The notes below the pieces were generated by a model. That model saw only the letters and a program-made list of their open reading frames with translations, was not told the origin of the DNA and ran no database searches. Source: an uncultured Verrucomicrobiae bacterium (GTDB lineage Bacteria; Verrucomicrobiota; Verrucomicrobiia; Limisphaerales; Palsa-1400). From it: DNA of 64,000 nt. The DNA is taken from positions 1,600,001-1,664,000 of the forward strand of contig CAVXRD010000002.1 in assembly GCA_963764165.1 (NCBI GenBank), in the 5' to 3' direction. Within the stretch, counting starts at the first letter, position 1. Each line of letters opens with the position of its first letter. A program made the translations under genes and the position numbers. Below, piece by piece: positions 1 through 64,000 of the stretch.

Positions 1-29
1 AGGGGCGTTATCTTCGAAACGGTGTCTTG

Positions 30-165
30 CCCTCTCGCCCCGCTTGCGGGGAGAGAGTTGGAGAGAGGGGAACTCGTAAATTAAATTGCCCGAACCACCG
101 TGTTTATTGGCGTGCCACTGATTCTGCAATCTCGGCGCCCCCCTCCCCGCAGGCGGGGCGAGGGA
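30..165. repeat. REP-like palindromic doublet (CCCTCTC...GAGAGG family)
   Basis: Two GC-rich hairpin arms, ccctctcgccccgcttgcggggagagagttggagagagggg and ccccctccccgcaggcggggcgaggg; a related element lies at 45174-45276. Confidence 0.6.
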
Positions 166-225
166 ACAGAAACTTCCCATGCGAGGGCTGCTTTTGGGTC
201 AGAGCGTCAGTAGTGCCAGCGCCAT

Positions 226-1524
226 TCACGGCTCGTCGGGGGCGTTGTCGTGGATTTGAAATTGGCGCGTGCTGTGGTTGGCGATTTGCAGTTTGCCGCG
301 AATGATGTTGTCGGAAATAACCGCCCGGCGAACTTCCGCGCCCAAATCCACTTGCGCCCGGTTTTTCTGAAATTCGCAGCCGCGAATGAGGAGATTCCCG
401 CCCGTCGCCTGCACCGCCGCGCGCCCCGTGCCGCCGTGATCCCAATCGCAAAAGGTGCAGTCTGAGAAGCCAACCGTCCCGCCGCCCGCAATTTTGGCGA
501 TTTGATTGCACGGCCCCCAGAACGCACAATTGGAAAATCTCACCACGCCGCGATGCGACGAACCGACCTCCACCATCGTCGGGTCCGGGCCGTGGAAGGC
601 GGTGAATTCGCCATTGGCAATCAGAATTCCGAAGGGAGCGGATTGCTCGACCTCGACGGCGGTGAAACAGTCGTCGGCCCCGATGCCGAGGAAGTTGCCG
701 TTGCATTCGCCGCGCGGGGTGTGGATGAATTTGTAGCCGACTTTGTAGCCGAAGCAGAAGGTGTTGAGCACGTATTCCCAGTCGCTGCGCCCGAAAATAA
801 AAGCCTCTCCGTTGGCGGCCTGCCATTTGTAAGCCGCCGCGCCTTCACCGCACCACCACGGATTGAAATGGATGTTTTCCAGGCGGCCAATGTCGTAAAT
901 ATCCGCCACATAAATTCCGCGCCGCAGCGGCTGCCCTGAGATGTTGCGCAGCAAATGGCGTTCGCTGCCGGAGGTATCGATGCCGTTGTAGGGATTCAGC
1001 AATTCGACATCGAGCACCGCCGGATTCTTCCCGCTGGCGGCGATGGAGTAGGGATAGGGCTTGGGCTCGGCGTCCGCTTTCTGCTCGGGATAATAAATCA
1101 CGACGCCGCTTAGCGTGGTGTTGTCATTGAGCATGATGAAGGGCGGGCCGGATTCGTGGCCGGCATTTTCGGTGACAAGAAACGTGGTGCCGTCATGGGT
1201 TGGCTTATCGCGATCGCCATTTCTGAAACCAAGATGCGACGGCACAGATTTCCACAGACCTTGCAGAGCAACGCCGTTGGGAACACTCAGATGCCCCGCA
1301 AAAAAGAAATTCCCGCGCCCTGCCTCGACCGTTCCGCCACCCGCCTTTCCCGCCGCGTCGAGCGCCTTCTGGAAAGCAGAGGTGTCATCCGTTGCGCCAT
1401 CGCCTTTGGCGCCAAAATCACGGACTGCAAAGACATTATTGCTCTGCGCAACCACAGATACGCCGCAAAACATCAGCATCGCCACAGCCAACCACAAAAC
1501 CACTGCCAATCGAAAAGCGCTCAT
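226..1524 (-). CDS. Secreted beta-helix protein, pectate lyase superfamily / GH28-related
   Basis: Signal peptide followed by VRDFGAKGDGATDDTSAFQKALDAA (Pectate_lyase_3 N-terminal motif); ATG 1524 preferred because the ORF extension to 1566 is repeat-derived. Confidence 0.8.
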   Translation of the reverse strand: MSAFRLAVVLWLAVAMLMFCGVSVVAQSNNVFAVRDFGAKGDGATDDTSAFQKALDAAGKAGGGTVEAGRGNFFFAGHLSVPNGVALQGLWKSVPSHLGFRNGDRDKPTHDGTTFLVTENAGHESGPPFIMLNDNTTLSGVVIYYPEQKADAEPKPYPYSIAASGKNPAVLDVELLNPYNGIDTSGSERHLLRNISGQPLRRGIYVADIYDIGRLENIHFNPWWCGEGAAAYKWQAANGEAFIFGRSDWEYVLNTFCFGYKVGYKFIHTPRGECNGNFLGIGADDCFTAVEVEQSAPFGILIANGEFTAFHGPDPTMVEVGSSHRGVVRFSNCAFWGPCNQIAKIAGGGTVGFSDCTFCDWDHGGTGRAAVQATGGNLLIRGCEFQKNRAQVDLGAEVRRAVISDNIIRGKLQIANHSTRQFQIHDNAPDEP

Positions 1525-1541
1525 AAACTCAAATACGGTGA

Positions 1542-1673
1542 GCCACAGATTGACACAGATCAACACAGATTAAAAACCGGGAAACAAAACCGGTCAGCAT
1601 GACATCATCGGCGCTCGGGCTGTCAACCGAAATGCTTTTCAGGAATCTGTGTTGATCTGTGCCAATCTGTGGC
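1542..1673. repeat. Palindromic element A: 30-bp inverted arms with 10-bp-period CAGAT units
   Basis: gccacagattgacacagatcaacacagatt (1542-1571) is a 29/30 reverse complement of aatctgtgttgatctgtgccaatctgtggc (1644-1673); 72-bp spacer. Confidence 0.9.
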
Positions 1674-1689
1674 CTATTTAATTCGGCCA

Positions 1690-2058
1690 ATGAGCGACGA
1701 ACGGGATCCAGTTACGCACGACATCATTGGCGCGGCGTTTGAGGTTTATCGGGTGCTGGGGTATGGCTTTCTCGAAAAAGTTTATCAGCGAGCTTTGCAG
1801 GCGGAATTGGTGCTTCGAAAGCGCAACGCTGGATTGGAGCATCGGATTCCCGTTCAATACAAAGGCGCAGTTGTCGGCGATTATGTCGCCGACCTTTTGG
1901 TGGAGGGTTCTGTGCTTGTGGAATTGAAGGTTGCCCCCGAATATCAGATTGCGGACGAAGCGCAACTGCTCAACCAGTTGAAAGCCACCCGTCTCAAGAT
2001 CGGATTGCTCATCAATTTTGGCCGCTCCAAGGTCGAGTTCAAACGAATGGTCTTCTGA
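1690..2058 (+). CDS. GxxExxY protein (PD-(D/E)xK nuclease superfamily)
   Basis: GFLEKVY motif, ADLLVEGSVLVELK nuclease core, QLLNQLKAT and GLLINFG C-terminal motifs; ATG at 1690. Confidence 0.93.
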   Translation: MSDERDPVTHDIIGAAFEVYRVLGYGFLEKVYQRALQAELVLRKRNAGLEHRIPVQYKGAVVGDYVADLLVEGSVLVELKVAPEYQIADEAQLLNQLKATRLKIGLLINFGRSKVEFKRMVF

Positions 2059-2061
2059 AAA

Positions 2062-2091
2062 AATCTGTGTTGATCTATGTGAATCTGTGGC
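2062..2091. repeat. Single 30-bp arm directly after the GxxExxY stop
   Basis: aatctgtgttgatctatgtgaatctgtggc; direct repeat (27/30) of 1644-1673. Confidence 0.9.
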
Positions 2092-2292
2092 TGTTTTGCC
2101 CCAAGTTGCGAAATATTGAGAAATAATTCGCTTTGCGTCCGGGGCCGGGGCATATTGCCCAAGTTCGTTAGATGGCTTAGTTCGTTTCAAGTCTGGAGAA
2201 TTCTCAAGTGAACTTGGTTCTGTGATGATTCGAAACCCGATTGTCGGGGACTATTTGGAGCAAAGGGTTTGTCTTTTAGAACATCACATAAC

Positions 2293-2601
2293 ATGAGTAA
2301 TAATAAATTGTTCGTTGGAAATCTTTCCTTCAACACCACCCAAAACGATCTTCAAGACAAGTTTTCCGCCCACGGCACCGTGCAGGAAGTCAACTTGATG
2401 ATGGATCGCGAAACCGGCCGCCCCCGCGGCTTCGGCTTCATCACCATGAGCACCGACGCTGAAGGCCAGGCCGCCATCGACGCGCTCAACGGCCAGACCG
2501 TTGATGGCCGCGCCCTGACGGTTAATGTTGCCAAGCCGCGCGAAGAGCGCAGCGGTGGCGATCGCCGCCCCTACAGTGGTGCGGGCCGATCCAGCCGATA
2601 A
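2293..2601 (+). CDS. RRM/RNP-1 RNA-binding protein
   Basis: KLFVGNLSF (RNP2), [10 protein letters not shown] (RNP1), Gly/Arg-rich tail. Confidence 0.93.
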
Positions 2602-2621
2602 TACTCGGTAGAATATTTCAG

Positions 2622-2659
2622 GCGAGGATTGGGTAAAACCATTCCTCGTTCTTTTTTTT
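2622..2659 (+). terminator. Probable intrinsic terminator after the RRM gene
   Basis: Imperfect hairpin gcgaggattgg...ccattcctcgt followed by a T8 run. Confidence 0.6.
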
Positions 2660-2722
2660 CTGCTCGTGACCGGTTGGTTGCCGGAAACGGGCCATATTTT
2701 TAGCAGGTTACCGAAAAACAAC

Positions 2723-2947
2723 ATGACACAAGCAAAAGAGCAGCACATTGAAGTGGAAGGCGTGGTCGCGGTGGTCCTTCCCGGCACGATGTTCCGGGTT
2801 GAATTGTCGAACAAGCACATCGTGCTGGCGACGATTTGCGGCAAGATGCGCAAGCGCTGGGTGCGCCTGACCGTCGGCGACCGCGTGAAGCTGGAAATGT
2901 CGCCTTACGATTTGAACCGGGCGCGCATCACCTGGCGCCTCGGATAA
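2723..2947 (+). CDS. infA: Translation initiation factor IF-1
   Basis: [56 protein letters not shown]. Confidence 0.96.
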
Positions 2948-2970
2948 TCACGAAGGCCGTTGAGGCTGAG

Positions 2971-3113
2971 GCCGCAGATTGACGCAGATGAACGCAGATA
3001 AGAGGCCGAACCCAACTAACGTGGTTCGGTCACGCGCCGCCTCATTGGCCAGACGCGGGTTAAACAACCATTCTTTCAGAAACAATCTGCGTTGATCTGC
3101 GTCCCTCTGCGGC
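2971..3113. repeat. Palindromic element B (same 30-bp arm family)
   Basis: gccgcagattgacgcagatgaacgcagata (2971-3000) and aatctgcgttgatctgcgtccctctgcggc (3084-3113); 83-bp spacer. Confidence 0.85.
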
Positions 3114-3148
3114 TCTTTCCTCCCTCCGGAATTCTGCTATCTTGGAAG

Positions 3149-3781
3149 ATGCATTGTTTGATTAAGGAGTGGAGAACGGCCATCGTGTTTTTGACAGTAT
3201 GTTTGTGCGCCGGCTGTTCCAGCTTCACCTATTCTCCGGCTTATCCCGCATCCTATCCGCCATTGGCAAATCGGGCCGGCCTGGCCATTCAGCGGGGCAA
3301 AGATTTGCGCCCGCCGGACCGCATCACCCCAGGATGGTGCAAGCCCGCCGAGCCAATCGTCGCGCGCGCCCTGGCTGAAGAAGCGCGCCACGCGAATCTT
3401 TTTGAGCGCGTGAAAGTGCATCCCCGAGCCGCAAACCCCAACAAGTATCCGATTCTGGTCGAGTGTGACGTGATTAAATTCGATTGCGTGAACACAGCCA
3501 CCGTTTTCGAGAATATCGGACGGACCGTGCTGCAAGCGCAAGGGCTTCACGGCGCGCTCATCGCCGCCAGCATCCCCTCCGAATACACCTCCGAGATCGA
3601 GATCCGATTTCAAGTTCTGGACCCGGCGACTGGCCTCCCCAAATTCGCGAGGAACTACCGCGCCCAGCGCACAACGACCGCCAACGGATACCAGGGAAAA
3701 AAGCCCTTGATGCAACAAACCAGCGCCGCCTTGGAAGAAGTCATCGCCCAGTTCTTACGCGATCTGGCTAAGATGCCATAA
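3149..3781 (+). CDS. Hypothetical lipoprotein
   Basis: Hydrophobic N-terminus ending in lipobox-like CAGC; 210-aa ORF exactly between elements B and C. Confidence 0.7.
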   Translation: MHCLIKEWRTAIVFLTVCLCAGCSSFTYSPAYPASYPPLANRAGLAIQRGKDLRPPDRITPGWCKPAEPIVARALAEEARHANLFERVKVHPRAANPNKYPILVECDVIKFDCVNTATVFENIGRTVLQAQGLHGALIAASIPSEYTSEIEIRFQVLDPATGLPKFARNYRAQRTTTANGYQGKKPLMQQTSAALEEVIAQFLRDLAKMP

Positions 3782-3788
3782 CTCTTTT

Positions 3789-3927
3789 GCCGCAGATGGA
3801 CGCAGACTAAAAGCAATTCAGGCGGAACTCGACAAACACGGCTCGGACACACCCCGAGGTCTGGACAGACGCGTGTCAAACAATTATTCTTCAGAAAAAT
3901 CTGCGTTGATCTGCGTTAATCCGCGGC
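3789..3927. repeat. Palindromic element C (same family; spacer homologous to element B)
   Basis: gccgcagatggacgcagactaaaagcaatt (3789-3818) and aatctgcgttgatctgcgttaatccgcggc (3898-3927); spacer aligns by eye with the B spacer. Confidence 0.85.
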
Positions 3928-4599
3928 TAAACCCGGCCAGGAACGAGGATCGGAATCCGATAACACACGACCCCAGCGCTGCGGCTCTTGCACCCGCGCG
4001 GCGGCGGTTTTCCGTGGATCGATTTTATCCGCCAGCACATCTTCGATCACTTTTTCGGTCAGTTGCGACGGGTACCCAATCCACGCAATACGGCCTGCTT
4101 TGTTAATAATGACGGCGGTGGGGATGGTGTGGCCTTCGACTTTGCGCTTCCACCAGTGGCTCGCCATAAAACCATTTGTGTCCTGCGTCTTGTCATCCAT
4201 CGCGACGCGGTATGTCATCTTGCCGCCCATTTTTTTCACGAAAGGCTCCACGGCTTCGTCTTTGTCCCAGACGTTTTGGCCGATCACGATGACACCCTTG
4301 TCCTTGAATTTCTCCGCCAGCTCATTGAGATGCGGAATGGATACGAGGCAAGGTCCGCACCATGTGGCCCAGAATTCGACAATGTATACGTGGTCTGCAT
4401 CGAATTGCCGGACCGGCTCGCCTTGCACCCATTTGCCGACTTGGAGCGTGGGCGCGGGATCTCCGATGTTGAGCATCGCGCATTCCGCGCGCAGAGCAGC
4501 AAAGACCGTCATTCCGAGCAACAAAAAAATTCGATTTGAAAAAGGCAGATTTTTCATTTCGTTTCCATTCAATGCCATCCGCCAAACTTCGTCAACCAT
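3916..4599 (-). CDS. TlpA/ResA-like thiol-disulfide oxidoreductase (possibly C-terminally truncated)
   Basis: IGDPAPTL, VEFWATWCGPC motif, signal peptide; true start may be the downstream ATG (MKNLPF). Confidence 0.85.
   Translation of the reverse strand: MVDEVWRMALNGNEMKNLPFSNRIFLLLGMTVFAALRAECAMLNIGDPAPTLQVGKWVQGEPVRQFDADHVYIVEFWATWCGPCLVSIPHLNELAEKFKDKGVIVIGQNVWDKDEAVEPFVKKMGGKMTYRVAMDDKTQDTNGFMASHWWKRKVEGHTIPTAVIINKAGRIAWIGYPSQLTEKVIEDVLADKIDPRKTAAARVQEPQRWGRVLSDSDPRSWPGLAAD
3933..3989 (+). pseudogene. 5' remnant of a second GxxExxY gene
   Basis: cggccaggaacgaggatcggaatccgataacacacgac resembles cggccaatgagcgacgaacgggatccagttacgcacgac at 1684-1720; peptide NEDRNPITHDPSAAA vs SDERDPVTHDIIGAA; same position relative to the repeat arm. 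Confidence 0.65.
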
Positions 4600-4618
4600 T
4601 CAGAGGCGGGCTTTCAGG

Positions 4619-4800
4619 GCAGAGGCATCTTAATTCCAAGGCAGGGACGCCTCGCCGAGGCGCCCGGTTGCGCGGAAAGGTGCGAAGGGCTGCGGGAAAG
4701 CAGAGCCTCACCCCGGACGCCTCGGCGAGGCGTCCCTACCAATCAACAAGCTTGGCGCTCGTTGATTTTCAATAGATTACAAGAATTAAGATGCGTCTGC
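4619..4800. mobile_element. MITE-like element with 18-bp terminal inverted repeats enclosing a REP doublet
   Basis: gcagaggcatcttaattc (4619-4636) vs gaattaagatgcgtctgc (4783-4800), 17/18 complementary. Confidence 0.55.
4641..4740. repeat. REP doublet (REPIN-like), GGACGCCTCGCCGAGGCGTCC family
   Basis: gcagggacgcctcgccgaggcgcccgg ... ccggacgcctcggcgaggcgtccctacc; G(C/T)AG...CTAC ends. Confidence 0.85.
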
Positions 4801-4840
4801 GGTGGGCCGGCTTTAACGGACGGAGCATGATTGAATCGCG

Positions 4841-5398
4841 TCAGATTCCTGTTTCCATGCTTGCGGCGCTCACACCCGGCGGCACGACCCACCGCTGGCG
4901 GCGGGAGCGGCGTTTGACGGCGGGATGAACGACGCCGCGGACCGGTGCAACGGCATGCGCCGAGGGCGCAAGCTGCGGGGGGAAAACATTATGCGTCAGC
5001 CAAAAGTCGTGGATGGACCTGGCGATGCTCTCGAGTTTGCTGGCCTCGCTTGGCTTGGTTAGAAAGGCATTCGCTCCAAGCTTGTAGGCCGCCGAAATAT
5101 CCGTGCCCTCGGCAGAGGCGGACAGGATGATGACCGCGACCGATTCCAGGCGCTGCGAACGAATCCATTTCAGCACTTCAAGCCCCATTACCTGGGGCAA
5201 TTTCAAATCCAAGAGAATCACGCTCGGCAGCGGATGAGCCTCGCGATCCGCAAATTGGCCAGTGCCTTTCAGATAATCAATGGCCTCCTGGCCGTCTTCG
5301 GCGACGTGAATGGGATTCGTCACGCCGGCTTTTTTCAAGGCGTACTTGAGCAGGAAGACATCATTCGGGTCGTCTTCCACTTGGAGCAAACATTTCAT
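4841..5398 (-). CDS. Single-domain response regulator (CheY-like receiver)
   Basis: VEDD, LLDLKLP, GANAFLTKP receiver motifs. Confidence 0.9.
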   Translation of the reverse strand: MKCLLQVEDDPNDVFLLKYALKKAGVTNPIHVAEDGQEAIDYLKGTGQFADREAHPLPSVILLDLKLPQVMGLEVLKWIRSQRLESVAVIILSASAEGTDISAAYKLGANAFLTKPSEASKLESIARSIHDFWLTHNVFPPQLAPSAHAVAPVRGVVHPAVKRRSRRQRWVVPPGVSAASMETGI

Positions 5399-5399
5399 A

Positions 5400-7052
5400 T
5401 TATCCTTTTTTCAACTGGATCCAAAACTTGCTGCCTTTGTCCGGCTCGGATTCAAGTCCAAGGGTTCCGCCCATCCGGTCCATCGCCTTTCGCACAATGG
5501 TCAAACCTATGCCAGTTCCCTCGTAATCCGCGGCGGAATGGATTCTTTCGAACAAACGGAATATCCGGTCGTGATTTTCGCGGGAGATGCCTATGCCATT
5601 GTCCGCGAACCACACGCGGATGCTGTCCTTTCCAATGGCTTCGGCTGAAATGCTGACCTGCGGCGCGGTCCCCGGCGAAACAAATTTCGAGCCGTTGCTT
5701 AACAAATTGGTGATGCATTGCGCGATAAGCGCGCCGTTTCCCATGACCGCAGGCAGCGTGCCTTTGATCTGGAAATCAGGCTTGATCAGCTGGCCATTGG
5801 GAAAAGTCTCGATGATGTCGCGGGTCAGACGGTCCAGGTCCACCCGCTCCACGGGGGGTTTCGCATGGATGATCCTTGCGTAGCTCAAAACATCCTGGAT
5901 CAGCCGGTCCAGGCGCACGGACGAGCGCATGATCTGCTGCAGGTAGCTGATTCCCTGGGCGTCCAGTTTGGACTTGTAGTCATCAATCAGGTAGGACGCG
6001 AAGCTTTGCATGGCCCGCAAAGGGGCGCGCATATCATGGGAGACGCTGTAGGAGAATGCTTCCAGCTCGCTGATCGTTTCACGGAGCTCCGAGGTCCGTT
6101 TGGTGACGACCTGCTCCAAATGGCGGGCGTGGCGCGCCACCACGTTCTTTGCGGCCAGCAAATCCCGCGCGGTCTGCTTGCGTTCGGTAATGTCCCGAAT
6201 ATTGCATTGAATGACTTTTCTTCCGTTCTCCTCGTAGAGGTTGCTGACGAATTCCACTTCATGGCGCTGGCCGGTCTTGTTTTTCAGCGGCAAGTTTTCG
6301 TAGCGGATGAAATGTTTTTTCTGCAGCGCCAGGAAGGCTTTCCGGCTGCTTTTTTCGTCCTTGACCAACCCAATCTCCCAAAGCTCCCTGCCCACCAGCT
6401 CCTTGTAGGAGTAACCCAATAATTCTGACATGAAGGGATTGGCATCGGTGATCTTTCGCGTTTCCGGATCCAGTATCAAGATTCCATCCCGCGCCGCCTC
6501 AAACAGACGCCGGTAGCGGATCTCAGTATTGGCGATTGCGATCTGCGCATTGCGCCGGTCGGTAATGTCCTCAATGAAAAGAAGAATGCATTGGAGATGG
6601 TCCAGTTGGTGGCCGCTCAGCAACATCGTGCGGGTTCCAATATGCTCGAACCGGTGAGTCACTTCGAAATTTTTGAAGATGCTCTTGCGGGGCAGAACCT
6701 CCTCCAACAGGACGCGCAAGGCCGGAATGTTCCATTGCCCATTGCCAAGCTCGTAGACTCGGCGGCCCAGCGTCAGCCGGGGCGATATTTTGAAACAGTC
6801 GCAGAAGGATCGGTTGGCGGTCCTGACTTCAAGGTTCGATTCAAGAACCAGCAGCGGTCCCGCTTCGTCGACGATGGCTTCCGCGTAGTTCCGTGTGGCA
6901 AGCAGCTCCATTTCCAGAGCGGATGTTTTGTCGAGCTTTCTTCCTGCACGAAGGGAAACGGCCGTGACGGGAGGCTTGGTTTTTGTCATCCCGGCCAAAG
7001 AAACACCGGCTTTCGAGTCGCGGGCTTTCGCAAGTTTGGCCTTCCTAGTCAT
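5400..7052 (-). CDS. Cytoplasmic PAS-domain sensor histidine kinase
   Basis: Two PAS-like regions, H-box FSYSVSHDMRAPLR, NLLSNGSKF, DNGIGI, GTGIGL; start uncertain (ORF open to 7310). Confidence 0.9.
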   Translation of the reverse strand: MTRKAKLAKARDSKAGVSLAGMTKTKPPVTAVSLRAGRKLDKTSALEMELLATRNYAEAIVDEAGPLLVLESNLEVRTANRSFCDCFKISPRLTLGRRVYELGNGQWNIPALRVLLEEVLPRKSIFKNFEVTHRFEHIGTRTMLLSGHQLDHLQCILLFIEDITDRRNAQIAIANTEIRYRRLFEAARDGILILDPETRKITDANPFMSELLGYSYKELVGRELWEIGLVKDEKSSRKAFLALQKKHFIRYENLPLKNKTGQRHEVEFVSNLYEENGRKVIQCNIRDITERKQTARDLLAAKNVVARHARHLEQVVTKRTSELRETISELEAFSYSVSHDMRAPLRAMQSFASYLIDDYKSKLDAQGISYLQQIMRSSVRLDRLIQDVLSYARIIHAKPPVERVDLDRLTRDIIETFPNGQLIKPDFQIKGTLPAVMGNGALIAQCITNLLSNGSKFVSPGTAPQVSISAEAIGKDSIRVWFADNGIGISRENHDRIFRLFERIHSAADYEGTGIGLTIVRKAMDRMGGTLGLESEPDKGSKFWIQLKKG

Positions 7053-7426
7053 GGGGATTTCGGGCCTGGAGCTCGGGCTGGAGGCCTCGGGGCTGTTTTC
7101 CAGTTCCGCCCGACGCCATACAACGCCACGGTTGATGTGTTTGAATTCATTTGGGTACCTCGCAAGATGCGAACCTCGCAATAAATCTACGGCGGCGGAG
7201 AAAGCGTCACCATCCGGTGTTTCCAGAATACGCCTTTTGCCCGGGGCGCAAGGTGGACATGCCGGCAAGGGCCGCGCAACACCCTCCTCGAATTGATGCC
7301 CGGAAAACACCTAATGGTGGGACGCGGCATTTGTCGTATAACTCTTGTTGAACCTCGGTCAATGTGCGGTTCAGGATTGTGCCGCCCGTGATCGTCAGTG
7401 TCTTTTGAGCCTTAATTTTGAAATTT

Positions 7427-7711
7427 ATGAAAAAAAACACCAGTGATCTGAGTAATGAATTCAGCGCCCTCGTCGAGGACGCGGACGCCCTGATGAGGGC
7501 CACGGCGGATGTGGCTGGAGAACGAGTTGGAGAAGCCCGCAAGCGGCTCGCCAACGCGTTGAACAGCGCCTGCGAAAAATCCCGGGCTGGGGTGAAGGCG
7601 GCCGATGACGCTGTGCGTGAAAATCCTTATCAAGCCATCGCCATCGGGGTCGGCGTTGGCGCTGTCATTGGATTCTTTTTGGCGCGCAAGTGGGCGGCAC
7701 GCCGCGATTGA
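7427..7711 (+). CDS. DUF883 / ElaB-YqjD family membrane-anchored protein
   Basis: VRENPYQAIAIGVGVGAVIGFFL C-terminal motif. Confidence 0.88.
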   Translation: MKKNTSDLSNEFSALVEDADALMRATADVAGERVGEARKRLANALNSACEKSRAGVKAADDAVRENPYQAIAIGVGVGAVIGFFLARKWAARRD

Positions 7712-8025
7712 TCGAGTTGCGCGACTGCCGGCGCGGATGGGGAATTTCGAACGCAATTACGGCTCTTCACTGTTTCAGTGAAGTGCGATTTGTTTTTGTG
7801 TTCCTCTGCGCACTCATCTTCTTTGCGCGAGACAATTGACTCTCCTCGCCAAAAAAGAAATGACTCACCACCTGATACGAATAACACCTAATGGCAGCTA
7901 AGAGATCTTGGGCGCAAAGTCTGTCATGCCAACTAACGCAGTGCCGCAAATCGCCCAGCCAGCAAACGCGGCGGGTCATAAACAATGTCACACGACGCCT
8001 CAAAGCTGAATACACGCCTTTCAAT

Positions 8026-8229
8026 ATGAAACAAAATCAAGATCAGAAAAACACAAGTGAAGCCGCTGCCGCGGTCTCACCGGACGAAATAGCCAGGCAC
8101 GCTTACTTCGCCTACGTAAATGAAGGTTCGAGGCCTGGGCACGATGTGCAGCATTGGCTTCATGCCGAGGCAAAATTGCTCGCGGAGCGTGATCGCACGC
8201 GCATTCACGGGTTTCACAAAAACGGGTAA
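8026..8229 (+). CDS. DUF2934 family small protein
   Basis: EIARHAYFAYVNEGSRPGHDVQHWLHAE pattern. Confidence 0.8.
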   Translation: MKQNQDQKNTSEAAAAVSPDEIARHAYFAYVNEGSRPGHDVQHWLHAEAKLLAERDRTRIHGFHKNG

Positions 8230-8243
8230 ACGAAAACTAAATT

Positions 8244-8699
8244 ATGACTACACTCATTATTGACAGAGACTTGACCAAGCAGGCGCCCCACAGCCCGCGT
8301 GAGCGGCTCGCCGGCTTCGCCATCGCCAGCCGCGCCATTGACAAATGCCGCGCCAGCCTCGCCGGAAAACTGGGCGACTATCATTACGATTGCCCCCTGG
8401 ACAACATGCTCTTTGTTTTCAAAGGCATAAATGGCGCGCAGTTCAAGGCCGCGGTGCTGGCCTCGAAGAATTACGAGGATGTGGGCTCCTGGCTGCGCAC
8501 CAACGGCGAGCCGAAAACACCGAGTGAAATCCGAGAGTGGTCAGATCAAATGGAAGCAAGCAGTCCGATGGTGAATCCAGACCGCCGCGCCTCCTTTATT
8601 GAGAATTGCACCAAGCTCAAATTGAATCCTGAGACAAACACGACGTTCGATTGGCTCGAAGCCGACGATCGCCACAGCTTCCAGAGCATGCCGGCCTAA
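8244..8699 (+). CDS. DUF5069 family protein
   Basis: DLTKQAPHSPRERLAG..RAIDKCRA..LGDYHYDCPLD pattern. Confidence 0.8.
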   Translation: MTTLIIDRDLTKQAPHSPRERLAGFAIASRAIDKCRASLAGKLGDYHYDCPLDNMLFVFKGINGAQFKAAVLASKNYEDVGSWLRTNGEPKTPSEIREWSDQMEASSPMVNPDRRASFIENCTKLKLNPETNTTFDWLEADDRHSFQSMPA

Positions 8700-8710
8700 C
8701 CATTCCTCTT

Positions 8711-8944
8711 ATGCCAACAAAGAACAAATCCGTGAATGCGCTCCTCGACAAGGCGGCGCTGGAATTGCACACTCCCGTCTTTCCCAAGACACTCCACCGG
8801 CTGCGGCTGGCTGTCGCGGCGGCATCGCAAAAGCCGGCCAAGCGTGAAAACACCTTTTCCAAATCCCGCGACACGCGGGAGGATCGCGGCGAACGCCAGA
8901 TGAAGACGGCCCACAGCGCGCGAACGCTGCCACACGGTCATTAG
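8711..8944 (+). CDS. Small hypothetical protein
   Basis: ATG 12 bp after the upstream stop; fits the operon-like spacing. Confidence 0.5.
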   Translation: MPTKNKSVNALLDKAALELHTPVFPKTLHRLRLAVAAASQKPAKRENTFSKSRDTREDRGERQMKTAHSARTLPHGH

Positions 8945-8955
8945 CCCCCTGCCCC

Positions 8956-9348
8956 ATGAAAACGAATCCACTCAAACAGGGCGTCCTCACATTGCATTCA
9001 GCCGGCGTCGGCTCAGTGACCCGCAAGATGGTGCGGGAGCGGGCGGCCGAATTGGCGATTTCCGACGGCCGCCCCGCGCAAGGGGCCACTAAATCCGATT
9101 GGGATCAGGCGAAGCGGGAACTCACCGGTCTGCCGGACGCGGATCCAAAGGAGTCCATGCTGGAATCCGCCGCCGAATCCGAGCGATGGGATCCCACGCC
9201 TGGTTCCACCGGGGGCAAAGTTCCCGCGGCTCCTGGCGAGGATGAGGACGAAGAGGGCCGGAGTGACAACGAGAATCTGGTGAACGAAGGAATCGAAGGC
9301 GCGAAACGTGATCAGGAGCGCCAATCCGCTGCTGGAGAAAAGGAATGA
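8956..9348 (+). CDS. Acidic hypothetical protein (DUF2934-like VRERAAELA..DWDQAKREL segment)
   Basis: 130-aa hydrophilic ORF co-oriented with the cluster. Confidence 0.7.
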   Translation: MKTNPLKQGVLTLHSAGVGSVTRKMVRERAAELAISDGRPAQGATKSDWDQAKRELTGLPDADPKESMLESAAESERWDPTPGSTGGKVPAAPGEDEDEEGRSDNENLVNEGIEGAKRDQERQSAAGEKE

Positions 9349-9580
9349 CTGGCTGGCAGAAAACATATCGTTCGAGCGACCGTTCCTGACCAAGGCTGAC
9401 GCAAAATTTCATGGTCTGCGGTCAAATCCGAAAACTGCTGTGGCCATGCCATTTGCAAGCCCTCGTGCGCCGCCGAACTTTCGAACGCCGCGAAGAGGTG
9501 CGAGTATTACCTAGTTGCGGCCAGTCTTACCTAGTCTCACCAAATCGCACCTGTTTTTTTGAAAAATGACGGGTTGGGAG

Positions 9581-9615
9581 TTAAGCTAAATTAAGGTTGG
9601 TTAAGGCAAATTAAG
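9581..9615 (+). promoter_or_regulatory. Four TTAAG direct repeats at exact 10-bp phase; putative regulator binding site
   Basis: ttaag at 9581, 9591, 9601 and 9611, ending 16 bp before the GT4 start. Confidence 0.55.
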
Positions 9616-9631
9616 CCTGTTCTTTTGATTT

Positions 9632-11917
9632 ATGGAAACAGCTACCACAGCTATGCGCAAAGTCGCCTTTCTCGGCGATTATTTGCCCAGGAAATGCGGC
9701 ATTGCCACGTTCACGACGGATCTGCGCACAGCGGTGGCGGCGGAATTTCCCGATGTCCAATGCCTGGTGGTGCCGGTCAATGATTTCGTTGATGGTTACA
9801 ACTATCCGCCCGAAGTCAGGTTCGAGATATCCGAGCAGGATTTGCCTTCCTATTTGCGCGCGGCGGATTTTCTTAACATCACGGATGTGGATGTCGTCTG
9901 CATCGAGCATGAGTTCGGCATTTTTGGCGGGCCGGCCGGCAGCCATGTGCTGGCGCTGCTGCGCGAGCTGCAAATGCCCATCGTCACCACGCTGCACACC
10001 ATTCTGCGCGACCCGAACTCGGAGCAGCGGCGGGTCATGCGGGAGCTGACCCGGCTGTCAACGCGAGTTGTGGCCATGAGCGAGCGGGGATGCGAATTCC
10101 TGCGGGAGGTGTACCGGGTGCCGTCCGCGAAAATCGATCTTATTCCGCACGGCATTCCGGATATGCCGTTTGCCGATCCGAATTATTTCAAGGACGAATT
10201 CGGCGTGGCGGGCCGGCAAGTGCTGCTGACGTTCGGTTTGCTTTCGCCCAACAAAGGCATCGAGTACGCGCTGAGGGCGATGCCGGACATCATTCGGGGA
10301 TTTCCCAATGCCGTCTACATTGTCCTGGGCCAGACGCATCCCAATTTATTGCGCACGGAAGGCGAAGGATACCGGTTGAGCCTGGAACGGCTGGCCAAGG
10401 ATCTCGGCGTGCAGAAAAACGTCGTTTTCTTCAATCGCTTTGTCGAGCTGGAGGAATTGAAGCGGTTTATTGGCGCGGCGGATATTTATCTCACTCCGTA
10501 TTTGACAGAAGCGCAAATCACCTCCGGCACGCTGGCCCATGCCTTCGGGGCGGGCAACGCGGTGGTGTCCACGCCTTACTGGCACGCCGCGGAATTGTTG
10601 ACAGCCGAGCGCGGGAAGCTGGTGCCGTTTCGCGATCCCAGCGCCATCTCGGCGGCGGTGGTGGAGTTGCTGCGGGACGAGACGCTGCGCCATTCGATGC
10701 GCAAGAACGCCTACAAACTGGGGCGCGAGATGGTGTGGAGCAGCGTGGCGCGGCTCTACGTCCGCTCGTTCGAGCAGGCGCGGCGGGATCACAGTTTCGT
10801 CGGGCGAAAAACCTCGCCGATCAAGACTCTCGACGAGCAGCCGGGCCAATTGCCGGAATTGAAGATGGACCACCTGTTTCGCATGAGCGATTCGACGGGC
10901 ATCTTCCAGCACGCGAGTTTTACGGTGCCGAATTTTGCCGAAGGCTACTGCACGGATGATAACGCGCGCGCCCTGGTGCTGGCCTTGATGCTGCGGAACC
11001 TGGGGCACGAATCCGCTGAGCTTGCCGCGCACGCGGCCACTTACGCGGCGTTCCTCAACCACGCCTTCGACCGCCAGCGCGGGCGCTTCCGCAATTTCAT
11101 GAGCTTTGACCGGCGCTGGCTGGAGGACGTCGGGTCGGAGGATTGCCACGGACAGGCATTATGGGCGCTCGGATTGTGTGTGGCCCAATCTGGACATGAA
11201 AGTTTCCAATTGCTTGCGGCGCAGCTGTTTGAGCTGGCGCTGCCGGTGGCCGCTGAATTCTCCTCGCCGCGCGCGTGGGCTTACACGCTGATCGGCATTG
11301 AGGAGTATCTGCGGCGATTCGGCGGGGATCGCCGCGCCAACCAGATTCGCGAGACGCTGACCAAGCGCCTCATGCAGAGGTACGCCGACGCCGCCGGCCC
11401 CGAGTGGCAATGGTTTGAGGATGTCGTATCCTATGCCAATGCAAAACTTCCTCACGCGCTCATTCTCAGCGGCCGCTGCTTGAATGCCCCGGCTTTGCTG
11501 GAAACCGGCCTTAAGACGCTGCGCTGGCTGGTGCGGCTTCAGACCTCGCCGGCCAATGCGTTCCGTCCAGTTGGCTCGAATGGATTTTATCCCCGCGGCC
11601 AGGAGTGCCCGCAATTTGACCAGCAGCCCATCGAGGCGCAAGCCACCATCTCGGCCTGCATCGAAGCGTATCACGCGACCCACGACATGTTTTGGGTGGC
11701 GGAAGCGCGCCGGGCGTTCGAGTGGTTTCTCGGCCGCAACGATTTGGGCATGGCGCTTTACGACGCGGGGACCGGCGGCTGCCGCGACGGGCTGCACGTG
11801 GATCGGCTGAGCCAGAATCAAGGCGCCGAATCCACCCTGGCTTTTTTGCTCTCGCTTGCCGAAATGCAAGCGCTGCACAACACCCTCACCAGTTTCAAGG
11901 AACCGGTTGAGGAGTGA
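9632..11917 (+). CDS. GT4 glycosyltransferase fused to a C-terminal helical (glycosidase-like) domain
   Basis: YLPRKCGIATFT, EHEFGIFGG, TFGLLSPNKGIE; C-terminal GYCTDDNARAL, QQPIEA, NQGAESTLA. Confidence 0.9.
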   Translation: METATTAMRKVAFLGDYLPRKCGIATFTTDLRTAVAAEFPDVQCLVVPVNDFVDGYNYPPEVRFEISEQDLPSYLRAADFLNITDVDVVCIEHEFGIFGGPAGSHVLALLRELQMPIVTTLHTILRDPNSEQRRVMRELTRLSTRVVAMSERGCEFLREVYRVPSAKIDLIPHGIPDMPFADPNYFKDEFGVAGRQVLLTFGLLSPNKGIEYALRAMPDIIRGFPNAVYIVLGQTHPNLLRTEGEGYRLSLERLAKDLGVQKNVVFFNRFVELEELKRFIGAADIYLTPYLTEAQITSGTLAHAFGAGNAVVSTPYWHAAELLTAERGKLVPFRDPSAISAAVVELLRDETLRHSMRKNAYKLGREMVWSSVARLYVRSFEQARRDHSFVGRKTSPIKTLDEQPGQLPELKMDHLFRMSDSTGIFQHASFTVPNFAEGYCTDDNARALVLALMLRNLGHESAELAAHAATYAAFLNHAFDRQRGRFRNFMSFDRRWLEDVGSEDCHGQALWALGLCVAQSGHESFQLLAAQLFELALPVAAEFSSPRAWAYTLIGIEEYLRRFGGDRRANQIRETLTKRLMQRYADAAGPEWQWFEDVVSYANAKLPHALILSGRCLNAPALLETGLKTLRWLVRLQTSPANAFRPVGSNGFYPRGQECPQFDQQPIEAQATISACIEAYHATHDMFWVAEARRAFEWFLGRNDLGMALYDAGTGGCRDGLHVDRLSQNQGAESTLAFLLSLAEMQALHNTLTSFKEPVEE

Positions 11918-11969
11918 TTCCCTGGCGCTAATGATCGCCCGGCTCGGAAATGAACGGGGAAATATCTTC

Positions 11970-13487
11970 ATGCATAACAAACAGCATCACCAGTCGCTCC
12001 ACGCCAAGCGGATTGGCCCGTCCATCACGCCCAATCGCAACCGGGTGCTCATGCGCCCATTCCGCCCCAGCACAGACGACATCTCGCGGCGCATTGTCGG
12101 GCGCGTGATGGCTCTGCCGGAACCGGAGGTGGCGCCGCTGTTGGAGCACGTCATCAGCGAGTTCACCGGCCGGCACGAACAGGTGGAAAACTTCTTCCGC
12201 AAACGCTTTGACGAGGTCAGCATTTATCTCGAACTCGAGGCGCGGCCATCGCCCGAGCGCCAGATGCTCATCGGGGCCTACTTTACGCACGAGTATTCCC
12301 TTGAATCAGCGGCGCTGTTCAATCCTTCCATTGTGCCGCATCCGGACCAATCCGGATTATCCCGCGGCGCGATGCGTTTCATCCTGAGTTTGCGCGCCAC
12401 CGGCGAGGGGCACATTTCGTCCATTGTGTTTCGAACGGGGACCGTCAGCGCAGCCGACCGGATCGCGCTGGCGCCGACGCTGCCCTTTTCGACCGAGCCG
12501 GAGCGCGTGCCCAATGCCGCTTACGACAAGGGATTGTTCGCCCACAAATTGCAGGAGGCCGGGGTGCAGAACGATTTCTGCCGCCGTGTGCTTGACAAAC
12601 TTCACGAGGATTTCACCCTCAAGGAGCTGCGCGGCATTCTCGCGGCCTGCGGCTTGACTGCGGACACGACCGACGCCACGGCGACCCGCGCGGCGCGAGG
12701 CATTCTGCTGCTGGCGGAATCGAATTACGAAGTGGACTTCGCCCCCGGCATCGACGTGTCGCAGCGCGTTGTCTTCCCCTCTGCGCCCAGCCAGAGCAAC
12801 GGCATCGAGGATGCCCGTTTCGTCCGTTTCCAGAAAGACGATGGCAGCTTCACCTACTTCGCGACTTATACTGCCTACGACGGCAAAATCACGCTGCCGC
12901 AATTGCTGGAGACGCCGGATTTTGTCCATTTCAAATTCAGCACGCTCAATGGGCCCGCCGTTCAAAACAAGGGCATGGCCCTTTTTCCGCGCAAAATAAA
13001 TGGGAAGTTCGCCATGCTATCGCGCCAGGACGACGAGAATATTCTGCTGATGTTTTCGGACAACATCCATTTCTGGCAGGATCCCGTGCTGCTGATTGCT
13101 CCCGCGCAACCATGGGAATTCGTAAAAATGGGAAATTGCGGTTCACCCATTGAAACCGAGGCGGGCTGGCTGGTGTTGAGCCACGGCGTGGGCGCGATGA
13201 GGAAATATTGCCTGGGAGCGTTCCTGCTGGACAAGAATGACCCGTCGCGCGTGATTGGACGCCTGCGCGAACCGCTTCTTTCACCAAACGAGGCGGAAAG
13301 GGAGGGTTACGTTCCAAACGTCGTTTACACCTGCGGCGCCCTGCTGCACGGGCGCGAAGTCATCATCCCTTACGCCATGAGCGACTCCGCTTCCAGCTTC
13401 GCCAAGGTGCCGCTGGATGAATTGCTGACCGCGATGGAGCGCGGGGACGGCCTCGGGAATCCGCCAGCGCCCGCACTAACACCCTGA
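11970..13487 (+). CDS. GH130 family mannoside phosphorylase/glycosidase
   Basis: FNPSIV, GIEDARFVRF, YATYTAYDG, NKGMALFPRKING, GYVPNVVYTCG. Confidence 0.9.
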   Translation: MHNKQHHQSLHAKRIGPSITPNRNRVLMRPFRPSTDDISRRIVGRVMALPEPEVAPLLEHVISEFTGRHEQVENFFRKRFDEVSIYLELEARPSPERQMLIGAYFTHEYSLESAALFNPSIVPHPDQSGLSRGAMRFILSLRATGEGHISSIVFRTGTVSAADRIALAPTLPFSTEPERVPNAAYDKGLFAHKLQEAGVQNDFCRRVLDKLHEDFTLKELRGILAACGLTADTTDATATRAARGILLLAESNYEVDFAPGIDVSQRVVFPSAPSQSNGIEDARFVRFQKDDGSFTYFATYTAYDGKITLPQLLETPDFVHFKFSTLNGPAVQNKGMALFPRKINGKFAMLSRQDDENILLMFSDNIHFWQDPVLLIAPAQPWEFVKMGNCGSPIETEAGWLVLSHGVGAMRKYCLGAFLLDKNDPSRVIGRLREPLLSPNEAEREGYVPNVVYTCGALLHGREVIIPYAMSDSASSFAKVPLDELLTAMERGDGLGNPPAPALTP

Positions 13488-13492
13488 AACTA

Positions 13493-13579
13493 AACAGGAG
13501 AAAAACCGAGAGAACAGAGAAAAACGCCTTCTGGGCGACGATGATTTCTCGTCTCCGTGCCCTCGGCCTTCCTCCTGTT
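13493..13579. repeat. Imperfect purine-rich palindromic element
   Basis: aacaggagaaaaaccgagagaacagaga (13493-13520) vs tctccgtgccctcggccttcctcctgtt (13552-13579), about 22/28 complementary. Confidence 0.65.
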
Positions 13580-13690
13580 CAAATGTGTTTTAGCCCATCC
13601 GGAAGAATCGGGGGGTTGACCTCGTTGGCAGCCTCACGGGGCGAATTTCTGATTGAATCAAACCCATGTCTTTTGGCATGATGCAAACAA

Positions 13691-16600
13691 GTGGAGCACG
13701 CTTTCGCAGTTTTTAAATTTTGGAGAATTCAGTTTGTTCGAACGCTTCTGGTCTTGCTGCTCCTGGCAATCAACTCGAGCCTTCTCAAAGCTGAACGAGT
13801 CCTGGATTCCAATCCGGAGTTCATGGTGGAAAATTGGCTGGCCCCGGATGGAATCCCCGAGAATTCCGTCCTTTCGCTGGCCCAAACGCCCGATGGGTAC
13901 ATTTGGGTTGGCACCCAGGATGGGCTCCTTCGTTTCAATGGCGTGCAATTTGCCCAAGTCGCGCCGGAATCCGGCCTCGACCGCCTGGCCGGCATCATTG
14001 TCACCCTGAGCATCGATCTTCGCGGTCGTCTGTGGGCGGGAGCGGAACAAAGCATTGCCTACCTTGATCACGGAACATGGCATCCGGTTGTTGGGACGAA
14101 CCTGATCTACGGCCCGAACTTCAAAGTAAGATCGTTTGCAGAGGGTACCGGAGGCATAATGTATTGCGGGTCGTTTGATGGCCATGTCTACACCGCCAAA
14201 GACGACCTTTTGCAGCCCATGGCGATGCAGCCGCCTGGAACGACCAATAGCGGCGTTTTCTGCATCCGCGACGTCAAGGATGGCGGACTGTGGCTTGCCA
14301 ACCGGGGATTCGTTGGCCGATGGGATGGAACTGCCTGGAAGCGCTTCGACTCCTTCAACGGGGCGGCTCCTCCTCTCATTGCCGCCGCCGCGCGCTCGGG
14401 GGGCATCTGGGTTTTGGCGGGGCGCGCGCTGCAGCACTATCAAGCAGACGGCTCGATTATTTCCAACGCCGTTCCGTTGGTTTACGATTTTCGGCAAATG
14501 GCGGAGGACCCGTCTGGAACGGTATGGGTGGCGTCGGTGGCCAGCGGTGTCACACGGCTGATTCCCAATGGAACGAACTGGGTTTCCAAGACCCTTACTG
14601 CCACCAATGGATTGGTGCAAAATCCCGCATGGGCTTTGCTGTTCGATAAAGAGGGAAATGATTGGGTTGGGAGTGCCAGCGGCGGCCTTCAACGGCTGTC
14701 GAAACGCCAATTCATCAATATCGGGCAGCAACAGGGTTTGCCGGACAATCTCGTTCGCACCGTCGTCGAAACTTCACCCGGAAACATACTCGTCGGCACC
14801 CATGGCGGCGGCTTGGCCGTCATCACAAACGACAGAGTGACCTCCGTCCGCCGAGCCGAGCAGGGCGTTTCCGGGCGTTACGGCTGGAGCTTGCTGAAAG
14901 ACAAAAGCGGGCGCCTGTGGATTGGAACTTACCTTGGAGGCTTATTTGTCGAAGAGAATGGCGTGGAGCGCTCGGTGGAGCTGCCGCCGGCTTTGGGCTT
15001 GGTTGTCAACAGTTTGATGGAGGATTCGCGGGGGCGCATTTGGGTGGGGGCGCAGGGCGGGGTCGGATTTATCGAAACAAATGTGTTCCATGAATTGCCC
15101 CCGGAGACGGCTCGGTTTATCGACAACGCAAGCTGCATGGCGGACGATCCGCAGGCGCGCGCGGTTTGGATCGGCACCAGCGATCATGGGCTTTTCAAAC
15201 TGGTGGATGGCAAACATGAAAATCCAGAGCGGGTCGCGGGCTTGCCGACAGATCGCATCACCTGCCTCAAGGTCGGCAAGGACGGATGCATCTGGGCTGG
15301 TGTTTATAACAACGGCCTTGCTGCCATCGAGAACGGAAAGACGATTCTTTTTGGGCACGACCAGGGATTGCCCGCTTTGATCGTCGCTTCGATGATCGAC
15401 GATGGGCGCGGATTTTATTGGATGGGCACCGACCAGGGCATCATTCGAGCGGCGCAGGACGAACTGCTCAAGGTCCGCCGGGGGATCGAATCCATTGCCA
15501 CCTTTTCGCTCTTCAACCAGCGCGATGGAATTGGCTGGGGAAACTGCGGCGATGGGAATCAGCCGTCCGTCCTGCAAGCTTCCGACAAGCGTCTCTGGTT
15601 CGCCACCTTGAACGGCGTGGTCGTCGCCGATCCCACGAGAATTCAGCTCAACACAAATCCTCCTCCGCTCTTGATGGAGCGTGTGGCTTATCTGGATAGA
15701 GCGGGCCAGCCGCAGGAAATGGCGGGGCCGTTTGACCGGCAGTTTGAAATTCCCCCGGGATCCTCGGAGGTGGAACTTCATTTTGCCGTCCTGAGTTTCA
15801 CATCGCCGGAGAAGATGCGCATTTACTACAATTTGCAAAAGACCCGCGGCTACGGATTCTTCGAGCGCCAGCCCGCCAACACCAACTGGCTCGATCTGGG
15901 AAATCACCGGGAGCTGCTTTTTCACTCGCCGATGACGCCGGGGCCTTACCGGCTGCAGATCAAGGCCCGCAACAATGACGGTGTCTGGAATCAAACCGGG
16001 CTGATTCTGCAATTTTCGGTGGCGCCATTTTTCTGGCAGACCGCCTGGTTTCGCGTGATAGGTGGCGCGGGGATGCTGGCCGTCGGCGGGTTGGCAGCGT
16101 GGCAATTGGCCCGCCTGCGGTTTCAACGGCGGATCGCGCTGCTGGAAAATGAGCGCGCGCTCGAGCACGAAAAAGCGCGCCTGGCCAGCATCATGGAGGC
16201 GACCAGCGATTTGGTGGCTTTCGCCGACAGCGAGGGCCGGCTGCTGCACGTCAATGCCGCCGGGCGAAAGTTGCTCGGGTATGGGGCGAACGAGAATCTC
16301 AGCAAATCAAATTTAACATCGTTCTTCCCCGAATGGGCCGCCGAGCGGCTCACGAATGAAGCGGTTCCGGCGGCCCGCCAGCATGGAACATGGGAAGGCG
16401 AGACCGCGCTCCTTGGAAAAAACGGCCGCGAGATTCCCGTCTCGCAAGTCATGATCGCGCACAAAAACCCGGAAGGCCAAATCAGCTTCCTTTCCACCGT
16501 GGCGCGGGACATCACGGAACGCCGCCAGTCCGAACGGGAGAAGGACCGGTTGCTGGAGGAATTGCTGCAATCCCGGAAGCTGGAATCCGTGGGCCGGCTG

Positions 16601-17710
16601 GCTGGCGGCATCGCGCATGATTTCAATAACATGATGCAAGTCGTGCTCGGCAACGCGAGCCTCGCCCTCGAAATCTGCCCTCGCGGAGGCGAGCTGGAAG
16701 GCCACTTGAAAGAGATTGAGTCCTCGGCCAATCACTCCGCCGATTTAACCCGCCGCCTGCTCGCTTTTGCCCGCAAACAGAAAGTGCAGCCGCAGGTGCT
16801 CGATCTGAATGAAACCGTGGGGGGAATGCTGAAAGTGCTGCGGCGCTTGATCGGCGAGAACATCTCGCTTTCGTGGAAACCAGGGCAGAAACTGTGGCCG
16901 GTAACGATGGACCCGCTCCAGATCGACCAGATCATCACGAATCTCGTCGTCAACGGCCGCGACGCCATCGCTGGCGGAGGCTTCATTTCCATAGAGACCT
17001 CCAACATGGTCATGGCGGAAAACTCCATTGGCGCTTACGCGGACCGGGTGCCGGGCGAATTCGTTGTCCTGAGCGTGCGGGACACCGGCAAAGGCATGAC
17101 ACCGGATGTTGTCGAACATATTTTTGAACCGTTCTTCACCACCAAGGGCGTGGGCGAAGGCACCGGTCTTGGCCTTGCAACCGTATTTGGAATTGTCAAG
17201 CAAAACCACGGCTGGATCGAAGTGGAAACCATGCCGGACAAGGGTTCGACGTTCCAGGTCTTTTTGCCCCGGTCGCACACTGCGCCGGCGCCGGCGGCTC
17301 CATCCCAGCGCGCCGAGGCGGCTCTTCCGGCCGGACGCGAGACGATTCTTGTGGTGGAAGACGAGCCTTCCATTTTGGAGCTGAGCGCCTTTATTCTGCA
17401 GCGCTGCGGCTATACGGTGCTGTCGGCCGAGCACCCCGAGAAGGCCCTGCGCATCGCCTCTTCGGAAAAACATCACATCGATTTGTTGTTGACAGACGTG
17501 ATCATGCCGGGGATGAGCGGCAAAGAAATGTGGGACAAGCTGAAGGCCATGCGCCCGAGCCTGAAATGCATTTTCATGTCCGGCTACGACAAGAACATTT
17601 TCGGCGCCGCGGGCGTGCGTGATTCAGGAGTGCCCTTCCTGCAAAAGCCCTTCACTCATCGCCAGTTGGTGAATCTGGTCCGCGAGCAGCTCGACCGGAA
17701 AAGCTCATAG
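13691..17710 (+). CDS. Hybrid sensor histidine kinase (beta-propeller/Y_Y_Y sensor, TM, PAS, HisKA, HATPase, receiver)
   Basis: QTPDGYIWVGT propeller repeats, ARNNDGVW, TM helix, PAS, GIAHDFNN, GTGLGL, LLLTDVIMPG. Confidence 0.93.
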   Translation: MEHAFAVFKFWRIQFVRTLLVLLLLAINSSLLKAERVLDSNPEFMVENWLAPDGIPENSVLSLAQTPDGYIWVGTQDGLLRFNGVQFAQVAPESGLDRLAGIIVTLSIDLRGRLWAGAEQSIAYLDHGTWHPVVGTNLIYGPNFKVRSFAEGTGGIMYCGSFDGHVYTAKDDLLQPMAMQPPGTTNSGVFCIRDVKDGGLWLANRGFVGRWDGTAWKRFDSFNGAAPPLIAAAARSGGIWVLAGRALQHYQADGSIISNAVPLVYDFRQMAEDPSGTVWVASVASGVTRLIPNGTNWVSKTLTATNGLVQNPAWALLFDKEGNDWVGSASGGLQRLSKRQFINIGQQQGLPDNLVRTVVETSPGNILVGTHGGGLAVITNDRVTSVRRAEQGVSGRYGWSLLKDKSGRLWIGTYLGGLFVEENGVERSVELPPALGLVVNSLMEDSRGRIWVGAQGGVGFIETNVFHELPPETARFIDNASCMADDPQARAVWIGTSDHGLFKLVDGKHENPERVAGLPTDRITCLKVGKDGCIWAGVYNNGLAAIENGKTILFGHDQGLPALIVASMIDDGRGFYWMGTDQGIIRAAQDELLKVRRGIESIATFSLFNQRDGIGWGNCGDGNQPSVLQASDKRLWFATLNGVVVADPTRIQLNTNPPPLLMERVAYLDRAGQPQEMAGPFDRQFEIPPGSSEVELHFAVLSFTSPEKMRIYYNLQKTRGYGFFERQPANTNWLDLGNHRELLFHSPMTPGPYRLQIKARNNDGVWNQTGLILQFSVAPFFWQTAWFRVIGGAGMLAVGGLAAWQLARLRFQRRIALLENERALEHEKARLASIMEATSDLVAFADSEGRLLHVNAAGRKLLGYGANENLSKSNLTSFFPEWAAERLTNEAVPAARQHGTWEGETALLGKNGREIPVSQVMIAHKNPEGQISFLSTVARDITERRQSEREKDRLLEELLQSRKLESVGRLAGGIAHDFNNMMQVVLGNASLALEICPRGGELEGHLKEIESSANHSADLTRRLLAFARKQKVQPQVLDLNETVGGMLKVLRRLIGENISLSWKPGQKLWPVTMDPLQIDQIITNLVVNGRDAIAGGGFISIETSNMVMAENSIGAYADRVPGEFVVLSVRDTGKGMTPDVVEHIFEPFFTTKGVGEGTGLGLATVFGIVKQNHGWIEVETMPDKGSTFQVFLPRSHTAPAPAAPSQRAEAALPAGRETILVVEDEPSILELSAFILQRCGYTVLSAEHPEKALRIASSEKHHIDLLLTDVIMPGMSGKEMWDKLKAMRPSLKCIFMSGYDKNIFGAAGVRDSGVPFLQKPFTHRQLVNLVREQLDRKSS

Positions 17711-17857
17711 CAAACCCCGCTGATGACAACCGCGGCTGGTTGTCCACAATCCGGATGACAACGGCTGGACATCTGGCGGAATTGCGCCGGAAACAGGAAT
17801 GGAAATTCAAATCCCCCCCGAGCTGGGGTGCATGCATGGGCTCGACAGAATCTCGCC

Positions 17858-19462
17858 CTACCGATCACTGTCTTCCCGGTAAATAGCGCAGCGGCCCAAG
17901 TTGCCGTATGGGTCCACCGCCGTGACTGCAACCTCGTCAGGAAGCTTTGCCGCAAGATCCTGCGCAAATGTCTCCGAACGTTTTTCCGCAGGGAGAATCG
18001 TGGTGGTCCAATGGCCGTCCCGCTCGATTTGCACCACCCATTGGCGCACGGTTCCGGTTCCTCTGGGCTGCCAGTCCAATTTCAAAAACCCATGTTCCAC
18101 GCGGCCGAGAAGCGCCGGCTGCGGAATCGTTTCACTGAAGGAAGGGCCGACCGCGGGAGCAAGCGCGCCGCGCTCGTTCAAGATGTGGCCAAGCAGCTCC
18201 ATTTCCGGGTTGCCATCGCGAAACAGCGGGCGCGAGTGCCAAAGAATCTGCCCGGAAATCCCCGCCTGCTGCTTTGTCAATCGAATTTGCCGCTCGAATT
18301 CGCGGGTTTCATCCGGGGTGTTCCGCCAGGCGCCGACCTGCATGCCCGCGAGCATGGTTTTGTGGCGCGGATTTTGCCCTGCCCACCACTGGAGCAAGAC
18401 AGGAAAACTTTGCGGCTTCGACTCAATCGGCCAATAAAGCTGCGGCGCGCAATAATCCACCCAGCCCTCGGCCAGCCATGTTCTTGCGTCGCAATAAATC
18501 TTTTCGTAGGAATCAAAGCCGGTGATCTGCGCGGGATATTTCGGCCGCCAGATTCCGAACGGGCTGACTCCAAATTTCACCCACGGTTTTTCGCGCTTGA
18601 TGGATTGATAAACCGATTTGACAAACTTGTTGACGTTTTCGCGCCGCCAGTCCGCCCGCAGCATTTTTCCGCCTTTGTCCAAGTACCGGCGCCATGGGCC
18701 GTCGTCGGGGAAGTCGATTTCCTTGTCGTCGGGCGTCTTTTCCGGATACGGGTAAAAATAATCGTCGAAATGAACGCCATCGATGTCGTAGCGCCGGACA
18801 ACATCCATCACCACGCTCAGCGAATATTCCTGCGTGCCTGGCTCGGCGGGATCCAGCCACAGGTATTTTCCGTAGGTGCGCACCAATTCGGGATGGCGGA
18901 TGCTGACGTGGCTGCTGGCAATCGGCGATTTGAGCTCGCGCAAGCGCGCACGGTAGGGATTGAACCACGCGTGCAGTTCAAGTCCGCGCTTGTGGGCCTC
19001 GGTCACCGCGAAAAGCAATGGATCATAATACGGCGAAGGAGGCCGCCCCATTTTGCCAGTCAAGTATTCGGACCACGGCTCGATTTTGGAATCGTAAAAC
19101 GCGTCGCAACTGGGCCGGACTTGCAACACGATGACATTCATGTTGGCCGCCGCCGCGTGATCCATGATGTTGAGCAATTCCTGCTTTTGCAGGCTGGGAT
19201 CAAGGACATTTTTGTTCGGCCAATCGATATTGGCGACGGTGGCCACCCACAGCCCGCGAAATTCCCGAGGCGGCGCGGGCGGCAAATCCGCCAGCTTTTT
19301 ATGCGCCACGCTGTGGTCGGAGGATTGCAAGCCTGGCTTGGATGGACTTGACGAGGTGGATTGGGACGAAGATGTGTCGGTCGATGTGGAGACAGAGGCG
19401 CAGCCGACCAGGCTGCATAACAGCACGGGCCATAGGTTGCTTTTCTTCGTCAGCTTCCGCAT
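17858..19462 (-). CDS. GHL10 family glycosyl hydrolase lipoprotein (YddW/DigH-like)
   Basis: REFRGLWVATVANIDWP, LHAWFNPYRA, YDIDGVHFDDYFYPY, PQLYW; lipobox LVGC. Confidence 0.9.
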   Translation of the reverse strand: MRKLTKKSNLWPVLLCSLVGCASVSTSTDTSSSQSTSSSPSKPGLQSSDHSVAHKKLADLPPAPPREFRGLWVATVANIDWPNKNVLDPSLQKQELLNIMDHAAAANMNVIVLQVRPSCDAFYDSKIEPWSEYLTGKMGRPPSPYYDPLLFAVTEAHKRGLELHAWFNPYRARLRELKSPIASSHVSIRHPELVRTYGKYLWLDPAEPGTQEYSLSVVMDVVRRYDIDGVHFDDYFYPYPEKTPDDKEIDFPDDGPWRRYLDKGGKMLRADWRRENVNKFVKSVYQSIKREKPWVKFGVSPFGIWRPKYPAQITGFDSYEKIYCDARTWLAEGWVDYCAPQLYWPIESKPQSFPVLLQWWAGQNPRHKTMLAGMQVGAWRNTPDETREFERQIRLTKQQAGISGQILWHSRPLFRDGNPEMELLGHILNERGALAPAVGPSFSETIPQPALLGRVEHGFLKLDWQPRGTGTVRQWVVQIERDGHWTTTILPAEKRSETFAQDLAAKLPDEVAVTAVDPYGNLGRCAIYREDSDR

Positions 19463-19654
19463 CACGGATTGGCCAGAGACATACCGCACGCCCGCCGTGT
19501 TTGGAAGCTATTTTGGAAAAGACGTTGAGAATTGGAATCAGGAGCTTCCGGAAAGACAACCTGACGCCTACGCCAAATAAATGGCGCGGAAGAATCCGCC
19601 CGCTCCCTTCGGATTGAAGCAATAGGCCTTGGTTGTCGATGGGTGCGGACTGCG

Positions 19655-19902
19655 GTTCTTTTGCCTTCCGTTTGAACTATCCGGAATTTCCGGATAGTTG
19701 CCTCTCGCTGCAATTCTCCCTCTCGAAATACATTTTGAAGGTGCTCATTGATCGTTCGCACGTCCTGTTGGAACAGGCCAGCCATCTGCTTTTGCGACAG
19801 CCAAACCGTTTCATTTGCGAGTTTGACCTCAAGGCGCATTCGCCTGTCCTCGGTTTGGTAAAGAATGGTTTCAGACCCCGGCGCCGGACTCTGCTCGCTC
19901 AT
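19655..19902 (-). pseudogene. Truncated RhuM-family gene (N-terminal ~82 aa only)
   Basis: ILYQTED..ETVWLSQKQMAGLFQQDVRTINEHLQNVFREGEL..ATIRKFRIVQTEGKR, then similarity is lost. Confidence 0.75.
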
Positions 19903-19916
19903 GGAGAAATGTTCTA

Positions 19917-21017
19917 TTGATCTCTGTATAATATAGTGACAATATCACCAAAGCTCGGCTTGCTTCCAGAAGGCAGTGACCAATTTGGGTCTGCGCCGCA
20001 TCCGGCTCAGGGCCTTGCGCCCGCAATGACTCAACTTCGCCAGGTCGGCCGCGCAAAGATTGGGCAACTCGTGCTGCTTGAAGTAACCCCAGACATACTC
20101 GGTGGGATTGAGTTCGGGCGCATAGGCAGGCAGTCGTTCCACCCAGATTTTGCCTTTCAGTTGATCCACATAGTCCCGCACCAGCCGGCTGCGGTGGATG
20201 GGACCACCGTCCCAAATGACCAGAAGCTTGCCCGGGATGTGGCGTTGCAGATGTTTCAAGAATTCGATCACCTGCGGGCCTTTGATGGTGCCGGGGTAAA
20301 GCCGGAAGTAAAAGTTCCAGACCGTCACCCCGGCGATGATCGAAAGCTTTTTCCAGTTGAAGTCGAACTGCAATACCGGGGTCTGGCCGCGCGGCGCCCA
20401 AGTGCGAACCCGGTGCGGCTTCTGGCTCAATCCGCTCTCGTCGATGAAAACCACGATTCGCCTCTCGCGGAGGGCTTTTTTTTAAGCTGCGGCCAGCGCA
20501 CTTTGCGCCAGCGGGTGATCTCCCGCTCATGGCGCTGCCGAGCCTGGGTGGTGGGCCGCTGGCAGCTCCAACCCAGCTTTTGCAGAAGCCGGCAAACATG
20601 GTCCTCGTGGTATTGGACGCCCGTCAACCGTTGGATAACGGCGGCCACCCGCCGGGTGGTCCAAAGCTGGGTGCCAAAGTCATGGGCTTCGGGTCCCTGT
20701 TTGAGGGCCCGTTCCAACTGGCGGAAGTTCTCGTCGGTCAGGCGGGGCTTGCGCCCGGCTCGCCCAGCCTTTTTGAGAGAGGGCGCGCCATGGTCCTGCC
20801 AAGCCTTATGCCAGCGGCTGACCGATTGCCGGTGGACGCCAACTTGGCGGGCGACCTCGGCCTGGCTCAAGCCTCGGTCGAAAAGTTTGACGGCTTTCAT
20901 GCGCCGCCGTTCCAGTTGTGCAAACTGCGCCAAATCGCGTTTTACGCCTTTAGGATTTCCCATACCCAAAAATTAGCATAAAAACAATAATGTGTCACTA
21001 TATTATGCAGAGATCAA
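19917..21017 (-). mobile_element. IS630-family insertion sequence, 1101 bp
   Basis: 25-bp TIRs ttgatctctgtataatatagtgaca / tgtcactatattatgcagagatcaa (1 mismatch), flanked by TA at 19915-19916 and 21018-21019. Confidence 0.93.
19945..20963 (-). CDS. IS630 transposase split over two frames (HTH ORF + DDE ORF) joined at an A8 slippery site
   Basis: ORF A carries HTH and WTTRRV; ORF B carries FIDESG, IWDGGPIH, LPAYAPELNPTE; T8 at 20476-20483 on the + strand. Confidence 0.9.
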
Positions 21018-21089
21018 TAAATGGATACGAGGGTTGGGGCAATGGGAATCAGGCCAATGTCGCGGATCCGCCCCGTGGAGCGTCTCCCG

Positions 21090-22127
21090 TCATTTTCTTC
21101 GTTTTTCAAAGATTGTGAACAGGGCGGCTATGACGACGATCCCCAGCCCAAAATAGATCAGCGCCATGCGCCGTCCGCGTGTGGCGATGAGATAGGAGAA
21201 AAACGGACGGTGAAGTATGATAAAACGCCCGTGGTACAGGGTGGCTGCGTACAAGTCCGTGCGGGTCTCATACTCCAATTCTTGATGCCAATATCGAGGA
21301 GCCTCAAACAGTCGTTTTGGAAAAGATTCTCGCGAAAGGTGGAGCGAATGGATTTGAAATTCAAAATCAACATTGGAGAATTGCTCGGCGGGAGTCGCGT
21401 GATAGTAGGAGGTTATTTTTCTCGGGAAAAAGGGCGCGTCTCCGAACTCCGTGGAGGAGTTTGTGGGGTAGCCGGAATACAGGAAGGTATAATAGTCGGT
21501 TGACGTTGTCATGGCGCGCGTGGCATCGAGACGCGCGGCAAATCCGTTGCTGGCCCAAAGAGAGCCGCTCAATCGAAATCCCCTGCGATTGGTGAGGCAA
21601 AATGAATCTCCCGTCCACCGAATACTCCCAACGGGAATTTCCCACAATCCACCGCAAAGGATTCTGGAAAAAGTAATATCACGAGTTGATAACGACGCGC
21701 GGGCGGCTGAGGGCGGGGAGAGGCGGTTTGTCCACCACAGCCCCTGGTCTGGAGCGGTGAGGATGGGGCATGCCGGGGGCGTGGCGTCGTCCTTCCACCA
21801 TTCATAAGCAGCCCTTGTGACTCGCCAATAGACATTGTCATAGTATCCCGCAGCATCGCAAAAGTAGTCTTTGCTTCCCGCTTCGAACGCGGAGAAATCG
21901 GACGCCGTTGGAAACCTTTGGTGGACGAAAGCATTCGGCTGCCAAATTTCGTGGATACAAGACTTATCTCCCGAATGTTCGGAAATGAGATCAAGCGGCG
22001 TGGGATGTTCCAGGAATGCCTTGAACTGTTCAACAGCATTGGTGGTGGCCGACGCAGAACAGATGACTGCGGCGTTGAGACCTAGAACCAGCCGCCACGC
22101 CATCCGAATCGACCATAAGTCCGCCAT
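21090..22127 (-). CDS. Hypothetical exported protein with C-terminal TM anchor
   Basis: Signal-like N-terminus; C-terminal hydrophobic helix followed by KRRK. Confidence 0.65.
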   Translation of the reverse strand: MADLWSIRMAWRLVLGLNAAVICSASATTNAVEQFKAFLEHPTPLDLISEHSGDKSCIHEIWQPNAFVHQRFPTASDFSAFEAGSKDYFCDAAGYYDNVYWRVTRAAYEWWKDDATPPACPILTAPDQGLWWTNRLSPPSAARASLSTRDITFSRILCGGLWEIPVGSIRWTGDSFCLTNRRGFRLSGSLWASNGFAARLDATRAMTTSTDYYTFLYSGYPTNSSTEFGDAPFFPRKITSYYHATPAEQFSNVDFEFQIHSLHLSRESFPKRLFEAPRYWHQELEYETRTDLYAATLYHGRFIILHRPFFSYLIATRGRRMALIYFGLGIVVIAALFTIFEKRRK

Positions 22128-22129
22128 GA

Positions 22130-23107
22130 CTATTTTTCAATCGCGCTGAGGGCGACGTCGGCGCGGCGGCGCACTTCGGGCGCTTTATCCTGCAATGCCT
22201 CCCGCAGCGCGGGAATCGCGGCGGACGCAGCAGGGCCGATTTGCCCGAGATACGAACAGACGATGGCGCGGTCGGCGGCGTCGCCGTTGGTGAGCGAATG
22301 GATCAAGCACGAGACAAACGCGGCATTTGTATCGTTCATCATCAGCAAGTCGTGCGCGACGACGTGGGCCTGGGCGGAATCGCGCGCCGCGAACAGCACT
22401 TGCTCCAAGACGGGGAGCGAAGTATTTGTATGACTGGTCATTCTCCAAAGCACCCACGCCGCGTCATGCCGGATTTCCAAGTTGGTGGAGGTGTCGCACA
22501 GGGCTTTGACCTGGGGCGCGGCGCTGGCGGCCGCCGGTCCCATCTGCGCCAATCGCCGCCACGCCTCCGCCCCCACGAACGGATCCTCATCCGCCCCGGC
22601 CATGACCAAATACGGGAGTTGGTTTGTGCTCGGGCGGCTGTTCTTCAGAGCGTCCAAGACGGATTGACGGAGTGCCGAATCGGGCCTGGCCAGCAGAGGA
22701 TAGACATCGGCGATCAGAGCCGTGTTCGTGGCATGCTGGATCAGGATTACAGCCGCCATGCGGGAAAGCGCGGGATCTTCCGGCTTGGAAAGCCACCCTT
22801 GCGCAACGCTCGGCAGACGCTCGTAGAGGACGCGGTAGGCGCGGGAAAGCGGATCGGGATTGGCTAGCATCGCGTTCATCAGAAATGGCTCAGCGTTCGT
22901 TCCCATGGCATTAAACGCGGCGATGGCTTCAAGCTGCCTGCCCTCGGCCCCGACCACTTCGCCAATCCATGAACCGGTGGAGCGACCTTGGTAGTAGGCT
23001 TGCGGAACACGCCGATGCAGTCCGGCGGCAAGGATGCAGGCGCACACGGCGAGGAAGGCGGCCAAGCGAAGCTTGGAGAATCGGGGGCGCGGCACAACAT
23101 CCATCAA
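22130..23107 (-). CDS. HEAT-repeat protein with N-terminal membrane anchor
   Basis: LGQIGPAASAAIPALREALQD..VRRRADVAL HEAT-like repeats. Confidence 0.8.
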   Translation of the reverse strand: MMDVVPRPRFSKLRLAAFLAVCACILAAGLHRRVPQAYYQGRSTGSWIGEVVGAEGRQLEAIAAFNAMGTNAEPFLMNAMLANPDPLSRAYRVLYERLPSVAQGWLSKPEDPALSRMAAVILIQHATNTALIADVYPLLARPDSALRQSVLDALKNSRPSTNQLPYLVMAGADEDPFVGAEAWRRLAQMGPAAASAAPQVKALCDTSTNLEIRHDAAWVLWRMTSHTNTSLPVLEQVLFAARDSAQAHVVAHDLLMMNDTNAAFVSCLIHSLTNGDAADRAIVCSYLGQIGPAASAAIPALREALQDKAPEVRRRADVALSAIEK

Positions 23108-23589
23108 TTCGGCGGCGGGGCGGGTTTCATGCGAAATGTTCCGTGGTCATATTTGCAGCGATAGCTGCATACGAACTCATCCGCGCCTGCTGTGCCATGA
23201 TAGCTGTAGACGCCTCCGGCCAGGGAGCCGAGATTTGCTTCGCCATCCAGATTGAGTTTTTCCCCCTCCCATTTGCCTTGGAGCGGAACGGCATACGCGA
23301 CTCGCAAAATCCCGCCGTAAACCGCGTGAAACGTTGCCCGATAGCCGCTCCCGTCCGCATGGTCGAGCAAGCAGCGAAGAGCGCCGTGATGGCCGTTGGC
23401 CTCGCTGCGCCATTCGCCCTGCCATCGGCCTTGGAGTCCGTTCCCGGCGCTGGGGGCGGGAGAGGGCTGCTTCCAGCGGCGTTTGAAATCAGCGCCGCTG
23501 TTGAAGAATGCGGCGAGAAGATGAGAAATTTTGCGAACGAGTCCCACGTTGTCAATTTGGCCGCATCTTGGAAGCAGGTCAAATAGCAC
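23104..23589 (-). CDS. Hypothetical protein
   Basis: GRWQGEWRSEANGHHGALRC segment; ORF fills the gap and its stop overlaps the next start; start uncertain. Confidence 0.6.
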   Translation of the reverse strand: MLFDLLPRCGQIDNVGLVRKISHLLAAFFNSGADFKRRWKQPSPAPSAGNGLQGRWQGEWRSEANGHHGALRCLLDHADGSGYRATFHAVYGGILRVAYAVPLQGKWEGEKLNLDGEANLGSLAGGVYSYHGTAGADEFVCSYRCKYDHGTFRMKPAPPPN

Positions 23590-23610
23590 CCTCCTGAAAC
23601 CCGGGCGTAA

Positions 23611-24384
23611 TTACCAAAGCCCCTTGGAGTCGATGCCGGGAGAGGAAGCGGCGTTGGTCTGGAGCTGCGGCAATGAGCGCCACCGGACTGACATGTCGGA
23701 ATAACCGATGTTGCCGCCCACCGCGCCCAGCGTCACGCTGGTTGTCCCGGGAGGGCCGACAGTGAAAGAGGAACTCTTCATCATGGCCGCGCCTAATGGA
23801 GTGTGGGGAGCGACGCTCATTTGCGAAGGGAACGGGCTTGAATCGGGGCTGGTCGAAGTGGTCCAGTAATTCGCGTCAGCCAAGAGCTCATTGGTGCCGA
23901 GCGTCGGCAGTTTGACCTGATTGTCTTCCACGTCAGGCCCCTTGGTTGAAAAAGAACTGCTGCCAGCCAGATAGCTGTATCCAATGACAAAGCCAAATGC
24001 GGTTGTATGCTGCGCCACAGACCCTGGCCCATTGCCGAAGACGATGTTCGGACAATAGAAGACATTGGAATTTCCTCCCACATAGGTCAGAAGATTGGTG
24101 AAAGTCTCGTCAGACAGGATGATCGAGTGGTAATACCCCTTGGAATCCGCGGAATTGGGCATGAAGTTTTCGTTGTCATTCGCATACATCTGAATGACGC
24201 TGAGAAGCGTGCGTTCATTGCTCTTGCAAACGACGCGGCGGGTCCGTTCCTTGGCAGTCGACAACGCAGGAACCATGATGGTGGAGAGAATTCCCGTCAT
24301 CGTGATTACAACCAGCACCTCTACCAGCGTTAAACCGGCTGAAGTGGCTCGCTCGTGCCTTGCCCGCTCATGGCAAATGTGCAT
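23611..24384 (-). CDS. Prepilin-type N-terminal cleavage/methylation domain protein
   Basis: G|LTLVEVLVVITMTGILSTIMVPALSTAKE..CKSN; FYCP; GGNIGYSD. Confidence 0.85.
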   Translation of the reverse strand: MHICHERARHERATSAGLTLVEVLVVITMTGILSTIMVPALSTAKERTRRVVCKSNERTLLSVIQMYANDNENFMPNSADSKGYYHSIILSDETFTNLLTYVGGNSNVFYCPNIVFGNGPGSVAQHTTAFGFVIGYSYLAGSSSFSTKGPDVEDNQVKLPTLGTNELLADANYWTTSTSPDSSPFPSQMSVAPHTPLGAAMMKSSSFTVGPPGTTSVTLGAVGGNIGYSDMSVRWRSLPQLQTNAASSPGIDSKGLW

Positions 24385-24495
24385 ACGTCGTCCGTCGTGT
24401 TTGGCTCGTCTGTCTCGCGAAATATGCAGAAATTGCGGACTCTTTGCAACAAATATTTTTGCCTCGGCCATGAAAGGGCGCAAACCTGTTTTTTG

Positions 24496-24535
24496 GCAGG
24501 GCGACGCCTCGCAGAGGCGAGCGGGGTGAGAATCC
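24496..24535. repeat. Degenerate copy of the GGACGCCTCGCCGAGG REP family
   Basis: gcagggcgacgcctcgcagaggcgagcggggtgag; includes the reverse complement of the ctcacccc spacer end seen at 4707-4714. Confidence 0.45.
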
Positions 24536-24571
24536 CCCGAAAAGGCTGGCCTGCGCCAAGGGAGGTTTGGC

Positions 24572-27500
24572 TTACGGCGCGGTAATACGGTAATAGCGAG
24601 CAGGATAATTCTCCCATTTCGCATCGCTGAACACCACGGAGCCGTTGGTGAGGGTGCAGGACAGAACGGGCAGCCATGTGGAATCAGCCAAATTTGTACT
24701 GGCTTCCACCACGATGGGAATATTTGCGGTGCCCGTGATGTTGAAACCAAACAGGTTCCCGTTTGCCCCAAAGGTGGTCCCGCCCGACTGCATCAGGGGA
24801 TTCCACCGCGACGCCGGAAGGCCTGCAAAGGTCGAACTCCAGCCGGTCCTTCCCGGGAGATAATAGGCAGTTGGGCTGTTTTGGCCAAACACAGCGCCAT
24901 TTGTGGCTGGCGCGTTGCCCGCAAAAAAAACTCCGGTCAAATTGTAACAACCATAAAACGCATCTGCCCCGATGCTGGTGATGCTGGCCGGGATCGTGAT
25001 GTTTGTCAGACTTTCGCACGCGTAGAACACGTAGGCGGGGAGCGCTGTCACGCTGCTTGGAATCGTTACGTTCTTCAACGCGTACATTTCCTCGAATGCG
25101 TAGGCCCCAATGCTGGTGACGCTCTCGGGAATGGTCAGGGTCGAAAGGCTTGCGCAGAGCCCGAAAGCGTACTGCCCGATCGAGGTGACGCTGTCAGGAA
25201 TTGCCACGGACGACAAATCGTAACAATCGTAAAACGCGTATGCTCCGATGGTGGTGACAGTGTTAGGAATGACGGCATTGGTCAAGCCCGAGGAGTAGGC
25301 AAAAAGATAACTTCCCAGCGTCGTCACACCGTTTGGAATGACGATCTCTCCCAAACTGGTGTTTTCAAACACGTAATTCCCAATTCCGGCAACGCTGGCA
25401 GGAATCGTGATCGTCTTGAGACTCTGGCAATCGTAGAACGCGCCGTCGCCAATATTCGTCACGCCGCTGGAAATCGCGACATTGGTCAGATATAAGCAAT
25501 AGCCAAACGCATAAGCTCCCAGATTTCGGACGCTGCCGGGAATTATTACCCGATAAAGGCTGTCGCAAGATTCAAAGGCGTCTTCGCCGATGCTTTGCAC
25601 GTTTGGGCCGATTGTGATGGGGAGTTCATTGCATTCATAGAATGCGTAGTCGCCAAAGTTTGTGACGCCGCTAAGGCTTCCCACATTCGTCAAGAAGGAG
25701 CATTCATAAAACGCTTGCGATCCAATGCTGGTGACACTGCCGGGGAAAGCGGCGCTGGCGAGACTCGTGCAAAGACAGAAGGTGGCGTTTCCAATCATCG
25801 GCAGATAGCCTCCCTCAAATGTCACTTTCGCAAGGCTCCCACATCCATAAAATGTCCCATTTCCCAGATTGTTCACACTGGCGGGAATGGTCATTCTGAC
25901 GAGGTTGGTGCAGGATGCAAAGGCGTCATCTCCGATGTTGGTAACGCTGGTTGGGATCGTGATGTTGGTAAGGACGGAGCCCGCGAACGCGTCTTCCGCG
26001 ATGCTCGTGACCCCGTAAGGGATGCTGAACGACGCCGCGTTGCTTCCTGTCGGAAATTGGATGAGTTCCGTCCCGCTATAATTGTACAACACGCCCTCGA
26101 CGCTGCTGTAGGCTGGGTTGTTTGGGGCGACATTTACCGCAGTCACCTCAACGAGTTCAAAAAACGCGTTTGTTCCAAGATTGGTGACACTGCCTGGAAT
26201 GGTGATCGTCGCCAGCGCGTCGCCGTCGAACGCGAAGTTTCCGATATACCCGATCCCGGCGCCGAGTGTTGCGTTGGTGAGCTGGCGGCAGTTGTCGAAC
26301 GCATAGTCTCCAACACACGTCACGCTGGCTGGAATAGTGATGTTGGTCAGAGCGCACCCCTCAAAGGCATTTGATCCGATGTTTATGGCGCCCGTTCCCA
26401 GCGAGAGGGCCGCCAGTTCGTAGCATTCGTAGAACGCAGAGTTCCCGATGTTCGTAACGCTGTTGGGGATCACCACGCCCTTAAGCCCTGAGCATTCGTA
26501 GAAGGCATAGTTGCCAATATTTGCCACATTCGTTCCAATGGTGACGTTGGTCAGCGCCGTGCCCACGAATGCGTAATCCCCGATATTGGTGATGCTGTTG
26601 GGAATTGCGATGCGGGACAGATCGTAACACCCGGAAAACGCATTGGATCCAATGTCATTGCAGCTTGCGCCAATCGAAATGTTGGTCAGATACATGCAGT
26701 TGGAGAAGGCAAGACCGAAGTTTGTGACACTGTCCGGAATTGCGACCGAGCGAAGCTGGCTTCCCGAGAACGCATAATCTCCAATGCTTGCGGCGTTCGC
26801 TCCCACCGTGATCTGCTTCAGTTGTCCGCAATGATAAAAAGCGTAGGGGCCGATATTGGCCACGCCGCCGGGAATTGAAACGTTGGTCAGCAAGTTGCAA
26901 TATTCGAACATGCCGGATCCAACGGACGCGGCGTTCGTGCTTAGTGTGGCAGACGAAAGATTCGAGCACCCGTAAAACAAATAGTTTCCTATGTTCGTGA
27001 CACTGTTTGGAATCGTTGAGTTGGTCAGCTTGGTGTCCGCGAAAGCATAATCTCCAATGCTGGCCACTCTGCCGCCAAGAGGGGCATTGACCAAATAATT
27101 ACAATCGTAAAACGCATAACCACCAATGCCGACGAGGCTGTTCGGGAATGCGACACTCTCGATCGAAGCCCCAGCGAATGCATAATTGCCGATATAACTG
27201 ACATTTGGCCCCATTGTGACGGTCTCTAACCGAGCACCGGCGAACGCGTAATCGCCGATATTGGTGACGCTGTTCGAAATGGCGTAAACATAGTTGAGTG
27301 GTCCGCCTTGGCATTGGATGAAAGTAGTCAGGCTCTGATTGAGCAGCGCGCCAGCCATGCTGGCGTAAGCGGGATTGTTGGAATCCACATTGATCGCCCT
27401 CAAATACGTGCAATAACCAAATGCGCCCGTGCCAATGTTTGTGACACCGGCGGGTATAACAATATTGGTCAGTCCGCTGTAGGCAAACGCCCAGCTGCCG

Positions 27501-28147
27501 ATGCTGGATACATTCGTTCCAATCGTGACATGGGCCAGGCCCAGGCAGAAATCGAATGCGTAATCCCCCACATTGGTAACGCTATCGGGGATTGCGATGA
27601 TGAGCAAGTAGACGGCACCCTGAAACGCGGCGGATCCGATGCTCGTCACGTTGTTGGAGATCGTATAATTTCCAATGCCTCCCGGGAATTGCAGAAGCGT
27701 GGTTTGCTGTTGATTGAACAAGACGCCCCCGGCGCTGGCGTAGGCTGGATTGCTGGCTTCCACGTTGATCGCCGACAGGTAGTAGCAGTCAGCAAAAGCT
27801 CCAATGCCGATGTTGGTGACGCCGGCCGGGATCGTCACGCTGGTCAGCCGGGACTCAAAAAACGCATAGGATCCAATGCTGGTGATGCTCTCGGGTATGC
27901 TGACGCCGCTTATCTCGGCGTTATAAAATGCATTGGTTCCTATCCCTGTCACAGGCAAGCCATTGATGGTTTCGGGAATCGTTACAGGAACCGAGCTGAA
28001 TCCAGTAAACCCGGTAATCGTGATCGCGCCGTTGTTGGTGATGTAGCTGAACGATTGCGCGCGAACCGATGCCGCAGTGGCCAGGCTGAGAGCACAGAGA
28101 CACAGTCGGACGGCGGAACTCATATTCATATTCATCTTCCTTCCCAT
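24572..28147 (-). CDS. BspA-like leucine-rich repeat (LRR_5) surface protein
   Basis: Signal peptide; dozens of IPxSVTxIGxYAF repeats; C-terminal beta domain. Confidence 0.92.
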   Translation of the reverse strand: MGRKMNMNMSSAVRLCLCALSLATAASVRAQSFSYITNNGAITITGFTGFSSVPVTIPETINGLPVTGIGTNAFYNAEISGVSIPESITSIGSYAFFESRLTSVTIPAGVTNIGIGAFADCYYLSAINVEASNPAYASAGGVLFNQQQTTLLQFPGGIGNYTISNNVTSIGSAAFQGAVYLLIIAIPDSVTNVGDYAFDFCLGLAHVTIGTNVSSIGSWAFAYSGLTNIVIPAGVTNIGTGAFGYCTYLRAINVDSNNPAYASMAGALLNQSLTTFIQCQGGPLNYVYAISNSVTNIGDYAFAGARLETVTMGPNVSYIGNYAFAGASIESVAFPNSLVGIGGYAFYDCNYLVNAPLGGRVASIGDYAFADTKLTNSTIPNSVTNIGNYLFYGCSNLSSATLSTNAASVGSGMFEYCNLLTNVSIPGGVANIGPYAFYHCGQLKQITVGANAASIGDYAFSGSQLRSVAIPDSVTNFGLAFSNCMYLTNISIGASCNDIGSNAFSGCYDLSRIAIPNSITNIGDYAFVGTALTNVTIGTNVANIGNYAFYECSGLKGVVIPNSVTNIGNSAFYECYELAALSLGTGAINIGSNAFEGCALTNITIPASVTCVGDYAFDNCRQLTNATLGAGIGYIGNFAFDGDALATITIPGSVTNLGTNAFFELVEVTAVNVAPNNPAYSSVEGVLYNYSGTELIQFPTGSNAASFSIPYGVTSIAEDAFAGSVLTNITIPTSVTNIGDDAFASCTNLVRMTIPASVNNLGNGTFYGCGSLAKVTFEGGYLPMIGNATFCLCTSLASAAFPGSVTSIGSQAFYECSFLTNVGSLSGVTNFGDYAFYECNELPITIGPNVQSIGEDAFESCDSLYRVIIPGSVRNLGAYAFGYCLYLTNVAISSGVTNIGDGAFYDCQSLKTITIPASVAGIGNYVFENTSLGEIVIPNGVTTLGSYLFAYSSGLTNAVIPNTVTTIGAYAFYDCYDLSSVAIPDSVTSIGQYAFGLCASLSTLTIPESVTSIGAYAFEEMYALKNVTIPSSVTALPAYVFYACESLTNITIPASITSIGADAFYGCYNLTGVFFAGNAPATNGAVFGQNSPTAYYLPGRTGWSSTFAGLPASRWNPLMQSGGTTFGANGNLFGFNITGTANIPIVVEASTNLADSTWLPVLSCTLTNGSVVFSDAKWENYPARYYRITAP

Positions 28148-28254
28148 TCAGGCAAATCCGCCTTCTCCCTTTCGGGCGGCGCTGGAGCGAACAAAGTTTC
28201 GCCCTTCGAGTTCTTTTATTGGATCGCGGAGAATTGGTTGCAAGAAAAATGAAA

Positions 28255-31200
28255 TTATTTTGAAGGAAGCAGGGACACCACCTCGGCCCGCAGACGCGCG
28301 GCGTCCTTGTCCCGCGGGGCATATTGCAAAGCGCGGCGGCTGAGGAAATCCGCCTCGGAGAAGCGGCAGGGATTATTGGTCTCGTCCACGGTGAGCCGGG
28401 CAATCTTGGCAAGCAGAAATCCATTGGTGGGGGCGGCGGCCAGCAGTTCGCGCAACTCCCCAAGCCGATCCTCGGCGGCCATCCGCTTGATGTAATCGCT
28501 CATCATCACATCGCTGCTCCACGAGATAGTTCGTGTGGATGGATCGCTCAAAAACCAGCGGGCCCAGCGGTTCCACGGATTTTCTCTGTCCGCGTCGCGC
28601 AACTGTTTGCGAAGAGCCAGAATTTCAGCGGCGGGTGTTAACAATTCCGTCCCGTTTTCCCGGTAACGTATACCCGCCACGCCTTCGGCCAAGGCGGGCA
28701 GCCAGCCTGGCGCGGGACCGGGCGGCTGCGTTTCATGCCAGACGGACACGTCGTCCATGGCGTGGGCCGAAACGAAAGTGCTCCAGTCTGGTGAGCCAAT
28801 AATGCGTGCCACCGGCAACGGATCGTTCATTGGCAGTCCCGTTCGAGCATCCCATCGCCGCGCATTCAGGACAGTTGACAAGGTCAGCAGTTGCCGGCCG
28901 TCGCTGGAAAACTCGACTGGGAACGCCCCTTCCCCATGAAGCATTGGCGCCCCGATGCGCGCACCGGTGACGGCATCCCACAAGAAAGCGTAACCTTTCA
29001 GATCGCCGGTCGCCAGAACCCTCCCGTCCGGGCTGGCCACAGCGGCGGTGACCGCGTCGCGATGGCGCAACGTGAGGCGCGGGGCGGCGGGCGCCGCCAG
29101 CGACCATATCCGGACGGTCGAATCCAGGGCGCGAGTCAAAATGGAGCGGCCATCGCGGCTGAAATCGGCCGCCACTCCCGGGCCGTCCAGAGGCAGGTCT
29201 GCCACCAGGGCGCCCGTATGCGCGTCCCACAGCCGGGCGTGAAGTTCGTAGCATCCAGTAAGAATCAGGCGTCCGTCCGGACTGTAAGCACCGCTGACCA
29301 GAACGTGCCCGAACCTCTCTGCGCTCGACGTGCAAGCCACCGGGCCGAGAGTGAATTTCCCGCTGCCCGGATCAATCTCAGCCCATTCATTGCCCGTGGT
29401 AACGAGAACAGCCGATCCATCCGGGCTGAATTGGAGGGCGCGCCACGCTTTGTCCACAGGTGGGTGGATAGCCGTGATTGAACCGCTGGAAAGATCCACC
29501 AGCGTCATATTTGTTCCTGCGCTGATGACAGCCCGTGTCCATGCGCTGTTGGTGATAAACGATTCCGCTCCACCGTCGATGGAATTTACAATCGTGCGTT
29601 TGACGGCAAGCGCCTTCGCATCCCAGACGCGGATGGCGCCTGATTGTTCAACCGTAAAGAATTCGTCGCGCCCCGGCCCCCACGAACACACAAAAGTGGA
29701 GCCGGGCGCACGCTTTCGCAGGGGCCATACTCGGCGTGGCCGGACATCCCATAATGCGGGGGCATCTCCGGGGCCTCCTGTTAACAAATACTGGCCCGTT
29801 TCATCAAATTGAATGACCGATAGAATGTCCTTATGGCGAATTGGCTCGATGACCTCCCTTCCCGAATGCACGTCCCAGATCTGCACGGTGGCGTCGCGAC
29901 CTCCTGTGGCCACCCGCTGGCCATCCGGGCTGAAAGCGCATGCCATGATATAGCCGGGGTGTCCGTTATACGCAAAAAGCTTTTGGCCGGTTTTCGCGTC
30001 AAAGAGATAAACGGGGGCATCTTCAGTCGCGACGGCAATGCGGGAGCTATCAGGGCTGAATGTGCCGCCCGAGATATTGGTCACCTCCAGGCGCGCGATA
30101 AGGCGGCCAGAAGGGAACTCCCAAAGTCCCGGAAAAGCCTTGTCTGGGAAAGTCATTATTCGCGTCGCATCTGGGCTAATCGCGGCAACGCCCACTTCAG
30201 CGGACTCATTCAGCGTGCATGCCAGTTTGAAGGCATTGGTTGCTTCCCAAATCTTGGCGGTGTGATCAGACGCGGCGGTAATTAAGTAACGGTTGCCCGG
30301 GGTGAACTGAAACCATTGGACGGCGTCATTATGCGCCCGCCATCGGACTTGGCGTCCTCCCGGCTTCCGATCGATTGCCGCCACATCGCCGTTGGTGAAT
30401 CCAACGACGAACAGCGACCCATCCGGACTTAGCTCCATCGCCTCCGACGCTCCCGGGAATGAATATGATGAAATGCGCCCACCCGCGTCGGCGTTCCACA
30501 CCACAACCTCTCCCGCTGAAGTCATGGCGATGGCAACTTTGCCATTGGTGCTGACGCTCTCTTGAAGAACGCCGTTGGAAAAGATAATCGGCGAACCCAG
30601 TGGCGTTCCAGTTTGCGCATTCCAGAAACGGAGGGTGTTGCGCATTCCCGCGACAACAACCCTGCTGGCATCTGGTGTCATCACCATCGAGTAAAGGCTC
30701 GATCCATCCTCAAAGGGCGCGGATGCGACTTGGGCCAGCGGATGATTCTCAAGCGCTGACCGCAGCCGCTCGCCCGCCGTGGAATCGGACAGATCGAGGC
30801 GCAGATTGGCGGCCAGGGTGGCCAGCGCTTCGTATGGTTTGCCTTTGCCGGACGCTTTGTCGATTTTGAACAGCTCTTCCGCCTGCAAGGCTTGAATGCG
30901 CATGGTGGTCTGAATCAGCGAGGCCCGGGCATGCTCGGCCCGCCGCCATTCCAGCGTCACTCCCACCGCCGCCGCCAGCATGATGATGGTCAGCAGGGCG
31001 CACAGCGCGGAAACCACCGGATTCCGGCGCGCCCGCATCATCTGCCGCTTCCGCCAGCTTGTTCGGCGCGCCTTGATCGGAAGTCCTTTGAGCCAAAGGC
31101 CAAGGTCCTCGGCCAGTTCCCTGGCGCTGTCATAGCGGTCAGCCGGAGCTTTGGCGAGGCACTTGAGGCAAATAATCTCCAATTCTTCCGGCACTTTGGG

Positions 31201-32118
31201 CTTTAATCGGCGTGGTGGGACTGGCTCAACGGAGGCCACGTTGGCCAAGAGCTGCGGAACGGAGTCTCCGGAGAAGGGCGCAGACCCTGCCAGGAGATAA
31301 TAAAGCACCGCTCCCAGCGAATAAATGTCCGACCGATTTGTCGGCGCGGACATGGTGCCGGCAAGCTGTTCAGGCGCGGTATACGCCGGTGTTCCCAGCA
31401 CTTGACCGGTGATTGTGAGAGGGTTCTGGTCGTCCAAACGCTTGGCGACGCCGAAGTCGGTCAGGAGCAGGCGGCCTCGCTCGTCCACCAGGACATTGGT
31501 CGGTTTGAGATCGCGATGGAATATGCCGCAGTCATGAACATGCTGCACTGTTTCCGCCACCACGCGCACGGTCTCCGCCGCTTTCTCCCACGATAGCGTT
31601 TCCGTGCCTCGAAAGTCGGCCAGCGTTTTTTTGCCCCGGATGAATTCCATGACAAAATAGGGCTGGCCGAAATACTCTCCCGTCCCATGCACCGGCACAA
31701 TGTGGGGATGCTGCAGGCTGGCCACGATTTTGGCCTCCTCCTGAAACCGGCGCAGGAATGCCTCGTCAGCAAACGGGCTGTGCAGAATGACCTTGATGGC
31801 CACCTCCCGCTTCAAGCTGATCTGCCGGGCGCGGTAAACGACGCCCATGCTGCCGCGGCTGATTTCCTCGCTTAATTCAAAATCGCCGAAGACGCGGATC
31901 GATCCCGGCGGCAGCGGGCTGTTGGTGGCCAGAATTTCCGGCGGAGGATCCAAATCCTGGGTGGTGGAATTGGCAGCCAGGCAACGGAGGCACAACCCCT
32001 CCGCCACAGAAGGGTTTACGAGCCTGCCGCAATTTGGACAAATCGAAGAATCCATGCCAGTGGCATCTGTCTTCTGCATACTAGCCGGTTTCTCCCGAAC
32101 GGTTGCCCACAATTCCAC
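28255..32118 (-). CDS. Hanks-type Ser/Thr kinase with TM helix and WD40 repeats
   Basis: CPNC..CLRC N-terminus, EVAIK, HRDLKPTN, DFG, GTPAYTAPE, TM helix, many FSPDG..W WD40 repeats. Confidence 0.93.
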   Translation of the reverse strand: MELWATVREKPASMQKTDATGMDSSICPNCGRLVNPSVAEGLCLRCLAANSTTQDLDPPPEILATNSPLPPGSIRVFGDFELSEEISRGSMGVVYRARQISLKREVAIKVILHSPFADEAFLRRFQEEAKIVASLQHPHIVPVHGTGEYFGQPYFVMEFIRGKKTLADFRGTETLSWEKAAETVRVVAETVQHVHDCGIFHRDLKPTNVLVDERGRLLLTDFGVAKRLDDQNPLTITGQVLGTPAYTAPEQLAGTMSAPTNRSDIYSLGAVLYYLLAGSAPFSGDSVPQLLANVASVEPVPPRRLKPKVPEELEIICLKCLAKAPADRYDSARELAEDLGLWLKGLPIKARRTSWRKRQMMRARRNPVVSALCALLTIIMLAAAVGVTLEWRRAEHARASLIQTTMRIQALQAEELFKIDKASGKGKPYEALATLAANLRLDLSDSTAGERLRSALENHPLAQVASAPFEDGSSLYSMVMTPDASRVVVAGMRNTLRFWNAQTGTPLGSPIIFSNGVLQESVSTNGKVAIAMTSAGEVVVWNADAGGRISSYSFPGASEAMELSPDGSLFVVGFTNGDVAAIDRKPGGRQVRWRAHNDAVQWFQFTPGNRYLITAASDHTAKIWEATNAFKLACTLNESAEVGVAAISPDATRIMTFPDKAFPGLWEFPSGRLIARLEVTNISGGTFSPDSSRIAVATEDAPVYLFDAKTGQKLFAYNGHPGYIMACAFSPDGQRVATGGRDATVQIWDVHSGREVIEPIRHKDILSVIQFDETGQYLLTGGPGDAPALWDVRPRRVWPLRKRAPGSTFVCSWGPGRDEFFTVEQSGAIRVWDAKALAVKRTIVNSIDGGAESFITNSAWTRAVISAGTNMTLVDLSSGSITAIHPPVDKAWRALQFSPDGSAVLVTTGNEWAEIDPGSGKFTLGPVACTSSAERFGHVLVSGAYSPDGRLILTGCYELHARLWDAHTGALVADLPLDGPGVAADFSRDGRSILTRALDSTVRIWSLAAPAAPRLTLRHRDAVTAAVASPDGRVLATGDLKGYAFLWDAVTGARIGAPMLHGEGAFPVEFSSDGRQLLTLSTVLNARRWDARTGLPMNDPLPVARIIGSPDWSTFVSAHAMDDVSVWHETQPPGPAPGWLPALAEGVAGIRYRENGTELLTPAAEILALRKQLRDADRENPWNRWARWFLSDPSTRTISWSSDVMMSDYIKRMAAEDRLGELRELLAAAPTNGFLLAKIARLTVDETNNPCRFSEADFLSRRALQYAPRDKDAARLRAEVVSLLPSK

Positions 32119-32126
32119 TCAATCGG

Positions 32127-32879
32127 CTAGTCCAGCAGCATGCGCTTGAGATGTTGCAACTCATCTTCCAAGTCCAAAGGGTTGACCAGCGTTTCGAGAA
32201 CCAGCCTTCGGAGAATCTCTCCGAATTGCTTGCGAAAATGGAATGCCTGCGCTTTGGCGGTGCCCTCGCTGACGTTCAATCTCCGGGCCAGCTCCGCGAT
32301 GGGAATTTTGCCCTCCTCGAGCGTTAAAATGGGCTTGAGAATCGCGAAGGGGCCGGGCTTGCCTCGCTTTGCCCATTCTCCAGCCATCTCGGCCAGGGCG
32401 CTCTCGAACAGCGCCACCGCGCAGGCGTGATCGTACGATTCCGCCGGCGTCTTTCCGTCCGACGCAGCGGCCACGGCGGCGCCAAGGTGATCGGCGTCAT
32501 CAAATTCGACGTGCTCGTGATTGCCGCCGCGCTTTTGCGTGTGTTTCTTTTTCCAGGTCTGAATGACGTGATGGTGAAAGCACGTTGAGAGGAAATTGCG
32601 GAATCGCCCTTTCGACGCTTCGGCGCCCGCCACCAAATCTTTTTCCACCAGCACAAGAAAAAAGCTCTGGATGGCGTCTTCCGCATCGTCATGGGAAAGC
32701 CCGAGTCTGCGGGCGAACACGTAAATGGGATTGCGATAAATGGAAAATAAATGACCGAGCGCGTCCTGCTTGGAACTGGAATCAGGGCCGCCCGCATTCA
32801 AGATGAGAGTCCACGAAGTGGGCGGGAACACCGAATTCGCGGCGGGGCGATTGCGTCCGTTTTGCCTTTCGTCGCTCAT
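32127..32879 (-). CDS. ECF sigma factor (kinase-associated type)
   Basis: FPPTSWTLI N-terminus, DAEDAIQSFF, KGRFRNFL, KRGG, region-4 HTH. Confidence 0.88.
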   Translation of the reverse strand: MSDERQNGRNRPAANSVFPPTSWTLILNAGGPDSSSKQDALGHLFSIYRNPIYVFARRLGLSHDDAEDAIQSFFLVLVEKDLVAGAEASKGRFRNFLSTCFHHHVIQTWKKKHTQKRGGNHEHVEFDDADHLGAAVAAASDGKTPAESYDHACAVALFESALAEMAGEWAKRGKPGPFAILKPILTLEEGKIPIAELARRLNVSEGTAKAQAFHFRKQFGEILRRLVLETLVNPLDLEDELQHLKRMLLD

Positions 32880-33003
32880 CGGGCGCGAGCCTAAATGGAT
32901 GACAGCGCAGTGACAAGCGATTTTCGCGGCCCATCGCCGAGGGAATTCTCGCGGCGTTTCCCACAGCCTTGCGAGATGCGGAGTTCGCCGTTAGTGTGCG
33001 TCC

Positions 33004-35973
33004 ATGTGTGCCCGCGCCCGTGCCTGCATCCGCCTGAAGGGCGTGCGGCAAAACAACCTCAAGATCGGCCAATTGGACATTCCCCTGCGGAAATTGGTTG
33101 TCATTGCCGGCTTGAGCGGCTCGGGAAAAAGTTCCCTGGCCTTTGATACATTGTTCGCAGAGGGCCAGCGCCGCTACATCGAAACTTTTTCGCCCTACGC
33201 CCGGCAGTTCCTCGATCGAATGGACAAACCCCAGGCGGAGAGCATTGAAGGCATCCCGCCGGCCATCGCCATCGAGCAGCGCAATACCGTCCGCACGACC
33301 CGCTCCACGGTGTCAACAATGACCGATATTTCGGAATACGCGAAGGCCTTCTGGCCCCATGTGGCCAGGCTGCATTGCCGCCAATGCGGAAAGCAGGTGC
33401 AAAAAGATTCGCCGCAAACCATCTGGGCTTCGTATCTCAAACGATCGCCCGGCCACGAACTGCTGATCACCTTCACTCTTGCGCTGAGCGAGAAATTCGC
33501 GCTCGACGAATCGCTGGCGCTCATCTCGCGGCAAGGCTATCGGCGGTTGCTGGTGAAAGGCGCCGTGGTCATGCTGGAGGATGCCCCGGCAATTCTCGAA
33601 AACCAGCCGCAGGCATCCCTGACGGTTGTTCAAGACCGGGTAAAATTGGCCGATGCGAATCGTGCGCGGTTTGTCCAAGCCTGTGAACAGGCTTACCATT
33701 TCGGCGGCGGCAAACTGAGCCTCCGGGCCATTGAACCGGGACAGCGGGAGACTTCAGCCGAGGCGGCGGCATTTTCCAGCGGATTTCATTGCGCCGCTTG
33801 CGACATTGCCTACCCCGAGCCGAGCCCGGCCATTTTCAGTTTCAATCACCCGCTTGGGGCGTGCCCGTCCTGCCGCGGTTTCGGCAGAACCATTGCCATT
33901 GACTACGATTTGGCCGTGCCGGATTGGAGCAAAACGCTGGCCGAAGGCGCGGTCAAAGCGTGGCAGACTCCGGTCAATTCGCAGTGTCAGGCGGACATGA
34001 TGAAATTCGCCAAAAAGCGGCGCGTCCCAACCAATGTCCCCTTCCGCGAGCTTGAGCCAAAGTGGCGCGATTGGGTCATGTCGGGCGACGAAGGTTACGG
34101 CAGAGACGCGGCGCACAAATGGCCGCGCGCGTGGTACGGGGTGAAAGGCTTTTTCCGCTGGCTGGAGTCGAAGGCCTACAAAATGCATGTGCGGGTGCAA
34201 CTGGCCCGCTATCGGATGTATCAGCCTTGCCTGGCCTGCCACGGCACGCGTTTTCGCCCGGACACGTTATTATACAAGGCCGGAGAAACGACGCTTTCGG
34301 ATTTTTATCGGATGAGCGTCTCACGGGCCTTGGCTTTCATCCAATCTTTGGAACGAAATTGGACTCGAACTGGCGCTTCCGATCCGGTCGCGATGGCTTT
34401 GGAGGAGGTCGGTTCGCGCCTGGGTTATCTCGAAGCCGCCGGCGTTGGCTATTTGACTCTGGATCGCCCAACGCGGACGCTTTCAGGCGGCGAGACGGAA
34501 CGGGTCAATCTCACTGCCTGCCTCGGTTCGCGGCTGGTCAACACGTTGTTCGTTTTGGACGAACCAAGCGTCGGCCTGCACCCGCGCGACACCGCCCGAT
34601 TGGTGCGGTTGCTGCAAAAACTGCGCAACGCGGGCAACAGCGTCGTGGTTGTCGAGCACGAGGCGAGTGTGATGCGGGCGGCCGATCAAATCATCGAAAT
34701 CGGCCCGGGTCACGGCGAATCGGGCGGGAAAGTTGTTTTCCAAGGCGGATGCGACGAAATCATTGCCTCCGATGATTCGCTGACCGGCTCCTACCTGGCC
34801 GGACGCAAGCAAATGGATGCCGCGCCTCAACGCCCCGTTGCGGCTGGGCCCAAAGGCAAATTGATCCTGCGCCACGCCGGCCTGCACAACCTCAAGGACG
34901 TCACAGTGGAAATTCCGCTGGGGCGTTTCGTGTGCATTACCGGCGTCAGCGGCTCGGGCAAGAGCACGCTGATTACAGAAATTCTCGTTCCCGCGTTGCG
35001 CGAAAAACTGAATGACAGTGGTCGAATACCGGCTTCCGCCGAGGATGGCGGGGAGGAGGACGAATCGACACCCGAGAAATCCGGAGTCGGTTCGTCGGCG
35101 GCGGTTTTGGAAGGATGGGAGGGTCTTGGGCAGCTTATCTGCGTTGATCAATCGCCCTTGGGCCGGACGCCCCGATCCAATCCGGCGGTATATATAGGGG
35201 CGTTTGATCATATCCGCGCCTTCATGGCTCAGACCGAGACGGCGCGCCAGCGCGGGTTGAACGCCAGCTCTTTCAGCTTCAACTCCGCCCAAGGCCAATG
35301 TGAACGCTGCCGCGGAGCTGGATTCGAGAAGATCGAAATGCAGTTTTTGAGCGATGTCTTTGTCCGCTGCCCGGATTGCGATGGCCGCCGCTACCGCCCG
35401 CACATTCTGGACGTGACCGTCTCCGCCGACGACAAGACCGGAGCCAGCCGCCAGTGGAACATCGCCGATATGTTAAATGCTTCAGTTGATGAGGCGATCG
35501 GCTTCCTGAGCCGGTTTCCTGAATCGAGCCCGGCAGCTCAAGCTATTCGCTCGCTTGGCCTGTTGCAGGAGGTTGGGCTGGGTTACCTCCGCTTGGGCCA
35601 GCCTGTGAACACCCTCTCCGGCGGCGAATGCCAGCGCCTCAAGCTGGTGGAGCATTTGGCGCACGCAGGGCAAACAACGACAGTCGAATCTAAACCAATT
35701 ATGTTCGTATTCGACGAACCGACCACTGGGCTTCACTTCGACGATGTGCGGGTTTTGCTCAAAGCATTGCAGAAAATCGCTGGTAAAGGCCACACAGTTA
35801 TCGTTATCGAACATAATCTGGAAGTCATCCGTTCGGCAGATTGGTTGATCGATCTGGGGCCGGAAGCCGGAGAAGAAGGGGGACAAATTGTCGCAACCGG
35901 AACGCCTGCTAAAGTGGCTCAAAATGCCCGGAGTTATACCGGACAAGCCCTTGCTGGAACGTTGGTTGTGTGA
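33004..35973 (+). CDS. uvrA: Excinuclease ABC subunit A homologue
   Basis: GLSGSGKSSLAFDTLFAEGQRRY, Zn fingers, LSGGE signatures, GVSGSGKST, DEPTTGLH. Confidence 0.93.
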   Translation: MCARARACIRLKGVRQNNLKIGQLDIPLRKLVVIAGLSGSGKSSLAFDTLFAEGQRRYIETFSPYARQFLDRMDKPQAESIEGIPPAIAIEQRNTVRTTRSTVSTMTDISEYAKAFWPHVARLHCRQCGKQVQKDSPQTIWASYLKRSPGHELLITFTLALSEKFALDESLALISRQGYRRLLVKGAVVMLEDAPAILENQPQASLTVVQDRVKLADANRARFVQACEQAYHFGGGKLSLRAIEPGQRETSAEAAAFSSGFHCAACDIAYPEPSPAIFSFNHPLGACPSCRGFGRTIAIDYDLAVPDWSKTLAEGAVKAWQTPVNSQCQADMMKFAKKRRVPTNVPFRELEPKWRDWVMSGDEGYGRDAAHKWPRAWYGVKGFFRWLESKAYKMHVRVQLARYRMYQPCLACHGTRFRPDTLLYKAGETTLSDFYRMSVSRALAFIQSLERNWTRTGASDPVAMALEEVGSRLGYLEAAGVGYLTLDRPTRTLSGGETERVNLTACLGSRLVNTLFVLDEPSVGLHPRDTARLVRLLQKLRNAGNSVVVVEHEASVMRAADQIIEIGPGHGESGGKVVFQGGCDEIIASDDSLTGSYLAGRKQMDAAPQRPVAAGPKGKLILRHAGLHNLKDVTVEIPLGRFVCITGVSGSGKSTLITEILVPALREKLNDSGRIPASAEDGGEEDESTPEKSGVGSSAAVLEGWEGLGQLICVDQSPLGRTPRSNPAVYIGAFDHIRAFMAQTETARQRGLNASSFSFNSAQGQCERCRGAGFEKIEMQFLSDVFVRCPDCDGRRYRPHILDVTVSADDKTGASRQWNIADMLNASVDEAIGFLSRFPESSPAAQAIRSLGLLQEVGLGYLRLGQPVNTLSGGECQRLKLVEHLAHAGQTTTVESKPIMFVFDEPTTGLHFDDVRVLLKALQKIAGKGHTVIVIEHNLEVIRSADWLIDLGPEAGEEGGQIVATGTPAKVAQNARSYTGQALAGTLVV

Positions 35974-36090
35974 CAATCTGGCTCAATTTTTCCACCGCTT
36001 ATTAGTATGACTCATAAATCTCGCAAATTGCTGCCCTGCAAAAGCTTTCAATCATGCGGCAAAAATGTTACAAATATTGACGGTCTTCCT

Positions 36091-36118
36091 TTGACAGAAA
36101 CTAATGATTATGTATTCT
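36091..36118 (+). promoter_or_regulatory. Putative sigma70 promoter upstream of rpoD
   Basis: TTGACA-16 bp-TATTCT in an AT-rich intergenic region. Confidence 0.5.
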
Positions 36119-36243
36119 TTAGTGGCGCGGTCTTCTAAGTTTGAAGCAACAAAAAGAGCGAAAGCCCGCGTGTCTAATGACGCGGCCAACATTGCCGCAC
36201 GATTTTTATGAACCTTAACACGGATAGGCTGTCCCAATAAGAT

Positions 36244-38130
36244 ATGCTGCGAAAGAGACTTCATGGGGGAAATGCTCGCAAGAGTGGCTCCAAGCAAAAG
36301 CTGGAGAAGAAGGGGCGCGCCAAAGTAGCGCGTTTCACGTTGCAGAACAACGGCAAGAGCGCAACCCACAAAAACGGGCACAACGGCAAAAACGGGCGCT
36401 CGGCCAGCGAGTCCAAAGGCACTTTGCAGCCACCCCAGCCGCCGTCCTCCGCCGTTGCGGCCACTCCTGCGATCGTCAGCATCGAATCTCCGATCATCGC
36501 CGAAAAGGTCAAAGAACTGCTCCGCCTCTCGCAAGATCAAGGCTATCTGACCTACGACGATATAAATGACGCTCTTCCGGACGAGTTCGTTACGCCGGAA
36601 ATTCTCGACACCATTTATTCCAAGCTCCGCGGCTTTGAGGTCGAAATCGTGGAAGCACCCGATCTCGAGCGCGCCAAAACGCAACAAGCCGCCGAGCCGG
36701 AGGAAGAACAGCAGGAAGAACCCGGCCGGCTCGATATCCTGGACGACCCCGTTCAGATGTATCTCCGCCAGATGGGGAAGGTTCCGCTGCTGACCCGCGA
36801 GCAGGAAGTCCAGATTTGCAAGCGCATTGAAGAAGGCGAAACAGAAGCGCGCAAGATTCTGTTTGGCTTCGGCTTTACCGGCAAGGAGCATATCGCATTG
36901 GCTGAAAAGCTCTTGTGCGATCCCCCCCGCGAACGCTTCGACCGCGTGGTCGTCGACAAGAAAGTGGAAAGCCGCCAGTCGCATTTGACCGCCTTGCGCC
37001 GGCTGATCAAGCGCGCGCGTGAATTGGATCAGAAGCTCGACAAGACCTACGAGCAGATTCGCCACACGCACGGCAAAGCACCGTCCTCCACTTTGCTCTC
37101 GAACTATTCGAAGCTTGACAAGGCATTGCAGGCGACGTTCCCGAAGTTTTATTTCAAGCCGAAAGTGTCCGAGGAAATCATGGTTGTTTCGGACAATGTC
37201 GCCGATCAATTCAAGACGAGCCTTCGCACGATCGAGGAGTTGCAGCACCGCCGCAAGTCGGTCGCGACTACCACCCAGTTGACCGCCGAGCAGAGCAAGC
37301 TCGTGGCCCTGGAAAAATTCGTCCGCATGAGCTGCCAGGATTTCCTCAACGCCCATGCCTCGATGAAGAAGGCCGCCAGCCGGGCCGATGAAGCCAAATG
37401 CGAAATGGCCGCGGCGAACCTGCGCCTCGTGATTTCAATCGCCAAGAAGCACACCAACCGCGGCCTGTCGTTCCTCGATTTGATTCAGGAAGGCAACATG
37501 GGCCTGATGAAGGGCGTCGAGAAATTCGAATATCAGCGCGGCTACAAGTTTTCAACCTACGCCATCTGGTGGATCCGCCAGGCGATCACCCGCGCAGTGG
37601 CCGACCAGGCCCGCACGGTTCGCATCCCCGTTCACATGATCGAAGTCATCAACCGCCTCATGCGCGTGCAGAAGCGGCTGATGCAGGAGTTGGGCCGCGA
37701 AGCCGAGCCGGAAGAAATTGCCGACGAGCTGAACCTGCCGGTGGAACGCGTGCGCTCCATCTTGAAGATGGCGCAGCAATCCGTTTCCCTGCAAGCCCCG
37801 GTGGGCGATGGCGATGACGCCAGCGTGGGAGATTTCATCGAAGACAAGAAGGCCGCCAATCCTTCGGACGTCACCAGCTACAGCCTGCTCAAGGACACTT
37901 TGAGCGACGTCCTGGCCACCTTGACTGAGCGGGAGCGCAAGATTGTTGAAATGCGTTTCGGTTTGGTTGACGGCTACGAACGCACTTTGGAAGAAATCGG
38001 GCGTCAATACAACGTCACGCGCGAGCGCATCCGCCAGATTGAAGCCAAAGCGCTGCGCAAGATGCGCCACCCCACGCGCCTGCGCCACCTGCAAGGCTTC
38101 CTCGAAAACGAGGAAACGATCTTCCAGTAA
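36244..38130 (+). CDS. rpoD: RNA polymerase primary-type sigma factor RpoD
   Basis: Region 1.1 [10 protein letters not shown], 1.2 [11 protein letters not shown], 2 [27 protein letters not shown], 4 [15 protein letters not shown]. Confidence 0.93.
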
Positions 38131-38186
38131 GATTTCGGCTGAAGCGCCGGTAATTCCGCGGCGAAAAACGCAGCGGAGGAGAATTC

Positions 38187-38211
38187 AACCTCTGTCAAAC
38201 AGAGGTTTTTT
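38187..38211 (+). terminator. Intrinsic terminator after rpoD
   Basis: aacctctgt-caa-acagaggtt stem followed by a T run. Confidence 0.7.
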
Positions 38212-38684
38212 CCTGTGCGGGACTCACGACGGAATACTAGGCGCCTGGGTCCGCCGCCAGCCTGCATATAGGCGAGCCGGGATGTCGTGGTAGGGTGCGT
38301 CCTTCTTCCAGTTGGGGTTTCAAATGGCAAAATGGCCTGCCACCCCCAGCCTCCATTTGGGCTGCCCCGCCTCACGCGGGGTTGTTTCCGCCACTGCAGC
38401 CTCAAAATCGATATCCGCGCCAGCTGAAACGAGGAAAAAAAAGCGAAGCCGCATGCAGAGCGGAAACTGAGCGGCCACCCATTCCGTCAGCCGTCATTTC
38501 GACGCTGTCAAATAGAACTACATGGAAAACCCTGTAAAACAAACCGTTACGAACAGGCATCAGCTTTTCGCGCTGTCACATTAACGGGTTCCCGCAAAAC
38601 CCGGTACAACTTTCCCCCACGCCAATTACTTGATAGACCCTCATTGTCGCCCACCCCTGACGTGTGTTTGATTGATATAGAAAG

Positions 38685-38960
38685 ATGAAAAAGATGAATA
38701 AAGACAAAGTGCCAGCCAGTGGTTCCAATCCGCCCGGTGCGGATGGGCCGATCGAGTATGATTTTCGTCATCATCTGCATGACACGATCATTCTCCTCGG
38801 CGGGGAAAAGAAAATCGCGGATATGCTCGTCCGCTCCCAGGATTCGCACATCAAGAATTCGGACGTCGCCGAAGTGCGGCGATACAATGGTGTGTTAATC
38901 GACGAGACGAAAGACCGCCTCAATAACGTCCACAAAACGAAAGTGCGGCCAAAGCCATAA
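38685..38960 (+). CDS. Hypothetical protein
   Basis: 91-aa ATG ORF with a purine-rich upstream segment. Confidence 0.5.
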   Translation: MKKMNKDKVPASGSNPPGADGPIEYDFRHHLHDTIILLGGEKKIADMLVRSQDSHIKNSDVAEVRRYNGVLIDETKDRLNNVHKTKVRPKP

Positions 38961-38962
38961 AC

Positions 38963-39265
38963 TCATGGCTTCGGCGCGCAGGTCAGCCGGGGCTCCGCAG
39001 GAACAAGGGCGAAGGTCTCAGAGATTTCAAGTTCCTCGGTGCTCCGGCTGTGCTTCTGGCACATCGGGTAGACATAAACGTTCCTATCGTATCCCCCCGC
39101 GATCTGCACCAGAACCCCCACCACATCGCGATTCAAACAGCCAATGACCTGGCAATACTGCGTGGTCTGCTCGCTGAACTTCTCCCAATGCTTCAGCCAC
39201 GAACCGCAGGTGCAAGATTCGCGCGACGCGGAACTGGCAATAACTTTCATGTATGCGTGGGGCAA
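38963..39265 (-). CDS. Small Cys/His-rich hypothetical protein
   Basis: CTCGSWLKHW..CQVIGC..PMCQKH. Confidence 0.65.
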   Translation of the reverse strand: MPHAYMKVIASSASRESCTCGSWLKHWEKFSEQTTQYCQVIGCLNRDVVGVLVQIAGGYDRNVYVYPMCQKHSRSTEELEISETFALVPAEPRLTCAPKP

Positions 39266-39528
39266 CGTAAATTTTTAATCCCTTATCGACCGCCAAGTCG
39301 AAATTTTGAGTGCGAGGCTAACAGTAGCCATCCGGCTGCGCACCCTGATTTTCGAGTACAGAACTCCCTTAGGTTAGGCATAATACGCCATGAAGAGCAA
39401 TACGAGAGTGAGTGATGGATGCAGCTCTTTAGGTGGAGCGCGCCTCACCCGCTTCTAATCACACCGCGCCGTCCCCGCCTATCGCTTTGGTGATTGATGT
39501 TTCGTTTTCAGAAGCCTAATTCTAGGGG

Positions 39529-41118
39529 ATGCCTCTTCACCGCAGACAGTTTCTAAAGCAGCTTGGTTTGGGAACGGCTGCTTTAACCGCGCCGTCGTGG
39601 CCGCTGCCGAGTTTTGCTGGGCCGGACTCAGGGAAAAAGCTTCCGCGCAGCGCTCCAGAAGAGCAGGGCGTTTCGTCGTCCGGAATCATCGCCTTTCTCG
39701 ACGCCATCGCCCGGAGCCAGCATGAGTTTCACGGTTTCATGGTCACGCGCAACGGCCATGTGATCGCGGAAGGCTGGTGGACACCTTACCGCGCCTCGGC
39801 CAATCACATGCTCTATTCGTTGAGCAAAAGTTTCACCTCCACGGCAATTGGGTTCGCCGTTTCGGAAGGGCGGCTCACGGTCAACGATTCGGTCACCTCA
39901 TTTTTTCCCAACGATCTGCCAGCGTCGATCAGCGAAAATCTGGCCGAGCTGAAGGTGAAGCATTTGCTGACGATGTCGGTCGGCCACGCCGCTGATTCCA
40001 CGCCTGTCATCAACAAAGAGGAAAATTGGGTGCGCGCTTTTCTTCGCTTGCCCATCGCGAATGCCCCCGGCAGCGCGTTTCTTTACAACAGCGGCGCGAC
40101 TTACATGCTCTCGGCCATTGTGCAAAAATTAACCGGGCAAAAGGTTATCGACTATTTGACGCCGCGATTGTTTGAGCCGCTGCGCATCGAGGGCGTCACT
40201 TGGGAAACCTGCCCGCGCGGCATCAACACCGGGGGCTGGGGCTTGAGCGTGCCGACGGAGGCGCTGGCGAAATTCGGCCAATTCTATTTGCAGAACGGCG
40301 TTTGGAACGAACGCCAAATTCTCCCCGCCGCGTGGGTGGATGAGGCGACCACGTTCAAAATTCAGCAGCCCGCGGGCAAGGATCAGGATTTGGAAAAAGC
40401 GAAACTCACCAGCGACTGGCTGCAAGGGTATTGCTACCAATTCTGGCGCTGCCGCCACAATGCCTTTCGCGGCGACGGCGCATTCGGCCAGTTCGACATC
40501 GTCATGCGCGACCAAAATGCGGTCGTCTCGATCAACTGCGAGACCAGCAACATGCAGTCGGAACTGGACTTGGTGTGGGATCATTTGCTGCCTGCGATGA
40601 AGGATGGCCCGGCGCCCTCTGATCACGCGGCGGCCAGGGAATTGCGCAAACGCCTCGCCTCTCTGGCTCTCCCGATGGCAGAAGGCAAAACAGATTCGCC
40701 AACGGCAGACATTATTTCCGGCAAAGCATTCAAAGTCGAGGCAAGCCCGAATGGCGCGGAGAGCTTTTCGTTGAAATTCAAGAAAGGCGCGTGCGAATTT
40801 GTTTTGACGGATGCGAAAAATTCCTACCCGATTTCGTGCGGATTGGGAAAATGGAACGAAGGCGTCTCGAATATGCCGAACACGCCGCCGAAAATCACAG
40901 TGGGCGATTTGCGCCCGGCCAAAGTCGCGGCCAGCGCCGCTTGGGCGGATGACCAGACATTCAAGATGCTCTGGCGCTTTTACGAGACCCCGCATTCCGT
41001 CGCCGTCACCTGCAAGTTCGACGGGAAGAACGCGAAGGTGGAATTTTTGAACAGCATCACCGCCCGCTCTTCTGCTCATCCGGAGCCGAACTTGGTGTTG
41101 CATGGCGCGTCCGCTTGA
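39529..41118 (+). CDS. Serine hydrolase, beta-lactamase class C-like, Tat-exported
   Basis: HRRQFLK Tat motif, SLSKS (SxxK), FLYNS. Confidence 0.9.
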   Translation: MPLHRRQFLKQLGLGTAALTAPSWPLPSFAGPDSGKKLPRSAPEEQGVSSSGIIAFLDAIARSQHEFHGFMVTRNGHVIAEGWWTPYRASANHMLYSLSKSFTSTAIGFAVSEGRLTVNDSVTSFFPNDLPASISENLAELKVKHLLTMSVGHAADSTPVINKEENWVRAFLRLPIANAPGSAFLYNSGATYMLSAIVQKLTGQKVIDYLTPRLFEPLRIEGVTWETCPRGINTGGWGLSVPTEALAKFGQFYLQNGVWNERQILPAAWVDEATTFKIQQPAGKDQDLEKAKLTSDWLQGYCYQFWRCRHNAFRGDGAFGQFDIVMRDQNAVVSINCETSNMQSELDLVWDHLLPAMKDGPAPSDHAAARELRKRLASLALPMAEGKTDSPTADIISGKAFKVEASPNGAESFSLKFKKGACEFVLTDAKNSYPISCGLGKWNEGVSNMPNTPPKITVGDLRPAKVAASAAWADDQTFKMLWRFYETPHSVAVTCKFDGKNAKVEFLNSITARSSAHPEPNLVLHGASA

Positions 41119-41131
41119 TTGACCTTGGAGC

Positions 41132-42661
41132 ATGGCCACGATTGTCCTCGCCACGCTGAACGCCAAATATATTCACGCCTCTTTCGGGCTGCGATATTTG
41201 CTGGTGAACATGGGCGCATTGCAGCCGGACACCTGCCTTCTCGAATTCGATCTTCAGCAGAAACCGGTGGACGTCGCCGAAGCCATCCTCGCGCGCGAGC
41301 CGAAAATTCTCGGACTCGGAGTTTACATTTGGAACGTCGCAGAAACCACCCAGCTTGTTGCCATCTTGAAACGTGTCTGCCCGGATCTCATCGTCATCTT
41401 GGGCGGGCCGGAGGTCAGTTACGAAAGCGAGCAGCAGGAAATCGTGCGCCTGGCGGATTACGTGGTGACGGGCGAGGCGGATTTGAAATTCGCTGGTGTG
41501 TGTGCGCAAATTTTGGCGGGCTCGCCACCTGTGGAAAAGATCATTGCCGCGGAAATTCCCGATCTCGCCAAAGTGGCGATGCCTTATCACTTATACACCG
41601 ATCAGGATGTGGCGCATCGGGTGGTCTATGTCGAGGCGTCACGTGGGTGTCCGTTTTCGTGCGAGTTCTGCCTGTCGTCGCTGGACATTCCTGTGCGGCA
41701 ATTTGCGCTGGCGCCGCTGCTGGCCGAAATGCAGCGGCTGCTGGATCGCGGCGTCAATCAGTTCAAGTTCGTCGACCGCACATTCAATCTCAATATCGCC
41801 AGCAGCAAGGCCATTCTTGAATTTTTTCTTGAACGCTGGCGGCCTGGATTATTCGTCCATTTTGAAATGATTCCGGATCGGCTGCCCGAGGCCTTGCGCG
41901 AGGTCATCTCCAAATTTGAACCCGGTGCGCTGCAATTCGAGGTCGGCATCCAGACCTTCAACGACGAGGTTTCCAAACACATCAGCCGCCGCCAGGATTA
42001 CGCGCGCTTGGAGGATAATTTTCGTTTTCTCCGCGGCTCAAGCGGCGTGCATGTCCACGCGGATTTAATTGTGGGCTTGCCCGGCGAAACAGTGGAAAGC
42101 TTCGCGGCGGGATTTGATCGGTTGATCGCGATGGGGCCGCAGGAAATTCAGGTCGGCATTCTGAAGAGGCTGCGCGGGACGCCCATTGTCCGGCACGACC
42201 AGCCATTCAAAATGGTTTACAGCCCGCATCCCCCTTACGAAATTCTCAGCAACAGCGTCCTGAATTTTTCCGCGCTGCAGCGCCTGCGCCGATTCGCGCG
42301 CCATTGGGATTTGGCCGGGAACAGCGGCAATTTCGTGGAATCAGCGCCGCTGATTTGGCGCGGGGCCGGCTCTCCATTTTCCGCCTTCATGCAATGGAGC
42401 GATTGGCTGGAATCGCGCGCCGGGCGGCGCCACGGCATCGCGCTGGCGCGGCTGGCGGAGTGGATCTTCGAGTATTTGACAACCGTGCGCGGGTTGCCGC
42501 CCGCCGAAACCGCGCAAGCCTTATGGCGGGACTGGCTGCGCGCCGGCCAGCGCGAGAAGCCCGCATTTCTTGTCCAATACTTGACAAATGTTCGCGTTGA
42601 AAAACGGCATTCAATTCCATCCGGCCCAAAACGGCAGGCGCGGCACATCGCGGTGACCTAA
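41132..42661 (+). CDS. B12-binding radical SAM protein
   Basis: [21 protein letters not shown] motif, FVDRTFN. Confidence 0.92.
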
Positions 42662-42694
42662 CTCGTTATTGATGCGGTGATGCAGTTGGGAATT

Positions 42695-42805
42695 GGGAGC
42701 GCGGTCGTCTCGAGCGCCGCCTTCGGCGTCCCGCCGCAGGCATTTCTTCTGCAACGGCCAGCCGGCGAGACGCCGACTGGAGGCGACCGGGACGGTCGCA
42801 CTGCC
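42695..42805. repeat. REP-like palindromic doublet between convergent genes
   Basis: gggagcgcggtcgtctcgagcgccgccttcggcgtcccgccg ... ccggcgagacgccgactggaggcgaccgggacggtcgcactgcc, imperfect inverted arms. Confidence 0.55.
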
Positions 42806-42808
42806 TTC

Positions 42809-43909
42809 TTATTTGCACGGCCAACCCTCCTTGAGAATCCGCCGGACGGCCTGAAGCAACGCGTCTGCTTCAGCATCGTTGCCAATGGTGACGCGGAGGT
42901 AATCGCAAACTTCCGGCGCGCTGAACCAGCGCACCAGCACGCGCTTCTCACGCAGTTTGGCCAGCCACTCCTTCGCTGGAAATTGTGGAGGGCGCGTCAA
43001 AACGAAATTTGTCTGGCTCGGAAGCGTCTGGAATCCAAGTGAGCTCAATTCCTTGCAAAGCCGCTCGCGGGTGGCGATGAGCGTCTTGAAATTGCGCCGG
43101 TAATACGGAAGATCGCGCAGCGTCGCCGCCGCCGCCACCTGGCCCAGGCCGTTCACGTTGTAGCTGTCGCGAATTTTGTGCAGCGCTTCGATCAAATCCG
43201 GATGGCCGCACATGTATCCGACACGCAGGAAGCAAAGCGAGTAAGCCTTGGAAAACGTGCGGGCGACGAGCACGTTGGGCATTTCCCGCGAAAGCGAGAA
43301 CGCATTTTCCTTCGCAAAATCAACGTAGGCTTCGTCAAGTATAACAACGCCCCGCAGGGACCGGCACAGGGCGCGCAACTCGTCCGGGCTGTAGCCGCGC
43401 CCGCTCGGCGCATTCGGCGTGGTGATGAGCGTCAGCGGCGCGTAGGAATCGAAAATGCCACCACTGCGCAATTCGGCAAGCGGGGGAATTGAGAAGTCAG
43501 GCTTGAGCGGAACCGGATGGCGGCGCGCGCCGTGAATATCCGCCAGAACGGGATAGAGCGAATAACTGGGCGTGAAATATTGGATGGGCGCGCCAGGTTC
43601 CACAAACGCCCGCGTGACCAGCGCCAGCAATTCATCCGAGCCATTGCCAACAATCAGGTTCTCCATGCCGCACCCGTGAAATTTGGCCAGTTGCGTTCTG
43701 ACGCTGTCGGCGGTTGGATTGGGATACAGGCGCATGCGCCCATCGACCGCCCCGCGGATGGCGCTCAGAACTATGGGCGAGGGCGGGTATGGATTTTCGT
43801 TGGTGTTCAACTTGACGAGGCCGCGAATTTTCGGCTGCTCGCCAGGAACATACGGGTGCAATTCCTTTACCAGCGGGCGAATCAATGAAGATGGCTTGGG
43901 AGAACTCAT
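42809..43909 (-). CDS. hisC: Histidinol-phosphate aminotransferase
   Basis: YVPGEQP, KLNTNENPYPPS, GNGSDE, DEAYVDF, RTFSKAY. Confidence 0.93.
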   Translation of the reverse strand: MSSPKPSSLIRPLVKELHPYVPGEQPKIRGLVKLNTNENPYPPSPIVLSAIRGAVDGRMRLYPNPTADSVRTQLAKFHGCGMENLIVGNGSDELLALVTRAFVEPGAPIQYFTPSYSLYPVLADIHGARRHPVPLKPDFSIPPLAELRSGGIFDSYAPLTLITTPNAPSGRGYSPDELRALCRSLRGVVILDEAYVDFAKENAFSLSREMPNVLVARTFSKAYSLCFLRVGYMCGHPDLIEALHKIRDSYNVNGLGQVAAAATLRDLPYYRRNFKTLIATRERLCKELSSLGFQTLPSQTNFVLTRPPQFPAKEWLAKLREKRVLVRWFSAPEVCDYLRVTIGNDAEADALLQAVRRILKEGWPCK

Positions 43910-43929
43910 GGGAAAATGGAGCAAAGCCG

Positions 43930-45132
43930 TCACTCGGGCCGATCCATCGATTGCGTGATCAGGCTCGGCTGCTGCGGTCCCCGCGAGCGGCGGATGAGGA
44001 AAATCACCAGCGCGGCGGCAATGGTCAACAGCGCCAGCGCGATGACAAACAACAGGACTTGCTGCACAGTCGATGCCGTCGCCGGCAGCGGGCTCGGAGC
44101 GGGAGCCGGTTCGGATAATTTTGGCGCGACGGCTTCCGCTGGAGGATTGGAAGGCGGCGATTCCGGAATGACGGCGGCGCTCGCTGGGGCGGGCGCCACG
44201 TTTGTTTGGGGCAACGCTGGCGCTGGCGTGGGCGTCGTCGCCGGGGATGCGACAACGGTCGATGGAATATTGGTGATGGCAGGCGCCGAAGGCGGAGTCG
44301 GCGCTGGCGCCGGTTTTATAGGCGCGGCGGCGGCAGGCATGGCAGCAGCCATTTGCCGCGGCGGCGCGGCGGGTGGCGGCGTTTCAGCGGCGGCGGCACG
44401 AACGACGGCGGGAATTTCAAATTTCTGCGGCTCGGGATCCGGGGTGGGGATTATTTTCGAGGGAGGCGGAGGCGCCACAACTGGCGCGGGCGCAGGCGCA
44501 GTCACAACAAGGGGCGGCGGCGTGTTGGTCGCCGCCGGCGGCGGAAGCGGGTCCGCCGTGTGCGGCACTGTGATGGCACTGGGAAAGTTGATCGAGTAAT
44601 CGAAGAACACATGATTGCTGGCGGCGAGCACCGTGACGAATGGATCATGGCTCGTTTTGAACTGTCGGGCATACTGGCGCTGCAATTCATTGAGGTCACT
44701 GTCGAACGGCGTGCCTTTAATTGGATCGCTGCCGTCATGTATGAGGATGATGGTCAGGCGCTCCGAGTTGAGAATCGCCTGCTGAAGGCCCGGCCAGACT
44801 TTTTCCAGGTGCGAACGCTTTTCGAACGGCACCAAATGCAAATATTGCAGGAGCGTGCTGATGACTTGATCCTTGCCCTCTTCCGCCCAAACCTGGCGGG
44901 GAAATTCCGTGTTGAGCTTATCCGAATACGTCCACACGCCGAAGGTGTCGCCGTTGCGCATTTCGCCCTTCATGCTGGATTTGAGCAGATCGCGCACAGC
45001 GGTGTCCGAGCCTTCCTGGCGCGATTTCATCGCCGACGATGTGTCAATAATAAACAAAAACCGGTTCTCCATCGTGTGCGGCGCGGCGGTGGCGTCTTGA
45101 ATAAGGCAGAGGGAGAAGACGGCCAATCTCAC
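43930..45132 (-). CDS. vWA-domain protein with Pro/Ala-rich stalk and C-terminal TM anchor
   Basis: FLFIIDTSSAM (MIDAS-like), IILIHDG, long PA-rich region, TM helix; start uncertain (GTG 45132 or ATG 45330). Confidence 0.75.
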   Translation of the reverse strand: MRLAVFSLCLIQDATAAPHTMENRFLFIIDTSSAMKSRQEGSDTAVRDLLKSSMKGEMRNGDTFGVWTYSDKLNTEFPRQVWAEEGKDQVISTLLQYLHLVPFEKRSHLEKVWPGLQQAILNSERLTIILIHDGSDPIKGTPFDSDLNELQRQYARQFKTSHDPFVTVLAASNHVFFDYSINFPSAITVPHTADPLPPPAATNTPPPLVVTAPAPAPVVAPPPPSKIIPTPDPEPQKFEIPAVVRAAAAETPPPAAPPRQMAAAMPAAAAPIKPAPAPTPPSAPAITNIPSTVVASPATTPTPAPALPQTNVAPAPASAAVIPESPPSNPPAEAVAPKLSEPAPAPSPLPATASTVQQVLLFVIALALLTIAAALVIFLIRRSRGPQQPSLITQSMDRPE

Positions 45133-45173
45133 CGCGAGATTAATAATACGCGAAGGACAGCCACGCTTTTTAT

Positions 45174-45276
45174 CTCCCTCTCTTCCACGAAGTGGAGGAG
45201 AGGGCCGGGGAGAGGAGGAGATTAGCTCGGTTCTCCCCTCCCTATCCCCGCCGGGCCGGGCGGGGGGATCAGCGAG
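45174..45276. repeat. REP-like palindromic doublet (CCCTCTC...GAGAGG family)
   Basis: ctccctctcttccacgaagtggaggagagggccggggagaggagg ... ctcccctccctatccccgccgggccgggcgggggga. Confidence 0.65.
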
Positions 45277-45331
45277 ACGCGTTTTGATTCGCGACTGTAA
45301 TAAATTGAGCCGCGCGAGACAGGGGTTCATA

Positions 45332-45799
45332 TCAACGTGGCGCCTTGAAGCCCGCTTTCTGGCGGTGGTTGTGATGGACGATTTCGCGCTGCTGCTCCTG
45401 CAATGTTCGTTCGATATCAGCAATAAAATTGGCGCAACTCGATGACATCCCGCCGTGATAAAAAACCGTGTTGCGCTCGGCGAAATCGTCGGTGACGGCG
45501 AGCACCTCGCCGTAGGACGCCATGCGCACAGCCACGCGCTCGATGATCTGGTCGGCCGTCTGCCCGCTGCGGGAATAGATAATCTCCAACTCCGGCGTGG
45601 ACGGATATTCCGAGGCGGTTGATTTGCCAGCCCCGTCGAAGACAATGGTAATCGGCGTGTGGGTCGCGTCGCGGAAAAGAGTCAGGACGCGGATCAGCTC
45701 GTCACGCGCTTCCATGCAATGACGCGGTTTGCCGGGCGCCAGCTCCGGCCAGCTATGCAGGAGACTGTAGCCATCGACAAGTATGCGCACCAACGCCAT
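45332..45799 (-). CDS. NYN-domain (YacP/Rae1-like) ribonuclease
   Basis: ILVDGYSLL, IVFDGA, TADQIIE, AVTDD acidic motifs. Confidence 0.85.
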   Translation of the reverse strand: MALVRILVDGYSLLHSWPELAPGKPRHCMEARDELIRVLTLFRDATHTPITIVFDGAGKSTASEYPSTPELEIIYSRSGQTADQIIERVAVRMASYGEVLAVTDDFAERNTVFYHGGMSSSCANFIADIERTLQEQQREIVHHNHRQKAGFKAPR

Positions 45800-45849
45800 A
45801 GGTGATAGTGTAGGCTTTCAACGAGCCCCGCACAACGCGAAATCCCAAT

Positions 45850-45876
45850 GGCAGGGACGCCTCGCCGAGCGTCTGG
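45850..45876. repeat. Single REP arm, GGACGCCTCGCCGAG family
   Basis: ggcagggacgcctcgccgagcgtctgg. Confidence 0.6.
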
Positions 45877-45991
45877 TCGCGCGTGAAATTCTAACCTTGG
45901 GCTGAATGATCCAATCTCTTCAGGATTGGGGAATTACCGCCCATTTCGAACTCGACCGACAACAGCCAGAAACCTTGGTTGAGTCGCCGCC

Positions 45992-46720
45992 TCAATCCGC
46001 CACAGCCAAATCCATCGTCGGCAAATAATATAGAATCCGCCCGCAGTTCGGGCAGGTCACCAAATCTTTCCCGCCCTGGCAGGACACCACAAGCTGGGTC
46101 GGGAAACGCATGTGGCAGCCTCCGCAAACACCGTGCTCGATCCCAACCACCACGTTGTCGCCCTTGAATTTCAAGAGTCGCTCATACATCCGCAAAATGC
46201 GTTCCTCGATGTCCGGCGTCAATTGGCTGCGGTTGCCTTCCAACGCGGCGAGTTCGGCTTGGAGATTCTTTTCGCGGGCGTCCAATTCGCGCAATTGGCC
46301 TTCGGCGATCGCCTTGGCTTGATTCGCTTCGCGGGTCGCGACGGCCATTTCCTTTTGCAGCCCTTCGATTTTTTCCATCAACTCCAATTGCTGATCTTCC
46401 AGCTTGGAAATGGCCTCCTGGCAATTGGTGATTTCGTGGGCCAGGGCGCGGTATTCCTCGTTCTTCTTGGTTTGAAATTGCTGCAGGCCGTATTTGCCTA
46501 TCTGCTGCTTCTTGGCTTCGACTTCCAGCTCCGAATTCTTGCGGTCGGTCTCGGCTTGCTTTACTTTGGTGCGCACGGCTTCGAGACCGGCCTGCGTGCT
46601 GGCGGCCTTGGATTGGTACACTTCACGTTCCGGCTGGATCCTGGCCAGTTGCTCGCGGGTGCTCATGATCCGGCGATCCCTGTCTTGCAAAATGAGTAGT
46701 TTTTCGATTATATGTTGCAT
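45992..46720 (-). CDS. Coiled-coil C4 zinc-ribbon protein (DUF164 / CT398-like)
   Basis: Long coiled coil, KKNEEYRAL, CGGCH..CPNCGRILY. Confidence 0.9.
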   Translation of the reverse strand: MQHIIEKLLILQDRDRRIMSTREQLARIQPEREVYQSKAASTQAGLEAVRTKVKQAETDRKNSELEVEAKKQQIGKYGLQQFQTKKNEEYRALAHEITNCQEAISKLEDQQLELMEKIEGLQKEMAVATREANQAKAIAEGQLRELDAREKNLQAELAALEGNRSQLTPDIEERILRMYERLLKFKGDNVVVGIEHGVCGGCHMRFPTQLVVSCQGGKDLVTCPNCGRILYYLPTMDLAVAD

Positions 46721-46836
46721 TGGGCCAAATCCGTTCGTGTTGCGCGGAAACGGTAAAGGCCGCGGCGCGACAAGTCAATGCGGATGCTCGCCGCGACCGG
46801 AAATAAAACAAACGGACGCCCGGCCATAGTAATGCC

Positions 46837-48291
46837 ATGTCAAAATTAATTAAAAAGGCCGTTTTCGTGCTCGCCGCCCTGCTGGCTGGCGGCGGCCCGC
46901 TCCATGCCAAGGATTCCCCCGCGCTCCAAATGGCCCGGCAGCTCAATGAAGCGTTCATCGAAGTGGCCGACAAAGTTTCTCCCTCCGTGGTCGTCATTGA
47001 TATTCGCCAGAAGGTCGCGGCCAAGGACGCGGAGGAATCCGGTTCTTACTGGGATATTCTGCCGCCGGAACTGCGCCGCAAATTTCAGCAGAAACACGGT
47101 GGCACCAACCAGGAGGAACAACCGCCCCAGTATCTGGAGGGCGAAGGCTCCGGGGTTATTGTTTCCGCCGATGGATACATTCTGACGAACGATCACGTTG
47201 TCGACGCCGCGGATGAAATCCTTGTGCGATTGAAGGATGGGCGCTCGTTCAAGGGCGAAGTCAGGGGCCTCGATCCCCAATCCGACATTGCGGTGATCAA
47301 GATCAAAGCGGCCGGCCTGACGGCGGCCAAGCTCGGCAATTCAGACGCTTCGCGCGTCGGGGAATTCGTCGTGGCCATCGGCGCGCCGTTTGAATTGAAC
47401 GACACCGTAACCGTCGGCCACATTAGCGCGAAAGCGCGGACGCTCGATCACGGCGTTGTCGATTATCTCCAGACGGACGCCAAAATTCTGCCCGGCAACA
47501 GCGGCGGGCCGCTGGTCAATCTTTATGGCGAAGTCGTCGGCATCAACACCATGATTGAAGGGCTTGATACGGGCATCGGTTTCGCGGTCCCGATCAACCT
47601 GGCCAGGGAGATCAAGGATCGCTTGATTTCGCAAGGCAAGGTCACGCGCTCCTACCTCGGCATATTCATCGAAGATTTCAAGGAAGAGAACCCGTTCGAG
47701 ACTGGCGGCCTTTCGCGCGGCTCCCGCGAGGGTGTGCTGGTGAAGCAAATTTTCCAGGGCGGTCCTGCTGCCCGGGCCGATTTGCGGGAGGACGATGTGA
47801 TTACGTCTGTCGATGGCAAAACTGTGCAAACCACGCGCCAGCTTCAAGACGCTGTCATGTATAAGAAGCCCGGATCCGTGACGACGCTCGAAGTCCTTCG
47901 CGGGAAAAAGCGTCTCGTCGTCAAAGTCACCTTGAGCGCAAAACCGGAAGAACCCCGGCTGGCCGATGACCGGGGACACGCGCCCGCGCCGTTGGAAGCA
48001 ACGCAATTGGGCATGACGGTCCGGGGCCTGACGAAAGACCTGGCCGACGAGTTCAATGTCGACGCCACCTCCGGCCTGCTGATCACCGCCGTGGAACGGG
48101 ATTCGCTGGCCGATCAACAGGAGATCAAGGCTGGCGACGTCATCTTGAAAATCAATCGCAAGCCCGTGACCACGCTTAGGCAATTCCGCGACGCGATCAA
48201 GGCGGCCGATCCCGAGCACGGCGTCGTTCTCCATCTTGTCGGCGACAGCGGCACCCGCCTCGTCGTCCTCAAGGACGCAAGCGCGAATTAG
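46837..48291 (+). CDS. HtrA/DegP-family serine protease with two PDZ domains
   Basis: GSGVIV, TNDHVV, DIAVIK, PGNSGGPL, two PDZ-like regions. Confidence 0.93.
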   Translation: MSKLIKKAVFVLAALLAGGGPLHAKDSPALQMARQLNEAFIEVADKVSPSVVVIDIRQKVAAKDAEESGSYWDILPPELRRKFQQKHGGTNQEEQPPQYLEGEGSGVIVSADGYILTNDHVVDAADEILVRLKDGRSFKGEVRGLDPQSDIAVIKIKAAGLTAAKLGNSDASRVGEFVVAIGAPFELNDTVTVGHISAKARTLDHGVVDYLQTDAKILPGNSGGPLVNLYGEVVGINTMIEGLDTGIGFAVPINLAREIKDRLISQGKVTRSYLGIFIEDFKEENPFETGGLSRGSREGVLVKQIFQGGPAARADLREDDVITSVDGKTVQTTRQLQDAVMYKKPGSVTTLEVLRGKKRLVVKVTLSAKPEEPRLADDRGHAPAPLEATQLGMTVRGLTKDLADEFNVDATSGLLITAVERDSLADQQEIKAGDVILKINRKPVTTLRQFRDAIKAADPEHGVVLHLVGDSGTRLVVLKDASAN

Positions 48292-48301
48292 CATTTTTTT
48301 C

Positions 48302-49411
48302 ATGGCAACCCCAGACATCCGCTCGCAGACTCCCGAGCAAATCCAGCGGCAATTTCAGCAATGGGAGGAGCCGGCTTACCGGGTGGGCCAGCTATTGCAA
48401 TGGCTCTACGACCGGCGCGCGGCCAATTGGGACGAAATGTCCAATTTGCCGAAGGCGCTGCGCCAGAAACTGGCGGAAAGCTATTCGCTTTCGTGGCCGG
48501 AATTGGCCAAGCGCCAAGGCGCGCGCGATACCACGCAAAAATTCTTGTGGAAGCTGGCCGATGGGGCGCTGATCGAGAGCGTGCTGATTCCAGCCAGCCC
48601 GAGTCTTTACGGCGAGTCCAGCGACCGGCACACGCTTTGCGTTTCGACGCAAGTCGGCTGCGCGTATGGCTGCAAATTTTGCGCCAGCGGGCTGGAAGGC
48701 TGGCGGCGCAATCTCGGCGTGGAGGAAATTGTCAATCAAGTGCTTGCCGTCGAGCGGACCGAAAGCGGCGCGGAGCGCCTTGTCAGCAACATCGTCATCA
48801 TGGGCATGGGCGAGCCGCTGGCCAATTACGATAATTTGCTGGCCGCGTTGCGAATTCTCAACGCGCCCTGGGGCGGGAAGATTGGCGCGCGAAAAATCAC
48901 CGTTTCGACGAGCGGGCTTGCCCCGCAAATCCGCCGCCTGGCCGACGAGCCGCAGCAATTCCGCCTCGCCGTTTCCCTGCACGGCGCGACCGATGAAATT
49001 CGCGCCCGCATCATGCCCGTCAATAAGAAGTATCCACTGAAGGAGCTCGCTGCCGCCTGCTCCTATTACCAGGAGAAAAAGGGCCGCATGATCACGCTCG
49101 AATATATTTTGATCGCGGGCGTAAACGACGATTCGGATCAGGCGACGCCGCTGGCGAAATTGGCCTTGAACCTCCACGCAAAGGTCAACCTTATCCCATA
49201 CAACAAAGTGGAAGGGCTGCCGTGGGTGCGCCCCGAGGAGAGCGCGCAGGAGGCATTCCTTGCCGCGCTGGAAAAATACAACGTGACCGCCACCCTGCGC
49301 CGCGAAAAAGGCGGTGAAATTGACGCCGCCTGCGGACAGCTTCGCCTGAAAACGGAACGCGAACTGAGCCTGCAGGCAGAAACCGCCGCAGTGCCGTCCG
49401 TCGCACCTTGA
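48302..49411 (+). CDS. rlmN: Dual-specificity RNA methyltransferase RlmN
   Basis: CVSTQVGCAYGCKFCASG, MGMGEP, IDAACGQL. Confidence 0.95.
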   Translation: MATPDIRSQTPEQIQRQFQQWEEPAYRVGQLLQWLYDRRAANWDEMSNLPKALRQKLAESYSLSWPELAKRQGARDTTQKFLWKLADGALIESVLIPASPSLYGESSDRHTLCVSTQVGCAYGCKFCASGLEGWRRNLGVEEIVNQVLAVERTESGAERLVSNIVIMGMGEPLANYDNLLAALRILNAPWGGKIGARKITVSTSGLAPQIRRLADEPQQFRLAVSLHGATDEIRARIMPVNKKYPLKELAAACSYYQEKKGRMITLEYILIAGVNDDSDQATPLAKLALNLHAKVNLIPYNKVEGLPWVRPEESAQEAFLAALEKYNVTATLRREKGGEIDAACGQLRLKTERELSLQAETAAVPSVAP

Positions 49412-49415
49412 TCTC

Positions 49416-50261
49416 ATGAACGACTTGTTCGAAGTCGTTTATGAAGACCCGGACATTCTGGTTGTCAACAAACCGGCAGGACTGGTCTGCCATCCGACCA
49501 AGGGCGACGAGTATTCCAGCCTGGTCAGCCGCATCCGCTTGTATTTTAGCATGGCTCGGCAGGAGCCTCGCCCTACCGAGCGTGCGGTAGGGCGAGGCTC
49601 CTGCCGAGCCGACGCCACCACAGCAGATTCTCGCCATACCTCCGCCCATCTCATCAACCGACTTGACAGGGAAACGAGCGGGATTGTCATGGCCGCCAAA
49701 AATTCAGCGGCCGCCGGGGAATTGGGAAAGTTGTGGGAACGCAGAAGCGTGCAGAAATTTTATCTGGCCATTGTGCATGGCACGATGGAGAAGCAGCACA
49801 GCGTCATCGAATTGCCGCTGGGAAAGGACGAGGCCAGCCAGATTGCGGTGAAGGATTGTGTGCGTCCCGACGGCGCAACCGCGCGCACCGAATACATCGC
49901 GCACGCTCATTTTCAGCGGGGCGGGCGGGATTTTTCCCTCGTGCGCGTCTGGCCGTTGACAGGGCGCAAGCATCAAATTCGCATTCATCTCGCAGCCGCC
50001 GGCCACCCCGTTGTCGGGGATAAATTATACGGCGGCGACGAGGATTTATATTTGGCGCTGGCGCAGGATCGATTGACGGACGAGCAGCGGGCGCGATTGA
50101 TTTTGCCGAACCAGGCCCTGCATTGCGTCGAACTCAAATTGACGTGGCGCGGAAATGACATGATATTTCGAGCGCCGCCGGACTCCGCATTTTCGGAATT
50201 TGCGGGGTTGCCAGCGGAAAAGGCAGCAGCCACTGTTACAGCAATCTCTTATGAAAATTGA
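49416..50261 (+). CDS. RluA-family pseudouridine synthase carrying an in-frame REP insertion
   Basis: [32 protein letters not shown]. Confidence 0.92.
49553..49610. repeat. Perfect 25-bp inverted REP pair inside the RluA-family gene
   Basis: ggctcggcaggagcctcgccctacc-gagcgtgc-ggtagggcgaggctcctgccgagcc. Confidence 0.9.
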
Positions 50262-50568
50262 AAAACTCAAGGCGTGCGACGGCGAGTCCCCGAAAACCGG
50301 CGACAAGGTCACTGTCCATTATACAGGATGGCTGACGGACGGAACGAAATTCGACAGCTCGGTGGATCGCAAAGATCCGTTCAGCTTCGTCCTCGGCGAA
50401 GGCCAGGTCATTCGCGGCTGGGACCAGGGCGTTGCGACCATGAAGGTTGGCGACAAGGTGAAGCTGACGATTCCGCCTGAACTCGCCTACGGCCGCGAAG
50501 GCTATCCGGGCGCGATTCCGCCGAACGCGACGTTGATTTTCGAAGTCGAACTGCTCAAGGTTGGTTAA
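50251..50568 (+). CDS. FKBP-type peptidyl-prolyl isomerase
   Basis: [39 protein letters not shown]. Confidence 0.95.
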
Positions 50569-50579
50569 GTCAAACGCAC

Positions 50580-50647
50580 GGCAGGGCGAGGCTCCCGCCG
50601 AGCCATTCCCTCATTCGAACATGACTCGGCATGAGCCTCGCCCTGCC
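50580..50647. repeat. REP doublet, G(C/T)AGGGCGAGGCTC family
   Basis: ggcagggcgaggctcccgccgagcc ... gactcggcatgagcctcgccctgcc between convergent genes. Confidence 0.85.
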
Positions 50648-50665
50648 GATTCGCTCCGCGTGGCA

Positions 50666-51772
50666 TTAATTCCCCGGCAAATCAACCCGTCGTCCGGTCT
50701 TGGCTGATTCACGGGCGGCGTCCAGAATTTCCGTTACGACCATGTTTACTTCCAACGAAGAAAGCCCGGAAGGTTTGGTTTCGCCGCGAACAATCGAGGC
50801 CAGATACGACAATTGATCGTGCTCCGGGCCATCTGGATTTTGATTGGGCAGCTTCTGTTCGGTTTCGGTTTTGTCGCCCAGTTTGCGGATGTGCAGCAAA
50901 TCCCGGCGAGGCGCAATCACATAACCCGTTTTTCCGTAAACCTCCATATCCTTGCGGTCCATCGGCCAATTCCACGAGGCTTGAATGATGCCTTGGGCTT
51001 TCGGGTATGTGACAACAATGGTCGCCTCATCCTCCACCTTTGGATAAATGTCCGGCTTGATTTGCTGTGTGACGGCGAACACGGAAGTGGGCCGCTGGCC
51101 ACCCATCAGCCACGTCATCAAATCCGCGCCATAGCACCCGAAATCCGGCAGCGCCCCGCCGCCGTTTTCGACCGGGTCTGTCAACCATTTCAAGAAAGTT
51201 TCCGAGCAGCCGATTTCGCGCGGACCGCGATGGCCGTCATGCACCACAATTTTCCGCAAGTCGCCAATGGCGCGATCTTCATTCGCGATCTGGTAAATGG
51301 CGCGGTTGGCCGGATACCACGTCGTCTCGTAATTTACGATGACCTGGATGCCTCCCTCCTTGGCCGCCGTTTGAATGGCGCGGGCTTCCTGCATATCTAC
51401 CGCCAGCGGTTTCTCCACCATCACGTTGATGTGAAGCGGCGCGCACAATTCCACCACCGCGCGATGTCCGAGCGTGCTCGTAAACGCCGCGACGGCATCG
51501 ACATTCGTTTTGGCACGCAATGCTTCCAGCGTGGGAAAAAAAAGACCCGTGCCGAGATGAAATCGTTTTGCGTAAGACTCACACAGCGTTTTATCCGGCT
51601 CAACAATGCCGACCAGTTGCGCATCCGCGTGCTCCTTAGTTAGCGGGATAAATCCGTAAGCGTGGTCATGCACCAAACCCATCATGGCGACGTGAACGGG
51701 ACGTTTCGCGTCCTGCCCTTCGACGGCGTGAAGTGAGAGCAGCAAACCCGCGAGAGCAGCGATTGTCTTCAT
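50666..51772 (-). CDS. Gfo/Idh/MocA family oxidoreductase (signal peptide)
   Basis: VMVEKPLA, GGGALPDFGCY, ASWNWP. Confidence 0.9.
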   Translation of the reverse strand: MKTIAALAGLLLSLHAVEGQDAKRPVHVAMMGLVHDHAYGFIPLTKEHADAQLVGIVEPDKTLCESYAKRFHLGTGLFFPTLEALRAKTNVDAVAAFTSTLGHRAVVELCAPLHINVMVEKPLAVDMQEARAIQTAAKEGGIQVIVNYETTWYPANRAIYQIANEDRAIGDLRKIVVHDGHRGPREIGCSETFLKWLTDPVENGGGALPDFGCYGADLMTWLMGGQRPTSVFAVTQQIKPDIYPKVEDEATIVVTYPKAQGIIQASWNWPMDRKDMEVYGKTGYVIAPRRDLLHIRKLGDKTETEQKLPNQNPDGPEHDQLSYLASIVRGETKPSGLSSLEVNMVVTEILDAARESAKTGRRVDLPGN

Positions 51773-51837
51773 GGTCGCGTCAACGTATCAGTCGGCTCCT
51801 GTCGTGGCAATCGCAAGGTGCGAGAGTCGCGAAGCGA

Positions 51838-51932
51838 GGTAAGGACGCCTCGCCGAGGCGTCCGAGGTCGTAGTGTCGTTCGAACGCGTTCGAACTCGCG
51901 AAAGTCCCCGGACGCCTCGGCGAGGCGCTACC
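51838..51932. repeat. REP doublet, GGACGCCTCGCCGAGGCGTCC family
   Basis: ggtaaggacgcctcgccgaggcgtccg ... ccggacgcctcggcgaggcgctacc. Confidence 0.85.
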
Positions 51933-51939
51933 TTTTGCG

Positions 51940-54006
51940 TCACGCCGTCTTGACCTTGATTTTGTGGCCTTTGATTTGCGTGCGGTTGAGCTTGGAAATA
52001 ATCGCGTTGGCGTGCTCGTCGGCGACGTCAATAAAAAGATGGCGCTCACGGACGTCCACCTTGCTGATCACGTCGGCTGGCAATCCGGTTTCGCCGGAGA
52101 TTAAAAGGGTCACATCATCACCCGTTACTCCCATTTGCTCGCCGACGTTCATCCACAAGCGCCGTTGGAATGATGGCGCTGACACGCGCTCTTTTTTGAC
52201 GAAGGGCTTTGATTCCTCGGATTTGGCCGATTTCTTGATAGCCGTTGACGAGAGAAACGGAGCTGATGCCATTGAACTTGGCAGAGTTGCAGGCTTTGGC
52301 GCCGGAGCAGCCGCCGGTTTTGCCGCGGCTGGTTCGGGTTTCGCACTCACTGGCGCGGGCTTGGGTTGCGGCTTGGCGGCCGCAGGCTTCGGCGGAAGTT
52401 TTGGCAGTGGATGTTTCCACTCGACCGCCCGCGAAGGCGAAGGCGGCAGCGAGGGTGCTGGCGCTGGCGCAGGAGAAGGAGACGGCGCCGGCACAGGCGA
52501 GGGCGCAGGAGCAACTGCGGCAGGAACTGGAATCGGACGCTCAACGGCGGGCGCCGATGGGTGCTTGAGTCGCTCCACCGCGGGTGCCGCGGTCACATGC
52601 TTGGGCCGCTCCGCTGGACGCGACGGCGCCGGTGCGGCGGGCCGATCCGAAAAACGCGGCGGGCGTTCGAAACGCGGCTTCTCTTCCACGCGAGGCGGCG
52701 GCTTGGCGGCGGCGGATTCTCCTCTGTGCAACTGGTGAATCAACGCCGATGCAATGTCAGTCGAGGCAAATCCTTCCTCGAGCAGCCGTTCCACCACTTG
52801 ATCGTAGCGCTCGAATTCGCCGCTCTTCAGCGTGGCCCGGAGCTTGTCCAAAAAGACAAGCTGCCGCGCTCCCTCGACTTCCTGCTCCGTGGGCGGATGT
52901 CCGCGCTGAATCCGCATATTAATATAGCGCTCAATATTGCGAATCTGGAAAACCTCGCGGCCCGACGCGAACGAAATGGCGCGCCCGCTGCGGCCTTGCC
53001 GGCCCGTGCGGCCGATGCGATGCACATAATCCTCGCCGTCATACGGCAGGTCGTAATTGAAAACCACCTCCACATGATCGACATCCAGCCCCCGCGCGGC
53101 GACGTCCGTGGCCACCAGGAATTCGATGCCGGATCGGCGGAATTTCTGCATGACACGGTCGCGCATCATTTGCGTCATGTCGCCGTGCAAACGGTCGGCG
53201 CTGTAACCTTGCGTATTAAGATGATCGACAAGGTCATCGACCATGCGCTTGGTGTTGCAAAAAATAATGCCGAGTTTCAAATCGTGCATGTCGATCAGCC
53301 GTGTCAACAAATCAATCTTGTACCGGCGGTCGACTTCGTAATACACCTGCTCGACGGTCGGAACGGTGAGCGCTTTTTGCTCGATGCGGATTTTCTGCGG
53401 ATCGCGCGAATACTTTTGGATCAATTGCTCGATGGGCCGCGGAATGGTGGCGGAGAAAAAAACGGTCTGCCGCTCCTTGGGCGTCGATTGCAAAATCAAT
53501 TCGATGTCGTCGCGGAAACCCATGTTGAGCATCACGTCGACTTCATCCAGGATCACCATTTTGATGGTCGCCAGCTTCAAGGTGCCGCGCCGCATGTGAT
53601 CCATGATGCGCCCCGGCGTGCCGATGACGATGTGGGCGCCTTGGCGCAACCCGGCCAATTGCCGGTCATACGATTGCCCCCCGTAAACCGGCAGCGCATG
53701 AAGGCCGCGCTTGAAAAGCGACAATTTGTGGACTTCCTCGCAGACTTGGATGGCCAGTTCGCGCGTGGGGCAGAGAATGAGCACCTGGGTGGTTCGCTGG
53801 GTCGCGTCAACCTTCTCGATGGCGGGCACGGCGAAGGCCGCCGTCTTGCCGGAGCCCGTTTGCGATTGGCCCACCACGTCGCGCCCCGACAGCAGCACGG
53901 GAATGGACTCGGCCTGAATAGGCGCGGCTTGCTCGAAGCCAAGTTTCTCAATGGCTTTGAGCATTTCGGGCGAAAGGCCCAGCTCGGAAAATAGTTTAGG
54001 TGTCAT
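51940..54006 (-). CDS. DEAD/DEAH-box RNA helicase (DeaD/CsdA-like) with DbpA RNA-binding domain
   Basis: QTGSGKT, PTRELA, LDEVD, FSAT, ARGLD, HRIGRTGR, C-terminal DbpA-like domain. Confidence 0.93.
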   Translation of the reverse strand: MTPKLFSELGLSPEMLKAIEKLGFEQAAPIQAESIPVLLSGRDVVGQSQTGSGKTAAFAVPAIEKVDATQRTTQVLILCPTRELAIQVCEEVHKLSLFKRGLHALPVYGGQSYDRQLAGLRQGAHIVIGTPGRIMDHMRRGTLKLATIKMVILDEVDVMLNMGFRDDIELILQSTPKERQTVFFSATIPRPIEQLIQKYSRDPQKIRIEQKALTVPTVEQVYYEVDRRYKIDLLTRLIDMHDLKLGIIFCNTKRMVDDLVDHLNTQGYSADRLHGDMTQMMRDRVMQKFRRSGIEFLVATDVAARGLDVDHVEVVFNYDLPYDGEDYVHRIGRTGRQGRSGRAISFASGREVFQIRNIERYINMRIQRGHPPTEQEVEGARQLVFLDKLRATLKSGEFERYDQVVERLLEEGFASTDIASALIHQLHRGESAAAKPPPRVEEKPRFERPPRFSDRPAAPAPSRPAERPKHVTAAPAVERLKHPSAPAVERPIPVPAAVAPAPSPVPAPSPSPAPAPAPSLPPSPSRAVEWKHPLPKLPPKPAAAKPQPKPAPVSAKPEPAAAKPAAAPAPKPATLPSSMASAPFLSSTAIKKSAKSEESKPFVKKERVSAPSFQRRLWMNVGEQMGVTGDDVTLLISGETGLPADVISKVDVRERHLFIDVADEHANAIISKLNRTQIKGHKIKVKTA

Positions 54007-54069
54007 GTCAACCCTTTACCAATGACACAACACCTTGCGAAAAGCCACACATCCACACGTTTAGTTTAA

Positions 54070-54167
54070 GGCAGGGACGCCTCGCCGAGGCTTCCGGCTG
54101 CGTGCGGATATGCGAAGGGCCGGGGGGAAATGAGAGCCTCACTCCGGCCGCCTCGGCGAGGCGTCCC
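54070..54167. repeat. REP doublet closely related to 4641-4740, including the spacer
   Basis: gcagggacgcctcgccgagg..tgcgaagggc..gagcctcactccggccgcctcggcgaggcgtccc. Confidence 0.85.
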
Positions 54168-54214
54168 TTATATAGCGGGCTTGACGCTTCTCGCAAATTA
54201 GGCATTGTGCTCCG

Positions 54215-54694
54215 ATGTATAAAATAATCGGAGCGGACCTCAAAGAGTATGGCCCTGTCAGCGCCGAGCAGCTTCGGTTGTGGGTCGTTGAAGGCCGCGT
54301 CAATGGCCAGACGCGCGTGAAGGCCGAAAACGCGCTGGAGTGGCGCCCGATGGCGGAACTCCCGGAATTTGCGGATGTCCTTCCAAAAACGCCGCCGCCT
54401 TCACTGACGCCAAGCCCGATTTCTTCCATGCCGGCCGTGCAGCAAAACAGCAGCATGGCAGTTTGGGCTATGGTCACGGGCATTCTCGCGCTGCTTTGCT
54501 GCGGACTGCTGGCTCCAGTGGCTATCATTTTGGGCGCCGTGTCGCTTTCTCAATTCAAGACGCAAACGCATTTGACCGGGCGCGGTTTCGCCATCGCGGG
54601 CATCGTGATGGGAATCGTCGCCTTGATAGTGCATACGATCCTGGCCATTTTCTTCTTCTCCATGCCCGGATTTTTCCAAAATTTCCAGCGCTGA
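54215..54694 (+). CDS. GYF_2 (DUF4339) + DUF4190 membrane protein
   Basis: MYKIIGAD.KEYGPVS..W..EGR; TGRGFAIAGIVMG. Confidence 0.85.
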   Translation: MYKIIGADLKEYGPVSAEQLRLWVVEGRVNGQTRVKAENALEWRPMAELPEFADVLPKTPPPSLTPSPISSMPAVQQNSSMAVWAMVTGILALLCCGLLAPVAIILGAVSLSQFKTQTHLTGRGFAIAGIVMGIVALIVHTILAIFFFSMPGFFQNFQR

Positions 54695-54701
54695 CGGCTC
54701 A

Positions 54702-55115
54702 ATGCGCACAGCAGCCAATCCGCCTTCGACCCGCTACGCAGTGGCGGTTTCGTGCGTGGGAGCCGCGCTGATGGCGGCGGTGGCGCTGTTGTATTTTTAC
54801 GATCCCACCACGGCAGGTTTTTTCCCGATTTGCGCGCTTCACGCGCTGACAGGATTGGATTGCCCCGGCTGCGGCGGGTTGCGGGCTGTTCACCAGCTTT
54901 CCCACGGAAACATTGCGGCGGCATGGCATTTCAATCCGCTCTTTGTCGCGCTTCTACCGATTGCACTTTGGCTGGGCTTTCGCGAATGGGTGCGGGTCGT
55001 GACAGGACGCCAGTTGCCGGGTTTTGTGACCCGCCCGATTATGGGCTGGGTGTTGATTGGTGTGATGGTCGTCTTCGGAATCGTCCGCAATATCCCCGGA
55101 TTCCCGAAACCTTAA
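54702..55115 (+). CDS. DUF2752 family membrane protein
   Basis: C.LHALTGLDCPGCGGLRA..FNPL motif. Confidence 0.88.
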   Translation: MRTAANPPSTRYAVAVSCVGAALMAAVALLYFYDPTTAGFFPICALHALTGLDCPGCGGLRAVHQLSHGNIAAAWHFNPLFVALLPIALWLGFREWVRVVTGRQLPGFVTRPIMGWVLIGVMVVFGIVRNIPGFPKP

Positions 55116-55158
55116 TGCCCGCCGGGGGTTTCATCCCCATGCTGCCGCCCGCTGATAA

Positions 55159-55545
55159 ATGAAAGGCTCGTTCAAACTTCAAACCCGCCGCAAATTATCC
55201 CACGCCGAGGCTCGCGCGTGCGTTGCCGCAAATCTGCTCCTGCCGGGATCCGGTTCCCTGGCCAGCGGACGGAAGGTTGGTTACGCGCAAATGGCCGCAG
55301 TGTTTCTGGCGATGCTTTTGACCGTTGTCACCTCGCTGCCCTTCTTCCAGTGGGTGATGGCAGGCGGCGCATCGCCCAATCCGATGGACGACGGATCTCA
55401 AGCGCTGCACGACCTGTGGATTCATATTCGATGGCCGCTGGCGTGCGTCGCTGGGTATGTTGCCGCGACGTTATGGGCTGCGGCGACGGGAGCATCGATT
55501 TTGCGCGAGTCGCAAATGCAGGGTGTCCCACCCAAGATCATCTGA
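55159..55545 (+). CDS. Hypothetical membrane protein
   Basis: NLLLPGSGSL motif and two or three hydrophobic helices. Confidence 0.65.
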   Translation: MKGSFKLQTRRKLSHAEARACVAANLLLPGSGSLASGRKVGYAQMAAVFLAMLLTVVTSLPFFQWVMAGGASPNPMDDGSQALHDLWIHIRWPLACVAGYVAATLWAAATGASILRESQMQGVPPKII

Positions 55546-55551
55546 CGAGAA

Positions 55552-56733
55552 TTAGGGATTCGGAATTACCCGCCGTGCGTGCAATAACGTGCGAATGCGC
55601 CTCGGCTCAGCCAACGGCGAATCCGGATTAAGACTGCTCACATGCACGAATGTCGCCGATTGGATGAACAGCTTGTCCTGCAAATAAATCGCGACGTGCG
55701 TGATGCGCTCGACGCCCGTCCGGCGGTCAGGGCGGCCGAAGAATAAAAGATCACCCTTCTTCAACTGCTTGTAATTGTCGTCCAGCGGCACTTCCACGCC
55801 TTGGAGGCACTGCTGCGCGGCATTGCGATTCAGATCGATTCCATTCAGATAAAAGACAAGCTTGGTGAAACCGGAGCAATCCAACCCGCGAACCGAATTG
55901 CAGCCCCAAAAGTAAGGGCGGCCGATCAATGATTTCGCGGTGCGCTCGATGTTTTCCGGAGTGGGTTTGCGTTCGCTTTTCCATTGCGCGTAATCCGCGG
56001 CGGCCGCCTTGGGCAAAAAGCCCTTGCGTCCGTCCGGCAATTCGACTTGATACCAATCCTTCTCCTCGCCCGCGCGTTTCACCAAATCGCATTGAACGAC
56101 GTCCGAAATTTGCGGGGCGTTGGTGGAAGGCTGCTCCAAAATGCGCTCGTCCAAGGCAGTGACGATCAGGAGCGGAGCGGCCTGCCATGCTTCCGCCATT
56201 TCCCTGGCGCACGGAACGAAAGCGCCGCCCTCCGTCCAGCCAAGGTATTTGTCCGCTGTCTGCACCAGATACCAATTCGTCTGCGTTTTCCAAACCCGCA
56301 GGACGCTTCCCATGAAAGCCTGCGTTCCCATTTCCGAAGGATTTCCGGGTTTCTCCCGCAAATTCACAAGGCTGATGGTGGCGATGCCCCAGCCGGTATC
56401 CTTCAGTTTTCCCTGCGGAAGAATTTCGATTTCGTCGCGAACGGTGAAGCCATTTTGTTTGACAGCATTGACCGCCGCATCGCGCGCGGCAGCCTCGCCC
56501 GTTTCGCCTCGAAGGACAATGGCGCCCTCTTCTTCTTTAGGCTTGACGTCGAAAATCGCCAGATGCGGATCGGGCGCGAAGCGCTCCTTGACCTTTTGCA
56601 AGGCCGCTAAGACGGCCTCGTTCACGTTGGTTTTCACGTTGGGCGGATCGACAAAACCGGCCAGCAGCACAGCCGCGGCTCCCATGACCAGGGCGGCTGG
56701 TTTGGGAATCCAGACCTTCGCTGGCCGGAGCAT
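55552..56733 (-). CDS. NlpC/P60 (C40) cell-wall peptidase with SH3-like domains
   Basis: GRPYFWG..GLDCSGF, GDLLFFG, ITHVAIY. Confidence 0.9.
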   Translation of the reverse strand: MLRPAKVWIPKPAALVMGAAAVLLAGFVDPPNVKTNVNEAVLAALQKVKERFAPDPHLAIFDVKPKEEEGAIVLRGETGEAAARDAAVNAVKQNGFTVRDEIEILPQGKLKDTGWGIATISLVNLREKPGNPSEMGTQAFMGSVLRVWKTQTNWYLVQTADKYLGWTEGGAFVPCAREMAEAWQAAPLLIVTALDERILEQPSTNAPQISDVVQCDLVKRAGEEKDWYQVELPDGRKGFLPKAAAADYAQWKSERKPTPENIERTAKSLIGRPYFWGCNSVRGLDCSGFTKLVFYLNGIDLNRNAAQQCLQGVEVPLDDNYKQLKKGDLLFFGRPDRRTGVERITHVAIYLQDKLFIQSATFVHVSSLNPDSPLAEPRRIRTLLHARRVIPNP

Positions 56734-56734
56734 A

Positions 56735-58051
56735 TTACGCCTTGGGCGCCGGAGCCACGTCCTCAATGCGCGCAAACTGCACCAGCAGATCAATCACCTT
56801 TTCGCTCTGGATTTGATTGACCACGTCGTTGATGCGGCGGCTTTTTTCCATGTCCTTGTAAAACTTGTCGAAGGGCATCTTGTATTGCGCGGCCATTTCC
56901 TGCAGCCGGCGGAACACCTCCATCTGCTCCACGCGAATGCCTTCCTTGGCGGCCACCGCTTGAAAAATGAAGTGCGCCTTGACCCGCTGCTGGGCAACGC
57001 CCTTGGCCGTCGCATAAATCTGGTCTGCCTGCGCGTCGAGGGCATCCTTGGCCATGCCGCGCTGGGTGTTTTCGTGGACGATATTATAGACGACGTTCTG
57101 CGTCTCCTGCTCCACCATCGTTTCGGGAAGCGGAATTTCGATTTTGCCCACCAGCGCCTCAGCGGCCTGGTTCCGGACGCTTCGAATTTGCTTGTTGTTC
57201 AGCTCATTCTGCAAATCGGCCCGCACACCTTCGCGAAGCTTGTCCAGGGAATCGACCCCGAACGATTTGGCAAAGGTCTCGTCAATGGCCGGGGCGATCT
57301 TTTCCTTCGCCTCGACCAATTCCACTTCGTAATCACCCTTTTTGCCAACCAATTGCGGCACCACAAAATCGGCGGGAAAATCAATCGAGATCGTGCGTTT
57401 CTCGCCCGCTTTCATGCCGGCCAGCTTGCTGCCAAAACCGGGAATGAAGGAGGTCGCGTCCACTGGAACCCAGAAATTCTTCTTCTCCGTCAGCCCTTTG
57501 GCAGTCGGGGAAAGTTCTGTAATCGGCTTGCCCTCGACGGTGCCGGTATAATTGATGACCGCGACGTCGCCTTCGGCCACTTCGCGCGCGACTGTTTTGT
57601 ATTCGGTCCGCTGATCGGCCAAAACTTTGAGGGCGCGATCGATATCTTCCGGAGTCACCGAGCCGGTTTCGCGCTTGACCTCAAGGCCTTTGTATTCCGG
57701 AAGCTCGAAGTTCGGCGCGACTTCCGTGGTCACGGCGAATTGCATCGCCACCCCGCGCCCGAATTGGATGTCTTCCACGTCCGGGCTGCCGACGACGGTG
57801 ATTTTATTTTCTTTGACCGCATCGCGAAAACCTTCCTGCATGAGGCGCGTCTTGGCTTCGTCTTCAATCTCCTTTTGGTAGCGCTTGGCCACCATGTCCT
57901 TGGGAGCTTTGCCGGGGCGGAAGCCTGGCAGGCGCGCCTCGCGCTGAAAGCCGGCGGTGATTTCGCCAAAGACGGCGTCCACCTTGGCCGGCTCGATTTC
58001 CACGCGCACGAGGCGTTTGCAGGGCGCCAAATTTTCAACGGTCACATTCAC
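56735..58051 (-). CDS. tig: Trigger factor
   Basis: LPGFRPGKAP ribosome-binding motif, FKBP-like domain (FIPGF); GTG start. Confidence 0.95.
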   Translation of the reverse strand: MNVTVENLAPCKRLVRVEIEPAKVDAVFGEITAGFQREARLPGFRPGKAPKDMVAKRYQKEIEDEAKTRLMQEGFRDAVKENKITVVGSPDVEDIQFGRGVAMQFAVTTEVAPNFELPEYKGLEVKRETGSVTPEDIDRALKVLADQRTEYKTVAREVAEGDVAVINYTGTVEGKPITELSPTAKGLTEKKNFWVPVDATSFIPGFGSKLAGMKAGEKRTISIDFPADFVVPQLVGKKGDYEVELVEAKEKIAPAIDETFAKSFGVDSLDKLREGVRADLQNELNNKQIRSVRNQAAEALVGKIEIPLPETMVEQETQNVVYNIVHENTQRGMAKDALDAQADQIYATAKGVAQQRVKAHFIFQAVAAKEGIRVEQMEVFRRLQEMAAQYKMPFDKFYKDMEKSRRINDVVNQIQSEKVIDLLVQFARIEDVAPAPKA

Positions 58052-58200
58052 AAAAAAGCCTTTCAATTTCGCGGTCCGGGAGGGTTCTTCAAGTTTAACT
58101 CCACTGCCACCAGTTGCGAGGTCTAACCCAGCCGCGAGCCGGATAATTTACGGGAGACGAGCGACTCCCGTCAAGCCGTGGATTCTGATTTTAACGGCGT

Positions 58201-58225
58201 AGGAGCGCCTCGGCGAGGCGTCCCG
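58201..58225. repeat. Single REP arm
   Basis: aggagcgcctcggcgaggcgtccc. Confidence 0.6.
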
Positions 58226-58229
58226 GCCT

Positions 58230-58799
58230 TTACCGAGACTCAGCGCGCTTCTTCAGGGACTTCAAGCCGGATTCAAAATGCTGGCCCATCATTTTGTCCA
58301 TGTTCATGAAGACGCTCATCACTTTGGCCATGAACGGATTGGTGCCGGTCATCTTCCAGATGACGCGCGTGCCGGTTGCGGTCGGCACAAGGATGAATTC
58401 GTTCGCATTATGCGCGACGAATGGTCGCTCGAAATCAACCTTCACCGTGATTTTCGAAGACGCAGCGGATTCCACGATTTCCATTTTACCCTGGCCCGTG
58501 CTGCCGCGCCCACGCCATTCAGAGACTGCCCCGACTCCGCTCGCCGCGCCGGAAAAAGTGCGTTTCATGGACGCGTCCTCCTGATCCTGCGGCGCCCATT
58601 CCGGCCAATGGTGGAAGTCGTTAAGAAGATCGAAAACGCGGCTGGCAGGCGCGTGAATTTCTGTTTCGCGCTGGACGGATATGGTCTCCGGCTTCGTTGC
58701 AGCCAGACCAAGCACCACCGCGACGATGAGAACAAGGACTCCAGCAAGGATGAGCGCCGCTGTCATGGTTTTCCGCGATAATTTCCGATCCGTTGCCAT
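58230..58799 (-). CDS. SRPBCC / polyketide cyclase family protein
   Basis: VQRETEIHAP..DFHHWPEW..G..FESGLKSLK. Confidence 0.88.
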   Translation of the reverse strand: MATDRKLSRKTMTAALILAGVLVLIVAVVLGLAATKPETISVQRETEIHAPASRVFDLLNDFHHWPEWAPQDQEDASMKRTFSGAASGVGAVSEWRGRGSTGQGKMEIVESAASSKITVKVDFERPFVAHNANEFILVPTATGTRVIWKMTGTNPFMAKVMSVFMNMDKMMGQHFESGLKSLKKRAESR

Positions 58800-58815
58800 G
58801 AGTCAAGTATCCGAA

Positions 58816-59127
58816 TTACGAGGCAGTCCAATGCCGGAGCACGCGATGCTTGGGCGTGGCGGTGCGGAAGCTGCGGCGGGTCGAGATGAGCTGGCGGCGG
58901 TGAAGGATTTTCATGGCGGTTTGAACGGCGCTCTTGGAAAGCCCTGACGACTCCGCAATATCCCGCAGGCTCGCCTCCACCGGACGCCAGCGCGATCGCG
59001 CCGACGCCGCGTAAAGATGAAGAAACACCAGGAAGGCCGAGGGCTGCTTGTCATGGCCCACGATGTCGCGCAGGAGAACATCCAGCACGTAATCCTCCAC
59101 CGGAACCGAGCGGCGCGAGCGAGCCAT
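58816..59127 (-). CDS. Winged helix-turn-helix DNA-binding protein
   Basis: SLRDIAESSGLSKSAVQTAMKIL HTH. Confidence 0.75.
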   Translation of the reverse strand: MARSRRSVPVEDYVLDVLLRDIVGHDKQPSAFLVFLHLYAASARSRWRPVEASLRDIAESSGLSKSAVQTAMKILHRRQLISTRRSFRTATPKHRVLRHWTAS

Positions 59128-59210
59128 GCCGCAAGATACGCTATACCTGTAATCGGACAAGATTTTTTCGCTCAACGCCGTCTTTCTGTTCGACAGCTTT
59201 CCGGCGGCGA

Positions 59211-59594
59211 ATGAAACTCCGAACCATGATTAAACAAATCAAACTCGTCACCATTCCAGTGCGCGACCAAAAGCGGGCGCTGGAGTTTTACACCGAAAAA
59301 CTCGGCTTCACCATCATCACCGATCAGCCGTTTGGCAAACAGCGGTGGATCGAATTGCGAATTCCAAAGGCGGAAACGCGCATCGCGATATTCACGCCGG
59401 AGGGATTCGAGAGCCGCATCGGCGCGTTCACCGGAATTACATTTGACTGCGCAGACGTGCAAGAGTCTTACAACGAACTGCTGGCTAAAGGCGTCGAATT
59501 TGAAGGTCCGCCGGAGAAACAACCTTGGGGCACTTACGCAATGTTCAAAGACAGCGAAGGGAATTCGTTCGTGATCTCGGAATCGAAGGGATAG
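59211..59594 (+). CDS. VOC/glyoxalase family protein
   Basis: VRDQKRALEFYTEKLGF, PWGTYAMFKDSEGN. Confidence 0.92.
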   Translation: MKLRTMIKQIKLVTIPVRDQKRALEFYTEKLGFTIITDQPFGKQRWIELRIPKAETRIAIFTPEGFESRIGAFTGITFDCADVQESYNELLAKGVEFEGPPEKQPWGTYAMFKDSEGNSFVISESKG

Positions 59595-59608
59595 CGCCCC
59601 AATCCCCA

Positions 59609-59725
59609 AGGGACGCCTCGCCGAGGCGTCCGGGTGCGCGGGATCAATAACACGGCGTGCGCCTAGATAATGCCTCACTTCGGACGCCTCGGGCCGAAGT
59701 TCGGCTTCCCAAAGGCGTCCCTGCC
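59609..59725. repeat. REP doublet whose second arm carries an inserted hairpin
   Basis: ggacgcctcgccgaggcgtccgg ... cggacgcctc-gggccgaagttcggcttcccaa-aggcgtccctgcc. Confidence 0.75.
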
Positions 59726-59763
59726 AAATTCCGTCCCATGGCCGCGCCATTTCTGCATTGGAT

Positions 59764-60443
59764 TGCGCGGCGGCTTCCAGTTAGCCTCTCCGGCTATTAG
59801 TAAAGAACTGATCGAGTATTCGTTGCTGGCGCTGGGGTCGCTCTTCGCGATTCTTGACCCCATCGCGGTCGTCCCGGCCTTCATGGCCATGACAGCGGAG
59901 GACACCGCGAAGGACAAATTGCGAATGGCGCGCCTGGCTTGTTCGGTCGCGGCCGGTGTGCTCATGCTCTTTGCGGCGGCGGGCGATTTGATTTTCAAAG
60001 TGATGGGCATCACCCTGCCCGCTTTCGAATTGGCGGGAAGCATCCTGTTGCTGCGCATCGCGCTGGACATGCTTTACGCCAAACGCTCGGCCACGCGCGA
60101 GACGGCGGAAGAAGTCGCCGAAGGCGCGGCCAAGGAGGATATTGCGATCTCGCCCCTCGGAGTGCCGATGCTGGCAGGCCCGGGGTCGATTACGACGGCG
60201 CTAATCTTGTATCACACTGCCAAAGGCCCGGCGCAAATTGCGGCGTTGTTTATCTCGATCTTCCTGGTGTGCCTGGCGTCGTATATCATTTTGTGGCTGG
60301 TCGTGCATGGCACGCGTTTTCTCAACCCGCTCATTCTGAAATTGCTGACACGGCTATTCGGGCTTCTTCTCGCCGCCATGGCTGTCCAATTCGTCCTGAA
60401 CGCCCTCAAGGCCCTTAAGGAGTCGAATTTTCTTGGGAGATAA
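59764..60443 (+). CDS. MarC family membrane protein
   Basis: LFAILDPI, FELAGSILL, IAISPLGVPMLAGPGSIT, TRLFGLLLAAMAVQF; start uncertain (nearest in-frame TTG at 59764). Confidence 0.88.
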
Positions 60444-61055
60444 TATGGGAATGAAATCCGGATTTTTATACATCTCCGGATGCAGCACGCCGACGAATGG
60501 CAAATTCCGGTAGCGCTCCGCGTAATCCAATCCGTAGCCGACCACAAAATGGTTCGGAATCGTAAAGCCGACATAATCCGCGACCACCTTTTCCACCCGG
60601 CGCGACGGCTTGTCGAGCAGGACGCAAATCTTGATTTGCAGCGGGCCCAGCCGGCGCAAAATCGAATTCACCCGGAACAGCGTCTTGCCCGTGTCAAGAA
60701 TATCGTCCACCAGCAGCACGTCGCGCCCGCTGACGTCCAGGCGCAGCTCCTTGGTGAAGACCAGCTCGGAGGATTCCGTCCCCGCCCCGTAACTGGAGAC
60801 GCCAATAAAATCCAGCCGCACCGGCAGCGAAATCTCGCGCAATAAATCCGCCAGAAACATCACCGTGCCGTTGAGCAGCGCGACGATGACCAAATCGCGC
60901 CCGGCAAAATCCTTCTGGATTTGCCGCGCCAGCGAGCGGACGCGCGTGGCGATCCGCTCCTGCGAGATCAGGACGGATTCAATCTCCTTGCGCCAATGCG
61001 GCGGCGGGAGCTTGGACGGGCTTGTTCGTTTTTTTTTCGCGACCGGCTTGGCCAT
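60354..61055 (-). CDS. hpt: Hypoxanthine phosphoribosyltransferase
   Basis: VLLVDDILDTGKTL, LLDKP, FVVGYGLDYAERYRNLP. Confidence 0.95.
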   Translation of the reverse strand: MAKPVAKKKRTSPSKLPPPHWRKEIESVLISQERIATRVRSLARQIQKDFAGRDLVIVALLNGTVMFLADLLREISLPVRLDFIGVSSYGAGTESSELVFTKELRLDVSGRDVLLVDDILDTGKTLFRVNSILRRLGPLQIKICVLLDKPSRRVEKVVADYVGFTIPNHFVVGYGLDYAERYRNLPFVGVLHPEMYKNPDFIPILSPKKIRLLKGLEGVQDELDSHGGEKKPE

Positions 61056-61119
61056 TCCGAGAATTTACGGAGAAAGTTTAAGGTTTAAAGATCAAAGTTG
61101 ACCGATTATAAGAACGGTC

Positions 61120-61725
61120 ATGCAATTCCTGGCACAAGGCGGGTTGATGATCTGGGTCATCGTGGCGGCGAGCGCGGTGGCCTTGACCGTCTTTTTCGAC
61201 CGCCTGCTCCAATATCATCGCGACCAGATTGATTCGACTCAATTTCTAAACGGCGTGCGCAACGTGCTCAAGCGCGACAACATCGTCGAGGCGCTGGCGA
61301 TTTGCGATGCCACACCCGGCCCGGTCCCGCGCCTAGTGAAGACCGCCATTCTCAATCGCGAGCGCGGGCGCGAAGCCGTGCGCGAGGCGCTGGAGGACGC
61401 CGGCTCGTGGGAAGTGCCGCGGCTTGAAAACAAACTCAACGTGCTGGCAACGGTGGCGCAAATCGCGCCGCTGCTGGGATTGCTCGGCACGGTGATTGGT
61501 TTCATGAAATTTTTCGACAAGCTGCAAAGCGCGGGCCTCAATGCCAACCTCAACATTTTGTCCGGCGGCATCCGCGAGGCCCTGGTTTGCACCGCGGCGG
61601 GCCTGGCGGTTTCCATCCCTTGTTACGCGGGCTATAATTACCTGGTCGGGCGCGTCAATACGATTGTTTTGGACATGGAGCAAATCTCCAGCGAAATCCT
61701 CAATGCCGTTTCCGATCCGCCATGA
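61120..61725 (+). CDS. MotA/TolQ/ExbB proton channel protein
   Basis: APLLGLLGTV, GGIREALVCTAAGL. Confidence 0.92.
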   Translation: MQFLAQGGLMIWVIVAASAVALTVFFDRLLQYHRDQIDSTQFLNGVRNVLKRDNIVEALAICDATPGPVPRLVKTAILNRERGREAVREALEDAGSWEVPRLENKLNVLATVAQIAPLLGLLGTVIGFMKFFDKLQSAGLNANLNILSGGIREALVCTAAGLAVSIPCYAGYNYLVGRVNTIVLDMEQISSEILNAVSDPP

Positions 61726-62342
61726 GATTCGCCCGCAACGCGCATATTTTCCGCGGCTCCCTTGATCCCGCCCCGCTCGCCGCGGTGCTTCTGCTCCTGA
61801 TGATGTTCATAATGGTCAGCTCGCTCATCTACACACCGGGCGTGATTGTCGATCTGGGCCAGACTATCCTCGTCACCAGGACAAACGGCGTCGCCTTCGC
61901 CGGAAAGAATTATTTGCGGACGGAGCTCGAGCAATTGCGGACGGACTTGAAAAAAGCGCCAGCCGACGGCGGATTTACCGTGATCATGGAGCCGGGCGCC
62001 AGTCCAGCGCTTGGAGCGCAGGTGAGCAATTTATTCCAAATCAGATTGCCGCAAGGCACAAATCTGATCGGAACGGATGACGCGCGCGCAGTCGTTTCGG
62101 TGAATTTTCGCGGACAATTTTTCTATGAAAACCGGCTGGTGACGGATTCGGAATTGAAGAGCGCCCTGTCCGGCCAACTCAAAGCGGCCCGGCAGGATGG
62201 CAGGGAATTCATGCTGTTCGTCTATTTGGACAAAGCGGCTGAAAGCCAGATGGAAACCCACCTGGAGAATATTGCGCGCGAAGCGGGCGTGACGAAAATT
62301 CTCCGCGTCCAGCAGCCGCCCGGTTTCGGCGGGCAGTTATGA
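61722..62342 (+). CDS. ExbD/TolR-like protein (long, atypical)
   Basis: Single N-terminal TM, ATGA overlap with exbB, C-terminal LDKAA..REAGV pattern. Confidence 0.75.
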   Translation: MRFARNAHIFRGSLDPAPLAAVLLLLMMFIMVSSLIYTPGVIVDLGQTILVTRTNGVAFAGKNYLRTELEQLRTDLKKAPADGGFTVIMEPGASPALGAQVSNLFQIRLPQGTNLIGTDDARAVVSVNFRGQFFYENRLVTDSELKSALSGQLKAARQDGREFMLFVYLDKAAESQMETHLENIAREAGVTKILRVQQPPGFGGQL

Positions 62343-63106
62343 AAGCCAAGCGCCCGTGCCCGCAATTCCCGCCTGCGTGGACCCGCAAGAATCTGATCGC
62401 GATCATCGCCGTGCTGCTGGTGTTGCAAGCAGGTTTGATTTTGCTCTTCGGAAGCTGGTCCGCCCCGGCGCCCGCCGCGCCGCCGCCGCCTGTTCATTTC
62501 ACCGCCTTGTCCGCTCCGGCCAGCAGCGATGATTTGATGCGGCAATTTTTTGTGTGCGATCCTTCCGTGTTTATCTTCCCGAATCGGCACGATTTTTCAG
62601 GCCGCGGCTGGCTCAACGACACGCCGGCGGGTTACCAATCCACCGATTCACTCGAAGCACCCGCGCTGCTCGCGCTGAATCCGACGCGGCTGGGAACAAA
62701 TTTTGCCGGGCTGCCGCATCCGTATGCAAATGTCCAGCCGGCGAACCTTCCCGAGCCGCCCTCGGAGCGCGAAGAGCCGCTTCCGTCATTCTTGAAACCC
62801 GATGTCCTTCCCACCCAATCGTCATTTCAAATCGAAGGCGAATTGGCCAATCGCTGGCTCGGGCCGGAGCCTTCGTTGAAATCGTGGCCGAGCGCGGCCC
62901 AGGTTTTGAAATCGTCACGAGTGCAAATTGCCGTGGACGCCGCCGGCGGCGTAGTGGCGTCGCGATTGGAGAGCGGCTGCGGATTGGCGGAGGCGGATGG
63001 CGCGGCCGTCGCGGCATCGCGCGCGCTTCGGTTTCGTCCGGCGCCGCGCACCGGGGCACAGTGGGGCGAAACCGTGTTCCACTGGCACACCGCCGCGCCG
63101 AAATAA
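62339..63106 (+). CDS. TonB-like protein (TM anchor, Pro-rich region, TonB_C-like domain)
   Basis: VQIAVDAAGGV..SGC..AD.AA..RFRP C-terminal pattern. Confidence 0.7.
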   Translation: MKAKRPCPQFPPAWTRKNLIAIIAVLLVLQAGLILLFGSWSAPAPAAPPPPVHFTALSAPASSDDLMRQFFVCDPSVFIFPNRHDFSGRGWLNDTPAGYQSTDSLEAPALLALNPTRLGTNFAGLPHPYANVQPANLPEPPSEREEPLPSFLKPDVLPTQSSFQIEGELANRWLGPEPSLKSWPSAAQVLKSSRVQIAVDAAGGVVASRLESGCGLAEADGAAVAASRALRFRPAPRTGAQWGETVFHWHTAAPK

Positions 63107-63115
63107 AGCTATCGC

Positions 63116-63340
63116 ATGTCTTCCCAGCAGCTCATTGAGGTGTATGTCGTTTCTCTTCTTGCGGGGCTTGCGATCTTGGCCATATATTCTGAAGTTCGCA
63201 TCCGGCGATTTGGGCCGGCGCGGAAACAGGACCGCATTTTTCGCTGCGAACGCTGCAGCGCTATTTACACGGACGACGCGGACGCAGATCGCTCCCGTTG
63301 CTCGCAGTGCGGAACTCTCAATGAACCGTTCGAGTTTTAA
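63116..63340 (+). CDS. Small membrane-anchored zinc-ribbon protein
   Basis: TM helix followed by CERC..CSQC. Confidence 0.7.
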   Translation: MSSQQLIEVYVVSLLAGLAILAIYSEVRIRRFGPARKQDRIFRCERCSAIYTDDADADRSRCSQCGTLNEPFEF

Positions 63341-63359
63341 TATTTTTATTTTTTAACCT

Positions 63360-64000
63360 ATGGGAATGTGGATCGGCAGAAATCGCAAAGCGCGCGTCAC
63401 CTATGGTTTTGACGAGATCGCGCTCGTTCCCGGAGAAGTGACCGTCAATCCCAACGAGGTCAGCACCTCCTTCAAAATCCCCCGCAAAGATGGCGGCGCC
63501 ATCGAGCTCAAAATCCCCATCATCGCCAGCGCGATGGACGGCGTGACGGACGTCCGTTTTTGCATCGCGATGGGCCAGCTCGGCGGCCTCGGCGTGATCA
63601 ATCTCGAAGGCGTGCAGACGCGCTACGAGAATCCCGAGGAAGTCCTCAATCGCGTGGTCAACGCCAGCAAGGACGACGTCACCGCGCTCATCCAGAAACT
63701 TTACCTGGAGCCGATCAAGGAAGAATTGATTGCCAGGCGCATCAAGGAATTGAAAGCGGCCGGCGTTCTCGCCGCCGTCAGTTCGATCCCGCAAAAGGCG
63801 GAGAGGTTTGGGGCGATTGCGCAGGAAGCGGGCGCGGATGTTTTCGTCGTCCAATCCACCGTCTCGACCGTCAAACATATTTCGACGGAATACAAGACGC
63901 TCGAGCTGGCTGATTTCTGCAAGATGATGAAAATCCCGGTCATCGTCGGCAACGCTGTCACGTATAACGTCACCAAGCAATTGATGGCCTGCGGCGTGGC
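63360..64000 (+). CDS. GuaB3-type IMP dehydrogenase-related protein (partial, runs off the window)
   Basis: Hand-translated: MGMWIGRNRKARVTYGFDEIALVPG..IPIIASAMDGV..LGGLGVINLEG..VVQST..PVIVGN; absent from the ORF track because no stop lies in the window. Confidence 0.88.
   Translation, partial: MGMWIGRNRKARVTYGFDEIALVPGEVTVNPNEVSTSFKIPRKDGGAIELKIPIIASAMDGVTDVRFCIAMGQLGGLGVINLEGVQTRYENPEEVLNRVVNASKDDVTALIQKLYLEPIKEELIARRIKELKAAGVLAAVSSIPQKAERFGAIAQEAGADVFVVQSTVSTVKHISTEYKTLELADFCKMMKIPVIVGNAVTYNVTKQLMACGV

Follow-up and report, generated by a model that had tools for sequence, protein, structure and literature searches.

Of the four GxxExxY genes in this genome one is broken, and each of the three intact paralogues has its own family of short periodic repeats, here called arms. 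Gene and arms together make up a small cassette lying between ordinary genes. We favour the reading, with a probability of about 0.6, that the GxxExxY protein is a nuclease specific for arms of its own type, and that it would thereby spread both the cassette carrying its gene and, in trans, gene-less pairs of arms (doublets) around the chromosome. The window is the whole stretch of DNA analysed (64,000 nucleotides), and all coordinates given below refer to it.

The gene in the window (1690..2058, plus strand) encodes 122 aa when read from its ATG, or 129 aa if translation begins at an in-frame GTG (position 1669). It belongs to the GxxExxY family, TIGR04256/PF13366, and its scores of 124.9 bits for TIGR04256 (cut-off 35) and 120 bits for PF13366 (cut-off 22) are above the curated cut-offs. 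Residues E29, D68, E78, K80 and Q92 are intact, and among the full-length homologues E29 and D68 are conserved in 202/202 and K80 in 198/202. With a dN/dS of 0.05–0.09 for the gene, these comparisons indicate a catalytic motif that is intact and under purifying selection. A structure model of the protein (pLDDT 94.6) has PD-(D/E)xK DNA nucleases as its closest fold matches, and the top structural match is Cas4 SSO0001 (PDB 4ic1; Foldseek E 1.6e-4; VIA Z 8.3, rmsd 3.5 Å, 99 residues), though its Z is tied with those of other PD-(D/E)xK proteins. A sequence search of solved structures with the window protein gave no match. As modelled, the protein has the fold and the catalytic residues of the PD-(D/E)xK superfamily, in agreement with the fold attributed to it in the sequence-only reading, and nuclease activity is predicted.

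The likeness to nucleases of the Cas4/RecB type lies in the fold and in what we take to be the E, D, ExK and QxxxY-like motifs. The window protein differs from Cas4 in having only 122 aa, no Fe-S module and no cas context. An Fe-S module with four conserved cysteines is given as a trait of all Cas4 proteins in the part of PMC5704561 that deals with it. The window protein contains no cysteine, hence no such module, and a Cas4 identity was excluded for this reason. PF13366 is entered as of unknown function in a table of the one review found to name it (PMC3424549), and in a further paper GxxExxY occurs merely as the label of a domain. GxxExxY homologues are rare on plasmids (8 in 72,556) and none was found among 50,697 phages.

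Seven copies of a 30-base arm surround the gene, all at the positions first reported from the sequence, and six of these form the inverted doublets A, B and C with spacers of 72, 83 and 79 bp, respectively. In doublet A, the left arm (1542..1571, plus strand; profile score 54.4) consists of CAGAT units spaced 10 bp apart, all three of them perfect, and the right arm (1644..1673, minus strand; score 51.5) also has three perfect units. Within the 72 bp spacer between them (1572..1643, plus strand), approximately 1590–1614 resembles the coding start of the gene and approximately 1622–1643 its last codons, which makes it likely that doublet A derives from a cassette by internal deletion. The seventh arm (2062..2091, minus strand; score 46.9), in which the middle unit is TAGAT, closes the gene cassette on its 3′ side and begins 3 bp past the TGA ending at 2058. 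The left arm of doublet B (2971..3000, plus strand; score 46.2) is of a CGCAGAT subtype and lies 23 bp past the infA stop; it is followed by a spacer of 83 bp (3001..3083, plus strand) that retains a trace of the 5′ coding start of the gene, and by the right arm (3084..3113, minus strand; score 42.8). The left arm of doublet C (3789..3818, plus strand; score 20.9), found 7 bp past the stop of an ORF ending at 3781, is degenerate with one perfect unit. The spacer of doublet C covers 79 bp (3819..3897, plus strand), with B and C alignable end to end (76 %), and the right arm (3898..3927, minus strand; score 43.2) overlaps the last codons of a thioredoxin-like ORF on the minus strand.

Not all of the initial description of these elements holds. 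The 10-bp period was correct, but all three CAGAT units are perfect in only 3/7 of the window arms. The elements had been described as palindromic; however, a lone arm is not a palindrome (–0.8 kcal/mol, z –1.3, for the one arm folded), and the hairpin instead forms between the two arms of a doublet, with z of –8.6 for both A and B but only –2.3 for C (DNA parameters). Bracketing of the gene by direct arms is present here but is a local feature, as the commonest layout among the homologues is arm(+)-gene-arm(–), found in 45/202 loci.

A scan of the 7.0-Mb genome, as proposed in the sequence-only reading, gave 76 exact matches to the triple-unit CAGAT pattern (0 in a shuffle) and 153 matches to an arm profile (1 in a shuffle). 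Adjacent CAGAT arms within 320 bp of one another face inward in 49/51 pairs, with spacers that cluster near 7, 22 or 76–90 bp. According to rough gene calls, 5/145 strong CAGAT arms are inside genes, and the occupied intergenic regions are 55 % tandem, 33 % divergent and 11 % convergent, which is close to the orientation mix of long intergenic regions generally (divergent, 28–30 %). The second GxxExxY gene is flanked on both sides by a doublet of a 9-bp ACAGAAG-type arm and the third lies within inverted TCAGGAA-type arms, and these arm families have 134 and 193 copies, respectively (2 and 0 in shuffles). When one mismatch was allowed, the patterns of the three resident types (CAGAT, ACAGAAG and TCAGGAA) had 120, 86 and 172 matches in the genome, whereas 12 arm patterns from other clades had just 0–23. 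The gene of each clade is single-copy in this genome. As gene and repeat match in all three versions, the enzyme is likely to be what spreads the repeats.

For comparison among genomes, 29 and a further 100 regions were recovered from 60 relatives, with 14 short or weak matches left out. Other taxa gave 557 matches, of which the best 80 were taken (one duplicate dropped); with the four loci of this genome the number of loci came to 212, of which 202 are full length. A periodic arm, most often one of a set enclosing the gene, is nearby in 169/202 full-length loci, and the arm density near the genes (370 arms in 111 kb) can be set against 65 arms in 266 kb far from them. The enrichment of arms near GxxExxY genes that had been predicted for other genomes is thus present, and so is the predicted co-variation of arm and protein. 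The arm core is common to 38/44 cherries of the protein tree (chance 0.25) and to 128/189 cross-genome protein pairs that are at least 70 % alike, but to just 8/46 disjoint pairs of paralogues from the same genome. Five clades are well supported in the protein tree (SH-aLRT 98–100), which comes from a quick search with only 115 columns. Arm type requires 30 changes on this tree compared with 67 when shuffled, whereas host genome requires 113 compared with 112. Across the 202 loci, arm type tracks the protein tree and not the host genome. The clade of the window gene includes 39 proteins from eight named phyla, with GAT arms in 32. A second clade with GAT arms is set apart by the outer end of the arm, which is (A/G)GC in 54/59 of the former and AAC in 23/24 of the latter. 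The CAGAT arms of this genome have an outer end of the (A/G)GC kind, in agreement with the clade of the window gene.

As arms that flank a gene could be explained by physical linkage alone, arms were also counted genome-wide. Four arm types were counted over 61 genomes, with the presence of a gene set by protein identity, six arms subtracted for the gene's own flanks and the present genome left out. The second CAGAT clade was chosen from the tree after its arms had been seen. Arm types with a resident clade gene were the more abundant in 25/28 genomes (permutation p 0.0002), and in 18/22 (p 0.002) when the window clade alone was used to define CAGAT genes; in both cases the genomes are kin and most assemblies are fragmented. 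This in-trans count is the only test that escapes the linkage objection to co-variation, and its genomes are related and incomplete. There are also genomes with a clade gene that have few arms of the tested pattern (G058, 0; G040, 1), while in G018, with 52 CAGAT arms, the family search turned up other clades only.

Empty sites in relatives had been suggested as a sign of mobility, and they were found between species. Among 125 cassette loci from relatives, both flanks could be mapped in this genome for 26, and 14 of these are syntenic. In 13/14 there are 0–38 bp here in place of 458–828 bp, indicating that cassettes of relatives occupy operon junctions that are empty in this genome. Sites shared with elements of G003 and G004 were too few for a rate to be given, with just 2/47 loci syntenic. 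No target duplication was detected at 44 CAGAT doublets (mean 2.5 compared with 2.6 for the null), though old copies may have lost it, and outward symmetry did not exceed the null. Recent copying was not seen either, as the most similar pair of long CAGAT doublets is 79 % identical, short of 80 %. Together with arms that are better kept than the spacers, this suggests that the CAGAT population of this genome is old, and it does not look to be in a current burst.

The CAGAT spacers are mutually related, with 53/528 pairs exceeding the null's 99th percentile, and their majority sequence reads as the coding start of the gene followed by its last codons. A profile of 32 spacers, built without the three from the window, ranked all five of the closest genes among the first 9 of 201, in each case by a match to the coding start; two unrelated genes were within the top four. 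These traces suggest that the CAGAT doublets are deletion derivatives of the gene cassette. No gene-end traces were found in the spacers of the other two families. The proposal of an autonomous element with non-autonomous copies therefore stands in part: the gene-end traces in the CAGAT spacers favour it, and the lack of both target duplication and recent copying of long CAGAT doublets speaks against it.

In the mechanism we propose, several copies of the protein would occupy the three phased units within an arm, and two inward-facing arms would meet, either as a duplex synapse or as an extruded hairpin, and be cut near their outer ends. A PD-(D/E)xK domain that stands alone should hydrolyse DNA but not join strands, and host repair would therefore have to complete the insertion of cassettes and gene-less doublets. 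The lack of target duplication fits completion by host repair. The CAGAT doublets would have arisen through internal deletion of a cassette.

An alternative, which we regard as unlikely but deserving of weight, is that the arms spread by other means, such as recombination by the host or transport inside composite repeats that another enzyme moves, that the GxxExxY gene merely binds the arms or rides between them, and that use by the host keeps the arms in place. It would account for the 35/70 populations of at least eight arms (genome by type) for which no matching gene was detected. These include the CAGAT arms of G018 and those of G004, which has 58 CAGAT arms (51 perfect) located in near-identical composite repeats that hold several arm types, and arms in such repeats can multiply as passengers. 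Here, different arm families co-occupy intergenic regions 3-fold above expectation (8, 11 and 8 regions compared with 2.4, 3.7 and 2.9), and the arms are much more strongly conserved than the spacers (0.83 compared with 0.63). Against this alternative are the match by type between gene and gene-less arms within genomes (25/28) and the presence of one arm family per paralogue in this genome. There is no Y1 transposase beside the arms (0/10 such genes have arms within 500 bp), and G001, which is from the same genus and 95 % complete, has neither a GxxExxY gene nor more than 0–1 arms of each of the four types.

If the element instead acted at the level of RNA, like an rRNA intervening sequence, the arms would pair in the transcript, the enclosed part would be processed out and the protein would act on RNA. 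Doublets A and B do fold to long stems (z –8.6, DNA parameters), cassettes occupy tight operon junctions, and 18/46 outer ends are within 15 bp of a stop codon. We nevertheless judge this improbable, given that divergent genes flank 33 % of the occupied regions (rough gene calls), a setting that makes read-through unlikely, that 55/153 CAGAT arms are unpaired, that in fold the protein is most similar to DNA nucleases, and that no Rfam family reached its gathering score, with one sub-threshold match. Homing, in which the protein would cut a gene-less doublet and the gene would be copied in by recombination via the arms and the retained gene ends, is in our view highly improbable. Both gene ends are kept in order in the CAGAT spacers, an arm is present here at 7/69 sites that have a cassette elsewhere (background 4 %), and at one junction G003 has a CAGAT doublet where this genome has a full ACAGAAG cassette. 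However, homing leaves the arrival of doublets at empty junctions unexplained, the clade genes are single-copy though 49 doublets are available, and gene-end traces are absent from two families. The name cassette system had also been offered for the locus, in the sense of cargo capture, with doublets as integron-like recombination sites that capture or shuffle the genes between them (RRM-infA and the ORF ending at 3781). The CAGAT elements do lie in clusters, with 12 neighbours less than 3 kb apart where the null has a mean of 4.5 and a maximum of 11, and few genomes (3/301) carry the ORF that separates B from C. However, RRM and infA adjoin without arms in two relatives (G001 and G008), both homologues of the rare B–C ORF are also without arms (2/2, a small sample), and the other two families are not clustered. 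This capture model is unsupported and we give it hardly any credence.

The system preferred here, an enzyme acting on its own arms, was compared with REPIN-RAYT, which the sequence-only reading had named as a candidate parallel. As described in PMC3116915, PMC5581495 and PMC8266576, REPINs are extragenic, over-represented inverted doublets with conserved ends and a variable spacer, one genome can hold several groups of them, every group lies next to a distinct single-copy enzyme gene, and RAYTs are vertically kept and unable to move themselves. Relative to those descriptions, the likeness extends to the over-represented, extragenic, inward-facing doublets (49/51 pairs; 5/145 arms in genes), to single-copy enzymes each flanked by its own repeat group, and to closest enzymes that are in different genomes, rare on plasmids and not found on the phages searched. 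By the same descriptions, the enzyme here differs in being PD-(D/E)xK and not HUH/Y1, the arms are phased direct repeats in which a single unit is not palindromic (one arm folded), and the gene is usually within one arm pair and at many different loci in related species. The system operates in the manner of REPIN-RAYT yet falls outside that group, as there is no HUH enzyme and no palindromic unit; the likeness in doublets and in one repeat group per enzyme stands. A RAYT as driver was rejected, as 0/10 Y1_Tnp genes have arms within 500 bp, and a four-helix-bundle family, for which there was one partial match only, was also rejected.

Bacterial MITEs such as ERIC, Correia/NEMIS and RUP are short elements with terminal inverted ends. 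Like MITEs, the doublets of the CAGAT family, and of this family only, appear to come from a gene-carrying parent by loss of its interior. They differ in that no target duplication was found here and no DDE transposase is involved, in ends made of 8–11-bp periodic units, and in copies that are much more diverged. ORF-bearing 23S rRNA intervening sequences and PD-(D/E)xK homing endonucleases are further systems for comparison. The former share a small ORF enclosed by inverted repeats and the latter a selfish nuclease gene, but the element here is not in rRNA or an intron, is found at many unrelated junctions, and is accompanied by >100 gene-less copies. No published description of the GxxExxY gene with its arms, and none of the six arm motifs searched for, was found in the literature covered, which did not extend to supplements or subscription journals. 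The combination is real and, as a variant of the enzyme-plus-repeat kind, apparently unpublished.

Whether GxxExxY proteins drive a mobile-DNA class whose chemistry is new, namely a 122-residue nuclease with clade-specific phased codes of 8–11 bp and several orthogonal pairs replicating together in the same chromosome, is in our estimation an even question. If so, the logic of REPIN-RAYT would hold for an enzyme of unrelated fold as well, and would explain the roughly 480 intergenic repeats found here. PF13366 gains a specific candidate substrate and a likely role. The three enzyme–arm pairs of one genome make up a natural 3 x 3 specificity set with built-in controls, and nucleases this small, whose sequence specificity comes in many natural codes, could prove useful as tools.

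Some further features of the arms were recorded. Five CAGAT elements are within 30 kb beyond the flanks of the window gene, compared with 0.9 expected, and the arms of the other two families show no such excess near their genes. Better conservation of paired than of single arms, a trait of REPINs, holds in the other two families (p about 1e-6), whereas paired and single CAGAT arms do not differ clearly (p 0.14). The choice between A and G switches jointly among the units of one CAGAT arm (85 all-A and 32 all-G of 153) and is also linked between both arms of a doublet (rho 0.66).

At one gene junction, a CAGAT doublet (an inward-facing pair of the 30-bp CAGAT arms) is found in the related genome G003, and a full cassette of the ACAGAAG-type, namely a second GxxExxY gene with its own family of 9-bp periodic arms, is found in the window's genome (loci L312 and L001). 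This is reuse of one site by different arm families. Arm types also occur together in composite repeats of approximately 200 bp, in which several are strung together. Near-identical copies are present at five loci in another related genome, G004 (L291, L293, L294, L301 and L307), and two of these include an insert within an arm.

A broken paralogue of the window GxxExxY gene (L004, C1:65072–65362 in the window's own genome), which is immediately preceded by a CAGAT arm, matches the window protein at 59 % over residues 37–112. At residue 96, the position of the family's Y, the window protein has Q and most members of its clade have E; among 202 homologues, 150 have Y, 33 have E and 8 have Q.

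The ORF at 3149–3781, between CAGAT doublets B (2971–3113) and C (3789–3927), has no Pfam or NCBIfam match and appears lipoprotein-like by eye. A search across 301 genomes of the order found it in 3.

The window also includes further repeats. A palindromic REP-like repeat (4645–4735, 51843, 54075–54166, 58203 and 59611) gave 550 exact matches in a whole-genome pattern scan with both strands counted, and was not found within 500 bp of Y1 transposase genes (0 of 10 in the genome). A second REP-like family (49553–49610 and 50584–50645) has 52 exact matches across the genome, and a third, hairpin-type repeat (34–162) has numerous copies in the related genome G008.

At 19915–21019, inverted repeats of 27 bp enclose two overlapping minus-strand ORFs that resemble a split IS630-type transposase. 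A long coding repeat of 66–69-bp units on the minus strand (24900–27900) resembles a leucine-rich-repeat surface protein.
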